Below are positions 1 through 64,000 of a stretch of DNA of 64,000 nt, piece by piece (the stretch's first letter is position 1; the number at the start of each line of letters is the position of its first letter). The notes under the pieces are model-generated. The model saw only the letters and a list, made by a program, of their open reading frames with translations. It searched no databases and was not told the origin of the DNA. The position numbers and the translations under genes are program-made. The stretch is from an uncultured virus (IMG/VR IMGVR_UViG_3300022555_000049) (Duplodnaviria; Heunggongvirae; Uroviricota; Caudoviricetes): the IMG/VR virus record IMGVR_UViG_3300022555_000049, one strand, 5' to 3'.

Positions 1-14
1 GAATAATAATCAAA

Positions 15-173
15 ATGGATAAAGAATACTTTGAAGAACTACTTACTGACATTCGTTGTGCTACCTTTCATATGAACGATGAGGAAGCGAAGCCAATCAT
101 TGATGAATATCTAAAAGAAGAACCTGAATTATTAGATTATCACACAAAAGAATGGTATTACAAATATTGTTGA
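15..173 (+). CDS. small hypothetical protein (52 aa)
   Basis: ATG at 15, open to TGA at 171-173; below the ORF-track cutoff. Confidence 0.45.
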   Translation: MDKEYFEELLTDIRCATFHMNDEEAKPIIDEYLKEEPELLDYHTKEWYYKYC

Positions 174-201
174 AAATAAATAAAAATATTTTTAAAAATA
201 C

Positions 202-232
202 TTGCATAATAAAAAAACTTGACATATCTTTG
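202..232 (+). promoter_or_regulatory. Bacteroidota sigma-A type promoter (-33 TTG, -7 TATCTTTG)
   Basis: TTG 202-204, 20-nt spacer, TATCTTTG 225-232, upstream of the ORF at 281. Confidence 0.7.
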
Positions 233-280
233 TCAAATCAAATTGAAATTAATAACTGTATAATTTAAAACTGTAGTCTT

Positions 281-1210
281 ATGAAAAAAAATTCTCTTAC
301 TCCGAACCAAGGTCTTAGCTTGTCACAAGCACAATCAATCTCTAATCTCTGCAATCAAAGAGCAGGTGAAATCACCAATGCATTGAGCATGGTTAATAAT
401 TACACCAAAACCGTTAAGGTTGATGGTATTGATTATATTACCGTTCAAGGTGTTGAATTGCCGAAGAACGTAGTTTCCTTAATCAAGGAAAAGGCAAAAC
501 TTCATGCGTGTCAGGCTTTCTTGATGGAAAACATCAAGGCAAAGGATGATATGCTTAAAGCCACCAAAACAGCAAATGCTGTTATTGATGCAGTTATGCC
601 TGTTGAGCCAAGACAGATAAAAGCAGAGGTTCTGCCACAAGTTGAAGAAGCGTTTGGTTGGGAACAACTTAGTGTGTCTGAGATGTGTGAAAATTTGGAG
701 GCGGAAGCATTTGCTGCGCATGTCGGTCAGTTTATCCATAAGAGGTCAGTCCTTGACACGTTGAGGAGCGAACTTCCATCCATCCCATCCATTGAGTGGA
801 TGATTATTAAAGATGGAGTGAAAACGCCTGTTAAAATTGCAGTCCATCACAACTCCGAAGACTTGTTGAAGATTCACGAAGAATTTGCAGGACTTCACCG
901 TGATTATGAGCAACGTGTTAATTATTTCAAGGCGAAGGTGAAGAACATCACAACTAAGGAGAATGCACGTATCGCTAATGTGAATGCTGATGCTTCAGCC
1001 GAAGTAGATAAGCAGAACCAAGGCTTGCGCAGTGAGTACCTAAATGCATTGAAAGAGTATGGGGAAATGGTTCAACAAGCTCGTAATGAGTTTGAGAAAG
1101 AACGTCAGGCAAAGATCAAGGAAATTGCTTCAATGCGTATCAATATTGATCCACGCTTTCAATCAACGGTTGATGAGTTTTTAACTAAACTATCTACTGA
1201 ACAGGAATAA
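281..1210 (+). CDS. hypothetical coiled-coil-rich protein (309 aa)
   Basis: long ORF with charged helical C-terminus, preceded by a host-type promoter. Confidence 0.85.
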   Translation: MKKNSLTPNQGLSLSQAQSISNLCNQRAGEITNALSMVNNYTKTVKVDGIDYITVQGVELPKNVVSLIKEKAKLHACQAFLMENIKAKDDMLKATKTANAVIDAVMPVEPRQIKAEVLPQVEEAFGWEQLSVSEMCENLEAEAFAAHVGQFIHKRSVLDTLRSELPSIPSIEWMIIKDGVKTPVKIAVHHNSEDLLKIHEEFAGLHRDYEQRVNYFKAKVKNITTKENARIANVNADASAEVDKQNQGLRSEYLNALKEYGEMVQQARNEFEKERQAKIKEIASMRINIDPRFQSTVDEFLTKLSTEQE

Positions 1211-1256
1211 TACTAGGTAGGGATGGACGAAGCACAAGCATAGTTTATCCCTTTTA

Positions 1257-1540
1257 CGCTTGGTGATAAGGTTCAAAAATATACTAAAAATATTAGTCTA
1301 TAAAACTACGAATTTGTTTCGTTAGCTCCTTCGGGAACAGCGAAACACCACCGCTTCTCTTATGAAACCCAATGTTTTTATGGCTTTTCAAAAAAAGACC
1401 ATACAGTAGAATAAGTTACCGAAAGGATAATTAGTCTGCAAAAAATAAAACTTGGATTTTGTCTTTGCCCTTGTAGTAGGAGAAGGTCTTTGATTTTGGT
1501 TTTGACTTTGATTTAGTCTATATCACTTTATCACCAAGCG
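1257..1540 (+). ncRNA. candidate structured ncRNA closed by a long-range stem
   Basis: CGCTTGGTGATAAG (1257-1270) pairs with TTTATCACCAAGCG (1527-1540); no ORF; internal hexamer repeats GAYTTT/GnYTTT. Confidence 0.5.
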
Positions 1541-1568
1541 ACTTTTAAAATATAAACAATATTACCAT

Positions 1569-1868
1569 ATGGCAAAAACGAATTATCGTGCCTATGCAAT
1601 AGGTACAAAAGTATGGGGAATTAGTAGAATGAGTTCCCAAGGAAAAGAAACAGACCATGTTGCAATATATCAAGCCGTTGTTGAAGATGTTACTTTTACT
1701 TATGATAAGAGTACAAATAAAGTAAAAGTACTTTACATGTTAAAAACGCCAAGCGGTGATGAATGGGGTGATTCGGTGTACGAGGATTCTGTTGATGAAT
1801 CTTTTGAGGTACTTTGTGAGAAAATGAAATCAGAATGGCTTAACAATTCAAATACATTTGGAGATTAA
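1569..1868 (+). CDS. hypothetical protein
   Basis: ORF track; operon-like spacing with downstream genes. Confidence 0.75.
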   Translation: MAKTNYRAYAIGTKVWGISRMSSQGKETDHVAIYQAVVEDVTFTYDKSTNKVKVLYMLKTPSGDEWGDSVYEDSVDESFEVLCEKMKSEWLNNSNTFGD

Positions 1869-1870
1869 TT

Positions 1871-2095
1871 ATGACAAACGATAAAAAATTACTTGAATAT
1901 TACATGCAAGGCTTTAGAGATGAATTGTATGTGAAAGATTGTCTTGTTTTCGATGGTATTCTATCTGAGGATAAACAACAGAAAATAGCATATGAACTTG
2001 GAAGAACACATGCAATCATCGGTGATGATCTAAGGTCAGTTGATTATCTTACTGAAGAAGAAATTTTAAATAGAATTAAAAACAATTCACTTTAA
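1871..2095 (+). CDS. hypothetical protein, tandem paralog of 2101-2316
   Basis: shares LLxYYMQGFxDEL, YELGR and DDLxSVDYL motifs with the next ORF. Confidence 0.8.
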   Translation: MTNDKKLLEYYMQGFRDELYVKDCLVFDGILSEDKQQKIAYELGRTHAIIGDDLRSVDYLTEEEILNRIKNNSL

Positions 2096-2100
2096 TAATT

Positions 2101-2316
2101 ATGATCGACACGACACTTCTTAAATATTACATGCAAGGATTTAAAGATGAGTTATTTTCAAAAAAACAGCTTGTTTTCGATGATAGTTCATCTGAACATA
2201 GCTTGGCAAAAATGACCTATGAACTTGGAAGAAAATATGTAATCAATGCTGATGATTTACACTCGGTTGACTATCTATCTAATGATGAAATTTTAAATCG
2301 AATTGTTCATCATTAA
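2101..2316 (+). CDS. hypothetical protein, tandem paralog of 1871-2095
   Basis: same shared motifs. Confidence 0.8.
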   Translation: MIDTTLLKYYMQGFKDELFSKKQLVFDDSSSEHSLAKMTYELGRKYVINADDLHSVDYLSNDEILNRIVHH

Positions 2317-2499
2317 TAATTATGATAAACGATAATAAACCACTTAAATGTTTTAGTGATTAGCCAATTGCTGTAGGCATAAAACTACTTCAAAATAGTA
2401 ATAATATTGGATTCGAATATCAGGTATTTGTTAATCTCACCACAGTACGTCCAGTTGACAATATTTTTACTGAAAAATATAAATTAAATAACCGAAATA

Positions 2500-4107
2500 A
2501 TGGGTGAAATGGAAAATATTGGTAATTTTGTTGTAACATTTGAAATAAATGTTGATAAATCTCAAACAGATATTATTGACAAGAAATTGGAAGTGCTCAG
2601 ACGAATGTATAATAGCATTGTTGGAACATTTAACAGTCGTCATAAAGAAATGATTAAAACAAAAAGATGGAGAGTAATGACTTCCGAATTATTTCAATCA
2701 GAAAAAAGAACAGAATTACATGCACAAAGAAAAGAATTTGAAAAAGATTCTGATGATTATAATAGAATAACCGAAGAAATAAATTTACTTAAAGGCAAAT
2801 TGTCATCAGAAAGAAAAAAAGAATTAACTGACACACAAAAAGAAATTCTAAAGGAAAACGAATTTAGTGAATGGGGTATATATGGTACTAAAGGAAGTGG
2901 CGTTGGATGGAAGCAATATAATCATTATAAAAAATGTGGCATATATTCTAACAATACAATGAAATTATGTTCTAATATTTGGAGAGCATATGAAAAATTA
3001 TTGTTTGGAAAAGGAAAACGAGTATCATTTAAAAAATATGGTGAACTTAATACAATACAAGGTGCAAATAACAAATCAGCAATTGTTATTAGATTTGATG
3101 ATAATAAAAAACCATACGTAGTGTTTGATAAGTTAAATATAAAAATACATTTTAACCCCAAAAAACCATATGAATTTGATGCAATGTATAATAGAGATAT
3201 TGTATGTTCAACCATATTACGTAAACAAATAAGAGGTAAACAAAAATATTATATCCAAATTACTTTTAAAGGCAGACCCTTTTCAAAAGAAAATCAACAA
3301 ATTGGAATCGGAAATGTTGGAATTGATATTGGTACTCAAACAATTGCGGTTACTTCAGATAATTCTGTCATGCTTAAAGAACTTGCAAATAGAACACCTA
3401 AATATGAAAAAGAAATACGTGTTTTATTAAGAGCAATGGATAGAAGCAGACGCTCGACCAACCCACAAAACTATAATGATGATGGTACAATAAAACGTGG
3501 AATAAAATTGCAATGGAATGTCTCCAAAAATTATGTGAAACTTAAATTAAAACATAAGGAACTTGCAAGAAAAAAATCTGAAATTACAACATTACAACAC
3601 AATGAATTATCTAATGAAATAATTTCACAGGGCGATGTTTTTAAAGTAGAAAAAATGTCCTTTACTTCATTAACCAAACGAACCAAGAAAACTGAAGTGT
3701 CCGAAATAACTGGTAAATTTAAAAGAAAGAAACGTTTTGGAAAATCAATTGGGAATAAAGCACCCTCTAAATTATTATCAATTTTAAAAAACAAGGTAAT
3801 TGCTAAAGGTGGAAAATTTATAGAAGTTAATACACAAAAATGCAGAGCATCACAATATAATCATATTAGTGATGATTATACGAAAAAATCATTAAGTCAA
3901 CGTTGGAATAATTTCACAATTGATGAAAATAAAATTAAAATACAGAGAGATATTTATTCTTCTTTTTTAATAAAAAATGTTAATGAAGATAATGAAACAT
4001 TTAATAAAGAAAAAATCATAGAAGAATTTTCGAATTTTATCAAGTTACATAATAACGAAATTGAAATATTAAAAAATACAAAAAATATATCATCAATAGG
4101 TATATAA
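2500..4107 (+). CDS. compact type V CRISPR effector, TnpB/Cas12f-like RNA-guided RuvC nuclease (535 aa)
   Basis: RuvC-I VGIDIG (D276), RuvC-II FKVEKM (E384), RuvC-III IQRDIYS (D484); TnpB-like basic bridge helix; CRISPR array 245 nt downstream. Confidence 0.88.
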   Translation: MGEMENIGNFVVTFEINVDKSQTDIIDKKLEVLRRMYNSIVGTFNSRHKEMIKTKRWRVMTSELFQSEKRTELHAQRKEFEKDSDDYNRITEEINLLKGKLSSERKKELTDTQKEILKENEFSEWGIYGTKGSGVGWKQYNHYKKCGIYSNNTMKLCSNIWRAYEKLLFGKGKRVSFKKYGELNTIQGANNKSAIVIRFDDNKKPYVVFDKLNIKIHFNPKKPYEFDAMYNRDIVCSTILRKQIRGKQKYYIQITFKGRPFSKENQQIGIGNVGIDIGTQTIAVTSDNSVMLKELANRTPKYEKEIRVLLRAMDRSRRSTNPQNYNDDGTIKRGIKLQWNVSKNYVKLKLKHKELARKKSEITTLQHNELSNEIISQGDVFKVEKMSFTSLTKRTKKTEVSEITGKFKRKKRFGKSIGNKAPSKLLSILKNKVIAKGGKFIEVNTQKCRASQYNHISDDYTKKSLSQRWNNFTIDENKIKIQRDIYSSFLIKNVNEDNETFNKEKIIEEFSNFIKLHNNEIEILKNTKNISSIGI

Positions 4108-4110
4108 TGC

Positions 4111-4141
4111 TTGCAAATCTCAAATATTCTGTTTATATTTG
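4111..4141 (+). promoter_or_regulatory. Bacteroidota-type promoter for the leader/tracr region and CRISPR array
   Basis: TTG 4111-4113, 20-nt spacer, TATATTTG 4134-4141, immediately after the effector stop. Confidence 0.7.
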
Positions 4142-4146
4142 TAGCA

Positions 4147-4352
4147 TAAATACTGAATTTAAAGTTCATTGAAATATTAATAATGAGATTTGTTATCTCA
4201 ATATTACCGTTAATATCTCATTAGAGATATTGGTAATAAACTTTAAAGCGAAATTTCTTTGCAATATTATCTTTCGAGATAATATATTTGAGAAAAAATT
4301 AGTTTTAAAAAATACCCAACAAATTGAAAGTAAGTGAGTTATTCGTACCTAT
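4147..4352 (+). ncRNA. structured CRISPR leader / candidate tracrRNA or scaffold
   Basis: hairpins TGAGAT-ttgtt-ATCTCA, AATATCTC-atta-GAGATATT, ATATTATCT-ttcg-AGATAATAT; CCGTTAATATCT (4207-4218) can pair with the repeat 3' end. Confidence 0.5.
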
Positions 4353-4719
4353 GGTGGTTAACCATACACTTTGAAAGGTGTTAACAGGCACAGCACCTTG
4401 GAATAATCCATCAGCATGGGGTGGTTAACCATACACTTTGAAAGGTGTTAACAGGTTAGAAACGAAACCGGATAAAATCACCGCTGGTGGTTAACCATAC
4501 ACTTTGAAAGATGTTAACAGGAGATAATTAGCGACATCATCAGAAGTAATTGGTGGTTAACCATACACTTTGAAAGGTGTTAACAGGAAGAAAGTTGATT
4601 TAAATGTTTTAAATACTGGTGGTTAACCATACACTTTGAAAGGTGTTAACAGGGGCTTTCGGTGCTCACTCTGGAGTACAATCAGTGGTTAATCATAAAG
4701 TTTGAAAGGTATTGACAGG
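4353..4719 (+). CRISPR. CRISPR array: 6 x 36-bp repeat GGTGGTTAACCATACACTTTGAAAGGTGTTAACAGG, 5 spacers of 30-31 bp
   Basis: repeats start at 4353, 4420, 4486 (one G>A), 4552, 4618 and 4684 (degenerate terminal copy); unique spacers; degenerate end distal to the effector implies + orientation. Confidence 0.97.
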
Positions 4720-4949
4720 ATCAAATCTAATTGAATCACAATTACATTTCATTTGTTTTTGATTGTGACGATTAAACTTCATATGAGGTTTTTGTCCTTC
4801 GTGATTAAATCTCTCATTAGATTTTTCTCCCATTTCAGATTTTTGTCCTTCGTGATTAAATCTTATGTGATTTCTTTTGTGACGATAACTCCATTAACAA
4901 TCAATGTTGTTAAGACGATTACTGCGATAAACATAAAAATTTTTTTCAT
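4694..4949 (-). pseudogene. frameshifted signal-peptide protein with RFNHEGQK repeats
   Basis: MKKIFMFIAVIVLTTLIVNG stops early; a shifted frame continues SYRHKRNHIRFNHEGQK..RFNHEGQK into the terminal repeat. Confidence 0.35.
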
Positions 4950-5057
4950 AATAGTGTTGTTTTTATAAATAATTACTATTAGCTTTACCAAAGAAAATCG
5001 ATTATCGATGTATTGGGTATATTTGACGATAGATTAGTAGTTTTTGATGATAAAAAA

Positions 5058-5342
5058 TTATTCAACATTAATAACTTTAACCAATTTTTGTTTTAAAGAT
5101 AATGTGTCTCCATGTATGGTACTATATTTTATGTCAGTTGCCGTAAATTTAATATAAGTTATGTTGTTTGAAATATTATTGGTTAGTTTTAATTTATTGT
5201 CAAGATTTTGAATTTTTAAATTATCTAAAGTAACCGTAACAGGTGCTTCTACTATTGTAACAAATATGTTGGCATACGCTGTTGATTGCGAATACAGATC
5301 GTTTAACATGAAGAAAAACAGAACGGTTAGCAGATATTTCAT
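5058..5342 (-). CDS. hypothetical secreted protein
   Basis: N-terminal signal-peptide-like MKYLLTVLFFFML..YSQ. Confidence 0.6.
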   Translation of the reverse strand: MKYLLTVLFFFMLNDLYSQSTAYANIFVTIVEAPVTVTLDNLKIQNLDNKLKLTNNISNNITYIKFTATDIKYSTIHGDTLSLKQKLVKVINVE

Positions 5343-5481
5343 CTTAATATTTATATCTAATTGTAAATAATTGAATATAAATAAATTATCACAATTTTCT
5401 TGTAATTAAACTGCTATATTCTTGTAGTCAAAATGATGATTTATTAATTAAAAAACAACTACAATTTAAATTTATTAATTT

Positions 5482-5510
5482 TGTAACAAACGGTAATTAA
5501 TATACGTATA
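5482..5510 (+). promoter_or_regulatory. ECF-type promoter motif
   Basis: TGTAAC-N17-CGTATA upstream of 5531; one of about 40 copies. Confidence 0.75.
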
Positions 5511-5530
5511 ACGAGTAAAATTAAAAAATT

Positions 5531-7148
5531 ATGAACGAAATTATTCTTGAGTTAATTAAAAGGGGTATTAGTGTCACAACTGAATTTGATAAAACCATTG
5601 ATAAGGTTGTTTATACTGTTAATGGATTTTATAAATCTGGAACAGTTAAGTTAATAGAAGAACCTGATGGGTTATATGTTCATCAAAGATATGATCAAGT
5701 AGATAAGGTCGAATCTTGTCGTGAAATTGTGTCTCTTAATTTCTATTGGTGGAATCACAGTAAAGATAGGTTTGATGGATGGAAAGACCCTGATCCAAGA
5801 TGGTTACCGCTTTTAATTGATGAAGGGTTTGTGGAGGCGGTGACAGAAACAATAACAACAATTAAAATTAAATAATTATGTTTGATTGGTTGGAACTAGA
5901 TGAATGTTTGTATAATGAGGATGAAGCGGATAATTGGTATAACGGTAGTTATGTTTCAGAGAGAAAGGCAAGAAAACTTGCCAATGATCCTACTAAGCAT
6001 TATCCAAATAAAAATGAGGCAAAATTGCTTAGACAACTTAAAGTGAAAACTGGTTTAAGTGAGATTGAAATTCGTGAGAATAAAGAATATCGAAAGATGC
6101 TCTCAGTTGCCCAAAAGGAGGGTGAGAAAGCAATAAGAAGTGATATTGATAAGAGACATCAACACTTAATTAAAATCGCTTGTAAAGAGACTAAATTGGC
6201 TAAGGAACATCCTGAGACAATAAAGGTATTACAAAGATTACTTGACAATAGAACTGGATGCACTTGGTATAATCCAGTTATGTCTAAAGCAGAAAATGTT
6301 ATTAAAAAATATAGTAAATGAAAAGAGAAATAACTATTGCAGTAATTTGTAACACTACCGAAGATTTTGAGATGTGGTCTATGATACAAAAGCATAAGCC
6401 TTCTGCTAGGCGTAGCCGAAAAGATTATACATATAAAAATAATAGATATGTTTGCATTATAAGTCCCGAAAATTGTCATGGATTTATTTTCAATGAAATG
6501 ATTGAAACCGATAGTGCTTATCTAAATAAAAGGCATGATATTATTGTGAATTCGATTAAACCGTGTCTCGTAACTAATTTAATTAAATAATTATGAAAAC
6601 AGGATTTGATTGTAAAGTAGTTCATTCCGAAAGTAAATCTGCTTGGAATGTGATTAATATCAATTTGGGTGGGAAATACAAAATTGCTAGAGTACCATAT
6701 ATTACATCTGATTATGATGATATTACAACTAATAATAGATTGGAAGCATTGATACATGCCAAATTTATATGTGATCGTTTCAATGATTATGGTGAAGAAA
6801 CTGGAACTGACGAAGAATTAATTAAAAAATGACATAAATAAAATTTAAATAATCATGAAAATTTTAATTAAACCCAAAGAAGTTATTGGTGATGATTCTT
6901 GGTGTAGAAAACTAGAAGGTGTTATTTTGGTTGAAAAAGAGGAAGATATTGAACCATTGTGGAAACTGTTGTGTGAACAGGATGATTATTGGGAATCATA
7001 TAGAAATATCATCAAAGTAGCACCAAAAGAAATTGATAGTATTAGTGAAATTGTTAGTATGTGCCAATACGCAGGTAAAACGGATATTTATGAACCAGAA
7101 AAACTAAAAGCAATTGTCCCTTTTATTATGTTTCAATATATGTTTTGA
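5531..7148 (+). CDS. cluster of five small hypothetical genes (5531-5875, 5878-6321, 6318-6590, 6593-6832, 6855-7148)
   Basis: tightly packed co-oriented ORFs with 2-22 nt gaps or ATGA overlap. Confidence 0.75.
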
Positions 7149-7168
7149 GTATTTATAATAAAACTATT

Positions 7169-8032
7169 ATGAAAATTAAAGACGTTATAAAAGAAGAGGT
7201 TAATGATTTCATTTTGAATGAAGTTGAGAATGAACTTGGTAAAATGATTAATGAAACCACTTATAAGGTTTATCACGGAACAAATGAAAAGTTCAATACG
7301 TTTGACCCAAACAAAACTGCTGATGGTACGATTTGGTTTACTGATAATGTTGATAGTATTAAAAATGGTGAACATGGTGGAGATGGAAACAAATTCATAA
7401 TGACAAGGCATATCACACTCAATAATCCTGCTGGATGGGATGAATATGAAAAATATTCTATTGGAGAACTGGAAGACATGGGTTATGATGGAGTAATATT
7501 ATCACAAGATGATTATAATAATTTTATTGTTTTCTCTACCAAAAGCATAAGTTCCCGACCAAATGGACTTGGTGAATCAATTGACACTGAAGTTGAGTAT
7601 AATGGCAATCAGGATGATTCAAGTCCTGTTCTCCCAAATTTTGGTGATAGATTGAATCTTAAAGAAGATAAGAAGATTGGTATTAATATAAATGATGATA
7701 CTCAGCCATTCAGTCAACAAATTCTTAATGGCGAAAAAACTATTGAGACTAGAAACACACCAACTTTAAGACCATATGTTGGTAAAAGAGTTGGGATTGT
7801 TAGTACTGGCAAGAATAAGAAAGCAATGCTTGTTGGATTCGTTAATATTGATGATGAATTTGAATATAATAATGAAGAAGCATTTGATAATGATGTTGAT
7901 AATCATTTGGTTACATCTGATTCACCGTTTTATATTAAAGACATTAAATATGGTTATCATCTAAGCAATCCCGAAAAAATTAGTCCTGTTCCTATTGAGA
8001 GCAGAGGAATAGTATCAAGAAAAATTAATTAA
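7169..8032 (+). CDS. ADP-ribosyltransferase-like (ART-PolyVal-like) plus ASCH domain fusion protein
   Basis: VYHGT..F..IWFTDN and GYDGVI in the N-half; QPFSQQILNGEKTIETR ASCH motif in the C-half; start at MKIKDVIKEE preferred over GTG-like 7145. Confidence 0.65.
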   Translation: MKIKDVIKEEVNDFILNEVENELGKMINETTYKVYHGTNEKFNTFDPNKTADGTIWFTDNVDSIKNGEHGGDGNKFIMTRHITLNNPAGWDEYEKYSIGELEDMGYDGVILSQDDYNNFIVFSTKSISSRPNGLGESIDTEVEYNGNQDDSSPVLPNFGDRLNLKEDKKIGININDDTQPFSQQILNGEKTIETRNTPTLRPYVGKRVGIVSTGKNKKAMLVGFVNIDDEFEYNNEEAFDNDVDNHLVTSDSPFYIKDIKYGYHLSNPEKISPVPIESRGIVSRKIN

Positions 8033-8041
8033 AAAATAAAT

Positions 8042-11000
8042 ATGGACAACTTAATTGACAAAATGCCGAATTATTCAGTACTGTATGATGGAAAGTCTTC
8101 ATATAAGGAAGCAAAATTTCAAAATGAAATTATTCTACCTGAAGAACAAATTAAAAGAATTGGTGAATTTAAATTAAAATTAATTGGATTAAAAAATGAG
8201 TTAACTCAACATTATAATGATTTTCCAAATAGAAATTTGGGTGATGCGTTGACTGATATTGATGGAAGCGTTAAAGCATTGAATGCTTTCATGATTAATT
8301 TAAATTAAAAACTTCATAATATATAATTTTAAAGCATTAAGTGAAATTAATACTTTTTTTGTAACATTTTTATTATATTTGCGATAAGTAATTAAAAATA
8401 AAATAATATGAAACGTTCAGAAGTATCAACACAAGAAAAATTGAAATATCTTTCAATGGCAATTGAAGAAATTTATAGAATGAAACAATTTCATTCGACA
8501 CGTAAACCCAAAACGGATATTATTGGATATGCATGTCAATTTACTTCCTATCCTAAATTAAAAAGAGAAGACTTTGAATTGATGTTGAATATGACTATTG
8601 GTGATATTATTAAAAATTTGTGAATATTAATAAAAATCTTTTGTTTATTTGAAAAACATTATTATATTTACGTAATATAATAACAACATAAAAATGAAAC
8701 TATCTGAGGGCATTCTTAAATCTGTTGAATCTGCATTCATGCAGAGTTATCATCCGCCAAAAGTTAAATATAATAAGAATTTTGTTATATAAGTTTTGTA
8801 TAACAATATTATAACTGTTGAAGAAATTACTAATAATTATTAAAATGAGAGAAGTTTTTATATCATTAGAAACGGCTAAGTTAGCAGAAAAAAAAGGATT
8901 TAAAGGATATTGTGAATATGCTTATGTTGAAACAGATTCATATGCTTATACAGATCATCATAGAGGTGACGAATGTGATATGCCATATGTACCACCAAGA
9001 CTTTATCGTACAAGTATTATGTGCCAATATGATAATCATATTGTAGATGCAATGACTCAATCAGAACTACAAAAATGGTTGAGAGAAAATCACAATATTT
9101 ATGTGAACATTGCTTCAAATTCATTAACAGTACACTTTCCAATGAATTCTATATTGGAGGATGGTGGAGGTCAAATGGCAGGACCGAAGTATTTGCAGAA
9201 TTTTAAAACATACGAAGAAGCATTGGAACATGGATTACTTGAAGCATTAAAATTAATTAAGAAATGAGTATAGTAAACGGTTTACGTGAAAATTATATGA
9301 AATACAAAATTGCTGATGCTAAATTATGTGATGATATTTCTAACGATAAATTAACATTTTACGAAGCGTTGGCAAGATGTCATGAGCTATGGGAATTAAT
9401 CCCAAAAGATATTGATGTAAATAATGTTAGAGTTAATAATCTAATGAAAGAAAAATTTGGTGAACTTGATGAATATAAGAAACATTATTCAAAAACATTT
9501 ATGATTGATATTGGCACACTTAAAGAAGAAGATATTGGTGCATATGTTAAAGAAGTTGTTGAAAAGTTTAAACGACCTATTATGAATATTGATCTTGGCA
9601 ATCCTATGGTTGATGATTATGTTGTTAGATTTCACGATAAATACGGTATAACAAATTCTTGTGAGAATTTTATCATGGCAGACGCTAAACAAGATAATCA
9701 TGTTAAACAACATGCAATTGAATTTGCTGAATGGGTATGGAGAAATGCAATTGAGCGTCAACGTAGCGGAACGTATACTTTCAGAGAAGCCAATGGCAAA
9801 GTAAATTCACATACTATTGATGTGTTATATCAAAAATATCTCCAAACCAATTTCAACAATAAAAAAATATAAACAAATATATTATGGCGATTAAATTTAA
9901 AAAAATTAGAACATACGAAAGCAAGCTAACTGAAGAAGAATTAAAAATTCTTTCTTCAACTGAAGACTATATCGATTCACAAATTCGTGAACAGAAATCA
10001 GTGGTGATTGTAATTCCATTATCAATTGCAAAATTTCATTTTTGTCCCGTTAGAAATTGTAAAATTCATCTCCCAACAGATAGAAGAATTTTAATGAGTG
10101 GTGAATTGGAAAGAAGATATTGTAAAGCGGGATGGAAAGCAACCGTTCATGTTAACGATGAATTAGATATAAGAGCTATAGATGGTGATGTTTGGGTATT
10201 AACGGGAAAATTAAATTAATATGGATTTACTAGACTATTTAAAACTTTGTGAAAAGAATCAACATGATTATTTTCATACATCAACACATCCACCTTACAG
10301 TAGTGATAACTTTGGAATTCGTAACACCAGACCATTAATTAATCTTCAAGATAAAATTAATATTACTGATGAATTAAATGCCTTATTAAATAAATATTTA
10401 CAAGAAAATCTTGAACAAGAAACATTTGAGAATGATTATGAATATTTTAAAGAGAAATTACGCAAAGCATTTGAAAAATAATTTTAATTAAAACATATAA
10501 ATATGAGATTAATTGTAACTAATTATGGTGATCCATCAGTAGGAATATTTCCTCAATCTTGGAACGTTGATGTTCCTTTCTGTAAAGATGAGATTGATAA
10601 TCTTGAATGTTTTAGAGAAACTATGTTAAACACATATCGTGATTACGCTAAAGGTAAAATAAGTGCTGTATATGATTTCGAATTTTTTAAAGAACGTGGC
10701 TATTATGAGTGGAAAGATGATAACAGAAGAACAACTTGAAACTCTAAAAGAGTTCGGGAAAGAAGAAGATGGTTCATATTGTGATAGATGGGAATTCTCC
10801 ATCAAAAAACGTTTTGATGATTGGTGCTTTTGGCATTTAAATGAAGTGAACGGTGATTTGTATTTCATAAAGAAATTAAAGTCAATGGAAGATTTGAAAA
10901 ATGTTTATAGGGCAATTACTGATAGACCATTAGAGTTTAAACGTAAGCGTGAGGAAAATTCTAAATTCTTAAAGAATATCATCAACAAAACAAAAAGCTG

Positions 11001-11198
11001 GTAACTATGGATAGCATTACTATAATTTATGGACATTATGAAACATATAAACAAATATGTGAACAGCATAATGCAGAATCGATGAGTGTCTGTGCTGATT
11101 TTTATACACATGGACGTGAACTTACAAAAAACAGTAATGTGTATAATGAAAAACTATATTTACCTATTGTTATGGATTGCAATTCATTTTTCAAATAG
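8042..11198 (+). CDS. cluster of small hypothetical genes (8042-8308, 8408-8623, 8845-9267, 9264-9872, 9884-10219, 10221-10481, 10503-10739, about 10705-11004, 11007-11198)
   Basis: co-oriented packed ORFs; 8845-9267 is paralogous to 27323-27748 (VS/ISxEtAxxLxxKGF, QxWLRExHxI). Confidence 0.7.
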
Positions 11199-11216
11199 AA
11201 AATGGACATTGCTTAA

Positions 11217-11272
11217 GTAAACTACCCATCCACACTACGTGATAAATGGGTTTCACGCTCCATTATTATGAA
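11217..11272. mobile_element. possible IS200/IS605-type end hairpin remnant
   Basis: GTAAACTACCCAT..ATGGGTTTC imperfect hairpin at a convergent junction, no transposase nearby. Confidence 0.35.
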
Positions 11273-11301
11273 AAAATCTAATAATTAATTATTAGATTTT
11301 T
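11271..11301. terminator. bidirectional intrinsic terminator
   Basis: AAAAAATCTAATAATTAATTATTAGATTTTT palindrome between convergent gene blocks. Confidence 0.6.
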
Positions 11302-11316
11302 ATTTGTACATTATGC

Positions 11317-12191
11317 TTATTCGTAAGTCCATTTTATAACATGAATAATAAGTCCATATCCAGTTATTGAACATCGCCATTCTAAACAATCTTGATTATG
11401 ACAGGCACATCTAAAACAATAATGCTTTTTACCTCTATTATCAATTCCAATTATATTTTTGCCTTTCTCTGGCAATCCTTCACTAATTAAAATATATTTC
11501 ATATTTTCCAGTTTGGTGGATTTTTGTTATACTTTTTTATGTACATTCTATCAACCTCAGTAAGTAAATTATAACATCTATTCTTTAGAAGCGAATAGGG
11601 ATGATGGATTTTTCGATAATGGTCTAACCATAATTTTTTTCCTAAATTCGGTGCGCTTCTATAATGTGCAGAGTACATTGCCTCCAACTCATTTTCAATG
11701 GTGAATGCGCATATGGATAGTTTGCCAACATAATCTAATACACGTATGATTTCGTTGAAAATATAATCATGGGAAGAATCATCAATCATACATTTCTTTG
11801 AAAGGGATTCGAGCATATGTTTTAATTTGTTAATTAATTCTTCAGCTTTGCGCAATTCATTTGAATGATTCGGGAGCGTGAAATCAACATTAAGAAATAA
11901 TTGTACGTCAATAAGTACATTATCCGATTCTTCTTTCATAAGTATTTTAAATTAAGATTTGAACTCAGTAATGTAATTTTTAACAATTTCTAATGGTAAT
12001 AATGATTTTGGTTGTCCAGTGAAATTAACCTCAAAACCAAATTGCTTTGACCAGTCAAGTATCAATCCCTCCCCTCCTTCTGTTTCATCTACCATTTCAT
12101 TATCGAAGATTTGATAAAACTCGCCCAGTACATGATCAATGCCATGTACAACTGTAAGACGATTGTCTTTGTAAATTGTTCTTCTGCTCAT
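11317..12191 (-). CDS. three hypothetical genes (11317-11502, 11499-11939, 11952-12191)
   Basis: packed co-oriented ORFs. Confidence 0.7.
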
Positions 12192-12244
12192 GTTAAAATA
12201 TATTTAATTAATACTCAATGATTTCTTCAAATTACAATTTTTAA

Positions 12245-12700
12245 TTAAAATTTTTTTGGTAAATCATAAATGTAAACGTCAACAATGACTTCATCATTAA
12301 TAATCTTTTCGATTATACCCCAATTCCCTCCGCTTAAGCCACTCCCAAATCTAGGGGCATGAATCGTTGCACCCCATCTAACAGCATATCTATTAACGTT
12401 CCTTAAACACTCTCTTGTTGCATCGTATCTGATTGGTGGTTGACCATTTATATCACGACCAATACCATGTTGACCAATCATGTTGCAGACAACAATATCG
12501 TCCTCAACATCTACATATTGTACATCGCCTAAAACTAAATTTTTTTGTGAACGATAGAATGTCTCAGGCTCATCCCAGTTTCTACTGAGTGCCATAACGA
12601 AACCTGCCCCCCAAGCCCCTAAGTCATTGGAAATGTGGCAAATAAGCTTTAATCCTTCACCAACTGGGTTTGTTGCATCACCCTCTAAATATGTTATCAT
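12245..12700 (-). CDS. macrodomain protein (Appr-1''-p processing / Poa1p-like ADP-ribose hydrolase)
   Basis: YLEGDAT, HISNDLGAWGAGF, PRFGSGLSGGNW macrodomain motifs. Confidence 0.85.
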   Translation of the reverse strand: MITYLEGDATNPVGEGLKLICHISNDLGAWGAGFVMALSRNWDEPETFYRSQKNLVLGDVQYVDVEDDIVVCNMIGQHGIGRDINGQPPIRYDATRECLRNVNRYAVRWGATIHAPRFGSGLSGGNWGIIEKIINDEVIVDVYIYDLPKKF

Positions 12701-12703
12701 CGT

Positions 12704-15212
12704 TTATAAATTAATTATATTTATAATTTTATTTCTTTTGATATTAATGTAACTCACATATGCATTTCTCATATCAAATTCCACATTACCATTACAAAAA
12801 TATATAAAATTTTTCAAACTAAAAAATTGTATTTCGTTTTTTGTAAATTCTCTGCCAAAATGAAGTTTAAGAAAATTTAACACATCTTCCACATCAATAA
12901 ATTTTTTATTCATTAATTTATTTGCAAATGAATTATTCAAATACTGTGTGGCTGATGTTTTAATAATTACAATATGTTTCACTGTATATTGCTATTATTT
13001 AATAACTCTACAATGGTATTTGATAAACCATCACCATCTTTCTTAGGTAATACAACACAAATAACAATATCCTCTTGCTCATTACCGTTTCCATCAAGTG
13101 TTACACGTACAATAGGAGTGGTGCTATATTTACGCTTCTTTGTGGCAATTCTGTACATTGGGTAGGTTGGTTTAATATCGACTTGCTTGAAGATAACTAA
13201 CCTATTATCGTCTCTATCGCAACATTGACCAACACCATTATGAATTTGAACACAATTGATTTCACATTCCATGTTATTATAAAAATAACAACCATCACAT
13301 CCAATCACATCATCTTCTTTAGCTATTTCAACCATCAATGTAATACCGTTATAGTCAAATTTATCCCCTACGTTTCTTTCCATAATAGTAAGTTTTAATC
13401 TCCGCAATAATTAGCTTTGAGTTTTTTATTTTTAATCATTTTAATGGCAATCTGAGCGTCTTCCAAGTTAATAAAACCACCTAATGGATGTCCATCGTTG
13501 TAATAATAATACGGTTCACCATAGTGGTCAATATTTAGCCATTCTTCGGTAGTCTTTTCCCACCAAAGTATTCCTTTGGTTGTAATTACTTTGGTTAGAA
13601 TAAAATAACCACCATTCATTCCTTCGACTATTTTATATTCCCTTTCCATTTGCTTCTTTATTAACATTATTATAAACAAAAATCACTGGCATGTTTTTAG
13701 TTCTTAATCCTTCAGAACAATCACCAATTATGTTACGTATTTTATCTTGACAACAATATTCATTAAGAAAAAAACACATTTCACACCCTGTGCCTTCTTT
13801 TACCTCAAGAATAGCACTTTTATAATTAAATTTATCCCCAACCTCTCTTTCCATATTAATCAACAATAGTTTGCTCTTGATTTTCGATCCATTTTTCGGC
13901 AGCTATAACAACTTTAATATAATTATCTGCTGATTTTCGATCCATTTTTCGGCAGCTATAACAACTTTAATATAATTATCTGCCGAAACATTTAAACCTT
14001 TATCATCATCAAATTGTATATATGATAAATATTTGGTTAATGACAGTCTATTACTTTCATTATATGGTATGTTTGGATAAGCTGTTGTTAATTCTATTGC
14101 TCTTGCCTTAGCAAACGATTTTAACTCTTCCATCTTTAGCTTTAGCTCGTTAAATTCTTTTTCGTAAAATATACCTGTTTTAGTTATCATAATATTTAAT
14201 TATTGTACATTACTACTTACAATTTGTGCAAAACTATCTTCCCAATAAATCTGCTCTTGTGCATACTGTAAATTAATATTGGATGAGACCCCACATCTAT
14301 CGTCTTGTAAACCATCGCCATAATCAATCCACCTAACACCAACTGTGTCACTATTTACTGTAAGAATAACGTACAATGCATAGAAATCTTGACATGGAAA
14401 CTTTAATGTACGACCAATTAAGGTTTTCTTTTCCTTTGCAAGTGTCTTGAGTTCATTCATGATTTCATCTTGACGTTTTGTCTTGGTGATTGATTCATCC
14501 ATTGTATCGGCAGTTAGCGCAGATACCATTAACAATTCTTTGATTTTATTATTTATTATTTTCATGTTTTATTATTTTTATTAAATCTTTAAATAAAATT
14601 CCTTTTAATTCCGTAATATCCATTTCAATTTGCCAATTTTTTGATTCTTCTTTTTGTCTTGAAGTCCATGTTGTTTTAATTTAAATTGTTTTGGAATTTA
14701 ACTAAGTTAATTAAAGTTCGTTTAGCTTTATTTTGTTCACTTATTTGTTCTTTAGTGAAACCTTCGGTATCATACCTATCAAATGTTCGCATATCATTTG
14801 TAATTGCCGAATATTCTTTACCATCACGATACCTAATGGTAATTTTCTTATGTCCATAACCTGCGCCTAAACAACTAATAATTCTTGTTTTCATATTATT
14901 TATACGATTAATTACTATGAAATGTTACGATAATTCTATACTTTTCCACAGTTAAAAGTCAATTTTTAATTGTTTATGTGGATGTTGTTCTTCTGCCCAT
15001 TTTTCAATATATTCCATGTATTTTAATCTTGAATAAACTGGCATAAATTTTACATCATTTAAAGGATTTTCATTAATCTTAAATGGTAAAGCATCGGGAT
15101 AAATTTTTGCCAATTCAATAAGCCTTGAAGTAATATTAACATCTAAAGCATTTGCCTTATCAGTTAAATCATTAAGCTTTTTTTGATAGTCTTTTGAGGT
15201 TAATCTTTTCAT
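12704..15212 (-). CDS. cluster of small hypothetical genes (12704-12982, 12979-13407, 13395-13649, 13633-13854, 13903-14190, 14200-14565, 14676-14894, 14952-15212)
   Basis: packed co-oriented ORFs; two share MERxVGDKFxY..CxxC..C..C..R..VIF. Confidence 0.7.
13878..13983. repeat. 53-bp tandem duplication
   Basis: 13878-13930 is repeated at 13931-13983. Confidence 0.9.
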
Positions 15213-15256
15213 GTTTATTATAAGTAAATTGAATATTAAATGTTAGTGAAATTATT

Positions 15257-15829
15257 TTATTTTTTAGAATTTTCTAAATAATTTAGTGCTATTTTTAAGA
15301 CATCAATATTATCATTAAAATGCCCCAACCCCCTATTACATTTATCACACAATAATCCTCTAATTATACTTGTGTTATGGTCGTGGTCAATTACCAATTT
15401 TTTTGATAAAACATCTTGATGTATGCCACATATTTTACATTTACCGTTCTGAGATTCAAACATATTATCATATTCTTCGGGAGTAATGTTATAATTTTTT
15501 TTTAATTTATAACATCTAACCTTGTCTTTGTTATTTGCATGATATTTTTTATAAACTTCACGTCTAATTTCATTCGACATACAAGGGTAATTTTTTATTT
15601 TTTCGGGACTATTTTTATTCCATTCATTCTTTAATTCTTCAATTCTATCCTTATTTTTTGTTTTATATTCTTTCTGTTGTTTGACAATTTTTTCTTTGTT
15701 TTTAATATCGTACTCTACTCTGGATTCTCGAATTTTTTTCTTATTAAGAATACGGTATTGTTTAATTTTTTCTTTATTCTTTAGTCGATATTCCTTATCG
15801 TACCTTCGTTTTTCTTCGTTAGTTTTCAT
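15257..15829 (-). CDS. Endonuclease VII-family (His-Cys) homing endonuclease
   Basis: YNITPEEY..QNGKCKIC..IDHDH..IRGLLCDKCNRGLG; basic repetitive N-terminus. Confidence 0.85.
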   Translation of the reverse strand: MKTNEEKRRYDKEYRLKNKEKIKQYRILNKKKIRESRVEYDIKNKEKIVKQQKEYKTKNKDRIEELKNEWNKNSPEKIKNYPCMSNEIRREVYKKYHANNKDKVRCYKLKKNYNITPEEYDNMFESQNGKCKICGIHQDVLSKKLVIDHDHNTSIIRGLLCDKCNRGLGHFNDNIDVLKIALNYLENSKK

Positions 15830-15841
15830 GTTAATATAAAT

Positions 15842-15873
15842 GAAACCTCCAGTATTGACGTACCAGAGGTTTC
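15842..15873 (-). terminator. stem-loop downstream of rIIB
   Basis: GAAACCTC..GAGGTTTC inverted repeat. Confidence 0.45.
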
Positions 15874-15902
15874 TGCGACATAGTTGTGATGCAAATCAAC
15901 TA

Positions 15903-17075
15903 TTAACAAATATCATGCACCCTCGCACCAATAATTTTCATTAACTCGGTGAACGGTCTTTCTTCAGGCTCACAATTAATTGCTTTCTCAATAGGAGGTT
16001 CATTTGCTCTTATCTTCTCAATCTGAACTTCAAGTTCTTGAAGCTCATATTCACAATAATCTTCTTCGAAATATGCTTGTTCAATGATGTCAATTTTTTT
16101 ATCAACATAGGTTGCAACTGCAAAAGGAAAATATTCAGTTACTCTCATCTTGGAATGATCATAATTAGGTACAGCTACCACATTTGCAGGATTAACCATA
16201 CATGCAAGAATAACTGAACCATTATTTGCAAAACGTTCGACATACCCCGTAGCCCCGACATGTAATCCATGAGAGCAGTCAATTGCAGGATCGGAATCAC
16301 ATTCAGTCCTTATCATTCTCACTGGCACTCCAAGTTCAATACCCATCGTTCTTGTGTGCATATCAGTATATGTTGCAACAGTTTCGACTTCTTCTTCTGC
16401 ACTTTTAAAAATTGCAACATACAATTCACCAAGTTTACCTAAAGTATCAAGATTATTAGCAACAGCCGTATCATACTTGGTGATAGCCAAATCACCTTCG
16501 TTGTTCTTGATTACTACATATTTGTTCGGATTACACTTCCAATCTTTCTTCACGTGAAGATATTGGTTGCTTACAAATTCTTCAAACGTTCTATCACGTT
16601 TAACTTCTGTTTCTTTGCGATATACAGCCTTGTAGACCACCATATAACCTTTGTCAGTCAGAACAAAGTCATGAGTAGTAATGAAGTCAAAAAGACTCTT
16701 ACGAACCCTTGTATCAGGGTTAATCATCAGTAGTTTCCAAAAGTTGATGATTGCATCCATAGGATAACCATTTTCATGGTATTCCTTGATTACATCAACC
16801 AATGTTAATGGAATTGGTGTGTTGAATCCTGCAAGAAAAATCTCGCCAGTATCTACATCACTTTCCAATCCTGCCAACATAGCAATACGTGTCTTTTCGT
16901 TGAGACACATACGAACCGCTTTTAGATTTACATCAGATGGATTCTCTTTGGCTACCAACACCAATTTGAATAACTCATCTGCTTCTTTAGGTGAACCGCA
17001 GTTTTTCTTATGCAACTTACCGTTGATACTGATATTCACTACGTTACCGATTTTGACTCCTTGAATGTTTTTCAT
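15903..17075 (-). CDS. rIIB: rIIB-like protein
   Basis: NFWKLLMINPD..LFDF, YKAV, CSHGLHVG, VNPANVVAVP, KMRV motifs typical of rIIB. Confidence 0.85.
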   Translation of the reverse strand: MKNIQGVKIGNVVNISINGKLHKKNCGSPKEADELFKLVLVAKENPSDVNLKAVRMCLNEKTRIAMLAGLESDVDTGEIFLAGFNTPIPLTLVDVIKEYHENGYPMDAIINFWKLLMINPDTRVRKSLFDFITTHDFVLTDKGYMVVYKAVYRKETEVKRDRTFEEFVSNQYLHVKKDWKCNPNKYVVIKNNEGDLAITKYDTAVANNLDTLGKLGELYVAIFKSAEEEVETVATYTDMHTRTMGIELGVPVRMIRTECDSDPAIDCSHGLHVGATGYVERFANNGSVILACMVNPANVVAVPNYDHSKMRVTEYFPFAVATYVDKKIDIIEQAYFEEDYCEYELQELEVQIEKIRANEPPIEKAINCEPEERPFTELMKIIGARVHDIC

Positions 17076-17129
17076 AAAAATGAATTTAATGTGTTAATGT
17101 TACAATTATACGAATAATAATTAATAATG

Positions 17130-18154
17130 TTACAAAAGTTCATCCATAAATTTCTTATGTGCAGCTAGAATTCTTTTAGCTTCTTCCCATTCATCATTAG
17201 TATATGGTAATGTGCTAATTAATGGCGCATCCAATTCTATTAATTCAGAATCTTTTACTATTATCCTTAATTCTTTCATCAATTCAGTAAAAGCATTTGT
17301 CATGTTTATATAATATGCCATAGCACTGGTGCTACTATATTCTACTTTCTTAAATTCTTTATATGCAGAATCCATTTTTTTATCTGCATTAATCACTAAT
17401 TTCTCCAATTCTTTATTCATAATATTAATTAAAAATTAAACGGATTGTCTTTTCCAAACATATCGCCAAACATACTAAAAATATCTTCAACACATTTAGT
17501 AACCACCATACTCTAAAAATTATTGTGCTTCTTTTTTAGATATTCATCTAATTTTAATTTTGCGTGAAGTTCACCCATACAGTTTTTTACTTTCATTATA
17601 TGAGATTCTTTATTTCTATTTGTGAAGTAAATATCATAATCAATTACAAACGTTTTCTCTTTCATTTTAATTAAAATTAGTGTGTGCCATCTGTTAATGA
17701 TATTCCATGTTTAATGCCCGAAATGAAACTATCTTTTTCAAAACCAAATTTATCTTCATCAATCCAATCCCCAACGATAATTCCAATTTCATTGCCAACA
17801 TCAGATAAGTCACCGTTCTCACATGAAACCGTTTGTAACCTTGTCGATAGGTCTGTTAATATGTTTTTAAACTCTGTCATATTGATTATACGTAATATTA
17901 AATCAAAATGTTACAAAAATAATAATTTAATTAAAATGGGCAAAATTCTTTAATTGGTTTTCTTAACATTGGTTTTAATTTATGTAAACTATAAAATTTT
18001 TTACCGAACCAATATCCAATTGATCCTGAATTATACGACTGTTTTAATTTTCTATTTGTTTTAAGATTGTATAAACATTTGTCACTACCAAAACCATAGT
18101 TATTATATCCAACAACCATCCATTCGATTTCAATAGTATATGTAACTGATTTCA
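17130..18154 (-). CDS. small hypothetical genes (17130-17420, 17677-17880, 17931-about 18154 NUMOD4-like)
   Basis: ORF track; the last has VVGYNNY..SDKCLYNLKTNRKLK resembling NUMOD4. Confidence 0.6.
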
Positions 18155-18210
18155 TGTTCTTTAATCTTAGGTAATATTGCGCATATAAGGGAGTTATGTA
18201 TAATAAAAAA

Positions 18211-21200
18211 TCAGTTAAGTTTTCTAACAACATTATTATCTAAAAAATTTAACTTTCTACCATTATAGTAAGGTGTTTTCATTTCACTACCCCAAACCCA
18301 ACCATTTCTATCTATCTTCTCAACCACAAACGTTCCTTGGTCATTATCCCAACCTATCATACCAGTACAATCAGTTACAGTATCACCGATAGAAATGGTA
18401 CAGAATTCCTTTGTTTTGAAATGAAACCCTTGTGTAGATTTTTTACTATACATAACAAAGTATAAACGTAATGTTTTCAATCAATCTTTTTATCATAATT
18501 TCAAGTTTTATATTTCAAATTAAGTTCAGTTAAACACTACGTTTATACTCAACCGTTAGGCAACATTTAAAGAAGTGCAACCTTATCCACGTCCGTAGCG
18601 TGGTCAAATAATTTTCTGTATTCGTCAATTGTTAAGTCGCAAAGCCTTTTCTTATTAAAGAATTGAATCATTGCTTCCCATTGAAATCTATCGTTAAAAT
18701 CAAGCAAATAATAGTATGTTCTTGCTGAAACTTCTGTACCGTCTGCTAATGTTTTCATAATTGTAATTAAAAACGTTGCCTAACAATAAATAAAATTAAT
18801 AGCGCATGTTAGGTTTGTGCATCTATCAAAGTGTAGCGGTTGCGCTACTAATCTTATTAAAACCGTTATGCACCATATTCACGATAGTACACTTTACCAT
18901 CCTTTTTGTTTTTTAGGTTAACAGAGAATTTACCATTAGTACATTCTGCATCCCAATCTTCGTCTCTCTCTTCACCTTTTGCTCTATTAAAAAACAAAAG
19001 CCTATTACAGTCACAAGAGTAGTTGTTCTCTTCCCAATTAAAAACAGATGGATGTTCGTCACCTATTTCTAATATTTCTTCTGTCTCATACTCTCGAATT
19101 TCGCATGTATCGTTTTTTCTAATTTCAGCAATACACTCTACCCAAATACAGTTTTTTATTTGGTGCGTTTCTTTTTTTACTTCTATCCAATCCATCTGTT
19201 TTTTAATTTAATTGTTAATAAAAATTACGGTGCATAACAAGGTATATATGTTATACGCCATGAAGTGTCGTACTTAATTTTAAAGTTTGTGGTTAGGCGT
19301 ACAACACATATACCCAACCGTTAGTTGCTATTTGGACACTTGACATTAACCTCAATCCCATCGCCATGAGTTTTCACATCAATAGCACCCCATATTTCAC
19401 AACCACACTCATATTCAATATCCCACACATGAAGTGAATTACCTTCACGTTTTATCTTTGCACCACAAACAAAACAGCAACTAACATCGTGTATAGCACA
19501 TTGCTGTTCGTTTTTCAAATTATCATTTTCCATATTTTTAAAGTTTAGTGTTTCAAATTAAGTTTCGTGTAAGCAACGTGCCATACACGCAACCGTTAGC
19601 ACCAATACTACTTATCCACTTCGATTTCCGATAATAGTTGAAGAACGAACTCATTAGCACCAACATTATGGTTTAGTTCCATTTTTTGTAAATCTTCTAA
19701 ACTTATTATCATCGAATTTACTATTATACCATCTTCCATTATACTAATTTTTATTTCCTTTTTTTTCATAACTTTTTTATTTTTAATTATCACATATTTT
19801 TTGAGAGATACCAACGAATAATTGTTCACCTTCGTCTGATTCATAATCATAAGATGTTACTTTATTTTTAATTAATTCTAATTTTGCAATGTCTTCGTAC
19901 CTTTCTTCTTGTATTAAATACTTTTTAAATTTTTCATACATATTCTTTGGTACAAATACTATTCTATTTGGAGTTGTGAGTATTGTACTTAAAACTGGTT
20001 CTTCTACACCACAATCTAATTCAATTTTTTCCATATTATTTTTTTTACAAAGTTACTAATTATTTCTCAATTAATCAAGTTTTATCTTAAAATCACCGTA
20101 CTGGTGCTAACAAGGTGTATAAGAAAGTTTTTTACAAAGGTAGGTATAAATTTTGAGATTTCCAAATAAAAAACCTTCTCATACACCCAACCGTTAGCAC
20201 CAATACTACGATAGTGCTTCTATTGAAATTATTTTTATGTTGGAATCATCAATTACCACTATTTCGTTTTCCCACCACTGGGTGCTTCGTTCCCATAAAG
20301 TTCTTTTCATATCAATATTGTCTTTATTTATCTGTCCTTTGATTATATAAACTTGACCATCTTTATTTTTAAACGGTTTTAAATAATCTAACATCTGAAA
20401 AAACCCTTCTTCGTGGATTTGGTTTGGATTTGAAAACCAACTATTACCTAATTCGTTTTTTCTTAGGTCATTTATGTTTTTTAATCTAACTAATCTATAT
20501 ATTATTGGATTATTTGGTATGTTACCCAATTCAATCGGATATGGTTTTGATAAAAACAGTTTAAAATCTTCAACAGCACATTTTATAGCATCTTCAAGAT
20601 TATCAGTATCATCCCAACACCCACTCGATGAATATTCACCTTCTAATCCCCATTTTGCAATTTCATATAAATCATTTTCATTTAATAAACTCTTACTCTC
20701 ATTTAGATATTCTCTTATTGTAGTTGCTATAAATTTGCGTAGTTTCATATCTTTCTCCATATATTTTACTTTATATATAAATATTCAAATTTTAATTTTC
20801 CTCCCCAAAAAAATAAAAAAAAGGTTCAGTGCTTCGTATCAATGTTTGTAGGTTAAATCCGCACTGCATATAACACCGTGTATAAGCAATGGCACATAAG
20901 CGGTGTAGCTAATTTGAAAGTGTGTACAAGTGCCACTGCTCATACACAAACCGTTATGAAACATTGTCTTCACTTCTATTTCCGTAAAAGACTTTTGCTT
21001 GTGTCCAAGTGTTTTCGATAACTTTATCAATTAGTTCTTTTATTGTCCTACTATCTACATATCCACCACGTCTTTTACTAAGTATGTCTAAAGACCAATG
21101 TTTTTTTCCTTTTTTAATCATTTCCTGTTCTTCAACAGACAACGATTTCATAACATCAGATATATTCAAGTTTTCTGATGCTTCGTTTAACTGTTGTTGT

Positions 21201-21771
21201 GTCTTTATATGTTTCATCTTCGTTTATTATTTTAGTGTATATATTAAAAAAGAAAACCTAAATATATCTGTGACCGTTAGCAACAATTAAGCAGACACAT
21301 CGTAATGCAATAACCCATCTCTTACATTTTGCATCAAATCACCGAGTGGCGTTTGTAATACTCTAACCACATCAAATTTATATTTCTTACCACCTACTTC
21401 GTGATAAATACCATCCTGTTGTGCTGACCTTATCACATTCAATAATTCATCAATTGTTTTTATCTGTTTCATAATATTAACTGTTGCTAACAAGGTATAT
21501 ACGAAATACCCTATTAAGGTTTGTATTAAATTTTAACATTTGTGGTTATCGCCTCAACTTCAAATATTTTTGCAATATGCGGGTAATTATAATTTTTTCG
21601 TTCTAACGCACCCTTTTTTGTTTTATACATCATTGCTTCTTCAATATTTTCCGTAAATGACCATTCATAATTTCGCTGTTTGGTTGCATAATATCCTTTA
21701 ACATCATAAAAGGTATTTAGTAAACCTGCTTGTTTCATTTTACCTTCATAGTATACAACAAATCTTTTCAT
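18211..21771 (-). CDS. cassette-borne small hypothetical genes (18211-18480, 18567-18758, 18866-19195, 19321-19533, 19608-19769, 19783-20034, 20206-20760, 20954-21217, 21287-21472, 21526-21771)
   Basis: one or two ORFs per inter-site unit; several stops lie within or next to the TAAC end of a site. Confidence 0.7.
18450..18561 (-). repeat. attC-like site 1
   Basis: ACATAAC..AGTATAAACGTAATGTTT / AAACACTACGTTTATACT..AACCGTTAGGC. Confidence 0.8.
18778..18871 (-). repeat. attC-like site 2
   Basis: GCCTAAC..TAGCGCA / TGCGCTA..AACCGTTATGC. Confidence 0.8.
19232..19326 (-). repeat. attC-like site 3
   Basis: GCATAACaaGGTATAT..TACGCC / GGCGTA..ATATACCcAACCGTTAGTT. Confidence 0.8.
19479..19601 (-). 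repeat. attC-like site 4
   Basis: AACTAACatCGTGTAT..GCAC.TTGCT / AGCAA.GTGC.ATACACGcAACCGTTAGCA. Confidence 0.8.
20105..20199 (-). repeat. attC-like site 5
   Basis: TGCTAACaaGGTGTAT.AGAA / TTCT.ATACACCcAACCGTTAGCA. Confidence 0.8.
20868..20959 (-). repeat. attC-like site 6
   Basis: ATATAAC..GTGTAT.AGCA.TGGCAC / GTGCCA.TGCT.ATACAC..AACCGTTATGA. Confidence 0.8.
21148..21282 (-). repeat. attC-like site 7
   Basis: TCATAACatCAGATATATT / AATATATCTGtgACCGTTAGCA. Confidence 0.75.
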
Positions 21772-21892
21772 TTTATAATAATTTTAAGTGATTAATAACT
21801 GTGCATAGCAACAAATATAAAACATTTTGTTTTCATACCGTCATCGTTATACGCTCTAATTTAAATTTTGTTACAAAAAGTAAGGCACTGAA

Positions 21893-24193
21893 TTACAGTA
21901 CCATAACTTTTCTCAACACATTAATAAGACCTTCTTGGTAAAGTGAACCGCTATATGGAATATCAATATACTTTAAGACATCCTTATTTGCTTCTTTCAA
22001 CAATTCAATCTCATCAAGTAATACACCCATTTTTTTATGCTCAGGTAACAATTGAACGTCTCTCAGTTTAAAGAATTTTGATAAATCATTTGTATGATAG
22101 CGAAGACCATCTTCATTGCTCTTTGGAAGAGATTGGATAAACAATTTAACATTATTAATCCTATTGCCCCAAGTAGCATCAACCTTATGAAAATCACCAT
22201 TAGTATAAATGTTCCCAAAACCTTCCCAACGTTCTTTTAATTGATATGTTCTAAAATAATTCAAAACAACATCTTCTTTTCTGTAAAGCATTTTATTGTA
22301 GAAATCATTAACATGATAAGCGTTCTTACAATACTTCATGTACTTAACATTCACCTGTGAAAACATGATGAACATTATACTACCCTTACCGCTTTTTCTA
22401 TATGAATAGCCGTTAATAACCTTACCCTCATTGTTTGTTGTGGTTACCATCATGTTCTTATCAAACAATAATTCAAACATATTCTTTGCGGTAACCAACT
22501 TATCTTCATCATCAGTTGAACCATAGAAGATTGGAAAATCATATTTAAACAACTCATCCAATTTAATCCTTGACTTTGAATGACCATTAAAAAACTTTGC
22601 GGGGATGGTTAATTTACGCATTTCTTTGGTAATTGAAGCACCTCTACTTTTTCTCTCTGCAACAAAGTCCTCTGGAATTTCAAGATTATCATAACTAAGA
22701 GATTCAGCTTTAACAATCCCAAAATATTCATCTTGCATCAATATCAAGTCATGAACGTATTGAACTGGAACACCATTATCATCAACACTCTTATCAAGAT
22801 GTACATTGAACACTTCACAAATTTCACTGCGAAGCACATTAATGGTTAAATCTCTTTTGCTGATAATATGATAGTTTTCAAACTTGAAATTCAAATATCC
22901 TTGCTTAATAACTTTACGATCAAAATAATCATCAACATGCAATAGATTGTTATTCTTTTTCAATTCCTCATAACCACCTTCAAATTCCGTGCTATTGTAA
23001 CGACTTCTTGTTTTCTTCTTACCAAAAGTCTTAATATTAAAGAATAATTTGAACAATGTCTTATCACTAGGCATTTTCATGAAACTATACTTGAAATTCG
23101 AAAAATCAACATCTTTCTGCTTAATCAAGTTACCTACATATATTGAAACCCCATTGTCAAACTTTAACATTCCAAAGTTATTTTTAACATTAAAGTATTG
23201 CTCTAAGCTAACGATATCTTCGTATTGTTTAGCAATGAGTGCAATAATTTCATTCTTGGCTTCTTCCAATTTCTTCTTCAACATCTTAATGGTGCTTTCG
23301 CTATAATCTAAGCTCTCTCTTGATACAGTTACATCAATGTCACCTACTTCAAGCTTTAATGCAATTGGAAGCTTGTAATCGCCCATAGATAAGCCAAGTG
23401 CGGTATAATCCAATGGATATGCAACTCTACCCAAACAAACATGAATGTAGTCTGAATAATCCTTACCTCTGAAAAGAAAATTTTTACCTCTGATGATTTG
23501 ATAGTCATTTGTTAAAATTTCATTGTAACGAGATTCTTCTTCAAAACCTTCAAAGATTACATTCTCAAAATAATATAATTGACGAACCATTTCTTTTGCA
23601 AATGTATTCAAATCACCACTAAGTACTGGAATACGTACCTCAGTACCATTATGCTCAGTTGTTGGCTCACTATGCAATAATGAATATTTGGGTCGAAGAT
23701 TACTTCCCTCATAAATTTGGTAAACATATTTAATGTGATTAAAATTAGTGACAATAAAATATGAATTGTCATATTCGCCTTGTCCCAAACCAGTACTACG
23801 TTTATAAGCAAGAGGGGTCTTTGATCCCAACCCAAATGCACCAATTTGTTCATTATCATTACGTTTAGTACTACTAAACATAACAGAAAAAACATTCTTA
23901 ATTCTATCTGAAGACATGCCTATTCCATAATCAATAAACGAAATGTGATATGAATTAGTTTCCTTGTCATATGATTTACGAATAATAACAGGCGCATTTA
24001 CCTTTGCTTCAATATGTGAATCGAAGCAATTTGATGCGATTTCACGCACAACACTCCCAATGGGATTAGAATAAATTCCTTTGGAAAACATTTGAAAAAT
24101 AATTGACTGTGCGTCTTTATCAAGAGTAATATCATTTTCCTCAACGGTAGATAATACCTCAATGTCTGATAATGTGTTCGTGTTGTAGATCAT
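21893..24193 (-). CDS. rIIA: rIIA-like protein with N-terminal GHKL (HATPase) domain
   Basis: YSNPIGSVVREIASNCFDSH, DYGIGMS, STKR..QIGAFGLGSK, NGT, SRESLDY; upstream of rIIB. Confidence 0.88.
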   Translation of the reverse strand: MIYNTNTLSDIEVLSTVEENDITLDKDAQSIIFQMFSKGIYSNPIGSVVREIASNCFDSHIEAKVNAPVIIRKSYDKETNSYHISFIDYGIGMSSDRIKNVFSVMFSSTKRNDNEQIGAFGLGSKTPLAYKRSTGLGQGEYDNSYFIVTNFNHIKYVYQIYEGSNLRPKYSLLHSEPTTEHNGTEVRIPVLSGDLNTFAKEMVRQLYYFENVIFEGFEEESRYNEILTNDYQIIRGKNFLFRGKDYSDYIHVCLGRVAYPLDYTALGLSMGDYKLPIALKLEVGDIDVTVSRESLDYSESTIKMLKKKLEEAKNEIIALIAKQYEDIVSLEQYFNVKNNFGMLKFDNGVSIYVGNLIKQKDVDFSNFKYSFMKMPSDKTLFKLFFNIKTFGKKKTRSRYNSTEFEGGYEELKKNNNLLHVDDYFDRKVIKQGYLNFKFENYHIISKRDLTINVLRSEICEVFNVHLDKSVDDNGVPVQYVHDLILMQDEYFGIVKAESLSYDNLEIPEDFVAERKSRGASITKEMRKLTIPAKFFNGHSKSRIKLDELFKYDFPIFYGSTDDEDKLVTAKNMFELLFDKNMMVTTTNNEGKVINGYSYRKSGKGSIMFIMFSQVNVKYMKYCKNAYHVNDFYNKMLYRKEDVVLNYFRTYQLKERWEGFGNIYTNGDFHKVDATWGNRINNVKLFIQSLPKSNEDGLRYHTNDLSKFFKLRDVQLLPEHKKMGVLLDEIELLKEANKDVLKYIDIPYSGSLYQEGLINVLRKVMVL

Positions 24194-24266
24194 TTTATTG
24201 AATTAAGAGATTATTAAACATTTCACTAATATCAATTATACGATACAAAATATAAAAGGTTACAAT

Positions 24267-25478
24267 TTAATTAAGGTTTCCTTGTAATATTTCCTCAATT
24301 TCTTTAACATCTAAAAAACTAAGCGCCATTTTATCTTTTTTTCTTTTAAAAAAATAAGTTGCTTTATTATATAATTTTTCGTATATGTCTTTTAAATCAT
24401 CCTTATTGTTAACAGTTAAACTATATGAATCTTTGAAATTAGCAACATGTTCTTTAACCATTAAAGATTTGGCTTCAATTAAATTAATGTCAAACGATTT
24501 AATGTTTAAAACAAGAGCAATTTTCTCTAAAATTGATTTATTGTACGCTGTAATATTAAATTCTCTGTTATAACCAGATAATCTATTTCCTACTCTACGT
24601 ACTTGTAAAACACAACTTCCATCACCATCAAAATATCCTCTAATAAAATGATACATTAAATCTATGGGCAGATCGGGTATGTTTTTAGTTGTATATGTTT
24701 TATTGTTATCGTATCCTAATTTTAACAAATCTTCACCAATCTTTTTAGATGTAATTGCTATTGATGCCAAATTTTTCTTACAAGAAATTACACTATCTTT
24801 AGATATGTGTTTTAAATATAATTTAAGTATGTGCGAATCATTTAATTGTACACCGACTCTTAACGAATAAGAACAATAATCAGTTCTTTTTTCAATATGT
24901 CCATCAGCAGCAAAAAATCCCAATAAATATGCTTTAATTTCAGAATCAATATTTTCGAAAAAATTTTCATTGTGACATAGTTGCCTCGCTTCTGAGAATG
25001 ATTTAACTTTAAATCCAAGTCTTTTGATGTAATTTACAAATCTTGTGGGATGTTCTATTTTATAGTCCTCTACAATTTTTTTAATTGAACCATTTTTCTC
25101 TCCTATATATGCTTGGTATGCTTCATAATAAAAATCTTTTTCAGATTCAGAATACCTTTCGAAATAATCTCTTGGATTTATATTATGAACCATTTTTAAA
25201 CGTTTAGATACTATTTCTGGCGATCTTTTAAACCTTTTCCCAATGTCTTTACATGACATTCCATTAATATATGAATCATGCCATAAATTTATTTCATCTT
25301 CCAAGATTTCGGGTCTTCCATGTAGGTTCAAATAATTAATAAGATTATTCTCATCAATCAAATTACGACCATGATCATCTTTTTTTGTTACAATAATATT
25401 ACTTCTTAATATCGCACTATAAATTAATCTTTCGGTACAATTGAATTTTATTGCCAAATCTTTTATTGTATATAACAT
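24267..25478 (-). CDS. double-motif LAGLIDADG homing endonuclease
   Basis: KAYLLGFFAADG and HFIRGYFDGDG motifs; N-terminal HTH-like segments. Confidence 0.88.
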   Translation of the reverse strand: MLYTIKDLAIKFNCTERLIYSAILRSNIIVTKKDDHGRNLIDENNLINYLNLHGRPEILEDEINLWHDSYINGMSCKDIGKRFKRSPEIVSKRLKMVHNINPRDYFERYSESEKDFYYEAYQAYIGEKNGSIKKIVEDYKIEHPTRFVNYIKRLGFKVKSFSEARQLCHNENFFENIDSEIKAYLLGFFAADGHIEKRTDYCSYSLRVGVQLNDSHILKLYLKHISKDSVISCKKNLASIAITSKKIGEDLLKLGYDNNKTYTTKNIPDLPIDLMYHFIRGYFDGDGSCVLQVRRVGNRLSGYNREFNITAYNKSILEKIALVLNIKSFDINLIEAKSLMVKEHVANFKDSYSLTVNNKDDLKDIYEKLYNKATYFFKRKKDKMALSFLDVKEIEEILQGNLN

Positions 25479-25590
25479 GTTTAATATTTTTCACAAAAAT
25501 AAAAAAAAGATGATATTCTTAATATGTATTTCATGACAATTATACGTAAATAATTATTGAAATGTTACAAATAATTACAACCTTTTCTAT

Positions 25591-26583
25591 TTAAATTTGA
25601 ACCATTGGATCAGTATTATTTTTAAATAAGAAAACTGAATTACCCACATCAGGAACACCATATATTTCACCTATTTTTTGGAAAAACATAATTTCTTTAT
25701 GTAAAGCAGGGGTTCTCATAAACATAGCACCAGTTTTATTCCAAACATTATGAACACCACCACCTGCAAAATGGGAAAATGTAAATCCTAATGAATCCAT
25801 TGAGTCATTCTGATGGTGAGCATCGTCAACATAATACAATATTGTATCAAACGTATGACCAAAATTCTGAACAAAGAACTTCATTAATTTAGTCATTCCA
25901 CCAACAACTAACGTATGTGGTTTACCTGCCGACCTAATACATTCAACACAATTTTCACCATACTTTCCCTTTCCATAATAAGGATGTCCAAAACTCATTG
26001 CTTGTAAGATTTCACCAGTTTTTTTATCTTTTAAACAAACAGCAATTGAAGCACTTCTGAAACCATAAAAAGAAGAAGCATTAAAAAAATCTTTTAAATC
26101 TGAATTGTTAACAATTTCACATACAGTATTTCTAGCGAAAAATCTGTTCTTAGTCATGTTAAGCGAATGCAATACCATTGACTTCAATACGTTTTGTTTG
26201 TTTAAATTCTCCCACTCAAATTTCTTGATCCATACAACTCTGTAACCTTTTTCCACAAAAGAAAAATGTATTTTTTCGGCAGTTCCTTTAATTATGTTTT
26301 TCTTATTCCAAATAACATAATTATCCACCAATAAAATCACTAGTCTTTTATCAATGGTAATTATGTTAATTGATTGTTCAACATCATTCTTATTTAAAAA
26401 AGTCTTAACACCTTCCTCAAGCACTATATTTTCTGCACTAAGAAAATGTAGAACCTCTTCCTTTAAATTATTAACCAACTTATATTTATTGGTCTTTTTA
26501 TTTAAAAGAGTGTTTACCTTTTCTAAACTTAGAACATCTGGCAATGAACCGTAAGTAAGTTCAATTTCTTCTTTTGTTTGCAT
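25591..26583 (-). CDS. putative Hef-like homing endonuclease
   Basis: GYRVVWI..EW, FARNTVCEI, MSFG, VVGGMTKL, YVD, LGF motifs seen in phage Hef-like nucleases. Confidence 0.55.
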   Translation of the reverse strand: MQTKEEIELTYGSLPDVLSLEKVNTLLNKKTNKYKLVNNLKEEVLHFLSAENIVLEEGVKTFLNKNDVEQSINIITIDKRLVILLVDNYVIWNKKNIIKGTAEKIHFSFVEKGYRVVWIKKFEWENLNKQNVLKSMVLHSLNMTKNRFFARNTVCEIVNNSDLKDFFNASSFYGFRSASIAVCLKDKKTGEILQAMSFGHPYYGKGKYGENCVECIRSAGKPHTLVVGGMTKLMKFFVQNFGHTFDTILYYVDDAHHQNDSMDSLGFTFSHFAGGGVHNVWNKTGAMFMRTPALHKEIMFFQKIGEIYGVPDVGNSVFLFKNNTDPMVQI

Positions 26584-26586
26584 AAA

Positions 26587-28524
26587 TTACTGAACTTTTA
26601 AACCATATCCCTTTAGAATCTCAATGGCTGTTTTAACGTCAATATCTTCATTAACATTAACGTCTTTTGCGTTGACACATTTTGAGCAAATAAGTTTATC
26701 TTTTCTCTTCATTGCCCATCCAATAGTGGTTGTGAATGCTTTACCACATCCATTACAAACAACGCTAATTTTGGTTTTTTCTACCTCTGCTTTCATGATA
26801 ATTATTATTAAATTTATAGATTATATATTTTACGTAAATATAATGAAAATGTTACAACTTTTATAATTTAATATTTAAAATTGTTGCATATTTTTTCACG
26901 TTTTTATTAAGAAACCTAATTGGTATTCCCTTAGACTTTTCATAAGGAATTTTTATTCCTTTAAATTGATCGGAAGTCAAATCCAATATTTCTTTGCTTT
27001 CTTTATTTAAAAGAAAATAATGTGTACCATTTTCCTTTACGAATGATTCATCTGTTATTGTCTTGAACATCCATTTTTTTGATTTCCCATCTGCATGATA
27101 AATTAGTAATGAAACCAAATAACAAAAGCCAGTTGTTTCCATATCAGAAATTTTATTATCCAAATAAAATTTATCAACAGTATTGCCTTCGATATCTTTA
27201 TAAATTAATAATTTTTTTACGTTTTCGTTTGAAAGCGATTCAATTATTTTATATTTTAACTCATTTAAATTATTTTCCATAGCACAAAGATAATAAATGT
27301 TACGGCAATTCCAAACTTTTAATTAAATAAGTTTTAATGTTTCTTCAATAGCTTTATCTAAAGCTTCACTATATGAAGGATAAAATGTTTTAATAAACAT
27401 AGAATTGCATTCCAAATCAGAATCTTCAATCCCATTGTCAACGTAAACACACCATCCATCAAAAGTTCTTGGTTTATTATCAATATAACAATATAATCTT
27501 GAAATATGAATATGAATGTCATGTTTTTCTCTTAGCCAATCGGTAACTTGTTGAAACGTAGGAACAGACACCAAAGGTTGATTTATCTTCTTATCCATCT
27601 TAACGTTTCGTTTAAGTTTAGAATTAATAGACTTGTACCTAAGTAAAAAACGTCCATTATCGTAAATAGCAAAACACGGTTCGTTAAACCCTTTTTCTTT
27701 TAGCCTTACAGCTAATTCATAACTTACAAATAATTTTTTCATAATCAATAATTATTTTAATTAAAATTCGTTTTGTTTGTTATACCATTTAATAAATTGA
27801 ACAACTACATGCCATGCAGATTCTAATTTAGTGTTGAAGCATATTTTTTCTGGTGAAGTATGGTAACACCCTGCAATACAGTAGAAATCTTTACGTCTGA
27901 ATATACAATGATGAGAATTTATTTCAAAACGTGGTAGTGTATATTCGTCTTCATATAAATGTTCTATCTTATCTATAACTGGCATTAAATTATTCCATGA
28001 AGCATGAAAACTTAATTCAAATTCACCACTCAATGTTGGAAGCATTAAATACTTTTTATCATCTCGGTATGAATACCAATCTTCATTTTCTTGAAACCAC
28101 CCTAGAAATTTTGCAATTAAAATATTGTCCCCATAAATTTCTTCACAATTAAATATTTTCAGCATTTTCAATTATTTTCTTTGTTATACAATTTAATAAA
28201 TTGAACAACTGCCAACCAAATTGCAGTTTTTGGATCAGGATGAGATACCTCAACATTTTCGCCTATTGTCACATAAGTTTCTTTTACATTGGGTAATCCT
28301 TCGTAAAATTCAACACAAACCTCATGACCTTCTCTAATCACAATTCCCTGTATCTTCTCAACAACTGGCATTAAACAATCCCATGAAGAATGATACATTA
28401 AAGTATTCTCACGTGGTATGTTACGACCATTAGAAGCATCAATAATAACTTGATTTCTCCAATTCCCATCGTTTAAATTAATGAAGTCTGCAATAAGAAT
28501 ATTACCAACAAATACTTCCTTCAT
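26587..28524 (-). CDS. hypothetical genes (26587-26796 Zn-ribbon, 26861-27280, 27323-27748, 27761-28171, 28168-28524)
   Basis: ORF track; the last two are paralogs (NILIAxF, HxSWxxLMPVxxKI, WxxVVQFIKxYNK). Confidence 0.72.
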
Positions 28525-28726
28525 AATACTTAGTTTTATTACTTATACGAATAACAATTGTTAATGTTACAGATTTTTAAATCTTTCATCCATAAAACCA
28601 TAATATTTTTCATCAAGTCTCCTACGTAACAAACGCCCATCAATATCTTTCATCTTCCTATTTTATTCATTATACGCAACAAAGTTAAAAAAGGTTACAA
28701 ATAATTATAACCTTTTTTAATTAAAA

Positions 28727-29361
28727 TTAATCCTGAACCTTCTTCCACAATTTTTGCAATGGATCATATCTTTGTTGAATACCAACAAAATACTTCCCCT
28801 TTGGAAGTACTGAACTCCTATGGTCTTTCATCGGAAGTTCAATATTCTTATTCAATGAATTCTCATTAATGTTCTGTTTGAACGTATGGTTGATTCTGCA
28901 ATCATCCAAAACATCTACACAAAATCCATCTTCTAATGAATACAAGTCATACTTACCACACAAAGCGTGTACACTTCCACTTTGCTCAGAAGCAGCAATA
29001 AACATTTTCTCAACCCTTTTTGCTTCTTTAGGGATTTCATTAATTGTAAACCATTGGGTATCCATTATATTCTAATTAGTTCGTTACGCTAACTACGTTC
29101 TCTTATGAACTGCTTATAATTTCTTATAAGATTTGACTATATCTTTAACTCATTTCTAAGTTATCCCCCATTTCCACTCACTTGAGTGTACTGATGTCAC
29201 CATCATAGTCGATGAACCTTCTTGAATAATCAAGCTTGGCTGCTGATTGTCTTTAACTTAATAGTAAGAGTTTCCAGCAATTAAAGGGATTATCATCATC
29301 ACATTACTGTAATGAGGAGCAATTATTTACCCTGATGTCCAACCTGTTCTAAAACTTTCAT
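28727..29361 (-). CDS. intron-split hypothetical protein (exon 1 29361-29329, exon 2 29062-28727; 122 aa, GHQGD motif)
   Basis: joining the exons gives MKVLEQVGHQG-DTQWF in frame; resembles QGD-motif partners of DUF6745-like genes. Confidence 0.8.
29063..29328 (-). ncRNA. group I intron (266 nt, no homing endonuclease ORF)
   Basis: 5' exon ends in U with P1 GGGU/GCUC; core P TTGCTGGAAAC, Q AATCAGCAG, R GTTCATCGACTA, S AAGATATAGTC; ends in omega-G. Confidence 0.88.
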
Positions 29362-29546
29362 AATTTTTAAATTTAAATTGTTAATTATTTTTTACTATAT
29401 TGATTAATCCCTGTTGGATTAATATTCTTTGGTTTTAATCCAGTACTAACGGCATGATAATGATTTTCTTTAGCCGTTACCCATTCTAAATTGTTAATTA
29501 TTATACGTTACAAAGATAATTAAAGTTACAACAATTGCAAACATTT

Positions 29547-31451
29547 TTAATTATTAAATTGTGTAAAATTATATTCTAATTCTTTTGGTATTTGTGAAGG
29601 TCTATGAAACTTTGCACATTCATCTACCTTCTTAAATGTTGGTAAAGTATCTAACATATAAACAGTTCCAGTTGATGGACATGTTATCTCATACCAAGAC
29701 ATGTATTCCCCTTGCTCTCCCTTATCATTAACTAAACAATTAATAACGTTTTTTGTTCTCCATAACTTTTGAGTTTCTTTATGACCTGATAAATGATTAA
29801 ATACTTTAGTATCAATTACTTCAGCATTTAAAAATTTCACCAATTCTTCATTACCAAAATTTTCTTTAATAATGGCAATTACTCCACCCTTGATATCTTC
29901 ATTATTCTCTAAACAAAATTCCTCAAAAGTATATTTCTTATTTAAAACACTATTAAACAATTCAGTCGGTATATTTCTTCCGTTAATATAATATGAATTA
30001 AAGTTAGTTAATTCTGATGAATATCCCCAATCAATAGCAATCCCCGATGTTGAATGTAAATCATTATTCAAGTTTCTATTAACTTTCTTTGGGTATTTTG
30101 AGACTATACATACCATTTCAGAGAAAATTGCAGAATAAATTCCCGATTCTCTTTGCAATAAAAAACATTCTTCAAAATCATTTTCAATTGTTAATGGTAG
30201 ATTAAATTCATCTTTTATAAATTTAAACCAAGTATAATAGCTATTAGAATAAACATTTAGTGTAAATAAATATGAATTATTATAGGTTTTCAACTGACTA
30301 TCCAACTGACTATTCAACTGACTTCTCAACTGACTTCTCAACTGACTATCCAACTGATTATTTAACTGATTCCACAACTGACTATTCAACTGACTATCCA
30401 ACTGACTATTCAACTGACTATTCAACTGATTATCCAACTGACTTCTCAACTGACTATCCAACTGACTATTCAACTGATTCCACAACTGACTATACAACTG
30501 ACTATACAACTGACTATCCAACTGATTATCCAACTGATTATCCAACTGATTCCACAACTGACTTCTCAACTGATTCCACAACTGACTATACAACTGACTA
30601 TTCAACTGACTATTCAACTGACTATTCAACTGATTATCCAACTGACTTCTCAACTGACTATCCAACTGACTATTCAACTGATTCCACAACTGACTATACA
30701 ACTGACTTCTCAACTGACTATCCAACTGATTATCCAACTGATTATCCAACTGATTCCACTGATTATTCAACTGACTTCTCAACTGACTATTCAACTGACT
30801 ATTCAACTGACTATTCAACTGATTATCCAACTGACTTCTCAACTGACTATCCAACTGACTTCTCAACTGACTATTCAACTGATTATCCAACTGACTTCTC
30901 AACTGACTATTCAACTGATTATCCAACTGACTATTCAACTGACTATCCAACTGACTATTCAACTGATTATTCAACTGACTTCTCAACTGACTATCCAACT
31001 GACTATTCAACTGACTATACAACTGACTATCCAACTGACTTCTCAACTGACTATTCAACTGACTATTCAACTGATTATCCAACTGACTTCTCAACTGACT
31101 ATCCAACTGACTTCTCAACTGACTATTCAACTGACTATTTATAACAAAATTTTCATCAAATTGTTTATTTTCATTATTTTTAAAATTATACAATAGACCC
31201 AATAATGGATGAAAGTTTTTATTTGCTTTTAAATAGTTAAAATAAATTTGTGCTTCATAAATATTTTCAGCAACGATAATAATTGGTTTTTTCTTTCCAC
31301 ATTTTTCATAATTCCAGTTAACAGCTTTTTCGGCTTTTTCAAAAGAAAAGTTATTATATCTTTCGCCATCAAAAACGCCAGTTAAAGCGTTATTAATATA
31401 TTCAGGAATTTTAGTTTTAATTTCGGGAGTAAAATCTTTTAATGTTTTCAT
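29547..31451 (-). CDS. DUF6745-like protein with a long (S/N)QL(D/N/R/Y/W) tetrapeptide repeat
   Basis: about 70 12-bp units; C-terminal LH..GIAIDW..YYINGR and CPSTGTVY motifs. Confidence 0.75.
   Translation of the reverse strand: MKTLKDFTPEIKTKIPEYINNALTGVFDGERYNNFSFEKAEKAVNWNYEKCGKKKPIIIVAENIYEAQIYFNYLKANKNFHPLLGLLYNFKNNENKQFDENFVINSQLNSQLRSQLDSQLRSQLDNQLNSQLNSQLRSQLDSQLYSQLNSQLDSQLRSQLNNQLNSQLDSQLNSQLDNQLNSQLRSQLDNQLNSQLRSQLDSQLRSQLDNQLNSQLNSQLNSQLRSQLNNQWNQLDNQLDNQLDSQLRSQLYSQLWNQLNSQLDSQLRSQLDNQLNSQLNSQLNSQLYSQLWNQLRSQLWNQLDNQLDNQLDSQLYSQLYSQLWNQLNSQLDSQLRSQLDNQLNSQLNSQLDSQLNSQLWNQLNNQLDSQLRSQLRSQLNSQLDSQLKTYNNSYLFTLNVYSNSYYTWFKFIKDEFNLPLTIENDFEECFLLQRESGIYSAIFSEMVCIVSKYPKKVNRNLNNDLHSTSGIAIDWGYSSELTNFNSYYINGRNIPTELFNSVLNKKYTFEEFCLENNEDIKGGVIAIIKENFGNEELVKFLNAEVIDTKVFNHLSGHKETQKLWRTKNVINCLVNDKGEQGEYMSWYEITCPSTGTVYMLDTLPTFKKVDECAKFHRPSQIPKELEYNFTQFNN
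30290..31140. repeat. coding 12-bp tandem repeat (CAACTGA(C/T)T-NNN)
   Basis: direct inspection. Confidence 0.95.
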
Positions 31452-31687
31452 TTTATTTGATTTAATGAATTATATGTAATTATACGTAAATAAAAGAAAA
31501 AGGTTACAATTTAATTATAATATATTTATTAACCACTCATCATATATCATTTCACCAATCATGAACTTTAATTGAAGATTTTGATAATATAGATTAACGC
31601 ATCTTTCTCTAAGTTCTTCTTTAATTACATTCATCTTAAACTCTTCTCTTTTCTTTTGCAATTCGTTCATAACAATTAAATCTTAAT

Positions 31688-31909
31688 TTAAAATATTAAA
31701 TATGTAATTAATTCAAATATATGGTAAAACATTAAAGTTAAAATAATTTCAATGATTAAAACTATGAATCCTACAAACCACAATATAACCCTATGAATTG
31801 AAGATGTTCTTGCTTCCCACCCTATACGATAATATTTGCTTATAAGCCACCCAACCAAATAGGGAGGAATTATAAGAAATAACGTAAAATAAAAAACTAA
31901 TAATACCAT
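31688..31909 (-). CDS. small membrane protein
   Basis: two hydrophobic segments. Confidence 0.55.
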   Translation of the reverse strand: MVLLVFYFTLFLIIPPYLVGWLISKYYRIGWEARTSSIHRVILWFVGFIVLIIEIILTLMFYHIFELITYLIF

Positions 31910-32022
31910 TCAAAATTTAATTTAAAGTATCTTTCACCACCGAAAACACCTTCTAATGCATTGTTAATATATTCAGGAATTTTAGCTTTAATTTCGGGAG
32001 TAAAATCTTTTAATGTTTTCAT
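31897..32022 (-). pseudogene. truncated duplicate of the N-terminus of 29547-31451
   Basis: MKTLKDFTPEIKAKIPEYINNALEGVFGGERY then stop after 41 aa. Confidence 0.75.
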
Positions 32023-32503
32023 TTCATTTGTTTTAATTCGTTAAGTAATTCTAAACCTTCGACCAATCCATCTTCTAATGCTTCTTCGTAAGTATTATAT
32101 TGCCTACCACTTTTACCATTATCTTATTTTATAACTTTTATTTCCGCAATGCTATGTAATGGCAATATAGTTACAGTATCATTAGCCATGACTATAAACA
32201 CACAATTCTCTCTAACATCATAACTAGTAACATGCGTGTATTCTGTTGTTGTAGGTGTTGCATCATCTGTAACTCTAATCGTTAAATAAGTCATAATATT
32301 TTAATTTAAATGTTTGCAACAGTAACTCCATCAACCTTTTCTTCAATATTAGAATATGGAAATGATGGCTTGAAATGCTCAATCATTAGATTCCTGTATA
32401 TCTCCTCGTTTGTCTTCATTATGTTTGTTTTATTATATGTATTATCACTTATACGTAATAGTAATGTTTAATGTTACAAATATAATTAATTATTCACTAA
32501 TAA

Positions 32504-33361
32504 TTATTCACTAATTCTTTTCGTCACATCTTTAATCTGTACCAACACATTTATGCAATATGGAAACACTCCTAAAGAATACACAAATCTATTAATATAT
32601 CCATAAAATGACATTGCATCACCCATACTGCATTTTGATGTCGAAATATAATAAATCATTGTGCTTATCATAAATAATAATGCCAATGAATCAAACGTTG
32701 CAAAATTCTTTGCACTAAGTGTTGAATCCATTATTAATATCCTTCTCCTTCTTATAAAATAATCGTTAATTATTGAAACATCTTTCGTCTGAATCTTATT
32801 AACATGTAATTCACTATTCGAATTATTTACATTGGTCATCTTCTTATATTTAAAATAAAAAAATCTCGTAATAAAATAAATGGGAATTAACATTAATCCA
32901 ACAATTACTGCCGAAGACTTATTAATTAAAAATATCGCAATAAGAGAACCAAACGTAGAATAAATTATTGTTATATACATCGGTATCGAATTCTCAAGAA
33001 AATCCGTTATAACCCTCGACATCTCAGTTCTAGCTATAATAATCGATGTGTCTGATGTACTGATGTTATTTGTAATATATCTTAATATAAGCTCATTATA
33101 TAACCCAGAAAATACCTTCGTGTCTAAAACCCTCCTGATATAACCAAACCCAACAAAAAATATATTAATGACTATAAAGATAGTCACCCAATAATAAGAC
33201 TTAATTATTATACCATCTATCATCTTACCCAAAACATATGGCTCAACTAACCAAAGAGAATTCGCAACTATAGATATTAAATATACTAATAATATTCTTA
33301 ACTTATGCCTTCCAAATATCTCAATGATTAATTTCATAAAATAACTATTAATTAATAACAA
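32504..33361 (-). CDS. stand-alone ABC transporter six-transmembrane domain protein
   Basis: PYVLGKMIDG, RRVLDTKVFS, IIAR..M.R..DFLE; six hydrophobic segments, no ATPase domain. Confidence 0.7.
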   Translation of the reverse strand: MLLINSYFMKLIIEIFGRHKLRILLVYLISIVANSLWLVEPYVLGKMIDGIIIKSYYWVTIFIVINIFFVGFGYIRRVLDTKVFSGLYNELILRYITNNISTSDTSIIIARTEMSRVITDFLENSIPMYITIIYSTFGSLIAIFLINKSSAVIVGLMLIPIYFITRFFYFKYKKMTNVNNSNSELHVNKIQTKDVSIINDYFIRRRRILIMDSTLSAKNFATFDSLALLFMISTMIYYISTSKCSMGDAMSFYGYINRFVYSLGVFPYCINVLVQIKDVTKRISE

Positions 33362-33452
33362 ATATCAACCATTAACAAATATTAACTATTAATAACTATT
33401 ACTTTTGACCAAATTTTAATTTAAGTTTTTCATACTGATCCAACTCCATCTG

Positions 33453-33922
33453 TTAATACCTTTTAATACGTTCCTTCTCATCTTTCTCTCTCTTTAAACA
33501 CTCTTCATCAGTTTCCTCTCTTAAGGATACTGCTTGAATACCCAAATAATCACTACCGTAGTATTCATTATCTATTGTAATATCAATTCTGGTTGCACCC
33601 AGTTTCTCAATAGCATCAATATCTTCCCTTAATTGTTCTAAGGTAACACCATACACCCAATCAAGACTGTAGTTTACCTTAAAAGCCCTTTTTTGCTTTT
33701 TCATAATAATTTTAATTAAAATATATACAACAAACTTAATTATAGTTCCTCAGAAACTTCAATATGATTATAAATTAATTTACAAACCCAAGCATTCTCA
33801 AATTCATACATCCCACAAACATTACACGCTTCCTCTAAAGTATCATAATAATTAATCTCACCATTTTCATTCTTCATGTAATCCATGTTCCTAAAGTCTA
33901 TGATAAAATACTTGTCTTTCAT
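33453..33922 (-). CDS. two small hypothetical genes (33453-33704, 33740-33922)
   Basis: ORF track; downstream of an ECF-type motif at 33953-33980. Confidence 0.65.
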
Positions 33923-34255
33923 AATAATAATTTTTTAATGAATAATAATCCTTATACGTAATAAAAAATAAAAAGTTACAAACATAATTATTAATAATCA
34001 CAATCAGTACTTCCATCAGGATATATCCAAAGACCATCTGATAGATAAACACCCCCTTCACCATTTAATGCTTCTATGCAAACATAATAATCTAAAAATA
34101 CTTCATCACAATCCCTTTTCTTATAGGATTTTCCATTAAATAATACTGGAAATAATTTTTCCATAATAAATAAATTTTAATTAATAGTAAATAATCACTT
34201 GTACGCAAAAGAATTATTAATGTTACAAAAGCTTTATGTATTAGTATGTAATTAA

Positions 34256-34792
34256 CTATTTAAAATAAGTTAAAAGTTGATCTATTTGAGCAGACCTAGC
34301 ATCCCTAGCAGCAGACCAAGCAGCAGACTCAGCAGCAGACTTAGCATACCAAGCAGCATACCAAGCAGCAGACCAAGCAGCAGACTCAGCAGCAGACTTA
34401 GCAGCAGACGCAGCAGCAGACTTAGCAGACCAAGCAGCAGACCAAGCAGCAGACGCAGCAGCAGACAATTCATCTTCCGTGACTAGTCCATTTGCAAATC
34501 TTTCTGCACAATCAATGGCATCAATACTTCGCTGATCAATCGGGTTTTCGTCTGTGCAATACTGGTAACTCTGACGAGCGCACCATACAGCGAAAAATCT
34601 CATATCTTTATCAGACATAAATTCTTTTCTACAAACAAGCCAAACAATATCAGACTGATCTTTAACCATAGTTCTATATTTCTCAATCCACTCTTTAATT
34701 GGAAGAGATTCTTTATCTGATATTCCTATATTAGATGGATCATAACAAGGCTTGAATGTTCTAATTAAACGATTATTGATTTTCTTTTTCAT
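34256..34792 (-). CDS. hypothetical protein with Ala-rich (S/Y)AA(W/K/E/A) repeat
   Basis: RFFAVWCAR..RSIDAIDCAERFANG..EL followed by SAAW repeats, a common phage family. Confidence 0.8.
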   Translation of the reverse strand: MKKKINNRLIRTFKPCYDPSNIGISDKESLPIKEWIEKYRTMVKDQSDIVWLVCRKEFMSDKDMRFFAVWCARQSYQYCTDENPIDQRSIDAIDCAERFANGLVTEDELSAAASAAWSAAWSAKSAAASAAKSAAESAAWSAAWYAAWYAKSAAESAAWSAARDARSAQIDQLLTYFK

Positions 34793-35102
34793 GATTTAGT
34801 TTTTTAGTGTTTATATGTATTAATAATTATACGTAATAACTATTATAAATGTTACAGTAATAATTAATTATTAAGCGAAGATTGTTTCTTCACCTATTTT
34901 AAGTTTATATCCATTATCAAAACACCAATCTTTAATTTCTTCATCATCTGCATTTGAAAAGAAACAATCCATAAACTGTTCTCTTGTTCCTTCAAACATA
35001 TCACCATTTTCAACTACAATCCAAGTTTCTAAATCCATAATAGTAATTATTTAATTATTATACGTAATATAATTATTAAAGTTACAGAGATAATTAAATT
35101 TA

Positions 35103-36251
35103 TTACCCTTTTACAACCTTACCACATTCTTTATGAATTATTGCATAGTAACTTTTACTCCCCTTTAACTTAGATAACTTCTTTAATCCCCATGTAGATA
35201 ATTTCCACCATCCTTCACTATCATAACACCTGAATTTCTCACCAATGTAATTATCCCACCACTTAGGTCTTGGTCTTGAAGGGTCTTGTACAAATGCAGA
35301 TGTTATCTCAACTAATATTGATTTCATAATTAATATTTAAACTACCCAAACATAATCAGCACTCATCTTATATTCAACCTCATCTTCATTATCATTAATG
35401 AAAACGAAATGAAGTCCAAATCTCCAATAAGTATTAACAAACTTGAAACTTTCATCCCCATTAAATAAATCATCCAATAAACACCTATCCTCAATTAAAT
35501 GATTAATAACCTCACTTGATTCAAGTTTTGATTTAATTTCATTATAACTCTCTTCATACGTCAAAGTATTCTGAACTTTAAAAACAAGTCCTCCGCAAAC
35601 CCAATAATCTTCAGGATCAACTTTTGAAAATAAAATAGCATTCATAAAAATTATTTTTAAATGTTAACTAACTATCACTTATACGTAATAAATTAAAAAA
35701 GGTTACAGAAATTAATCAATAACCTTTTTAATAAAATTTTTAATTAAAACTTATGATAAAACATCACCAAAATAATAATCCTCTATAGAACCCTTTAATT
35801 TGCAAAATACTTTCCAATATGGGTAATTAGGATTACTTAGTTCTTTACCATAATTCTGGAAATTTGGATTTCCAATATCTTTCATTAATCTTGACCAATT
35901 ATCCCCATATTTATCAAATACCTTATTTGGATGAACTTTTTGAATATTTACTAATCCCCATGCATAATATTCAATTCTCATCGCATCCATAACCATTTTT
36001 TTCCATTCAGTTGGTGCTTGAATTTGTGAAAGAACATTTAACAATTCTGGCTTATATTTCGTTGTCCATTCATTAGATTGTTTTGGCTTTTCATAATCTT
36101 TTGACTCTAAACCAATTTTATTAAAAAATTTGATATATGGTGCTTTATCTTTTGCTTTCCAATAACTTTCAATATATTTTAGTATTTGTTCTTTTGGAAT
36201 TATACCACCATTCCATTCATAACTATCTTTTATCATAACATTCTCTTTCAC
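35103..36251 (-). CDS. hypothetical genes (35103-35327, 35337-35645, 35751-about 36236)
   Basis: ORF track; each block preceded by ECF-type motifs. Confidence 0.7.
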
Positions 36252-36289
36252 ATAAATACGAAATATACAAATAAAAGGTTACAGAAATA

Positions 36290-37500
36290 ATATTTAATTA
36301 TCATCACTAATAGTAATATTTAATCACCACTTACCATAACTTTATAACAATATTTATTTATCGAAAAACAATAATTATTTATCGATAATCAATAAATAAT
36401 TATTAATTATCATTTTTTATTTATATGTACTATAACTATGTTTTATTGTACTTCGCATATTTAAACCAATATTTTTAATTACCTTTTATGTAAATTAGAT
36501 GATTGTTGAAAATCAGCTACTTATACATTAAGAAACAGATGGCTTAATATTCTGGTGGAGCATTGTGGAAGAAAGTGTAATGAAATGTCAGATAATGATT
36601 GATAATAGGCAATAGTTATTGGTAATGATGGATATGTCCAACATTAATTAATGTTTTGGCTTATAATTATTATTAATTCATGAAATATACAACATTAGGT
36701 ATTATTAAATTTTAACATTTATAGTTAAAACGGATGCCCCACACGCCCATCCTCTGCCCTAAATTTATTTTCGCCAAAGTTAAATTTATAAAAAATTATA
36801 AATTAATAATTAAAACCACAGAGACTAATTATATATTAACCCAATTTTAAAATATCCCTTAGAGTAAAAATCGATTTAGGGTGAAGATATGTTTAGTTGT
36901 ACATTAGTATGTACAATAGGTCTTCACATTACGTACAATAGGTAGAAGCGTGTACGGCTATATTACGTACAATAGGAATAAATGTTACAAGCATAACGCT
37001 TAGAATGATTCTAAATAGCAGTGCAATAATATAAATTTAAATGTTATGCAAACAATAAGGATTTAAATTTAAAAAGCATTCTGGCTGTTGGCATTCATCA
37101 GAGTTGTACGGATGCTAACCGTACATTAGGAATTATACTACTGGCATCGTACATTAGCATGTGTACAATAACTATAATGTAAATAAGTATTATACATTGA
37201 TAAGTGCCGTAAGTTACACTAATAGTAATAATTAATTGGTAATTATATTTAGTTGCATTTATAAGTGCCGTACATTGCACTTCTGGTTATAATTAACTTT
37301 ACATATTAGTAATGATTTGTTTTACACTTTGTGGTGCTGCGGAGTCTATTGCGTGACTTGTGATCACGAACCATTGTTGATTATACGTATAATAGGCAGG
37401 AAAGATTACAAATAGTAATATTGAATTTGCAACATTTATGTCATCACTAATAATATTTTCACCGTAAATTGATTTTTCCTCTATAGGATATTTTAATTTA
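36290..37500. other. long non-coding region with GTAC-containing repeats
   Basis: no credible ORF for about 1.2 kb; GTACAATAGG x3, CGTACATT x3 or more. Confidence 0.6.
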
Positions 37501-37519
37501 GGGTTAATATGTTATTGGT

Positions 37520-38030
37520 TTAAATAATATGTGAAATTTCCCGTATTACAAATATTACAATACTGACTACACTAAGAGTAAGTGCACCTAGAACTATTGT
37601 AAATTCGAAGTTATAATTTAGTTTACCAATAATGTTAAATATATTTCTACTGAAGGCAATTGTAATACTATCGATGATAATTTTAATTATTTGAACGATA
37701 ATTCCTGTGATGTATAATAAGGCTAGTCCAATTAATCCAATAAGAATTGTTGTCATGTTTTTAATTAAGATTAAAATTAAAATCAATATGTTCGAAGTCA
37801 CAATCACTAGCCAGAGTAAGGTTATCTGTTAGTATATACTTATCGATTTCATCCAGTTCTTCTTTACCGATGGTTACTTTGGTTTCGTTTACGTTATCGT
37901 TGATATTAACGCTACAATTAAACTGGGGGCTATAAACGATAACGTTGTTTATGTAAGCAAGCATTTCAGCAGCAATTGCCACGCCATTAACAAAGAGTAA
38001 TCCAGTTTCTTCAGAGAATTCTATTTTCAT
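37520..38030 (-). CDS. two small hypothetical genes (37520-37756 membrane, 37761-38030)
   Basis: ORF track. Confidence 0.6.
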
Positions 38031-38053
38031 AATAAAATTTTAATTTAAAAAAG

Positions 38054-38083
38054 TCACCCTGTGCTAATCACACACAGGGTGAC
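38054..38083 (-). terminator. intrinsic terminator
   Basis: GTCACCCTGTG / CACAGGGTGAC stem followed by a T-run on the minus strand. Confidence 0.7.
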
Positions 38084-38647
38084 ATACAAAACTAATTAAT
38101 CAAAAAGCAACCCAAATAATAATAAATAAACAACTACCGAAGAGACTCCCATTACCTTACCGATGTCACTTCTCCATCCATTGGTTTGCATGTAAGGTAT
38201 GTATTATGCAAACCGATCCAACCTCGTCATTTATCTTTTGTCCCTCTTGCAGGTCTTCACATATCTTACCCCAGAACAACATCCTCTTAGCTGAGGATTG
38301 TAATTAGACATTCACCTATTGGTTACTAATTCTATTACTGTCTGTCTTCAGCAGGCAACTTATTTTTAATGTTTTACAGGCTTTAACTGTAAGTTACGTT
38401 CTTTCGAAGAGGCTTTACTGGCTTGGGTTTCACGTTGGTATATTATTCTTTTACTGCTGTTTTACCTTTAACAATTTGGATTTCAATTCCCATTCTTTTA
38501 ATAACACCATTCAATAAATTGATTGTGTTTTGTAATGTATTTTTAAGATAAAGAAAACCGATAAAGAGTAAGCAATTTGCTATTAATGAAATTGCTAAAA
38601 GACCTTCAATTTTTGTCATAATATTAATTTTAATTTAAATGTTATTT

Positions 38648-39329
38648 TTATTCTTTATGTGATGTATCGACAGGAATATCAGAAATTGTGATATTGACAT
38701 GAGTTTTAATCACCTTCTCTTTACCAAACATTTCAACTCTATCAACTGATGTGTGAACATCATATGATACTTGACATGTGGTATTATCTACCACTGTTTT
38801 AATTGAAGCAAGTATTGCTTCTTGTAATTTTTGATTCATGATACTAATTTTTCGTTAATAAAAATTTCTGCTTATTATACGTAACAGATATGTTATATGT
38901 TACGTAGATAATCATTTATTTTAAATATTCTTCAAACATTTCAATTGCTTCATCATAATTATCAAAAATTAATGATTCGTCTTGTTGAGTGGCATATAGA
39001 ACTGAATTGAAGTCTTTATTAATTACTTCACTGATAACGAACCAAGCATCGACCAGAATTGTAACTTTAGTTTCAGAATCAATATCATTATCATTAATTA
39101 AAAACTCTAAACCTAATTGTCTAATTTCTTTTCCAGTATATACTTTACCTTTATATTCAATCTCACCTTCTTGTTCGATTCTTAATACAAATATTCCATC
39201 TCCCTTACTTCCCCAAGCAATAACATTATGAAAGAACATTGCGCTTTGATGATTGTCAGAGATGGATGATTGTAGAATTTCCATATTGGTTTTTCTATAT
39301 GTTGATCTTAATATTTCTTTCTTGTACAT
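38648..39329 (-). CDS. hypothetical genes (38648-38839, 38916-39329)
   Basis: ORF track. Confidence 0.65.
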
Positions 39330-39373
39330 TGGTAATATTTATTAACTACTATATTAATTCATTTTGATAATGT

Positions 39374-40138
39374 TTAATCAATTATAATACCCGTTATTTC
39401 TTCAAACACCTTTGCATCAAAATTTGGCAATGCTTTAAGTAACTTGATGTCTTCAACCGTTGCGTTTTTAAAAGAATTTGCCCACGCTTCTTTATAAGTA
39501 TACTTCTTTAAATACCCATCACAAATCAAAGCACTTGAATTCTCAATCTTTTCTTGGTCTGTCATTTCTGAAAATGAAATCCATTTTGTTGATGATATGT
39601 TAATGAAATTTGGCTTTATTGCATTTTCCCATTCTTCTCTTAAAACCAATTTATTAAAAACATAAATTTTATTTGGTGTGATAGTATTAAAAAAACCTGA
39701 GTTACTGTCTCCTGAGTTCCAGTTTCCTGAGTTCCAGTTTCCTGAGTTACTGTTTCCTGAGTTACTGTGTCCCGAGTTACTGTGTCCCGAGTTCCTGTCT
39801 CCTGAGTTACTGTGTCCCGTACAGTCATGACCAATATTAACAAGGGTAAGCAAATCACTCCAAGATATTTCTTTAACTATTTTAATTATATTTGTACATT
39901 GCTTATTACCGCCTATGCCATCAATAGCTCCCAATAATTCTACTTCAGCAACTTTATTGGTTGAGTCAAAGGCGTAATATTCAAAACAATCGTTAATTTT
40001 CTGACATGCGTGGAATCCTTGTACACATAAAATTGGTTTTAAAAGAACACCATTTTCTTTAAGTTTATAAATTTTTCCTATTGCATATTGCATATCTTTA
40101 CATTTCCAATTTGAGTCAAATACTTTAAATGCTTTCAT
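39374..40138 (-). CDS. phage protein with NSGxx pentapeptide repeats
   Basis: KAFKVFD..C, C..GFHAC, NSGHS/NSGNW repeats, LPNFDAKVFEEITGI C-terminus. Confidence 0.8.
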   Translation of the reverse strand: MKAFKVFDSNWKCKDMQYAIGKIYKLKENGVLLKPILCVQGFHACQKINDCFEYYAFDSTNKVAEVELLGAIDGIGGNKQCTNIIKIVKEISWSDLLTLVNIGHDCTGHSNSGDRNSGHSNSGHSNSGNSNSGNWNSGNWNSGDSNSGFFNTITPNKIYVFNKLVLREEWENAIKPNFINISSTKWISFSEMTDQEKIENSSALICDGYLKKYTYKEAWANSFKNATVEDIKLLKALPNFDAKVFEEITGIIID

Positions 40139-40378
40139 TGTTTTTATTGTTAATTAAATTACTACAATGCTTATACGTACAATGATGAGTAAAGGTTACT
40201 AAAAATAAAAACTTATTGAAAAGGATTTTGTTATCTCTTATTAATTGTCAAACATATCACTTCCCAATAAGTTCTTTACGCTACTCATCGTGACAGGATG
40301 AACTGTCTTAACGTAACCATTGCCGTAGGACAGCAAATAACCCCGTAGTGCTTATTTACCTTTCGGTTGGTTTTCTCG

Positions 40379-40444
40379 TGGAGAAGGGTGGAATCGAACC
40401 AACATCCCTGCGTCCAGTACACTTACCCTTTGTGCTACTTCCCC
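40379..40444 (-). ncRNA. tRNA-like element with a truncated anticodon arm
   Basis: acceptor GGGGAAG/CTTCTCC-A, D-arm GCAC/GTGT, T-loop GGTTCGATTCC; only CTG-GACG-CAG in place of the anticodon arm. Confidence 0.65.
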
Positions 40445-40582
40445 ATTGCCTAGGTTACAAACCTAGGACTTGTTCCGTGACATTACTGCCCCAGATAATG
40501 ATTATCATAAACCACCATATTGTTAAATCTCACTCATGTGGTCTTAGGAGATTCAGCCCTATCATAACAATCACATTTCTTC

Positions 40583-40620
40583 TACGTAACAAAGATAATA
40601 AATGTTACAGAAACATGCAA
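40583..40620 (-). promoter_or_regulatory. overlapping ECF-type and Bacteroidota-type promoters upstream of the tRNA-like RNA
   Basis: minus strand TGTAAC-N17-CGTA and TTG-N20-TATCTTTG. Confidence 0.6.
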
Positions 40621-40968
40621 CTATTTTTTATTTATTTTCTTTGGGTTATATACCATTTCTTTATTCACACTATTCTTAATTAAAACAAATCCTTGTTTAA
40701 TATAGAATCCCTGTAATCTTTTTAATTCAGAAACATCCTTCATGTACAATCTGATTTGTACATTCTGGGTGTCGGCAAATGATATAAGCACGGACATTAC
40801 AGCTGAACCATATCCTTTGTTTCTTTGTGATGTTTTAATCTTAATTAAAACTAGTTGTATATATTCTAAATTAATATCCGTACAATGCTCTAATAATAAT
40901 TCTTGGATTTTGCTGTGCTTAAGTTTTAAATTAATAATCAATTCGTTGAGTACATTTTGATTTATCAT
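40621..40968 (-). CDS. GNAT-family acetyltransferase-like protein
   Basis: QRNKGYGS acetyl-CoA motif and FYIKQGF. Confidence 0.75.
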   Translation of the reverse strand: MINQNVLNELIINLKLKHSKIQELLLEHCTDINLEYIQLVLIKIKTSQRNKGYGSAVMSVLISFADTQNVQIRLYMKDVSELKRLQGFYIKQGFVLIKNSVNKEMVYNPKKINKK

Positions 40969-41008
40969 AAAAAGTAATCTTAGGTATAACTAAATACATG
41001 TAATAAAA

Positions 41009-41039
41009 AAACCTCCTGTATAATTAAATACAGGAGGTT
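41009..41039. terminator. intrinsic terminator
   Basis: AACCTCCTGTAT / ATACAGGAGGTT stem flanked by A/T runs. Confidence 0.7.
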
Positions 41040-41065
41040 AAAATAATGTAGTATACTTTTATAAT

Positions 41066-43333
41066 CTAACTTCTTGGGTCTCCACCAAATATTGGTTCAG
41101 GTTCTTCGTTCATAACGCCTGACCAAATAGTTAGTAGTCTGTACGTTGACATACCGTCTTTATTGAGAGTACTTTCAATTATTTCATTTGCTTGAGATAG
41201 TCTGCAAATATGTTTATAATTCATCAATCTTGGATGTACATTGCCATCTTTATTAATTACTTGGAATCCAATAACTTCCCTTAAATAAGGCATTTCAACT
41301 TCCAAAAGTTCATCACAATCCACATTACAATCCATGCAGTCACAGTTATTGTCGTCTTGAATATATTTACCAGTATTGGCATTACGCCATCCCCTGATTT
41401 GTACATTATCGCTGTAACAATGTGGACAAAGCTTTAATGTCTTAGTTCTGGTCTTATTGTATTCGTTCTCAATAAAGTGATCAATAGTACCACCATACTT
41501 TTCAATTAAAGTATAATCATAACACAGCACTTTAATTGTGCCGTCATTACTATCGATCTCTTCTGTATCAAAATCTTCAGGATGTTCCAGTACATCATTG
41601 AGAATAGCCTCTCTCATATCACTTTTCATAATATCGATATTATACTGGTTGTTAAGTACTTCATCAACGAATTCTATGGTCATACCTTCAGGCATATCAA
41701 AATAAATGCCTTCACCTTCAACAACCAAATCATAGATTGTGTCAGCCATTTCTCTGGCAAATAGTTCTTGAGGTGTTTCCTTCTCTCGTTCTTCTTCGAG
41801 TTCCATATCAAAGACATAGTTTTCATCAATGCCCAATACATCGACAGCATAGTCTTGTAAATGATCAATAAGATTTACAATGCCTTCAAGGTTGTTCAAC
41901 ATTTCTTCAAAACCTCCTTTCTCCGCCTCAATGGTTTCAAGAAGGGTTCTTTTCTGTTGGCGTAATAATGACCAGTCGATGTTCTCAATAAAATTAGGTA
42001 TGTTCATAGTATTTTAATTAAAATTTAGTTTTAAGTAATTCTTTAAGTTCAGCAAGTTTATTTCTGTCTTTGTTAACCCAACGTTTGTATTTGGCAACAT
42101 CTTTCTCCATCCCTTTAACATTTCTTTCTTGATACATAATTGCACTTTCAAGAATATTAATGTTTGCCTGAATGGTATCTCTGCGGGCATTATTCTTTAT
42201 TCTGTACATTGGGTATATTTAAATTATTAATATCGTACATTGCCTATACGTACAATGGTACGTAAAGGTTACTAATCCAATAAGAATTCTTCATCTAATA
42301 ATATCTCATCAAGTTCTTCACACATTTCGGTGAACCAAGGGTCATATTCATCGGGAAGATAAAGATCATCGTCTGAATAAACCTCAAACAATGCTTCATT
42401 AATCTCTCCATCTAAATCAAATTCATCCTCAAACATTTCGCCAGTCATAGTGAGTAAGCCTTTTATCGTCATGCTTAGGACATTATTAGTTATTAATAAA
42501 TTTTAATTTAAATTGTACATTGGTACTTAGTGAATATTACTAATCAGTTTCTCCAAAGTTCTTTATGATGTCATTAACGAAATCCCTCGCATCTTCAAAA
42601 GTATCACGATAGCCAACTGATTCAGGACAATCACAATCGCTGTATTCTTCATCACCGTTTTCATCGGTGTCAATTCTCTCAATCTCAAGCCAAATCTTGT
42701 ATTTAGTTGTCATGATATTTTAATTAAAAGTTAATAAATTAATAAGTGCCGATCTAACATTCGATCTTCGACTCTATTATGCATCCGCTGAATAGCTACC
42801 ACTTATTAATTAAATTAGTTTCACAATAAGGGTCTGAGCAAATCAATTGACCATCATAATCATGTCCATTGCCTTCACCTTCAATACATTTCTCTCTCAT
42901 GATAAACATTTGACAAGTAGGACAAAGAGTATGTACATTACCATCTTCATCTGTGAAGATTTCGCTAATCTTAATATTTAAATTAAGATCATCAGTATCA
43001 AAATATTCACCAATGACTTCACCAGTTTCTTCATCTAATTCAGCATTGGTAGAGATTTCAATACCATCATCCCATACACTTGATAAAATTCCTTTTTTCA
43101 TTTGATAATTTTTAATTGGTTATATTAACTATAAATTGTTTATATCTTTTTAATGGTAACACCGCATCGACATCTTCTTCTGCTAAGTCAACAGTAAATA
43201 ATTCTGATGTTTCTTCGTTTTGCACAATATATGTTAAACCATATATGTCTGTCGTCAATATGTTTGCAATTTCCTTTACAGCATCTAAAGGATTTTCACC
43301 ATCTACGTTAAATTCTAAACTGACTTTATACAT
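41066..43333 (-). CDS. acidic early-type hypothetical genes (41066-42007, 42018-42209, 42272-42472, 42796-43101, 43112-43333)
   Basis: ORF track; ECF-type motifs at 42245 and 43360. Confidence 0.7.
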
Positions 43334-43407
43334 AATGTTATTTTATTAGTTATAATTATTATACGAAATAGCCATTGCAATTGTTACATCACAATGGTTA
43401 TTTTAAT

Positions 43408-44190
43408 TTAAGGTTTCACAACGAACACACTGTTTAATACTCTTTGTTCCGCTTCCTTATCTGCAATCCTTTTGAATCTTAAACCAATGACAATACCTTT
43501 CTTATCCAAGAACCTCGCATCAGTCAAATCTCCATCGACAACTGGATAATCCATAAAGGTTTCGGGCAATGCGTTGCCTTTCTTTACATCGAACACAACT
43601 GCAATATTCATTTTAGATTCAAGTACCATTATACATTCATCGACATTATGACCTGAATATGAGAACGTTAAATCGTAATTATTTGGTAACCAACTAAATT
43701 TTGTGATTTGTTTAGTATAATCATAAAACAAAGTTTCGGGAAAGTGTTCAAAGATTGTTTTACCATCGAATTTAATTCTCGTGTAATCAATATCACTTGT
43801 GCCATTCAAACGTGCTGAAAAATCGTAACCGTCTTTCAATGCCTTTTTTTGATACATTTTAATTTCGGCAATCATCCATTCCATGAAAAAGTCTCGATGT
43901 TCAAAAAATAGTTTTGTTTTGGCAATACGAGCATTCTGAATGCGTTTAATTCCGTTTGAATGTAATTCCATGCTTGCTCTACCACTTGTGGCTAAACAGC
44001 CTAATCTGCATTCGGGAGTGCTAAATAGACATACATTATATCCGCTTTGATTTGCTGGTGCAAGATAAATAATATATGTATAGTTTCCGCTTACCTTTTT
44101 ATTCTTAATCATCTTTGATGAAATATTAATTCCACCTAAGTAAGATAAACCTGTTTGTTTCTTCGCTTGTCCGATTGTCGTAAATATCAT
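43408..44190 (-). CDS. Gp88-like phage protein (CxxxxxxCxxxC, RLNGTSD, FYDYTK)
   Basis: YLAPA, VC..STPECRLGCL, RLNGTSDI, YDYTK, LTFS, VDGDLTDARFLD motifs. Confidence 0.7.
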   Translation of the reverse strand: MIFTTIGQAKKQTGLSYLGGINISSKMIKNKKVSGNYTYIIYLAPANQSGYNVCLFSTPECRLGCLATSGRASMELHSNGIKRIQNARIAKTKLFFEHRDFFMEWMIAEIKMYQKKALKDGYDFSARLNGTSDIDYTRIKFDGKTIFEHFPETLFYDYTKQITKFSWLPNNYDLTFSYSGHNVDECIMVLESKMNIAVVFDVKKGNALPETFMDYPVVDGDLTDARFLDKKGIVIGLRFKRIADKEAEQRVLNSVFVVKP

Positions 44191-44290
44191 AATAACAATT
44201 TTAATTGGTTTAACAATTATACGTATTTTAATTTAAAATGTTACAGAGAATATTTACAATTCACAAATCAAAGTATAATTTAGTTTCAAT

Positions 44291-44350
44291 CTAAATAACC
44301 ACACTATAAGGCAGGTATGGATTACTCCCACCCTCGAAAGACCTCGCTAA
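44291..44350 (-). ncRNA. repeated candidate small RNA, copy 1
   Basis: near-identical to 47171-47230; directly downstream of an ECF-type motif; no ORF. Confidence 0.5.
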
Positions 44351-44656
44351 TTATATTCATTATACGAATTTAAAACAAAAAGGTTACAAAAACTTTTAAA
44401 CTGAAAGTGTTCGGTCTTGTGAAATACTTTTAAATTAAAACTTATTTGTTAATTTTGCTTACAGATTGTAAGTTACCACAAAAAAGAATTCCCCGATGCT
44501 TGGGTGCTATCGGGGGATTCTAAACCTAACTTAAACCTAACCAATTAAACCTTATATTTTATTAATTATACGTTTTTCTTTAAAAAAGGTTACAAAAAAA
44601 ATAACATTATATCTTACTTAAGATGAGTATCTTATGATTGTTAATTAAAGTAAGTC

Positions 44657-44746
44657 ACTTACGAATTGAAAGTTGTTCTTACTAGCTGAGGTTACTTACG
44701 AATTGAAAGTTGTTCTTACTAGTTGAAGGTACTTTCAATTCGTAAG
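44657..44746. repeat. tandem about 37-bp direct repeat plus inverted arm
   Basis: ACTTACGAATTGAAAGTTGTTCTTACTAG x2, then ACTTTCAATTCGTAAG. Confidence 0.85.
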
Positions 44747-44758
44747 CAAATGATGTTT

Positions 44759-45319
44759 TTAATTAAAATAGGATTGTAGATTATTGTCCTTAATTATTCT
44801 TTTTAATTTAGGAACATACTGTTTATCTTCGGCATAGTTCTGTTCCAAGTATTCAAAGTAATCTTCTTCTGTTTTCAATACAGAGAGGTATGTTGATGCG
44901 TACAATGCATAGTCAACTAATGATTCATTCCAATTGTCATAATATGCATGTTCGTTATGTGTGCCTTTAGCGATGTTCATTCTAAGCACCGCTAATTTCA
45001 TTCCAAAGAGATTATGATTCTCATTGAAGATGGGTGACTTGAAATAATTTGTCTCATGCATTGCTTGAGCCAAAACAATATAGGGAAATTTGAAATGTAA
45101 ACTTTTAATATCTCTAATCAATCTGTTTTGAGAAAAAGAATTATACTTGGACATTATTAGTTTGGCTTCAGATTCAGTATAATTATCTTTAATGTTTGGC
45201 TTAATGGATAATCCTAAGATTAATGAGATTAGTACAATCCCTCCAAATGTTTTCAATCCGTAATCAATCCAATTGACTTTCACGTATTGAAGTTTTTGTT
45301 TGTCATACTTGTAAAACAT
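44759..45319 (-). CDS. glucosaminidase-domain (GH73-like) peptidoglycan hydrolase with an N-terminal membrane anchor
   Basis: VLAQAMHET, NHNLFGMK, YDNWNESLVDY, YAEDKQY motifs. Confidence 0.82.
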   Translation of the reverse strand: MFYKYDKQKLQYVKVNWIDYGLKTFGGIVLISLILGLSIKPNIKDNYTESEAKLIMSKYNSFSQNRLIRDIKSLHFKFPYIVLAQAMHETNYFKSPIFNENHNLFGMKLAVLRMNIAKGTHNEHAYYDNWNESLVDYALYASTYLSVLKTEEDYFEYLEQNYAEDKQYVPKLKRIIKDNNLQSYFN

Positions 45320-45628
45320 AATTTTAGTTTTTAATTAATACTCGTACATTGCTTATACGTATTTTAATTTAAAAAGTTACGATTGTCTTTACGACTATAT
45401 TCCTTTTTAGATTTATGTGCTTTGGTTATACTTTTAAATTTACCATCATTCTCAATCTCTGCTTCACGTGAACCTCTACGTGATGCTTTAATATATGGGT
45501 CTAACTTTTTTTTCATTGTTTTAAATTAAAATAAGGTGCAGTTGCTCTGGTTAAGCAAATTCTGCACCTCCGATTGTTTTAAACAAAAACATACATTGAA
45601 TATATTATACGTACAATATATTAAAAGG

Positions 45629-45856
45629 TTACAATTGAATAAAATCAATTATTGCAAAATCAATTTCCATTTCATTGTTTTCATTATGCCATTCAATAAA
45701 GTCCTCAATGGTATATACATCTTCTAATATGTCTTGATAGGCAGTCCATGATTCACGTAATTTATCATCAAAATCAGGCAAATTCATAGTTTCAATGGGG
45801 TAAACATAACCCACCACTTCTTCTGTTTCTGTGTCGTGTAATGCAATTGCGTACAT
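45629..45856 (-). CDS. hypothetical protein
   Basis: ORF track. Confidence 0.6.
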   Translation of the reverse strand: MYAIALHDTETEEVVGYVYPIETMNLPDFDDKLRESWTAYQDILEDVYTIEDFIEWHNENNEMEIDFAIIDFIQL

Positions 45857-46189
45857 GATTATTATTTAAAATGATTATTATTTAAAATGATTATAATCCT
45901 CTCCATATTTTTTAACCATATCTTGATGGTATCTATCGACCTTATTTCCATTGGTTAGAAAGAATGCAACGTAATAGTCAAACCACCATTCGATTTTCTT
46001 AATTAAAGTTTTCATCGTTAAATTATTAAGTGTTAGTAAATTGATATATTACTTATACGTATTTTAATTAAAGAATGTTACGTTATATCTCGCCAAATGT
46101 TCATATTTTTCATCGATTTGGCTAGATATAGATTAATATAGTCAGCCAAAATAATTAAAAGGGAGATTGCTCTCCCCTTTAATTTAGCA

Positions 46190-47068
46190 TTATACAGTTT
46201 CCAATAGATACTCAAGTACCCTCGAATCTGTCTCAATTCTCTTCTCAGGCAATTCGGTATTTCTACTTCCTTCATTCAAGTACCAATTGATGCCATTATA
46301 AACCAACCAATCGTTGATCTCGGTATAACCAAGGTTCTTATCCATCTCAAGATTGATTTGATTTACGATGGTATTTACGGTATTAAACTTGGCATTATCG
46401 ACTGCCGTAATCTTTGATGCTTCCAACACCTCAGTAATTCTGTCTTCAAGGTCAACAGTCAATTTGCTACTTGCAAGTTTTTCATATTTGCTTGTGATTG
46501 CCTTGGTAATGGTAGGTGCTTCGTTACAAAACCTTTCCAACATTCCATCAAACTCAACCAACGATCTTTTAATTGCCTCAACTGTATGCTTGCCAACGAT
46601 TTGAAGATTAAAGTCCTTCATTTCTTGAACTGCAATAACCAATCCATTGGCGCAGACAAGTCTGAAATAACCCAACATGATACGATATTTGGTCATACCA
46701 TTGTAAGAGTGTTGTACCCTAATCATCGGGAAAATCTCATCGCTTGTGCCATTAATCCTATAGGTATAGTTGGCATCATTAATCCGATAGTCACCATAAA
46801 ACCGAACGTCTTTAACGTGAGTGTATTTCGACTCAAATTTAATGCCGTGATCATTTAAAGTTTCTTCAATCTTTGGAAAGATGTTTTCGTTTGGAACGAA
46901 TCCATAAGTTTTTGAGCAATAGTTCAAATCCATTGTTCCTCTTTCTGTGTGACCAATAATGACCTTTGCATATTCGCTATTGGTCAGATTTGGATTGTCA
47001 ATCATCTCAACTGGGAATAATAAGTCATCCAATGTTGTTACTGTGTTTCCTACTTTAATTTTTGCCAT
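46190..47068 (-). CDS. DUF932-like phage protein
   Basis: Y..VPN, HSYNG, GYFRLVCANG, H, WLVYNGIN motifs. Confidence 0.7.
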   Translation of the reverse strand: MAKIKVGNTVTTLDDLLFPVEMIDNPNLTNSEYAKVIIGHTERGTMDLNYCSKTYGFVPNENIFPKIEETLNDHGIKFESKYTHVKDVRFYGDYRINDANYTYRINGTSDEIFPMIRVQHSYNGMTKYRIMLGYFRLVCANGLVIAVQEMKDFNLQIVGKHTVEAIKRSLVEFDGMLERFCNEAPTITKAITSKYEKLASSKLTVDLEDRITEVLEASKITAVDNAKFNTVNTIVNQINLEMDKNLGYTEINDWLVYNGINWYLNEGSRNTELPEKRIETDSRVLEYLLETV

Positions 47069-47170
47069 GATAAATAATTTTAATTGGTTTATAACAATTA
47101 TACGTTTTTAATTAATAGATGTTACAAAGATTTTAATTAATATTCACAACAACATTAATTTATTCTCATT

Positions 47171-47230
47171 CTAAATAATTACAATATAAGGTAGGTGTGG
47201 ATTACTCCCACCTCTCTCGAACCTCGCTAA
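47171..47230 (-). ncRNA. repeated candidate small RNA, copy 2
   Basis: near-identical to 44291-44350, same promoter context. Confidence 0.5.
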
Positions 47231-47264
47231 TATTTATTATACGTTTTTAATTAAAAAAGGTTAC

Positions 47265-50200
47265 TTAGAACTCAAAATAATCTTTATTTAATTTGAACAT
47301 ATTTCTTTTTGCAGTCATTTGAAATCTTGCAGCACTTAATGTTTCTTGTTTCCAACCAAGCCGTACAATGCCCCCATGACAAACCTGTAGATATTTATGT
47401 ATTGTATCTATTTGCACTTCGGTCATATTGACATTTGTTTTGCCTATTTGATTATTTAGGCAACCTGCAAACTGTACATTATTGCCATGAATTTTAACCC
47501 AACCTTGTTGTTCAAGCCATGAATCAGGATTAATCTTTTCTCTATATGCTTTAGTTGTTTCATCACCTTTAAGGAAATACTTCTCATCTTCATCACCTAC
47601 GTACAATGGGATTAAACCAATATCTTGTAAAGCATCAGCAATTTGATTATGAAGCATATTTGCAATCTCACCATTCAAACCATAGAACACACCCTCTGGA
47701 CTTAACCAACCTGCTGAATAGTTATCCATAATGTCTACTGGTTTAATACCTTCGGACAATACTTCATTAATTTCATTGGTCGCATCAATATATTTAGTAA
47801 GGTCATCTTCTTCAGTTTCAATATCTGAAAAATCCATCTGACAAAGAGAAGAAAAATCTTGAATTACTGTTTGTAAAATTGTATGATATTCTCTCCAATC
47901 AGGCACATATAAATCTTTACCCATAAATTCGCTTGGGTAGGTCTTACGTAACCAATCCATAGTTGATTGAATCTTTAACGACTCTTCGATGTATGTCTTA
48001 ACAACTTTAATTAATAAAGCTATTTCACTTACTTGTTCAAGCTCCATGATTTCATCAACAATATAATCTCTATCACCTGAAATGAAATTTAAAATCTGTT
48101 CATAATCAAACGATAGTTTAACTTTACTGTATCTCATTTGAAATTTAGCTTCTTTAATTGCTTTCTTCAAACCTTGACCACTATGAAGAATCTCATGTGA
48201 TTTGCGTATGTACCAATTTTTAATATCCAATTGTGGATAATCAGTATCATATTCCAAACGTTTGCCAACAAGAAATTCTTGTGTATCTACATCAACATGA
48301 ATCACATAGTCACCTTTAAGTATCTTTAAAGCCAAATCTTGTGGACAGCCAATCATGCTATCAGTAAGTGACTTTAATGCTTTTAATGGACTGTGATTGT
48401 AAAGAATATGTTCTTGGGCAATATTCATTAATGTCTTGCCCATGTTTTCGCCTACTGTGAAATGTAATGTTCTAGTTTCCATTGTGATTATAATTGGTTA
48501 TGATTATTATACGTTTTTAATTAAAAAAGGTTACATCTCTGCAACCTTTTTTAATGTTCTTCATTGGATTTATAATTCCCCAAGTAGATTTAATCTTAAT
48601 TCATCAGTACCCCTAATCAGACGAACATTATTATTTCTCATCTCTTCAATATTCTTAATGATATAATCAGTATAACCATTTCCGAAGAATATAAGCCATA
48701 ATTCGCCATTTAATCTTAATGCTCTCTGCATATCTGCACTACACACATAGGCTATGTCAGATGGCTTTAAAAGGTGCTTTGCATCAATCCAAATAGATTT
48801 GCCATTGTTGTGCAAGTCAAGTCTAAATTCGATTTTTCTACTATTTCCCTTTTCGGTTAATTCATTGGTTAAAGCAGAGCAAGATAATATATTGTAACCC
48901 ATAGGGAAATAGGTATTTCTCCTTACATTACAAACTCCTTCAGTCAATGTGAGGAAACTAGTGTTATTCATTTCCAATAAATTGGGAACAGTAATCTTAA
49001 TAACATCTTGGGTAATAATTTCAGTCTTTGTCATTTTATTATGTTTTTAATTAAAAGTTAAATTAAAAGGTTAATCCACTATATTAATGGATTAACCTTT
49101 TTATCTTATTTCTTCAACATTATTTCGAGGACATCTTTTACAATTATATCCACATACATTTTTTTATCTCCAAATGTATCAAAATCTTTGAATTTGTTAA
49201 TAACGATATCAATAACATATAATGCTTTATTCCAATTTGGGATCAAATCCCTATCTCTGAAATATATTCCCAATTCACGAACCACTGCAAATCCACGAAC
49301 TTTAGTGTTACCAAGATAAATTCTTTCAAGAATTCTAACAATATTCGTGAATTTATCTTTAAATTCTTCGGTTTCCATTATGTCTGCATAATCTTCACGG
49401 CAATAAGTTCCTCTCAACTCTTTGCCATTAGTTCTATTGCCTTCAAAATTATTTACAATCTGAATAACTTTTGCGGGAGTTACCACCGATGATTTAAGGA
49501 TTCCTTTTTGTCCAACAAACTCTCTTTTTTTAACAGTTAAGTTGGTTAATACATCAATATTTACTATACATCTTTCACCTGCTTCTAACGCAGATTGAAC
49601 ATTACCTTTGGCTCTCCAACATGAGTTGGTATTATTGATTATTGACTGATTGTTTGCAAACTCTCTATCACTTACACCATTGAATTTTGGATCATCGGTG
49701 ATCATAAATGGAATTGGTAAGTTTCTTTCGCTAAGTGCTTTTTTCGTATGTGTACCGTTGATAATGGTAGCATCTAAATTAATTAACACAAACGTGGTTT
49801 TAAAAGCATAATCACCATTATCAATATCGGTTAAGATGTTATCTTTCCTTGTTTTTTCAAGACCATTTTTTACACCACGATTGTACTTAGAATTGATAAG
49901 TAAATCGGGATTGGTAGTGTAATACACCTTAAACAACTTTTGTTTAGTAAGCAAATTTGCCATTTCTTGAACTGTACTAATTGTTCTTTTAGCTAATTTA
50001 GATGCTTTTTTCTTAGCTAACTTTTCTGCAAGTGTCTTCATGATAAAATAATTTAATTGATTAATTAATAACGTTTTGTATTTATTATACGCATCTTAAT
50101 TAATAAATGTTACAACAATTACAAACTATTTTTAATTAAAAAAGGGGAGTAATCACTCTCCCCTTTTAAACAAAACTAACCAATTAAACTAACCATACAC

Positions 50201-51337
50201 AATTTCATCAAACAATGCGTACTGAATGATATTGTCAGCAGTACAAGCATCGTGATTATCCAATAGGTCTGAAAGGTTCTCATTGTTTTCTGAACAATAC
50301 CTCGCAATACCTTTTAACATCTTTTCATTGGTTAGTTCCCATTTTTCTGAAGACTCTGCATCATACAATACCAACGTGCCACCAAAACCAATTGCATCTG
50401 AAGCAAATTCTACACTAGATAAGTCTTCTTCGCTAATACCTAAGTATTTTTTATCTTTATCCAATTTGATTATCGCCTTGCGACACCAATAATTAATACC
50501 ACCTTCCAATGCACTTACAACTAGGTAGTTAATGTCCTCACTTGTGAATTCGTGAGTCTGCTCAATTGATACACTAAATTTCTTTTCCATTGGTTAAAGT
50601 TTTAAATTAGATTCATTTTTTTGATTTCATTCTTATCAACATACTGATTAGTACCACCGCTAGTAAGATGCCATAGCGTTTGTTTTAATTGGTTATATCT
50701 ATTATACGTACATTGACCACAAATGTTACAACTTTTAATTAAAAAGGTTACACTATTTCCACAAATATTTTGGTACATCTGTTTCACTCATACTGTTGTA
50801 TAAACGATTGATTTTATTGTTAAAGTCCTTTGATTTCATACATTCATCAAATGAGTCATAGATATCATTTTCTCGGTGAAATTGAGTGTAAATAGTAAAC
50901 CTTAATTTAGAATTAATTTTCATTCCAAAATCTGTTCTGTCCTCATCCATTACAACTCTAACATTGAACGTAAAATCATAACCCGAATATTTTGGAAGAT
51001 ATTCTTCGTTTTCGCTAACGTGAAATTGAATCTTAATTCCTTTGTTGTAATAATTGCCCTCAGTCTCTCTAACTGCTTCAAGCGGTACTTTACCATTTTT
51101 AAAATCTGCGTTGATTTTAGCAATGTAATCATCCATAGTTTTATTCGTTACAACTCTCATTCCTTTGTTGTAAATCTCCAATTCTTTTCTGCCATTCAGA
51201 ATTCTGTTATATTCACCATTAAGCATATTGACATTGATAATGCTGAAAGAGACATTACTATTGGTATTGTTCAAAGCAATGAATTCATTCTCAATGGTTG
51301 AGATGATGTTTTTCTGTTCTACTGTTAGATTCTTCAT
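47265..51337 (-). CDS. hypothetical genes (47265-48482, 48570-49034, 49106-50041 weakly ParB-like, 50189-50590, 50753-51337)
   Basis: long clean ORFs, most preceded by an ECF-type motif. Confidence 0.75.
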
Positions 51338-51709
51338 TTTTTACTTTTAATTGGTTTATATATTATACGAATCTTAATTAAAAAGGTTACAAAAAAATTA
51401 TTCAGGCTAGGCTCTACTAGTTCAAATGATTATTTATTTTTATCCTGAACTATCTTTAATTAAAAAGGTTACAAACTTTCTTAAGATTACGTCCCTTTGA
51501 CCACATGTCGTAAAAATCAATTACAGCCTCAAATACCTCATTTTCCGAATCAATGCTTGTCTTATGTGTATCAATATAATACTCTGCCAGCAGGGTCAAA
51601 TTAACGGTATTACACGTGGTATCCAAATAATCATTGAGGTTGTGATTCAACTCCCTTGAAAAAACTTAGTCTCGATTGCCATTGGGAAGGTTTTAATTGG
51701 TTTAACATT

Positions 51710-51808
51710 TGTGAAGATGAAAGGACTTGAACCTTTGACTCTCATAGCGTTACTTCGAAGATACTATGCCTATGTGACTAGGGACTCTGCCAACTGACTT
51801 ACATCTCC
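51710..51808 (-). ncRNA. aberrant tRNA-like element with a long extra arm
   Basis: acceptor GGAGATG/CATCTTC-A, D-loop AGTTGGCA, T-arm AAAGG-TTCAAGT-CCTTT; non-canonical anticodon loop; promoter motif at 51815-51842. Confidence 0.6.
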
Positions 51809-52271
51809 ATTTATTATACGTACATTGACCACTAAAGGTTATTGATTACCACAAGTAAAAGAACGCAGGTATTTTATATCCCTTAATCAATTGGTACATA
51901 AATTTGAAGAATGCGATGCACCAAGCCAATGTCATCAAAGAAAAAACTGCTGTTAAAATAAATGTAATTGCGTTCATAATAAAAAGTTTTAATTGGTTTA
52001 CTTATTATACGTACATTGCACACAAAGGTTACAACTTTTAATTAAAATTTATCCCGCACAACTCTTATAAGCCAGATTCCAAACATTATAATGTTTGCTT
52101 ATAACATACAATTCAAAAAAGCTATCTGCCCTTGGGTGAACATTGTCTATATGAATTACCTTAAACTTTTCGCTATCATAATCATATTCAATGGGTTCTA
52201 CGCCTTTATTAAAGTAATCCTTTAAGGACAATAATAAATACTACTTAGTGAGAAAATGATATTAAATAAAG

Positions 52272-52519
52272 TTATTTGCACATTCTTTTTAATTCATCCT
52301 TTATTTCCCTTGCTTTCAAACCTTTCCAGCTTGAAGCATTACTTAAAAATACAGAACAATACTTTTGGCTGAGTCATATCCGAAATAGTCGTTAATGCTG
52401 TGCAATGTACACATTGCATTCAAATAAGGGACTGCACAGTAATTTACTTTTGTCCAATCCTTACGAATCTCCCTTGCGATTTGGCTCAATGGTCTTACTT
52501 CTCTGGTTGTTGCGTTCAT
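52272..52519 (-). pseudogene. conserved small phage protein with a single-base frameshift
   Basis: ..SIVLYF stops at TATTTTTAA; one extra T restores LSNASSWKGLKAREIKDELK. Confidence 0.65.
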
Positions 52520-52592
52520 GGTATTGGTTTTAATTGGTTTATTAATTATACGTTTCTTAATTAAAAAGGTTACAGAAATTATATAATTACCA

Positions 52593-52781
52593 TTACAAAA
52601 GTTTCTTACTATTGTCAATAACATACAGTAAACTTATGTAACAGTATGTTGCAGAAACAATAACTATAAAGGTAACTAACTTCCCAAAAGCTATTATGCT
52701 CACATCGTAAAGATATAGATAAAAGAACGTAGCCAAGCTAAAGAATAATACACTAACTAATAATACTAAGAATGTTTTCAT
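52593..52781 (-). CDS. small membrane protein
   Basis: two hydrophobic segments. Confidence 0.6.
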   Translation of the reverse strand: MKTFLVLLVSVLFFSLATFFYLYLYDVSIIAFGKLVTFIVIVSATYCYISLLYVIDNSKKLL

Positions 52782-52859
52782 TGTGTCAATTGTTTATGGT
52801 TACTAATCTGAACATTGTACTATTTACTTTTCGATTCTAAGCCGTTTTAACGGCACTTC

Positions 52860-53600
52860 CTACTTAAGTGAGTAGGAAGTACCAACGAATTTTAACTCTG
52901 CTTTCAGCATCTCCCTACAACGTAGGATTTGTACTTTAACATTACCTAATGACATATCTAAAGTTTCTGCAATTTCTTTATAACTGTACTGCCCAATGAA
53001 ATAGAGTTGAGCAATTTGTTGATACTTTGGTTTAAGACTGTTAAAACCTTTGTTAACACTTGTTAACAATTCCTCATTTTCGCTTTCTGCACTTGCATCG
53101 CTCTGAGCATCAAATTCTAACCATTCGCTACCATCTTCGTTAACAAAATCACTGATGTAGGTCTTGTTATTAACTCTCATTTTGGTGACAGTACTGTTGC
53201 CAAAATCATCAACATCCTCAACACTCTTAACACAAGTATCTTTGTGATAAGAATCAATAATTAATTGGTATGCGATACCCTTCAACCAAGTGGTTATCTT
53301 GCCTTTGGTTGAGTCGTAACCATATTTATCAGCCTTTAAAAAAGTATCATTGCAAACTTCCTTTGCAACTTCCTTATGTTTGTAGTTCATCTTATAATTG
53401 ATGAACTGTAAAACTTCATTATAATACTTTGAGTAGATTTGCTCAAACGTCATTTCTTTCTCAACCTTAACAGTACCTTTGGCAATGCCCCAAGACTGTT
53501 TCATACAGAAACTAAACATTTCCATTGTCCTAACAGATTGGTTTCTAAACATTTGCCAAGCACGTTTCATTATTTCTGATTTGTTGTAGGTCGTTTTCAT
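52860..53600 (-). CDS. ECF-type sigma-70 family RNA polymerase sigma factor
   Basis: region 2 FEQIY..AKEVCNDTFLK..ITTWLKGIA..IID; region 4 LKPKYQQI..YSYKEIAETLDMSLGNVK.QILR.R; ATG at 53600 preferred. Confidence 0.88.
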   Translation of the reverse strand: MKTTYNKSEIMKRAWQMFRNQSVRTMEMFSFCMKQSWGIAKGTVKVEKEMTFEQIYSKYYNEVLQFINYKMNYKHKEVAKEVCNDTFLKADKYGYDSTKGKITTWLKGIAYQLIIDSYHKDTCVKSVEDVDDFGNSTVTKMRVNNKTYISDFVNEDGSEWLEFDAQSDASAESENEELLTSVNKGFNSLKPKYQQIAQLYFIGQYSYKEIAETLDMSLGNVKVQILRCREMLKAELKFVGTSYSLK

Positions 53601-53720
53601 CGTGATAAGAATTAAGGTTTGTAACTGAATCCGATACAATAGTAGTGAATGTTTTTTAATTAATAACTATGCTGAACGTAATCAATAATCATTATAAATT
53701 ACGAAAGTTTTAATTAAAAA

Positions 53721-53750
53721 CGTAACAACGTATTAATATAATCCGTATAA
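53721..53750 (+). promoter_or_regulatory. ECF-type promoter motif
   Basis: CGTAAC-N17-CGTATA upstream of 53797. Confidence 0.7.
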
Positions 53751-53796
53751 TTGTCAAACAAAACAATAACATTTTTAAACCTTTAATTTTATTATT

Positions 53797-54384
53797 ATGA
53801 AAACTTTCACAAAACAAATCAAAGCAATTGTTTCTTTATTCTCTGAATTAAACGGTGCGTCTTTTGTAGGCATTCGCAACTATGTCTCTGAAAAGTCAGG
53901 CGAAATTGCTAATTTTGTTGTAATAGCTAATTTCAGTTATGCAAACGCAATTGAACACGACTTAAAAGCACTTCAAAACTTTTCAATCTTTGATATTAAT
54001 GAAATATCAAAATTAGGCTTTTCTGTTGAACTTATCAAACAAGCTATTGACAAGCTAAAAACTAGCTTTGAAAACAACATTAACACTGAAACACAAAGCA
54101 ACCAAAGTAAAGGACAACAAGACGCTTATTTGCCCATTACAAACAGTATTAAATTACACATTGAAACAGGCAAAATACATTTGTTTGCTTTGTCACACGA
54201 TAAAAAAATTGTTCAACCTGCAACTGAACCTTTTAAAGAAGTAAACAGTAGAGAATTAACCCTTTGCCAAAATGCGGTAAAAAAATACTTTAAATTCAAA
54301 ACCATTAAATACAGACAATTTATTGTAACACCTGAACAACTTTCAACTGTTGCAATTAAAGGTCAGGAAGTCTGTTTTGTTTAG
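53797..54384 (+). CDS. hypothetical protein divergent from the sigma gene
   Basis: clean ORF with its own promoter and terminator. Confidence 0.85.
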   Translation: MKTFTKQIKAIVSLFSELNGASFVGIRNYVSEKSGEIANFVVIANFSYANAIEHDLKALQNFSIFDINEISKLGFSVELIKQAIDKLKTSFENNINTETQSNQSKGQQDAYLPITNSIKLHIETGKIHLFALSHDKKIVQPATEPFKEVNSRELTLCQNAVKKYFKFKTIKYRQFIVTPEQLSTVAIKGQEVCFV

Positions 54385-54398
54385 ACTGATTCCAATTT

Positions 54399-54428
54399 AA
54401 AAAGGTTACAGAAATGTAACCTTTTTTT
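54399..54428 (+). terminator. intrinsic terminator
   Basis: AAAAGGTTACA-gaaa-TGTAACCTTTTTTT. Confidence 0.8.
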
Positions 54429-54585
54429 ATGTCCATACCTATTATTCATATCCATTCTAAATAACAAGTAGTCAATCAGTTAAACCTTTTCTTTGCCCAT
54501 TTTAAGGCGATTTAAGCTACCCTATTCTGATGTGGATGCCCAATATCATTCTCTAATTATCTTATCCCTATGCCTTCCTTTAGTA

Positions 54586-54616
54586 CCCTACCACCCCGTA
54601 TCCCCCGCTATCCCCC
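54586..54616 (-). other. G-quadruplex-type motif in a C-rich island
   Basis: minus strand GGGGG-ATAGC-GGGGG-ATAC-GGGG-TGGTA-GGG. Confidence 0.55.
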
Positions 54617-54822
54617 ACGGGTAGGACACCTCCCTCTGGGGCTGTCGGTGCTGCCCTTGTATCTCCTCATAAAGTTCACAAATTTCCCAAAAAAAATTTT
54701 TATTTCCTAAATAATCGCTTTAATTAAATTTTATAAAAACCTGAGATTCAATGAGTTATGTAAAAATTCGGTCTTATAATTATTTTCAAAAAATTTTAAG
54801 ATTATCTTAAATAGTTATTAAT

Positions 54823-56136
54823 TTACAACCCAGAATTAATTCTACTTAACTCGATATCTAACTCCCATTCCATAATATTATTTAAATAATCGTTGTTTGT
54901 TATACGAATTATATTAATGTTATTATCTTTGCAATAATTATTTTTAATTTCGTCATGTTTTTTTCTTTTAATTAGTCCCTCTTCGCCTCCGAATTTTTTA
55001 ACTGCTTTATAATGTTGAACACCATCAAACTCAACAATGGTATTATAGTCGGGAAGGAAAAAATCAAAAGGAAGTTTGTTTATGTTTTTACAGTCGTCAA
55101 ATTTTTTCTGCCAGATATAATTAATATTTTTTCTTATTAAATAAGTTTTAATTCTTATTTCACCATGAGACATAATTTCATCTGGGTCTGTTCCAAAGAA
55201 ATCGAAATGGCTTACCCACATTTTATAAAACCTATGAGGGTTACTAGGCAATTCCGTTTGTTGAGTTCTTTTATACCATTTTTTATATTCTCTAAATGAT
55301 TTAATTTCGAGTTTTAACATTTTTAATTTTGCTTCTTCGTAGGATAAATAATTTTCACAATTTCCTTTTTCTGAAATGATTTTGATATTTTTAGATAATG
55401 AGCCATTAATTATTGTATCTGCAGTAACTAAAATTTCTTTATTTGTTAATTTGTTATATAATTTAACCTTAATTTTATCTGGGTTATGGTTATCAATTAT
55501 TCCATTAAATTTATATAAGTTTGAATATTCATTTTTAATAATTTCGGATATTTTTTTATTAATTAATATTCTCGCATTAACAATTACGTTATTATTATAT
55601 TCCTTTAGACATGTTTTACAAATATAGGTAGTGTCCAATTTTTTATAATCATTTCTTTGTATATTTGTATTTGTTAAATGTTTTTTACAAAAGAAATTAA
55701 CATGTGTGTCTGTTAAGGTAATATCGTAATCATCTGAAATTTTCTTCAATCTATTAATTAAACTTGTATTATTAATTTCTTTTTGTTTTTCTATGTTACA
55801 AGTTGGACAACCTTGTGATGAATTTCTAGTTTTCCCAACCAAGACGTTACCGTGGGTTTCACAGGTATAATAATTATGATTGTTTATTAATATTATTTTA
55901 TTCTCTGGTTTGGGAGAACATTTTGGACATTTACTGCCTCCTTTTTGATGGTTTGAGATTCTATTAATAATAAATCTCCCGTGGGTTTTACAAATAGCAT
56001 GAAACGGTTTATTTATGTTAATATAAGAATCTTCATCGTACTCATATTCGTTATTATGAATAATTCTCAAATTTTCAAATAATTGTTTTTTTATTTCTTT
56101 AAGATATTCTTCCCTGTTTTTTAAATAACTTCCCAT
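54823..56136 (-). CDS. putative homing endonuclease with CxxH/CxxC Zn-ribbons and a C-terminal PD-(D/E)XK (DUF2726/Vsr-like) domain
   Basis: ICKTHG, CPKC, SHGE, LPFDFFLP, VEFDGVQHY, KNNYCKDNNINIIRI. Confidence 0.75.
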   Translation of the reverse strand: MGSYLKNREEYLKEIKKQLFENLRIIHNNEYEYDEDSYININKPFHAICKTHGRFIINRISNHQKGGSKCPKCSPKPENKIILINNHNYYTCETHGNVLVGKTRNSSQGCPTCNIEKQKEINNTSLINRLKKISDDYDITLTDTHVNFFCKKHLTNTNIQRNDYKKLDTTYICKTCLKEYNNNVIVNARILINKKISEIIKNEYSNLYKFNGIIDNHNPDKIKVKLYNKLTNKEILVTADTIINGSLSKNIKIISEKGNCENYLSYEEAKLKMLKLEIKSFREYKKWYKRTQQTELPSNPHRFYKMWVSHFDFFGTDPDEIMSHGEIRIKTYLIRKNINYIWQKKFDDCKNINKLPFDFFLPDYNTIVEFDGVQHYKAVKKFGGEEGLIKRKKHDEIKNNYCKDNNINIIRITNNDYLNNIMEWELDIELSRINSGL

Positions 56137-56245
56137 TAAGTAATAATTAATTTCGTGTAAATATATAAATTAATATTTATTATAAATACTAATTTAGAAT
56201 AAATTTTGAATTAACTTATTAGTATTTATGGTTAAAAGCATCATA

Positions 56246-56998
56246 ATGGATATAAGAAAAATCATAAGTGAAGAAATATTAAAATTAAATGAAGCCTATA
56301 TAGACAAAGATGGTAATTTGGTTGATATGGATTATAATTTAGTGGATTTTAAATCCTTTCCACCGTCTGTATTAAAAACTCTTGATAATGAATATTCTAA
56401 TTATCAATACAATTTTGATTGGAATAGTAAGCAAGATGAGTATAGGGATGATCCTGAAGGCTTCACCGAATTTTTGGGAAAAAATAAAAGTGAGCAATTT
56501 TTAAAAAATATTAATAATATCATTAGGATGACAATTCAAGATATGATAATTAAAAAAAGGCAAGTGCTTGCTAAGAAAAAATTAAATGATTTTGAAGATT
56601 TAATAATACCTGCTTATGGGAATAAGATATTATCACAAAGATTAACTAAATATGAAGAATTGGTTTTAATGAATCCAGATGCAACACCAGAGAGTATTGA
56701 AAGGGGATTTATTGAAGCAAAAAATTTAATTGATAAAGATGGAAATATAAATCCATTGAAAACAGAATTATCCACAATATTTCGTGGTGGTGATGTTAAT
56801 TTACCAGCATTTGAAAGATTTGTTGAAAAGCATCCTGAGTATAGGAAATCATTTGACAGATGGAAGAAATTATTAGATGATGATACAAATTTGATGTTAA
56901 AAGAATTAAATGCATTTAGAGAGTCAACATCATATGAAAGAATTAAAGAATTGAGAGATTTTTTAATAAATTATAAAAAACAACATAATATTAAATAA
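56246..56998 (+). CDS. hypothetical, possibly virion-associated protein
   Basis: MDIRKIISEEILKLNE N-terminus preceded by GTATTTAT. Confidence 0.75.
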   Translation: MDIRKIISEEILKLNEAYIDKDGNLVDMDYNLVDFKSFPPSVLKTLDNEYSNYQYNFDWNSKQDEYRDDPEGFTEFLGKNKSEQFLKNINNIIRMTIQDMIIKKRQVLAKKKLNDFEDLIIPAYGNKILSQRLTKYEELVLMNPDATPESIERGFIEAKNLIDKDGNINPLKTELSTIFRGGDVNLPAFERFVEKHPEYRKSFDRWKKLLDDDTNLMLKELNAFRESTSYERIKELRDFLINYKKQHNIK

Positions 56999-57016
56999 TG
57001 ATACATCATAAAGCTA

Positions 57017-58581
57017 ATGGATAAAGTACAAAAACAATTAATTGACACATATTTTCGCAAGAGAAAGATTGCTAATGAGCAGGAATATCAATATGGATAT
57101 AGACATTATGAAATAATATATTTTATGAAAAATAACATACCTATTGAGAGAGATAAATATACTGATAATAGCATTGCTGATTTATTATTATATCATCCAG
57201 AATATTTTAGTATGTTTGATTTGTCAAAATTGAATTCCTCACAAATTGAGTATTTATTAGTTGAACAACCAACATTGATTGATAAGTTAGATTTGTCTAA
57301 ATTATATGGTTCACAAATAAGGAATCTTTTAATTAAAAATCCTTCATGGATTGATAGATTTACTGAATATTTGGATGAACTTTCAAGTGAAAACATTGAA
57401 GATATTATAGATGCGCATCCTTTGTTAGCAAACAAACTTCCGTTAATCAGTCTTAATGGTGACAGCATTGCAAACATTTTAAGTGGAAATCCTGATATTA
57501 TTAAATATTTCACTAATAATCAGTTAATGGATGAACTTAGTAGAGAAAATATAAAAGATATTTTAACATTTGAACCTCAATTAGCAAAATACTTTAAAGG
57601 TAGAATATAAATGGATAAAGCACAAAAACAATTAATTGATACATATTTTCGCAAGAGAGATATTGCAAGTGAGCAAAGTGAATTGTATTGGTATGTAGAA
57701 TATGAGGTAATTTATTTTATAACTAATAAGATAGATTTTGATGATACAAAAATTACTGGAGATATAATCGCTAATATAATTATAATTCATCCAGATTTAA
57801 TTGGGTATTTTGATTTGAAAAAACTTAGTGGAAACAACATTGGGAATATTTTAGAATTTCACCCAATACTTATAAGATATTTGAAAAAGATAATAGATTC
57901 ACACAATGAGTATTAAAATTTAGTTATATGGATAAAGTACAAAAACAGTTAATTGATACATATTTTCGTAAGAGGAATATCGCCAATAACCAAGATACTC
58001 AATATGAATTTGAGTCATATGAGATATTGTATTTTATTAATAACAATATTCCATTTGATTTATCAACTCTTAGTAGTAATACCATTGCTGGTATATTGGT
58101 AAAGCAACCATCATTAATTAATGAGTTTGATTTATCTAAACTTTCGTATTATCAAATTACATTCATTTTAAAACATCAACCACAATTATTTGATTATTTT
58201 GATATATCGAAATTTGATGGATACAATATTGCAGACTTATTAATTGCACAACCATTATTAATTGATAAGGTAAATTTAAGTATACTTAATGATGAAAACA
58301 TTACAGATATTTTAGTTGCGCAGCCTGAATTAATCAATAAATTTGATTTTATTATAAAATCAAATTGGCTTGTTGCAAATATATTAATAAAACAACCATC
58401 ATTAATAAATTATTTTGATTTGTCAAAATTTGAAAATTATCAAATTGCATATATTATAGAAAATCAGCCAACATTGATTAATAAAATTGATTTATCAAGA
58501 CTTAACGGTGAATATATATCACGCATATTATTGAAGCAACCTGAATTAGCAAAATATTTTAACAATAGAAATAATGGATAA
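57017..58581 (+). CDS. three tandem paralogs (57017-57610, 57611-57916, 57928-58581) with MDKxQKQLIDTYFRKR start and about 22-aa internal repeats
   Basis: shared N-terminus; repeated QPxLIxxFDLSKL units. Confidence 0.85.
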
Positions 58582-58971
58582 ATCACAAAAACAATTAATT
58601 ATTTTTCTTCACGAAGATTTAGTAATGGATTAACCAGATATTTAATTGCGGATCACCCTGAACTTGTTAGTAGTTTAAATATAACTAATTTAGATGGGGG
58701 ATCAATTTCAAAATCATTAATAGAGAATCCAGAACTAATCAATTATTTTAATGATAAGATTCTTAGTAAGATGGATATGATAGAAATTGGAAATATATTG
58801 AGATTACGTAAGGAATTATCTCCCCAATTAAAAAAATATAGTATTACTGAAACAATCATTGATTATCCAGAATATATAGACAAATATGATTTAAGCATTT
58901 TAGATCAGAACAACATAAATAAAATCATAAATGCACATCCAGAATTAGCACCATACTTCAAAGAAAAATAA
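58574..58971 (+). pseudogene. disrupted fourth paralog of the MDK family
   Basis: MDKSQKQLI stops after 19 aa; repeat units and HPELAPYFK end continue in another frame. Confidence 0.6.
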
Positions 58972-58995
58972 TAGTATTTATAAAAAAGATTACCA

Positions 58996-60075
58996 ATGGA
59001 CGAGAGAATTAAAAGATTATTATATCTAGCAGAGTTTGACTATAAGAAAGACAAAAAACTCATTAAGGAAAATGTTGATGTTTTATTTGAGTCAAAGCAA
59101 ACTGAACAACAGGCAGCAGCGATATTAAAGTTACTTGATGAAAGAACTTTAACAGATTTAATTAATAAGTTTAAGACTGTTGATTTAAGTAAAAATCAAG
59201 TATTATTACCATTAATGGCTAAATCATATTTGGAAGTTGGTAATAGAGGTTTAAATGAATTATTGATTTTATTTAAGAGTGTTTCTGAATTGATTAATGC
59301 CAATAAGATTACTACCCCACAAATTACTGATGCTGGGTATGTTGTTAACAATAAAACTTTTAGGAATTATTTAGGTTTTGCTGAATTCATTCATGGTTTA
59401 GAAGGAATGTCTAAGGGGCATGCTGAGTGGAAGGGTAAGATTAATTTAGAGACTGATGAGCCACCGATATTTGAGGGTAATGGTATTAAGGTTTATGATG
59501 GTAATGATGTTGGTAAATGTATTAAATATAGTACAGGAGGTTTAACTGGTAAGCATTATGGCTTTTGTATTGGTCAGCCAGCGAATACTATGTGGCAGAG
59601 TTATAGAGATAGTAAGACAAGTACTTTTTATTATATTATTGATCAGAACAGAGAATTAAATGATCCTTTACACATTATTGTATTGGATTATACACAACAT
59701 GGGATTGAGTTAACTGATGCCAATAATAGTACTGGAAATATTGCTGAGTATGGAGAAGATGTGGAGTCGTATTTAAAATATTTGAAATCTAAGGGTGTTC
59801 CAATAAATATATTTGTTAATAAGGAAAAAACTCCTGATGAAGAGGCTGAACAAGAAAAATTAGGAAGTGGGAATCCAGATTTGAATTGGTTCAAGAAATT
59901 ATCATATGAAGAAAAGTCCAAGTATGTTGGTAGGGGACATTTATTGAGTGATGAGCAGTTTAATTATTTATGGGACTTTAAGAATGATAAAGGTGGTTAT
60001 CATTTATTGCATCAATATGTTGACACTGGTCAGGCGATTCCTGAAGAACAATTTAATGTATTGGTGAGTGATTAA
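58996..60075 (+). CDS. hypothetical, possibly virion-associated protein
   Basis: MDERIKRLLYLAE..LIKE N-terminus preceded by GTATTTAT; CIKY..FCIG..MWQSYR..TFYYI. Confidence 0.8.
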   Translation: MDERIKRLLYLAEFDYKKDKKLIKENVDVLFESKQTEQQAAAILKLLDERTLTDLINKFKTVDLSKNQVLLPLMAKSYLEVGNRGLNELLILFKSVSELINANKITTPQITDAGYVVNNKTFRNYLGFAEFIHGLEGMSKGHAEWKGKINLETDEPPIFEGNGIKVYDGNDVGKCIKYSTGGLTGKHYGFCIGQPANTMWQSYRDSKTSTFYYIIDQNRELNDPLHIIVLDYTQHGIELTDANNSTGNIAEYGEDVESYLKYLKSKGVPINIFVNKEKTPDEEAEQEKLGSGNPDLNWFKKLSYEEKSKYVGRGHLLSDEQFNYLWDFKNDKGGYHLLHQYVDTGQAIPEEQFNVLVSD

Positions 60076-60098
60076 TAATAATTAGTAATAATTAGGTA

Positions 60099-60677
60099 TT
60101 AAGTATTTTTAAGTTTCTGTAGAGTTTTCTCTCCGTATTTTAAAATGAAATGTTCATGCAAGTAAATACCTCTGCAATGTCTTTGTATTTCATGCATTGA
60201 CAAATTTAGTTTTTGTCCTGCAATTTCCGTATTAGGGTAAATATCAATAAACTTTCCATATTCATCATAATGTTCAACGGTATATCTTTTAGCGAATATT
60301 GGTAAGGTACGAGATTTTCTTCTATTGGCTTTCATTATTTTTATTCTCTCATAGATATAATCAATGAGTATTTTATTTGGTATTGTTGTGAAACCAAATG
60401 TTAAGATTTCTTTTTCTTTAAACCAATAGGAATTATGGGCAAGTCTATTTTTAATTAATTTACATTCCAGTACATCATAGATTTTGCTTTTAGCAGAACC
60501 GTTAATGATGTGGTAGTCTTTAAATATTTCAATTGCTGCATGTTTACAGGAATCCCAGACTTTCAATAGATTTCCCTCTTCATCATATTGAACAACCTTT
60601 ATATATTTACTTTCGCTAAGTTTAGTTATGGTATTAGCATCTCTAATTCTACTTTTCCAATAGCCAGTGTGGTTCAT
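60099..60677 (-). CDS. NUMOD1-repeat DNA-binding protein (homing endonuclease-associated)
   Basis: VVQYDEEGNLLKVWDSCKHAA and VEHYDEYGKFIDIYPN. Confidence 0.65.
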   Translation of the reverse strand: MNHTGYWKSRIRDANTITKLSESKYIKVVQYDEEGNLLKVWDSCKHAAIEIFKDYHIINGSAKSKIYDVLECKLIKNRLAHNSYWFKEKEILTFGFTTIPNKILIDYIYERIKIMKANRRKSRTLPIFAKRYTVEHYDEYGKFIDIYPNTEIAGQKLNLSMHEIQRHCRGIYLHEHFILKYGEKTLQKLKNT

Positions 60678-60686
60678 ATTATTGAT

Positions 60687-61635
60687 TTACATTAATGGGT
60701 CTTCTTTAAAATATTCGACAGTGTTTAGTTTGGACATGTCGAAAGTTTTTAAGATTGGTATAGTTGCAATAAGTTTATTTTTGTCAAAATTTACCATTAA
60801 GATTTCTTCTCTAAATTCGTCACATCTCATTGCTTTACGTTTTGCATCATGGTCATCGGTTGCCAGTGTAAAATAATATAATGCTTCACCTTTAAATATA
60901 TTAGGGTTTGTATATTTAACACAGAATATGTATGTTATTGGTGCTTGATTGTATAATCTACCTTCACCGTTAAAGTAATGATAATTTTCATCAACATTTA
61001 ATTGGAGTAAATATTCCTCTGGTAGATTTCTTTCAAATTCATCGATAACAAATCCTTTTTTATTTAATATTCTAAAATTTACTTTTTTCATTTAGAAGTT
61101 GTTTCCGTTATTGGAAGGTATAATGGAATTTATATTATCAGTAGTTGAAGAATAATCACCAGTGGAAGTAATAATATTTCCATTCTTAATACCTACATTC
61201 AATTTTTGATTAGTTTTTATTTCCTCATAATCGATATGTGGATATTGTTTTGAAAATGTTTCCATATAGTCACAATTATTACATTTGTGTGGGAATTGTG
61301 GTGGGTAGGTACTAAACACAGTTTCCGTTGGTCTAAGATAACCCTTATTACATTTAGGGCAGCGATAATCTACTTGTACTTGTTTTACTTCTTTTCTAGT
61401 TTCTGACATTTGGTAATTGTTATTAGTGATCTCTAATTATTAATTCTTTATCAGTTATGATTATTTCATTTACTTCTTTTTTATATTTTTCATAAAGTTC
61501 GTCTACAACACTCATTATGTTTCCACATTTACAAGTACATAATCGATATGGCGGCATTGTTGCATAATGATATTCATATTCTTCTATAATTTCACCACAT
61601 CGGTCACAGATAATTGTATTAATATTTTTCTTCAT
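60687..61635 (-). CDS. hypothetical genes (60687-61091; 61092-61409 and 61423-61635 Zn-ribbon proteins)
   Basis: packed co-oriented ORFs with CxxC..CxxC. Confidence 0.7.
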
Positions 61636-62906
61636 AATGTATAGGTATTTAAACTTTTACTCAACACGCCTTTCACGTCATAAATAATTGAACTTGGGAG
61701 GGTTAAATGATCATAGTTATACGTTAAAAATTCATCATGAGCAACGGCAAGGATAATAGCATCATAAATTTTATCGTTTTTATTTATTAGCTCTATTCCA
61801 TATTCATTTTTAACTTCATTTGGATTTGCATAATTGTCATAAACATCGACATGGGTGTTATAAGACAATAATTCGTTATAAATGTCAATAACTCTGCTAT
61901 TTCTAATATCCGTACAATTTTCTTTAAAAGTAATGCCCAGTATTAATATTTTTGCATTATCAATTCTAATATGATTTTTAGCCATTAATTTAATTACTTC
62001 CGTAGCAATATATTTTCCCATGCCAGAATTTATTCTTCTTGCTGCCAATATTAATTCTGGATTGTAGCCATATTCCAAGGCTTTTTGGGCAAGATAATAT
62101 GGATCGACACCAATGCAGTGTCCACCAACCAAACCTGCTTTAAATGGCAAGAAATTCCATTTAGAACCAGCTGCTTCTAAAACATCGTTGGTGTTAATGT
62201 CCATGAGATTAAAAATTTTTGCAAATTCATTAATTGTTGCAATATTTATATCTCTTTGGGTATTTTCGATTATTTTTGCTGCTTCAGCTACTTTAATTGA
62301 GGTTGCTTTGAATGTACCATTAAGCAATACTGAGTTATAAACATTATCTATTAATGTTGCAACTTCGGGAGTCGAGCCACTGGTAATTTTTTTAATTTTA
62401 TCGATAGTATGTACTTTATCGCTAGGGTTTACACGTTCTGGTGAATAGCCAGCAAAAAAGTCTTTATTATATTTTAATCCAGAAGATAGTTCAATCATTG
62501 GTATACATTCTTCTTCTGTGGCTGTTGGGTAAACAGTTGATTCATAAACAACGATATCTCCAATAGATATAACTTTACCAACATCATGAGATGCCATTAA
62601 TAATGGTTTCATATCAGGGTGGTTATATTTATCTACGGGTGTTGGGACAGTAACAATATAAAAATTTGAATCTTTAACATCGTTTAAATCATTGGTACAG
62701 TACAAACCAACTTTATCATCGTTTGATGGTTTTAGTACCTGCTTTAATAATTCTTCATCTACTTCCAGAGTGCGATCAATGCACATATTTAATTCATCGA
62801 CTCTTTCTTTATTAATATCGATTCCAACCACAGAATATTTTGTGGCGAATAGTCTGGCTAATGGTAAACCAACATAACCCAATCCAACTATAGCAATTTT
62901 CATCAT
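61632..62906 (-). CDS. nucleotide-sugar dehydrogenase (UDP-GlcNAc/GalNAc 6-dehydrogenase, TviB/WbpO-like)
   Basis: GLGYVGLPLA, VTVPTP, ESTVYP, YSPERVNP, GLVGGHCIGVDPYYL, GITFKENC.DIRNS. Confidence 0.92.
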   Translation of the reverse strand: MMKIAIVGLGYVGLPLARLFATKYSVVGIDINKERVDELNMCIDRTLEVDEELLKQVLKPSNDDKVGLYCTNDLNDVKDSNFYIVTVPTPVDKYNHPDMKPLLMASHDVGKVISIGDIVVYESTVYPTATEEECIPMIELSSGLKYNKDFFAGYSPERVNPSDKVHTIDKIKKITSGSTPEVATLIDNVYNSVLLNGTFKATSIKVAEAAKIIENTQRDINIATINEFAKIFNLMDINTNDVLEAAGSKWNFLPFKAGLVGGHCIGVDPYYLAQKALEYGYNPELILAARRINSGMGKYIATEVIKLMAKNHIRIDNAKILILGITFKENCTDIRNSRVIDIYNELLSYNTHVDVYDNYANPNEVKNEYGIELINKNDKIYDAIILAVAHDEFLTYNYDHLTLPSSIIYDVKGVLSKSLNTYTL

Positions 62907-63127
62907 CTAACTTGTTTACGTAGGTCTTCAATTAATTTTCTATTTTCTTTCATAAAATTAGAATTTTCTTTAATTAAAGAATTATTTTTTCTAATGTTTT
63001 TTCTATTTAATGTAATTTGTCTAATTGCGAAGATTAGTACAATAATGTTTGTTATTGAGAGGAGTGTGTAAAGAATGTCCATTGGTGATAATGATTAAAA
63101 TTTATTTGTTAATATTATTTGATTATT

Positions 63128-63586
63128 TTATCTTTCGAATTCGATGTATTGCGGTACTTTTGGTGTATAATCAGTTCCCCATAAATCAGAAGTTATCATT
63201 AAGTCTGCTGAGTGTCTATTACAAGCAACTGGAATGTTATGTATTCTACATTGACGCAAAAGCATTTGAATATCCGCTTCATGTGGATTTGCAGACAGAT
63301 CATCGATAAGGAAAATACAAATATCAATTTCACCTGTTGCAACAAGGGCAGCAATTTGGGCATCACCACCCATCGGACCGGAGTTGAATTTCGTTAAACG
63401 TATTAGTTTAAATCCGCTTGATGAGTTCATTACATATTTATGTAATGCTTCTTCAATTAGTTTACCAGTCGTACCTGTGCAATATAAATCATTATCCAAT
63501 AACGTACTAGCATTATGCTCTGCCCATTCGACCATATCTTGCTTGCGCCGGTTGTGGGCAATAAGTGCAATCTTTTTATTTTTCAT
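63128..63586 (-). CDS. mgsA: methylglyoxal synthase
   Basis: IALIAH, CTGTTG, SGPMGGDAQI, PHEADIQMLLR.C..HNIPVACN..SAD. Confidence 0.93.
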   Translation of the reverse strand: MKNKKIALIAHNRRKQDMVEWAEHNASTLLDNDLYCTGTTGKLIEEALHKYVMNSSSGFKLIRLTKFNSGPMGGDAQIAALVATGEIDICIFLIDDLSANPHEADIQMLLRQCRIHNIPVACNRHSADLMITSDLWGTDYTPKVPQYIEFER

Positions 63587-63637
63587 TTATTTTTTTTGTA
63601 AAGCTACGTAAAAAATAAATGATTTGCAAACACTTTT

Positions 63638-64000
63638 TTATTTTTCTAGTTGTTTTTCCAAGATTTTTGCCATTTCATATAATTTATGTACCAAAGAATT
63701 TTCATAAATTTTTTCAACGATAGTATTTCCATACATTTCTTCAATTGATGATTCTCCGTACATTTCCAAAACTTTTGATTCTTCGTTCATATAATTAATT
63801 CTTGATTTATCAAACATTTTTTGAACAATAGCATATTTCCACATTTCTTCAATTGCCGAATGTTCGTGCATTTCAAAAACTTTTGACATATGATTTAATT
63901 TATCTGCTTGTGACATGTTATGCATTTCCTCAATATTTGCATCGCCTTTAAGTACAACAATACGTGAATGGTCATGCATTTCGAATATCTTTGCTCTTTC
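63638..64000 (-). CDS. partial hypothetical protein with 9-aa-like repeats (runs off the window)
   Basis: repeated M(H/Y/N)xxSxIEE pattern; open frame towards the window end. Confidence 0.6.
   Translation of the reverse strand, partial: ERAKIFEMHDHSRIVVLKGDANIEEMHNMSQADKLNHMSKVFEMHEHSAIEEMWKYAIVQKMFDKSRINYMNEESKVLEMYGESSIEEMYGNTIVEKIYENSLVHKLYEMAKILEKQLEK

Follow-up and report, generated by a model that had tools for sequence, protein, structure and literature searches.

A row of probable mobile gene cassettes with integron-like layout between the rIIB- and rIIA-like genes of a large lake-water phage

The DNA analyzed here (the window, a stretch of 64,000 nucleotides from an IMG/VR virus record) belongs to a large lake-water phage, in which a row of about nine small gene units lies between two core genes, at positions 18193-21850. 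The lower border of this variable interval is an rIIB-like gene (15903..17075, minus strand; PHROG RIIB families, best E 1.7e-34) and the upper border an rIIA-like gene (21893..24193, minus strand; PHROG RIIA, E 6.3e-59), with a terminator-like hairpin at the rIIA border (21884-21902), confirming the placement between rIIB and rIIA given in an earlier note made from the sequence alone. Seven intergenic hairpin sites separate the units, each running from TAAC to GTTA: E1 (18453-18558), E2 (18781-18868), E3 (19235-19323), E4 (19482-19598), E5 (20108-20196), E6 (20871-20956) and E7 (21151-21279). They are 86-129 nt long, or 98-141 nt including their boxes, and all seven have their ACCGTTA ends on the plus strand; heptamers of the ACCGTTA type occur 15 times in the window, against 4.5 expected.

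Around each of seven gene units there is an exact inverted pair, GTTA+N6 on one side and N6'+TAAC on the other. The earlier note had described these flanking pairs, and all were found in place, six of 10 nt (18193/18456, 18555/18784, 18865/19238, 19320/19485, 19595/20111 and 21276/21491) and one of 9 nt (20953/21154). One of them reads GCCTAAC/GTTAGGC, a classical core site. The asymmetry claimed for the arms was likewise measured, the left spacers having 2-4 nt and the right ones 5-6 nt. Regarding the inventory, the seven sites stood, but the list had omitted a unit whose boxes do not match (20193-20870, GCACCA versus TGCATA), a truncated eighth site (E8, 21488-21548) and a ninth in which TAGC replaces TAAC (E9, 21806-21849).

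All the cassettes have their genes on the minus strand, that is, opposite to the R''-to-R' polarity of the sites and directed towards the attI-like end described below; the E values given here with the sites come from the covariance model also described below. Cassette 1 (18194..18555) holds an 80-aa ORF (18211-18453), the boxes GTTATGTATA/TATACATAAC and site E1 (E 1.1e-8), a homologue of which (86%) occurs in LR756500.1 with boxes differing on both sides. Cassette 2 (18556..18865) has a 63-aa ORF (18567-18758), the boxes GTTAGGCAAC/GTTGCCTAAC and site E2 (E 4.7e-8), and cassette 3 (18866..19320) a 109-aa ORF (18866-19195), the boxes GTTATGCACC/GGTGCATAAC and site E3 (E 4.9e-14), which is 98% identical to a site in the related locus L016, with left flanks that are related and right flanks that are unrelated. 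In cassette 4 (19321..19595; site E4, E 4.5e-8), the 70-aa ORF (19321-19533) starts inside the E4 loop and reads on through the E4 arm and box. Cassette 5 (19596..20193) carries two ORFs, of 53 aa (19608-19769) and 83 aa (19783-20034), and the boxes GTTAGCACCA/TGGTGCTAAC; as its site E5 (E 5.4e-13) has the same box on both flanks, it folds with the full 10-bp outer stem. Cassette 6 (20194..20953; site E6, E 3e-11) has a 184-aa ORF (20206-20760) with a conserved leader module, and copies of the module (20699-20957), about 80% identical, are present in several related loci. The 87-aa ORF of cassette 7 (20954..21276; ORF 20954-21217) starts in the loop of E7, so that two cassette ORFs, those of cassettes 4 and 7, begin within hairpin loops; its boxes are GTTATGAAA/TTTCATAAC (9 nt), and sites of the E7 family are attached to other genes in the locus L010. 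Cassette 8 (21277..21548) holds a 61-aa ORF (21287-21472), the boxes GTTAGCAACA/TGTTGCTAAC and site E8 (E 0.0046), which belongs to the repeat family D3 and lacks its right arm here, while a contig from another sequencing run (X8) carries the intact right arm from 21540 onward. The remnant of a ninth cassette (21526..21849) has an 81-aa ORF (21526-21771) and the degenerate site E9 (E 4.6), whose left arm, AACAAATATAAAAC, matches sites in the locus L001.

At the rIIB side, the array begins with an attI-like junction, GCGCATATAAGGGA|GTTA (18170..18196, plus strand), without a left hairpin arm and non-folding (0.0 kcal/mol on the plus strand, -0.7 on the minus strand). It resembles a conserved attI-like motif of related arrays, TATATAnTA-GTTA-N6-AT, which separates the first GTTA from the start of the recombinase gene and, in at least 12 of the 17 loci listed, precedes that start by about 35-65 nt. 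In the window, a 74-aa gene (17931..18155, minus strand) stands directly behind the junction, at the place where related arrays have their recombinase gene. No Pfam or PHROG family was found for it; in L103/L047, a 42% identical homologue is likewise placed behind a comparable junction. As for the genomic location, the more distant relatives L145 and L146 have rIIA and rIIB side by side, the rIIB homologue following about 70-160 nt after rIIA, and the content of the interval is different in every relative compared. The closest relative, with a complete 328-kb genome and an rIIA identity of 75%, has neither sites nor recombinase.

When IMG/VR was searched with the site pattern, the same design was found in at least 133 stretches, with at least 114 contig names. 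The family has the layout TAAC-2 nt-stem...stem-5 nt-GTTA with cassette-specific 6-nt boxes, which the window array fits, and the same pattern is also present in chromosomes of Bacteroidota isolates. Isolated 9-nt pairs are common, with 6-8 expected per shuffled window and 6 seen outside the array; the improbable feature is not the single pair but the chain, in which each right-end box pairs with the left-end box of the following site. Among the matches listed, from which all site counts derive, the units between adjacent sites show exactly 10 nt of complementarity in 91 of 213 cases and 9 nt in another 41 of 213, and none shows more. A chance origin of the chain was rejected, as randomly re-paired boxes reached at least 9 nt in only 350 of 20000 trials (1.75%), compared to 132 of the 213 units listed, and 10 nt in 206 of 20000. 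The 91 units with a 10-nt match contain 59 different boxes, again among the matches listed. Beyond the box, position 11 is an A in 132 of 132 units and faces a C in 81 of 91 (among the same matches), so that the gene-sense strand has a G.T wobble where the other strand has an A.C mismatch. The uniform A indicates that no unit has been flipped, ruling out invertible gene switches between inverted sites. Insertion of MITE-like hairpins and ligation of modules by 4-nt overhangs were also discarded, because neither would give complementary boxes spanning a gene or a uniform orientation.

A covariance model (CM R1) was built from 70 sites of other contigs, with no window sequence included, whereas the earlier note had proposed a model from the seven window sites. 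It recognizes six of the window sites (E 4.9e-14 to 4.7e-8, 56-88 bits), E7 scoring weakly because of its long loop, and over the 64-kb window it gives no match below E 1 outside the array region. TAAC and GTTA are invariant in 70/70 aligned sites, and 15 of the 16 pairs of the hairpin stem covary. The stem also keeps a fixed A.C mismatch in 64/70 sites and a second one in 40/70. In addition, of 315 sites, 280 have their more stable fold on the gene-sense strand, and folding a site together with the box of its own cassette brings a gain of about 2-9 kcal/mol in five of the seven window cassettes.

The same features can be read at the RNA level, with the hairpins as processing or stability elements, the boxes pairing the 5' and 3' ends of an mRNA into a panhandle after cleavage, and DNA mobility being secondary. 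Such a reading takes up well that the conserved non-Watson-Crick positions, both in the stem and at position 11, are G.U on the transcribed strand, that this strand is the one folding better, and that every gene is co-oriented with the structures; indeed, the G.T wobbles fit an RNA structure equally well. Nevertheless, it leaves unexplained the association with a recombinase and an attI-like motif and the cassette-precise DNA differences presented below, and a search of Rfam gave no family, the sole match (E 0.93) lying inside a gene, so that we consider it quite improbable.

Further indications come from similar sites in different loci. In 868 such pairs, the left box alone is shared 90 times and the right box alone 16 times, an imbalance consistent with crossover at the site's right end. 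In 761 of the 868 pairs neither box is shared, and a single crossover point does not explain all of the reshuffling.

No tyrosine recombinase was found in the window, as the earlier note had stated, neither by Pfam on 116 ORFs (no PF00589) nor by tblastn with the enzyme of relatives, covering 18 kb on one side of the array and 42 kb on the other; an exact 40-mer taken from the window had no match in IMG/VR. The search for a cognate enzyme in related arrays gave a positive answer, since these carry a tyrosine recombinase at a fixed end, beside the attI-like motif. This protein of 268 aa is of the Xer type (121.8 bits against PF00589) and was located by tblastn near arrays in 17 viral contigs, lying in 16 of them just beyond the leftmost site and pointing away from the array. 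Considering arrays with at least four sites and that side visible, the recombinase is present in 13 of 24 and was not found in the other 11; moreover, three of five large phage records searched, two of these three being rated 100% complete, have no intact copy. These absences indicate that arrays persist without the enzyme, and the window, which keeps the attI-like end but has no recombinase beside it, is such an orphan array.

The enzyme of the relatives is not IntI. Against the NCBIfam IntI model (TIGR02249) it scores 156.7 bits, below the cut-off of 265, and its alignment to VchIntIA (2a3v) breaks into two pieces, 33 of its residues standing against 81 in IntI, so that it is about 48 residues shorter at the insertion with which IntI reads extrahelical bases. 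Its best family match is NCBIfam XerA (178.8 bits, also below the cut-off of 220) and its best structure match is PDB 4a8e (E 9e-33). At the chromosomal loci checked, the partner enzyme beside the arrays is also a 268-aa Xer-type protein and not IntI.

These data bear on an interpretation already offered for attC clusters of virulent phages, namely that the array is a fragment of an ordinary bacterial integron from a Bacteroidota host, whose IntI would act on it. When two or more attC sites follow one another without a nearby integrase, the cluster is called a CALIN; the array has seven intact and two decayed sites and would be one, which presupposes that its sites count as attC-type. In the parts of Qi et al. 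2023 (PMC9892861) drawn on here, such clusters, of two or more predicted sites and three in one example, are described for virulent phages, one of them a Polaribacter phage, and are treated as integron components usable by bacterial IntI1, which recombined five of six phage attC sites. The TAAC/GTTA cores, the box pair of classical type and the occurrence of the pattern in Bacteroidota chromosomes agree with a bacterial origin, while the partner enzyme is the Xer-type protein both in phages and at the chromosomal loci checked, the genes face against integron polarity, the array and the phage flanks have equal GC content (0.302 and 0.295) and the sites occur under at least 114 viral contig names. 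Taken together, a host-derived fragment seems very improbable.

The comparison of relatives had also been suggested in the earlier note and, like every check from its list that was run, it favored the note's reading: near-identical phages were found to differ by cassettes exactly at the GTTA/AAC core. Over 7284 nt, the loci L007 and L023 share 99.86% identity, and they part at the GTTA on the right end of a site; the recombinase of L023 is located about 0.7 kb past the divergence point, and the L007 contig ends before reaching that side. In the Polaribacter phages Freya_1 and Freya_10, whose flanks are 100% and 99.6% identical, a 4.9-kb block of 12 genes differs, with AAC on both borders, directly upstream of the integrase, and the borders of this indel share only 3 bases. 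CM R1 gives only weak matches on the Freya phages (E 0.17 and 0.53), so that their sites are of a diverged type and the pair was used only for the AAC-bounded indel. The window array itself is the same, with identity of at least 99%, in contigs of four other runs from 2016 and 2020 (X2, X4, X8 and X9). These runs were read as Logan contigs, where rare circles or deletions are not visible; at this level no cassette turnover was seen between them and the window, and the contigs had no joints and showed gaps at repeats. An odd back-join between two similar loop motifs in the run contigs was not read as a circle.

Regarding the cargo, none of the 11 cassette ORFs matched a Pfam or PHROGs family, and tblastn against all related loci fetched recovered only shared N-terminal leaders. 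Sigma-70 promoter-like sites are not enriched (15, versus 25.3 +/- 4.7 in shuffles), terminator-like sites number 2 versus 1.0 expected, only one of them being inside a hairpin site (E2), and the strict Bacteroidota -7 motif TAnnTTTG precedes only 2 of 11 cassette-region starts, so a promoter in every cassette is not claimed.

These signals are relevant for a comparison to the PeSLs of T4-type phages, described in the sections of PMC2839356 and PMC4122927 used here as a sigma-70 promoter plus a terminator stem-loop that recombine by homology and are proposed to drive modular shuffling and mini-circles, the latter two being reported for RB49/phi1 (PMC2839356). Like PeSLs, as those sections present them, the sites are repeated intergenic stem-loops that flank small non-essential genes and occur where the genomes of large lytic phages are hyperplastic. 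They might therefore be regulatory hairpins of that kind, whose conserved ends serve as short homologies through which general recombination swaps, deletes and circularizes the genes between them. The position of the array in a variable interval between conserved genes, the hairpin families common to several contigs with boxes mostly differing on both sides, and the persistence of arrays without a recombinase would all be expected then, and the two genes starting in loops suggest that the sites also carry expression signals. Homologous exchange, however, predicts no cassette-specific boxes exactly complementary across each gene, gives no reason for the fixed mismatch at position 11, and does not account for a dedicated tyrosine recombinase at one fixed end with its attI-like motif. 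The lack of promoter or terminator enrichment and the 3 bases shared at the Freya borders also speak against it, and we judge it unlikely.

We favor as the likely reading that window positions 18193-21850 hold about nine mobile gene cassettes of a phage-borne integron-like system, widespread in large phages, probably of Bacteroidota. On the plus strand of the window, a cassette would consist of TTA, the cassette-specific 6-nt box, one or two opposite-strand genes, the complementary box, TAAC, the imperfect hairpin and G. In the free circle, the two boxes would meet, lengthening the hairpin by a 10-bp stem, and the folded single strand may then be recognized by the short Xer-type recombinase that relatives encode at the attI-like end. 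Strand exchange is predicted at G|TTA (TAA|C on the gene-sense strand), and the polarity put forward in the earlier note holds, as a G|TTA crossover on the plus strand gives integron geometry. Cassettes would be inserted at the attI-like site and excised between hairpins. For the orphan of the window to move cassettes, the enzyme would have to come from another part of the genome, from a co-infecting phage or from the host; the array may just as well be at rest.

The common view of integrons is that they belong to bacteria and depend on one specialized integrase. The array shares with them the arrangement of one- or two-gene cassettes with imperfect inverted repeats and AAC/GTT cores, and a cassette begins with bases complementary to the inverse core of the site it carries, as seen in seven window units. 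As in sedentary chromosomal integrons especially, the sites are homogeneous and the cassettes diverse, mostly of unknown function, and relatives carry the recombinase and attI-like site at the end predicted by site polarity, where variation is concentrated. Even so, the system is integron-like and not an integron, as the relatives' enzyme is not IntI, lacking the insertion specific to IntI, and the genes face the other way, on the opposite strand, some starting inside a hairpin, an orientation unlike that of cassettes read from a shared Pc promoter beside the integrase. Further differences are the 10-nt complementary box with its fixed mismatch at position 11, the 2/5-nt spacers, the fixed A.C/G.T positions instead of the described extrahelical bases, and the viral host, with a window copy without recombinase. 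The relatives' enzyme resembles Xer recombinases (XerA, XerC/D) in length, in the missing IntI insertion and in its best matches, and differs from them in scoring below the XerA cut-off and in standing at the end of hairpin cassette arrays rather than at a chromosome dimer-resolution site. The only precedent found in the literature searched is that of CALINs in virulent phages (Qi et al. 2023, PMC9892861), which in the portions used here are similar by description, as attC-type clusters without integrase in lytic phages, a flavobacterial (Polaribacter) one included, with cargo unknown or for DNA modification; those portions describe no recombinase of the phage's own, attI-like site or reversed gene polarity.

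A broader proposal, to which we give even chances, is that an independent, second type of integron exists in large phages of Bacteroidota. It would use a minimal, insertion-less Xer-type recombinase on folded single-stranded hairpins, with specificity given by the private 6-nt boxes and fixed G.T wobbles, and with genes set backwards and partly in the hairpin; orphan arrays such as that of the window would be docking stations, serviced in trans at co-infection, and unrelated phages would share a cassette pool, probably including counter-defence and virion-packaged genes.

If the integron-like reading is true, viruses run their own version of the integron with a simpler enzyme, and what a recombinase requires in order to act on folded single strands, a question long open, would become directly testable. 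It would also explain attC-like clusters in lytic phages without capture from hosts and would supply a definite mechanism by which large phages rapidly replace the small genes, without known function, of their variable regions. To this, the window adds an enzyme-less array at a site that is empty in relatives, bearing on how the platform spreads and on its servicing in trans.

Every gene from rIIB (15903-17075) through rIIA (21893-24193) is carried on the minus strand, and the intergenic stretches within 18193-21850 are one repeated element, read on the plus strand as TAAC, a 2-4 nt spacer, a stem arm, a loop, a second arm, a 5-6 nt spacer and GTTA. Numbered from left to right, the intact hairpin sites are E1 (18453-18558), E2 (18781-18868), E3 (19235-19323), E4 (19482-19598), E5 (20108-20196), E6 (20871-20956) and E7 (21151-21279); E8 (21488-21548) has lost its right arm, and in E9 (21806-21849) TAGC replaces TAAC. 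The earlier note had claimed that the two ends of a cassette are exactly complementary, and this is borne out: the 6 nt after a right GTTA (the box) are the reverse complement of the 6 nt before the next left TAAC, with complementary flank pairs in seven window units (six of 10 nt, one of 9 nt) and a different box in every unit. The exception is the unit 20193-20870, where GCACCA faces TGCATA. Cassettes 5 (19595-19611) and 6 (20193-20209) open with the same 17-nt string, GTTAGCACCAATACTAC, and this repetition probably accounts for the box mismatch of cassette 6 through a secondary exchange; a related tail, AT(A/G)CTAC, which includes the stop codon, closes many cassettes in other loci. Lone 9-nt pairs are common in this AT-rich 64-kb window (6-8 expected, 6 found outside the array), and boxes re-paired at random were complementary over at least 9 nt in 350 of 20000 trials; the signal is a chain of prescribed partners, not single 9-nt pairs. 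The GC content of the array equals that of its flanks (0.302 vs 0.295).

The same pattern of site ends occurs in at least 133 IMG/VR stretches, from at least 114 contig names, many of them 100-460 kb long, and an array obeying an identical box rule is also present in LR756500.1, a 462-kb phage record. Among the matches listed, a simple detector found at least 355 non-redundant sites, with at least 213 gene units between neighbouring sites; the complementarity in these 213 units covers exactly 10 nt in 91, 9 nt in 41 and more in none, with 59 distinct boxes among the 91. Position 11, again among the matches listed, is A in 132 of 132 units, lying opposite C in 81 of the 91, and position 12 is paired again in 74 of the 91. 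In an alignment of 70 sites, all from other contigs, compensatory changes are seen in 15 of 16 stem pairs, and at two stem positions the sites retain an A.C mismatch (64 and 40 of the 70 sites), which becomes a G.T wobble on the gene-sense strand, where the fold is also the more stable in 280 of 315 sites (among the matches listed). A mismatch conserved at a set position is meaningful only for a folded single strand. That the structures act mainly in RNA would agree with the positions of the transcribed strand that allow G.U pairing, but it is at odds with the DNA-level evidence, and no Rfam family is matched by the structures, making this reading very unlikely. A covariance-model check, of the kind suggested in the earlier note, also supports a single site family: the model, built from the 70 foreign sites and then run on the window, recognized six window sites (E 4.9e-14 to 4.7e-8), gave E 0.0046 for the truncated E8, scored E7, with its long loop, and the decayed E9 weakly, and returned nothing else below E 1 in the rest of the 64 kb.

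As the earlier note had stated, the 64-kb window carries no tyrosine recombinase, as seen by Pfam on its ORFs and by tblastn. A complete 310-kb phage has, beside a related array, a protein of 268 aa that matches PF00589 at 121.8 bits, and tblastn located this recombinase in 17 contigs inside the 6-kb array flanks (among the matches listed). When each array is read in the orientation of its sites, 16 of the 17 have the gene just past the leftmost site, transcribed outwards; in the remaining contig an N-terminal fragment has sites to either side. Considering the arrays with at least four detected sites and at least 2.4 kb visible on the recombinase side, the gene is present in 13 of 24 and absent from 11 (among the matches listed). 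Between its start and the first GTTA there is a conserved non-hairpin motif, TATATAnTA-GTTA-N6-AT, which is how an attI would be expected to look. The enzyme is Xer-like: it reaches 178.8 bits against NCBIfam XerA (cut-off 220) and 156.7 bits, in two pieces, against the integron integrase model (cut-off 265), and it has 33 residues where VchIntIA (2a3v) carries 81, a region that we take to be the place of the IntI-specific insertion. The motifs RVSE, HTLRH, GHS and IYTH are readable in its sequence and presumably hold the catalytic residues. In a 465-kb phage, an oppositely oriented ORF of 261 aa, its start of GIY-YIG type, splits a homologue of the gene (L042 9668-11073 = L136 1162-2588), and the C-terminal part resumes beyond it; this looks like an intron or homing-endonuclease insertion.

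Cassette-precise differences between near-identical relatives, which the earlier note had made decisive for its reading, were found in two cases. The loci L007 and L023 are 99.86% identical across 7284 nt and part company at a right-hand GTTA, to within a few bases. Beyond it, L023 continues with two different cassettes, followed by the attI-like motif and the recombinase; L007 has other cassettes, its contig stopping before the recombinase side is visible. The cultured Polaribacter phages Freya_1 and Freya_10, whose integrase is 36% identical to the 268-aa recombinase, have flanks 100% and 99.6% identical. What distinguishes them is an insertion of 12 genes (4.9 kb) immediately upstream of the integrase, bordered on each side by AAC; their hairpins are of a diverged type, so this indel backs the class of mechanism and not the exact site family of the window. 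Regarding single sites, L016 has a 98% identical counterpart of E3 whose right flank is unrelated, and in the E5 family approximately 100 nt of left flank are common to four loci, the right flanks being unrelated. Among the matches listed, 868 non-independent pairs of similar sites across loci share only the left box in 90 cases and only the right box in 16, an imbalance in keeping with a crossover at the right end, and 761 differ on both sides, which counts against a single crossover point. Since most pairs differ on both sides, and homology in the E4 and E7 families ends at the left TAAC too, hairpin cores are re-used with many boxes, and the reshuffling may owe something to homologous exchange or to exchange involving the other strand. 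This re-use, as well as the arrays lacking an enzyme, is also covered by regulatory modules shuffled by homology, as in the promoter-stem-loop (PeSL) cassettes of T4-type phages; this explanation is nevertheless unlikely, because it leaves the gene-spanning boxes, the fixed mismatches and the fixed place of the recombinase unexplained, and there is no enrichment of sigma-70 promoters or terminators. The phage encodes a sigma-70-family factor (52860-53600) and a protein with an ART-PolyVal ADP-ribosyltransferase domain (7169-8032), and the former may explain the scarcity of host-type promoter motifs in the array.

Some sites are fused to genes. The 260-nt module 20699-20957 joins hairpin E6 and a leader to the start of a 184-aa gene (its first 21-31 codons, MEKDMKLRKFIATTIREYLNE); it has approximately 80% identical copies in many other contigs, four of them in L071-73, and the MEKDMKLRKFIATTIREYLNE N-terminus is common to proteins with otherwise unrelated bodies. 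We assume a resemblance to the capsid-targeting leaders of T4 internal proteins, and by this analogy the proteins bearing it may be virion-packaged. In its part 21151-21217, hairpin E7 encodes the first ~22 codons (MKHIKTQQQLNEASENLNISDV) of an 87-aa gene, and because L010 (7003-7131, 8190-8318) joins the same hairpin to other sequence past TAAC, the E7-type site itself supplies the common N-terminus.

The left end of the window array, GCGCATATAAGGGA|GTTATGTATAAT at 18170-18202, resembles the attI-like motif, and it is followed, in place of the recombinase, by a 74-aa gene of no known family (17931-18155), an arrangement also present in L103 and L047 with a 42% identical homologue (L103 6388-6609). 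The pattern of this protein recalls, we presume, the small DNA-binding modules of homing endonucleases. Endonuclease genes lie nearby: a LAGLIDADG gene (24267-25478) just upstream of rIIA, and, just downstream of rIIB, a homologue of endonuclease VII extended N-terminally by 107 residues (15257-15829), of which a weaker homologue lies between rIIA and rIIB in L142. The latter contig, the closest rIIA relative (75%), has 2 kb of other genes and no sites between rIIA and rIIB, and the complete 328-kb genome of this relative has neither site nor recombinase; the 60% relatives have a recombinase-linked array elsewhere in the genome, and in the two most distant (46-49% identity) rIIA is next to rIIB. 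These differences among rIIA relatives indicate a platform that is patchy and differently placed in this phage group. In contigs from four other runs (two further studies, 2016 and 2020; lake, fresh water), the array is covered at ≥99% identity, a single 3859-nt contig covering 17087-20946, and the assembled contigs of these runs hold no alternative joint, so the array looks stable from 2016 to 2020. Several contigs depart from the window exactly at site borders, as after 20956, and one runs on from 21540 with its right arm intact; these are other cassettes bearing the same hairpins.

The cultured phages with a related enzyme have Polaribacter and Cellulophaga as hosts. In the species-genome collection, the site pattern occurs at 72 loci, approximately 44 of which presumably bear Bacteroidota names; many are short MAG contigs, which may be phage DNA, and others are large isolate contigs of Robiginitalea, Roseivirga, Prolixibacter, Sabulibacter and Flavivirga. 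Related short recombinases accompany the Robiginitalea and Roseivirga isolate loci and several MAG loci; site family and enzyme are paired in bacterial contigs (L196, L184, L210), isolate chromosomes included, with two such pairs in L196, a 329-kb Prolixibacteraceae MAG contig. They may represent the system in a chromosomal version, or else prophages.

When the polarity of the sites is followed, the array is laid out as in an integron: a leftward-transcribed recombinase comes first, the attI-like site second, and after it cassettes built as TTA-box...box'-TAAC-hairpin-G. The recurrence of hairpin cores with many boxes is like a sedentary integron with near-uniform attC; unlike an integron, the cassette genes are on the opposite strand, heading towards the recombinase. 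In PMC9892861, attC clusters in lytic phages are read as host-derived CALINs (attC clusters without integrase) serviced by IntI; such an origin is highly improbable here, as the partner enzyme of related arrays is not an IntI and gene polarity is reversed. A full-text literature search yielded CALIN and PeSL papers and no hairpin-bounded cassette arrays with a phage's own Xer-type recombinase. The system would work like an integron but falls outside that class by its integrase and by its cassette polarity.
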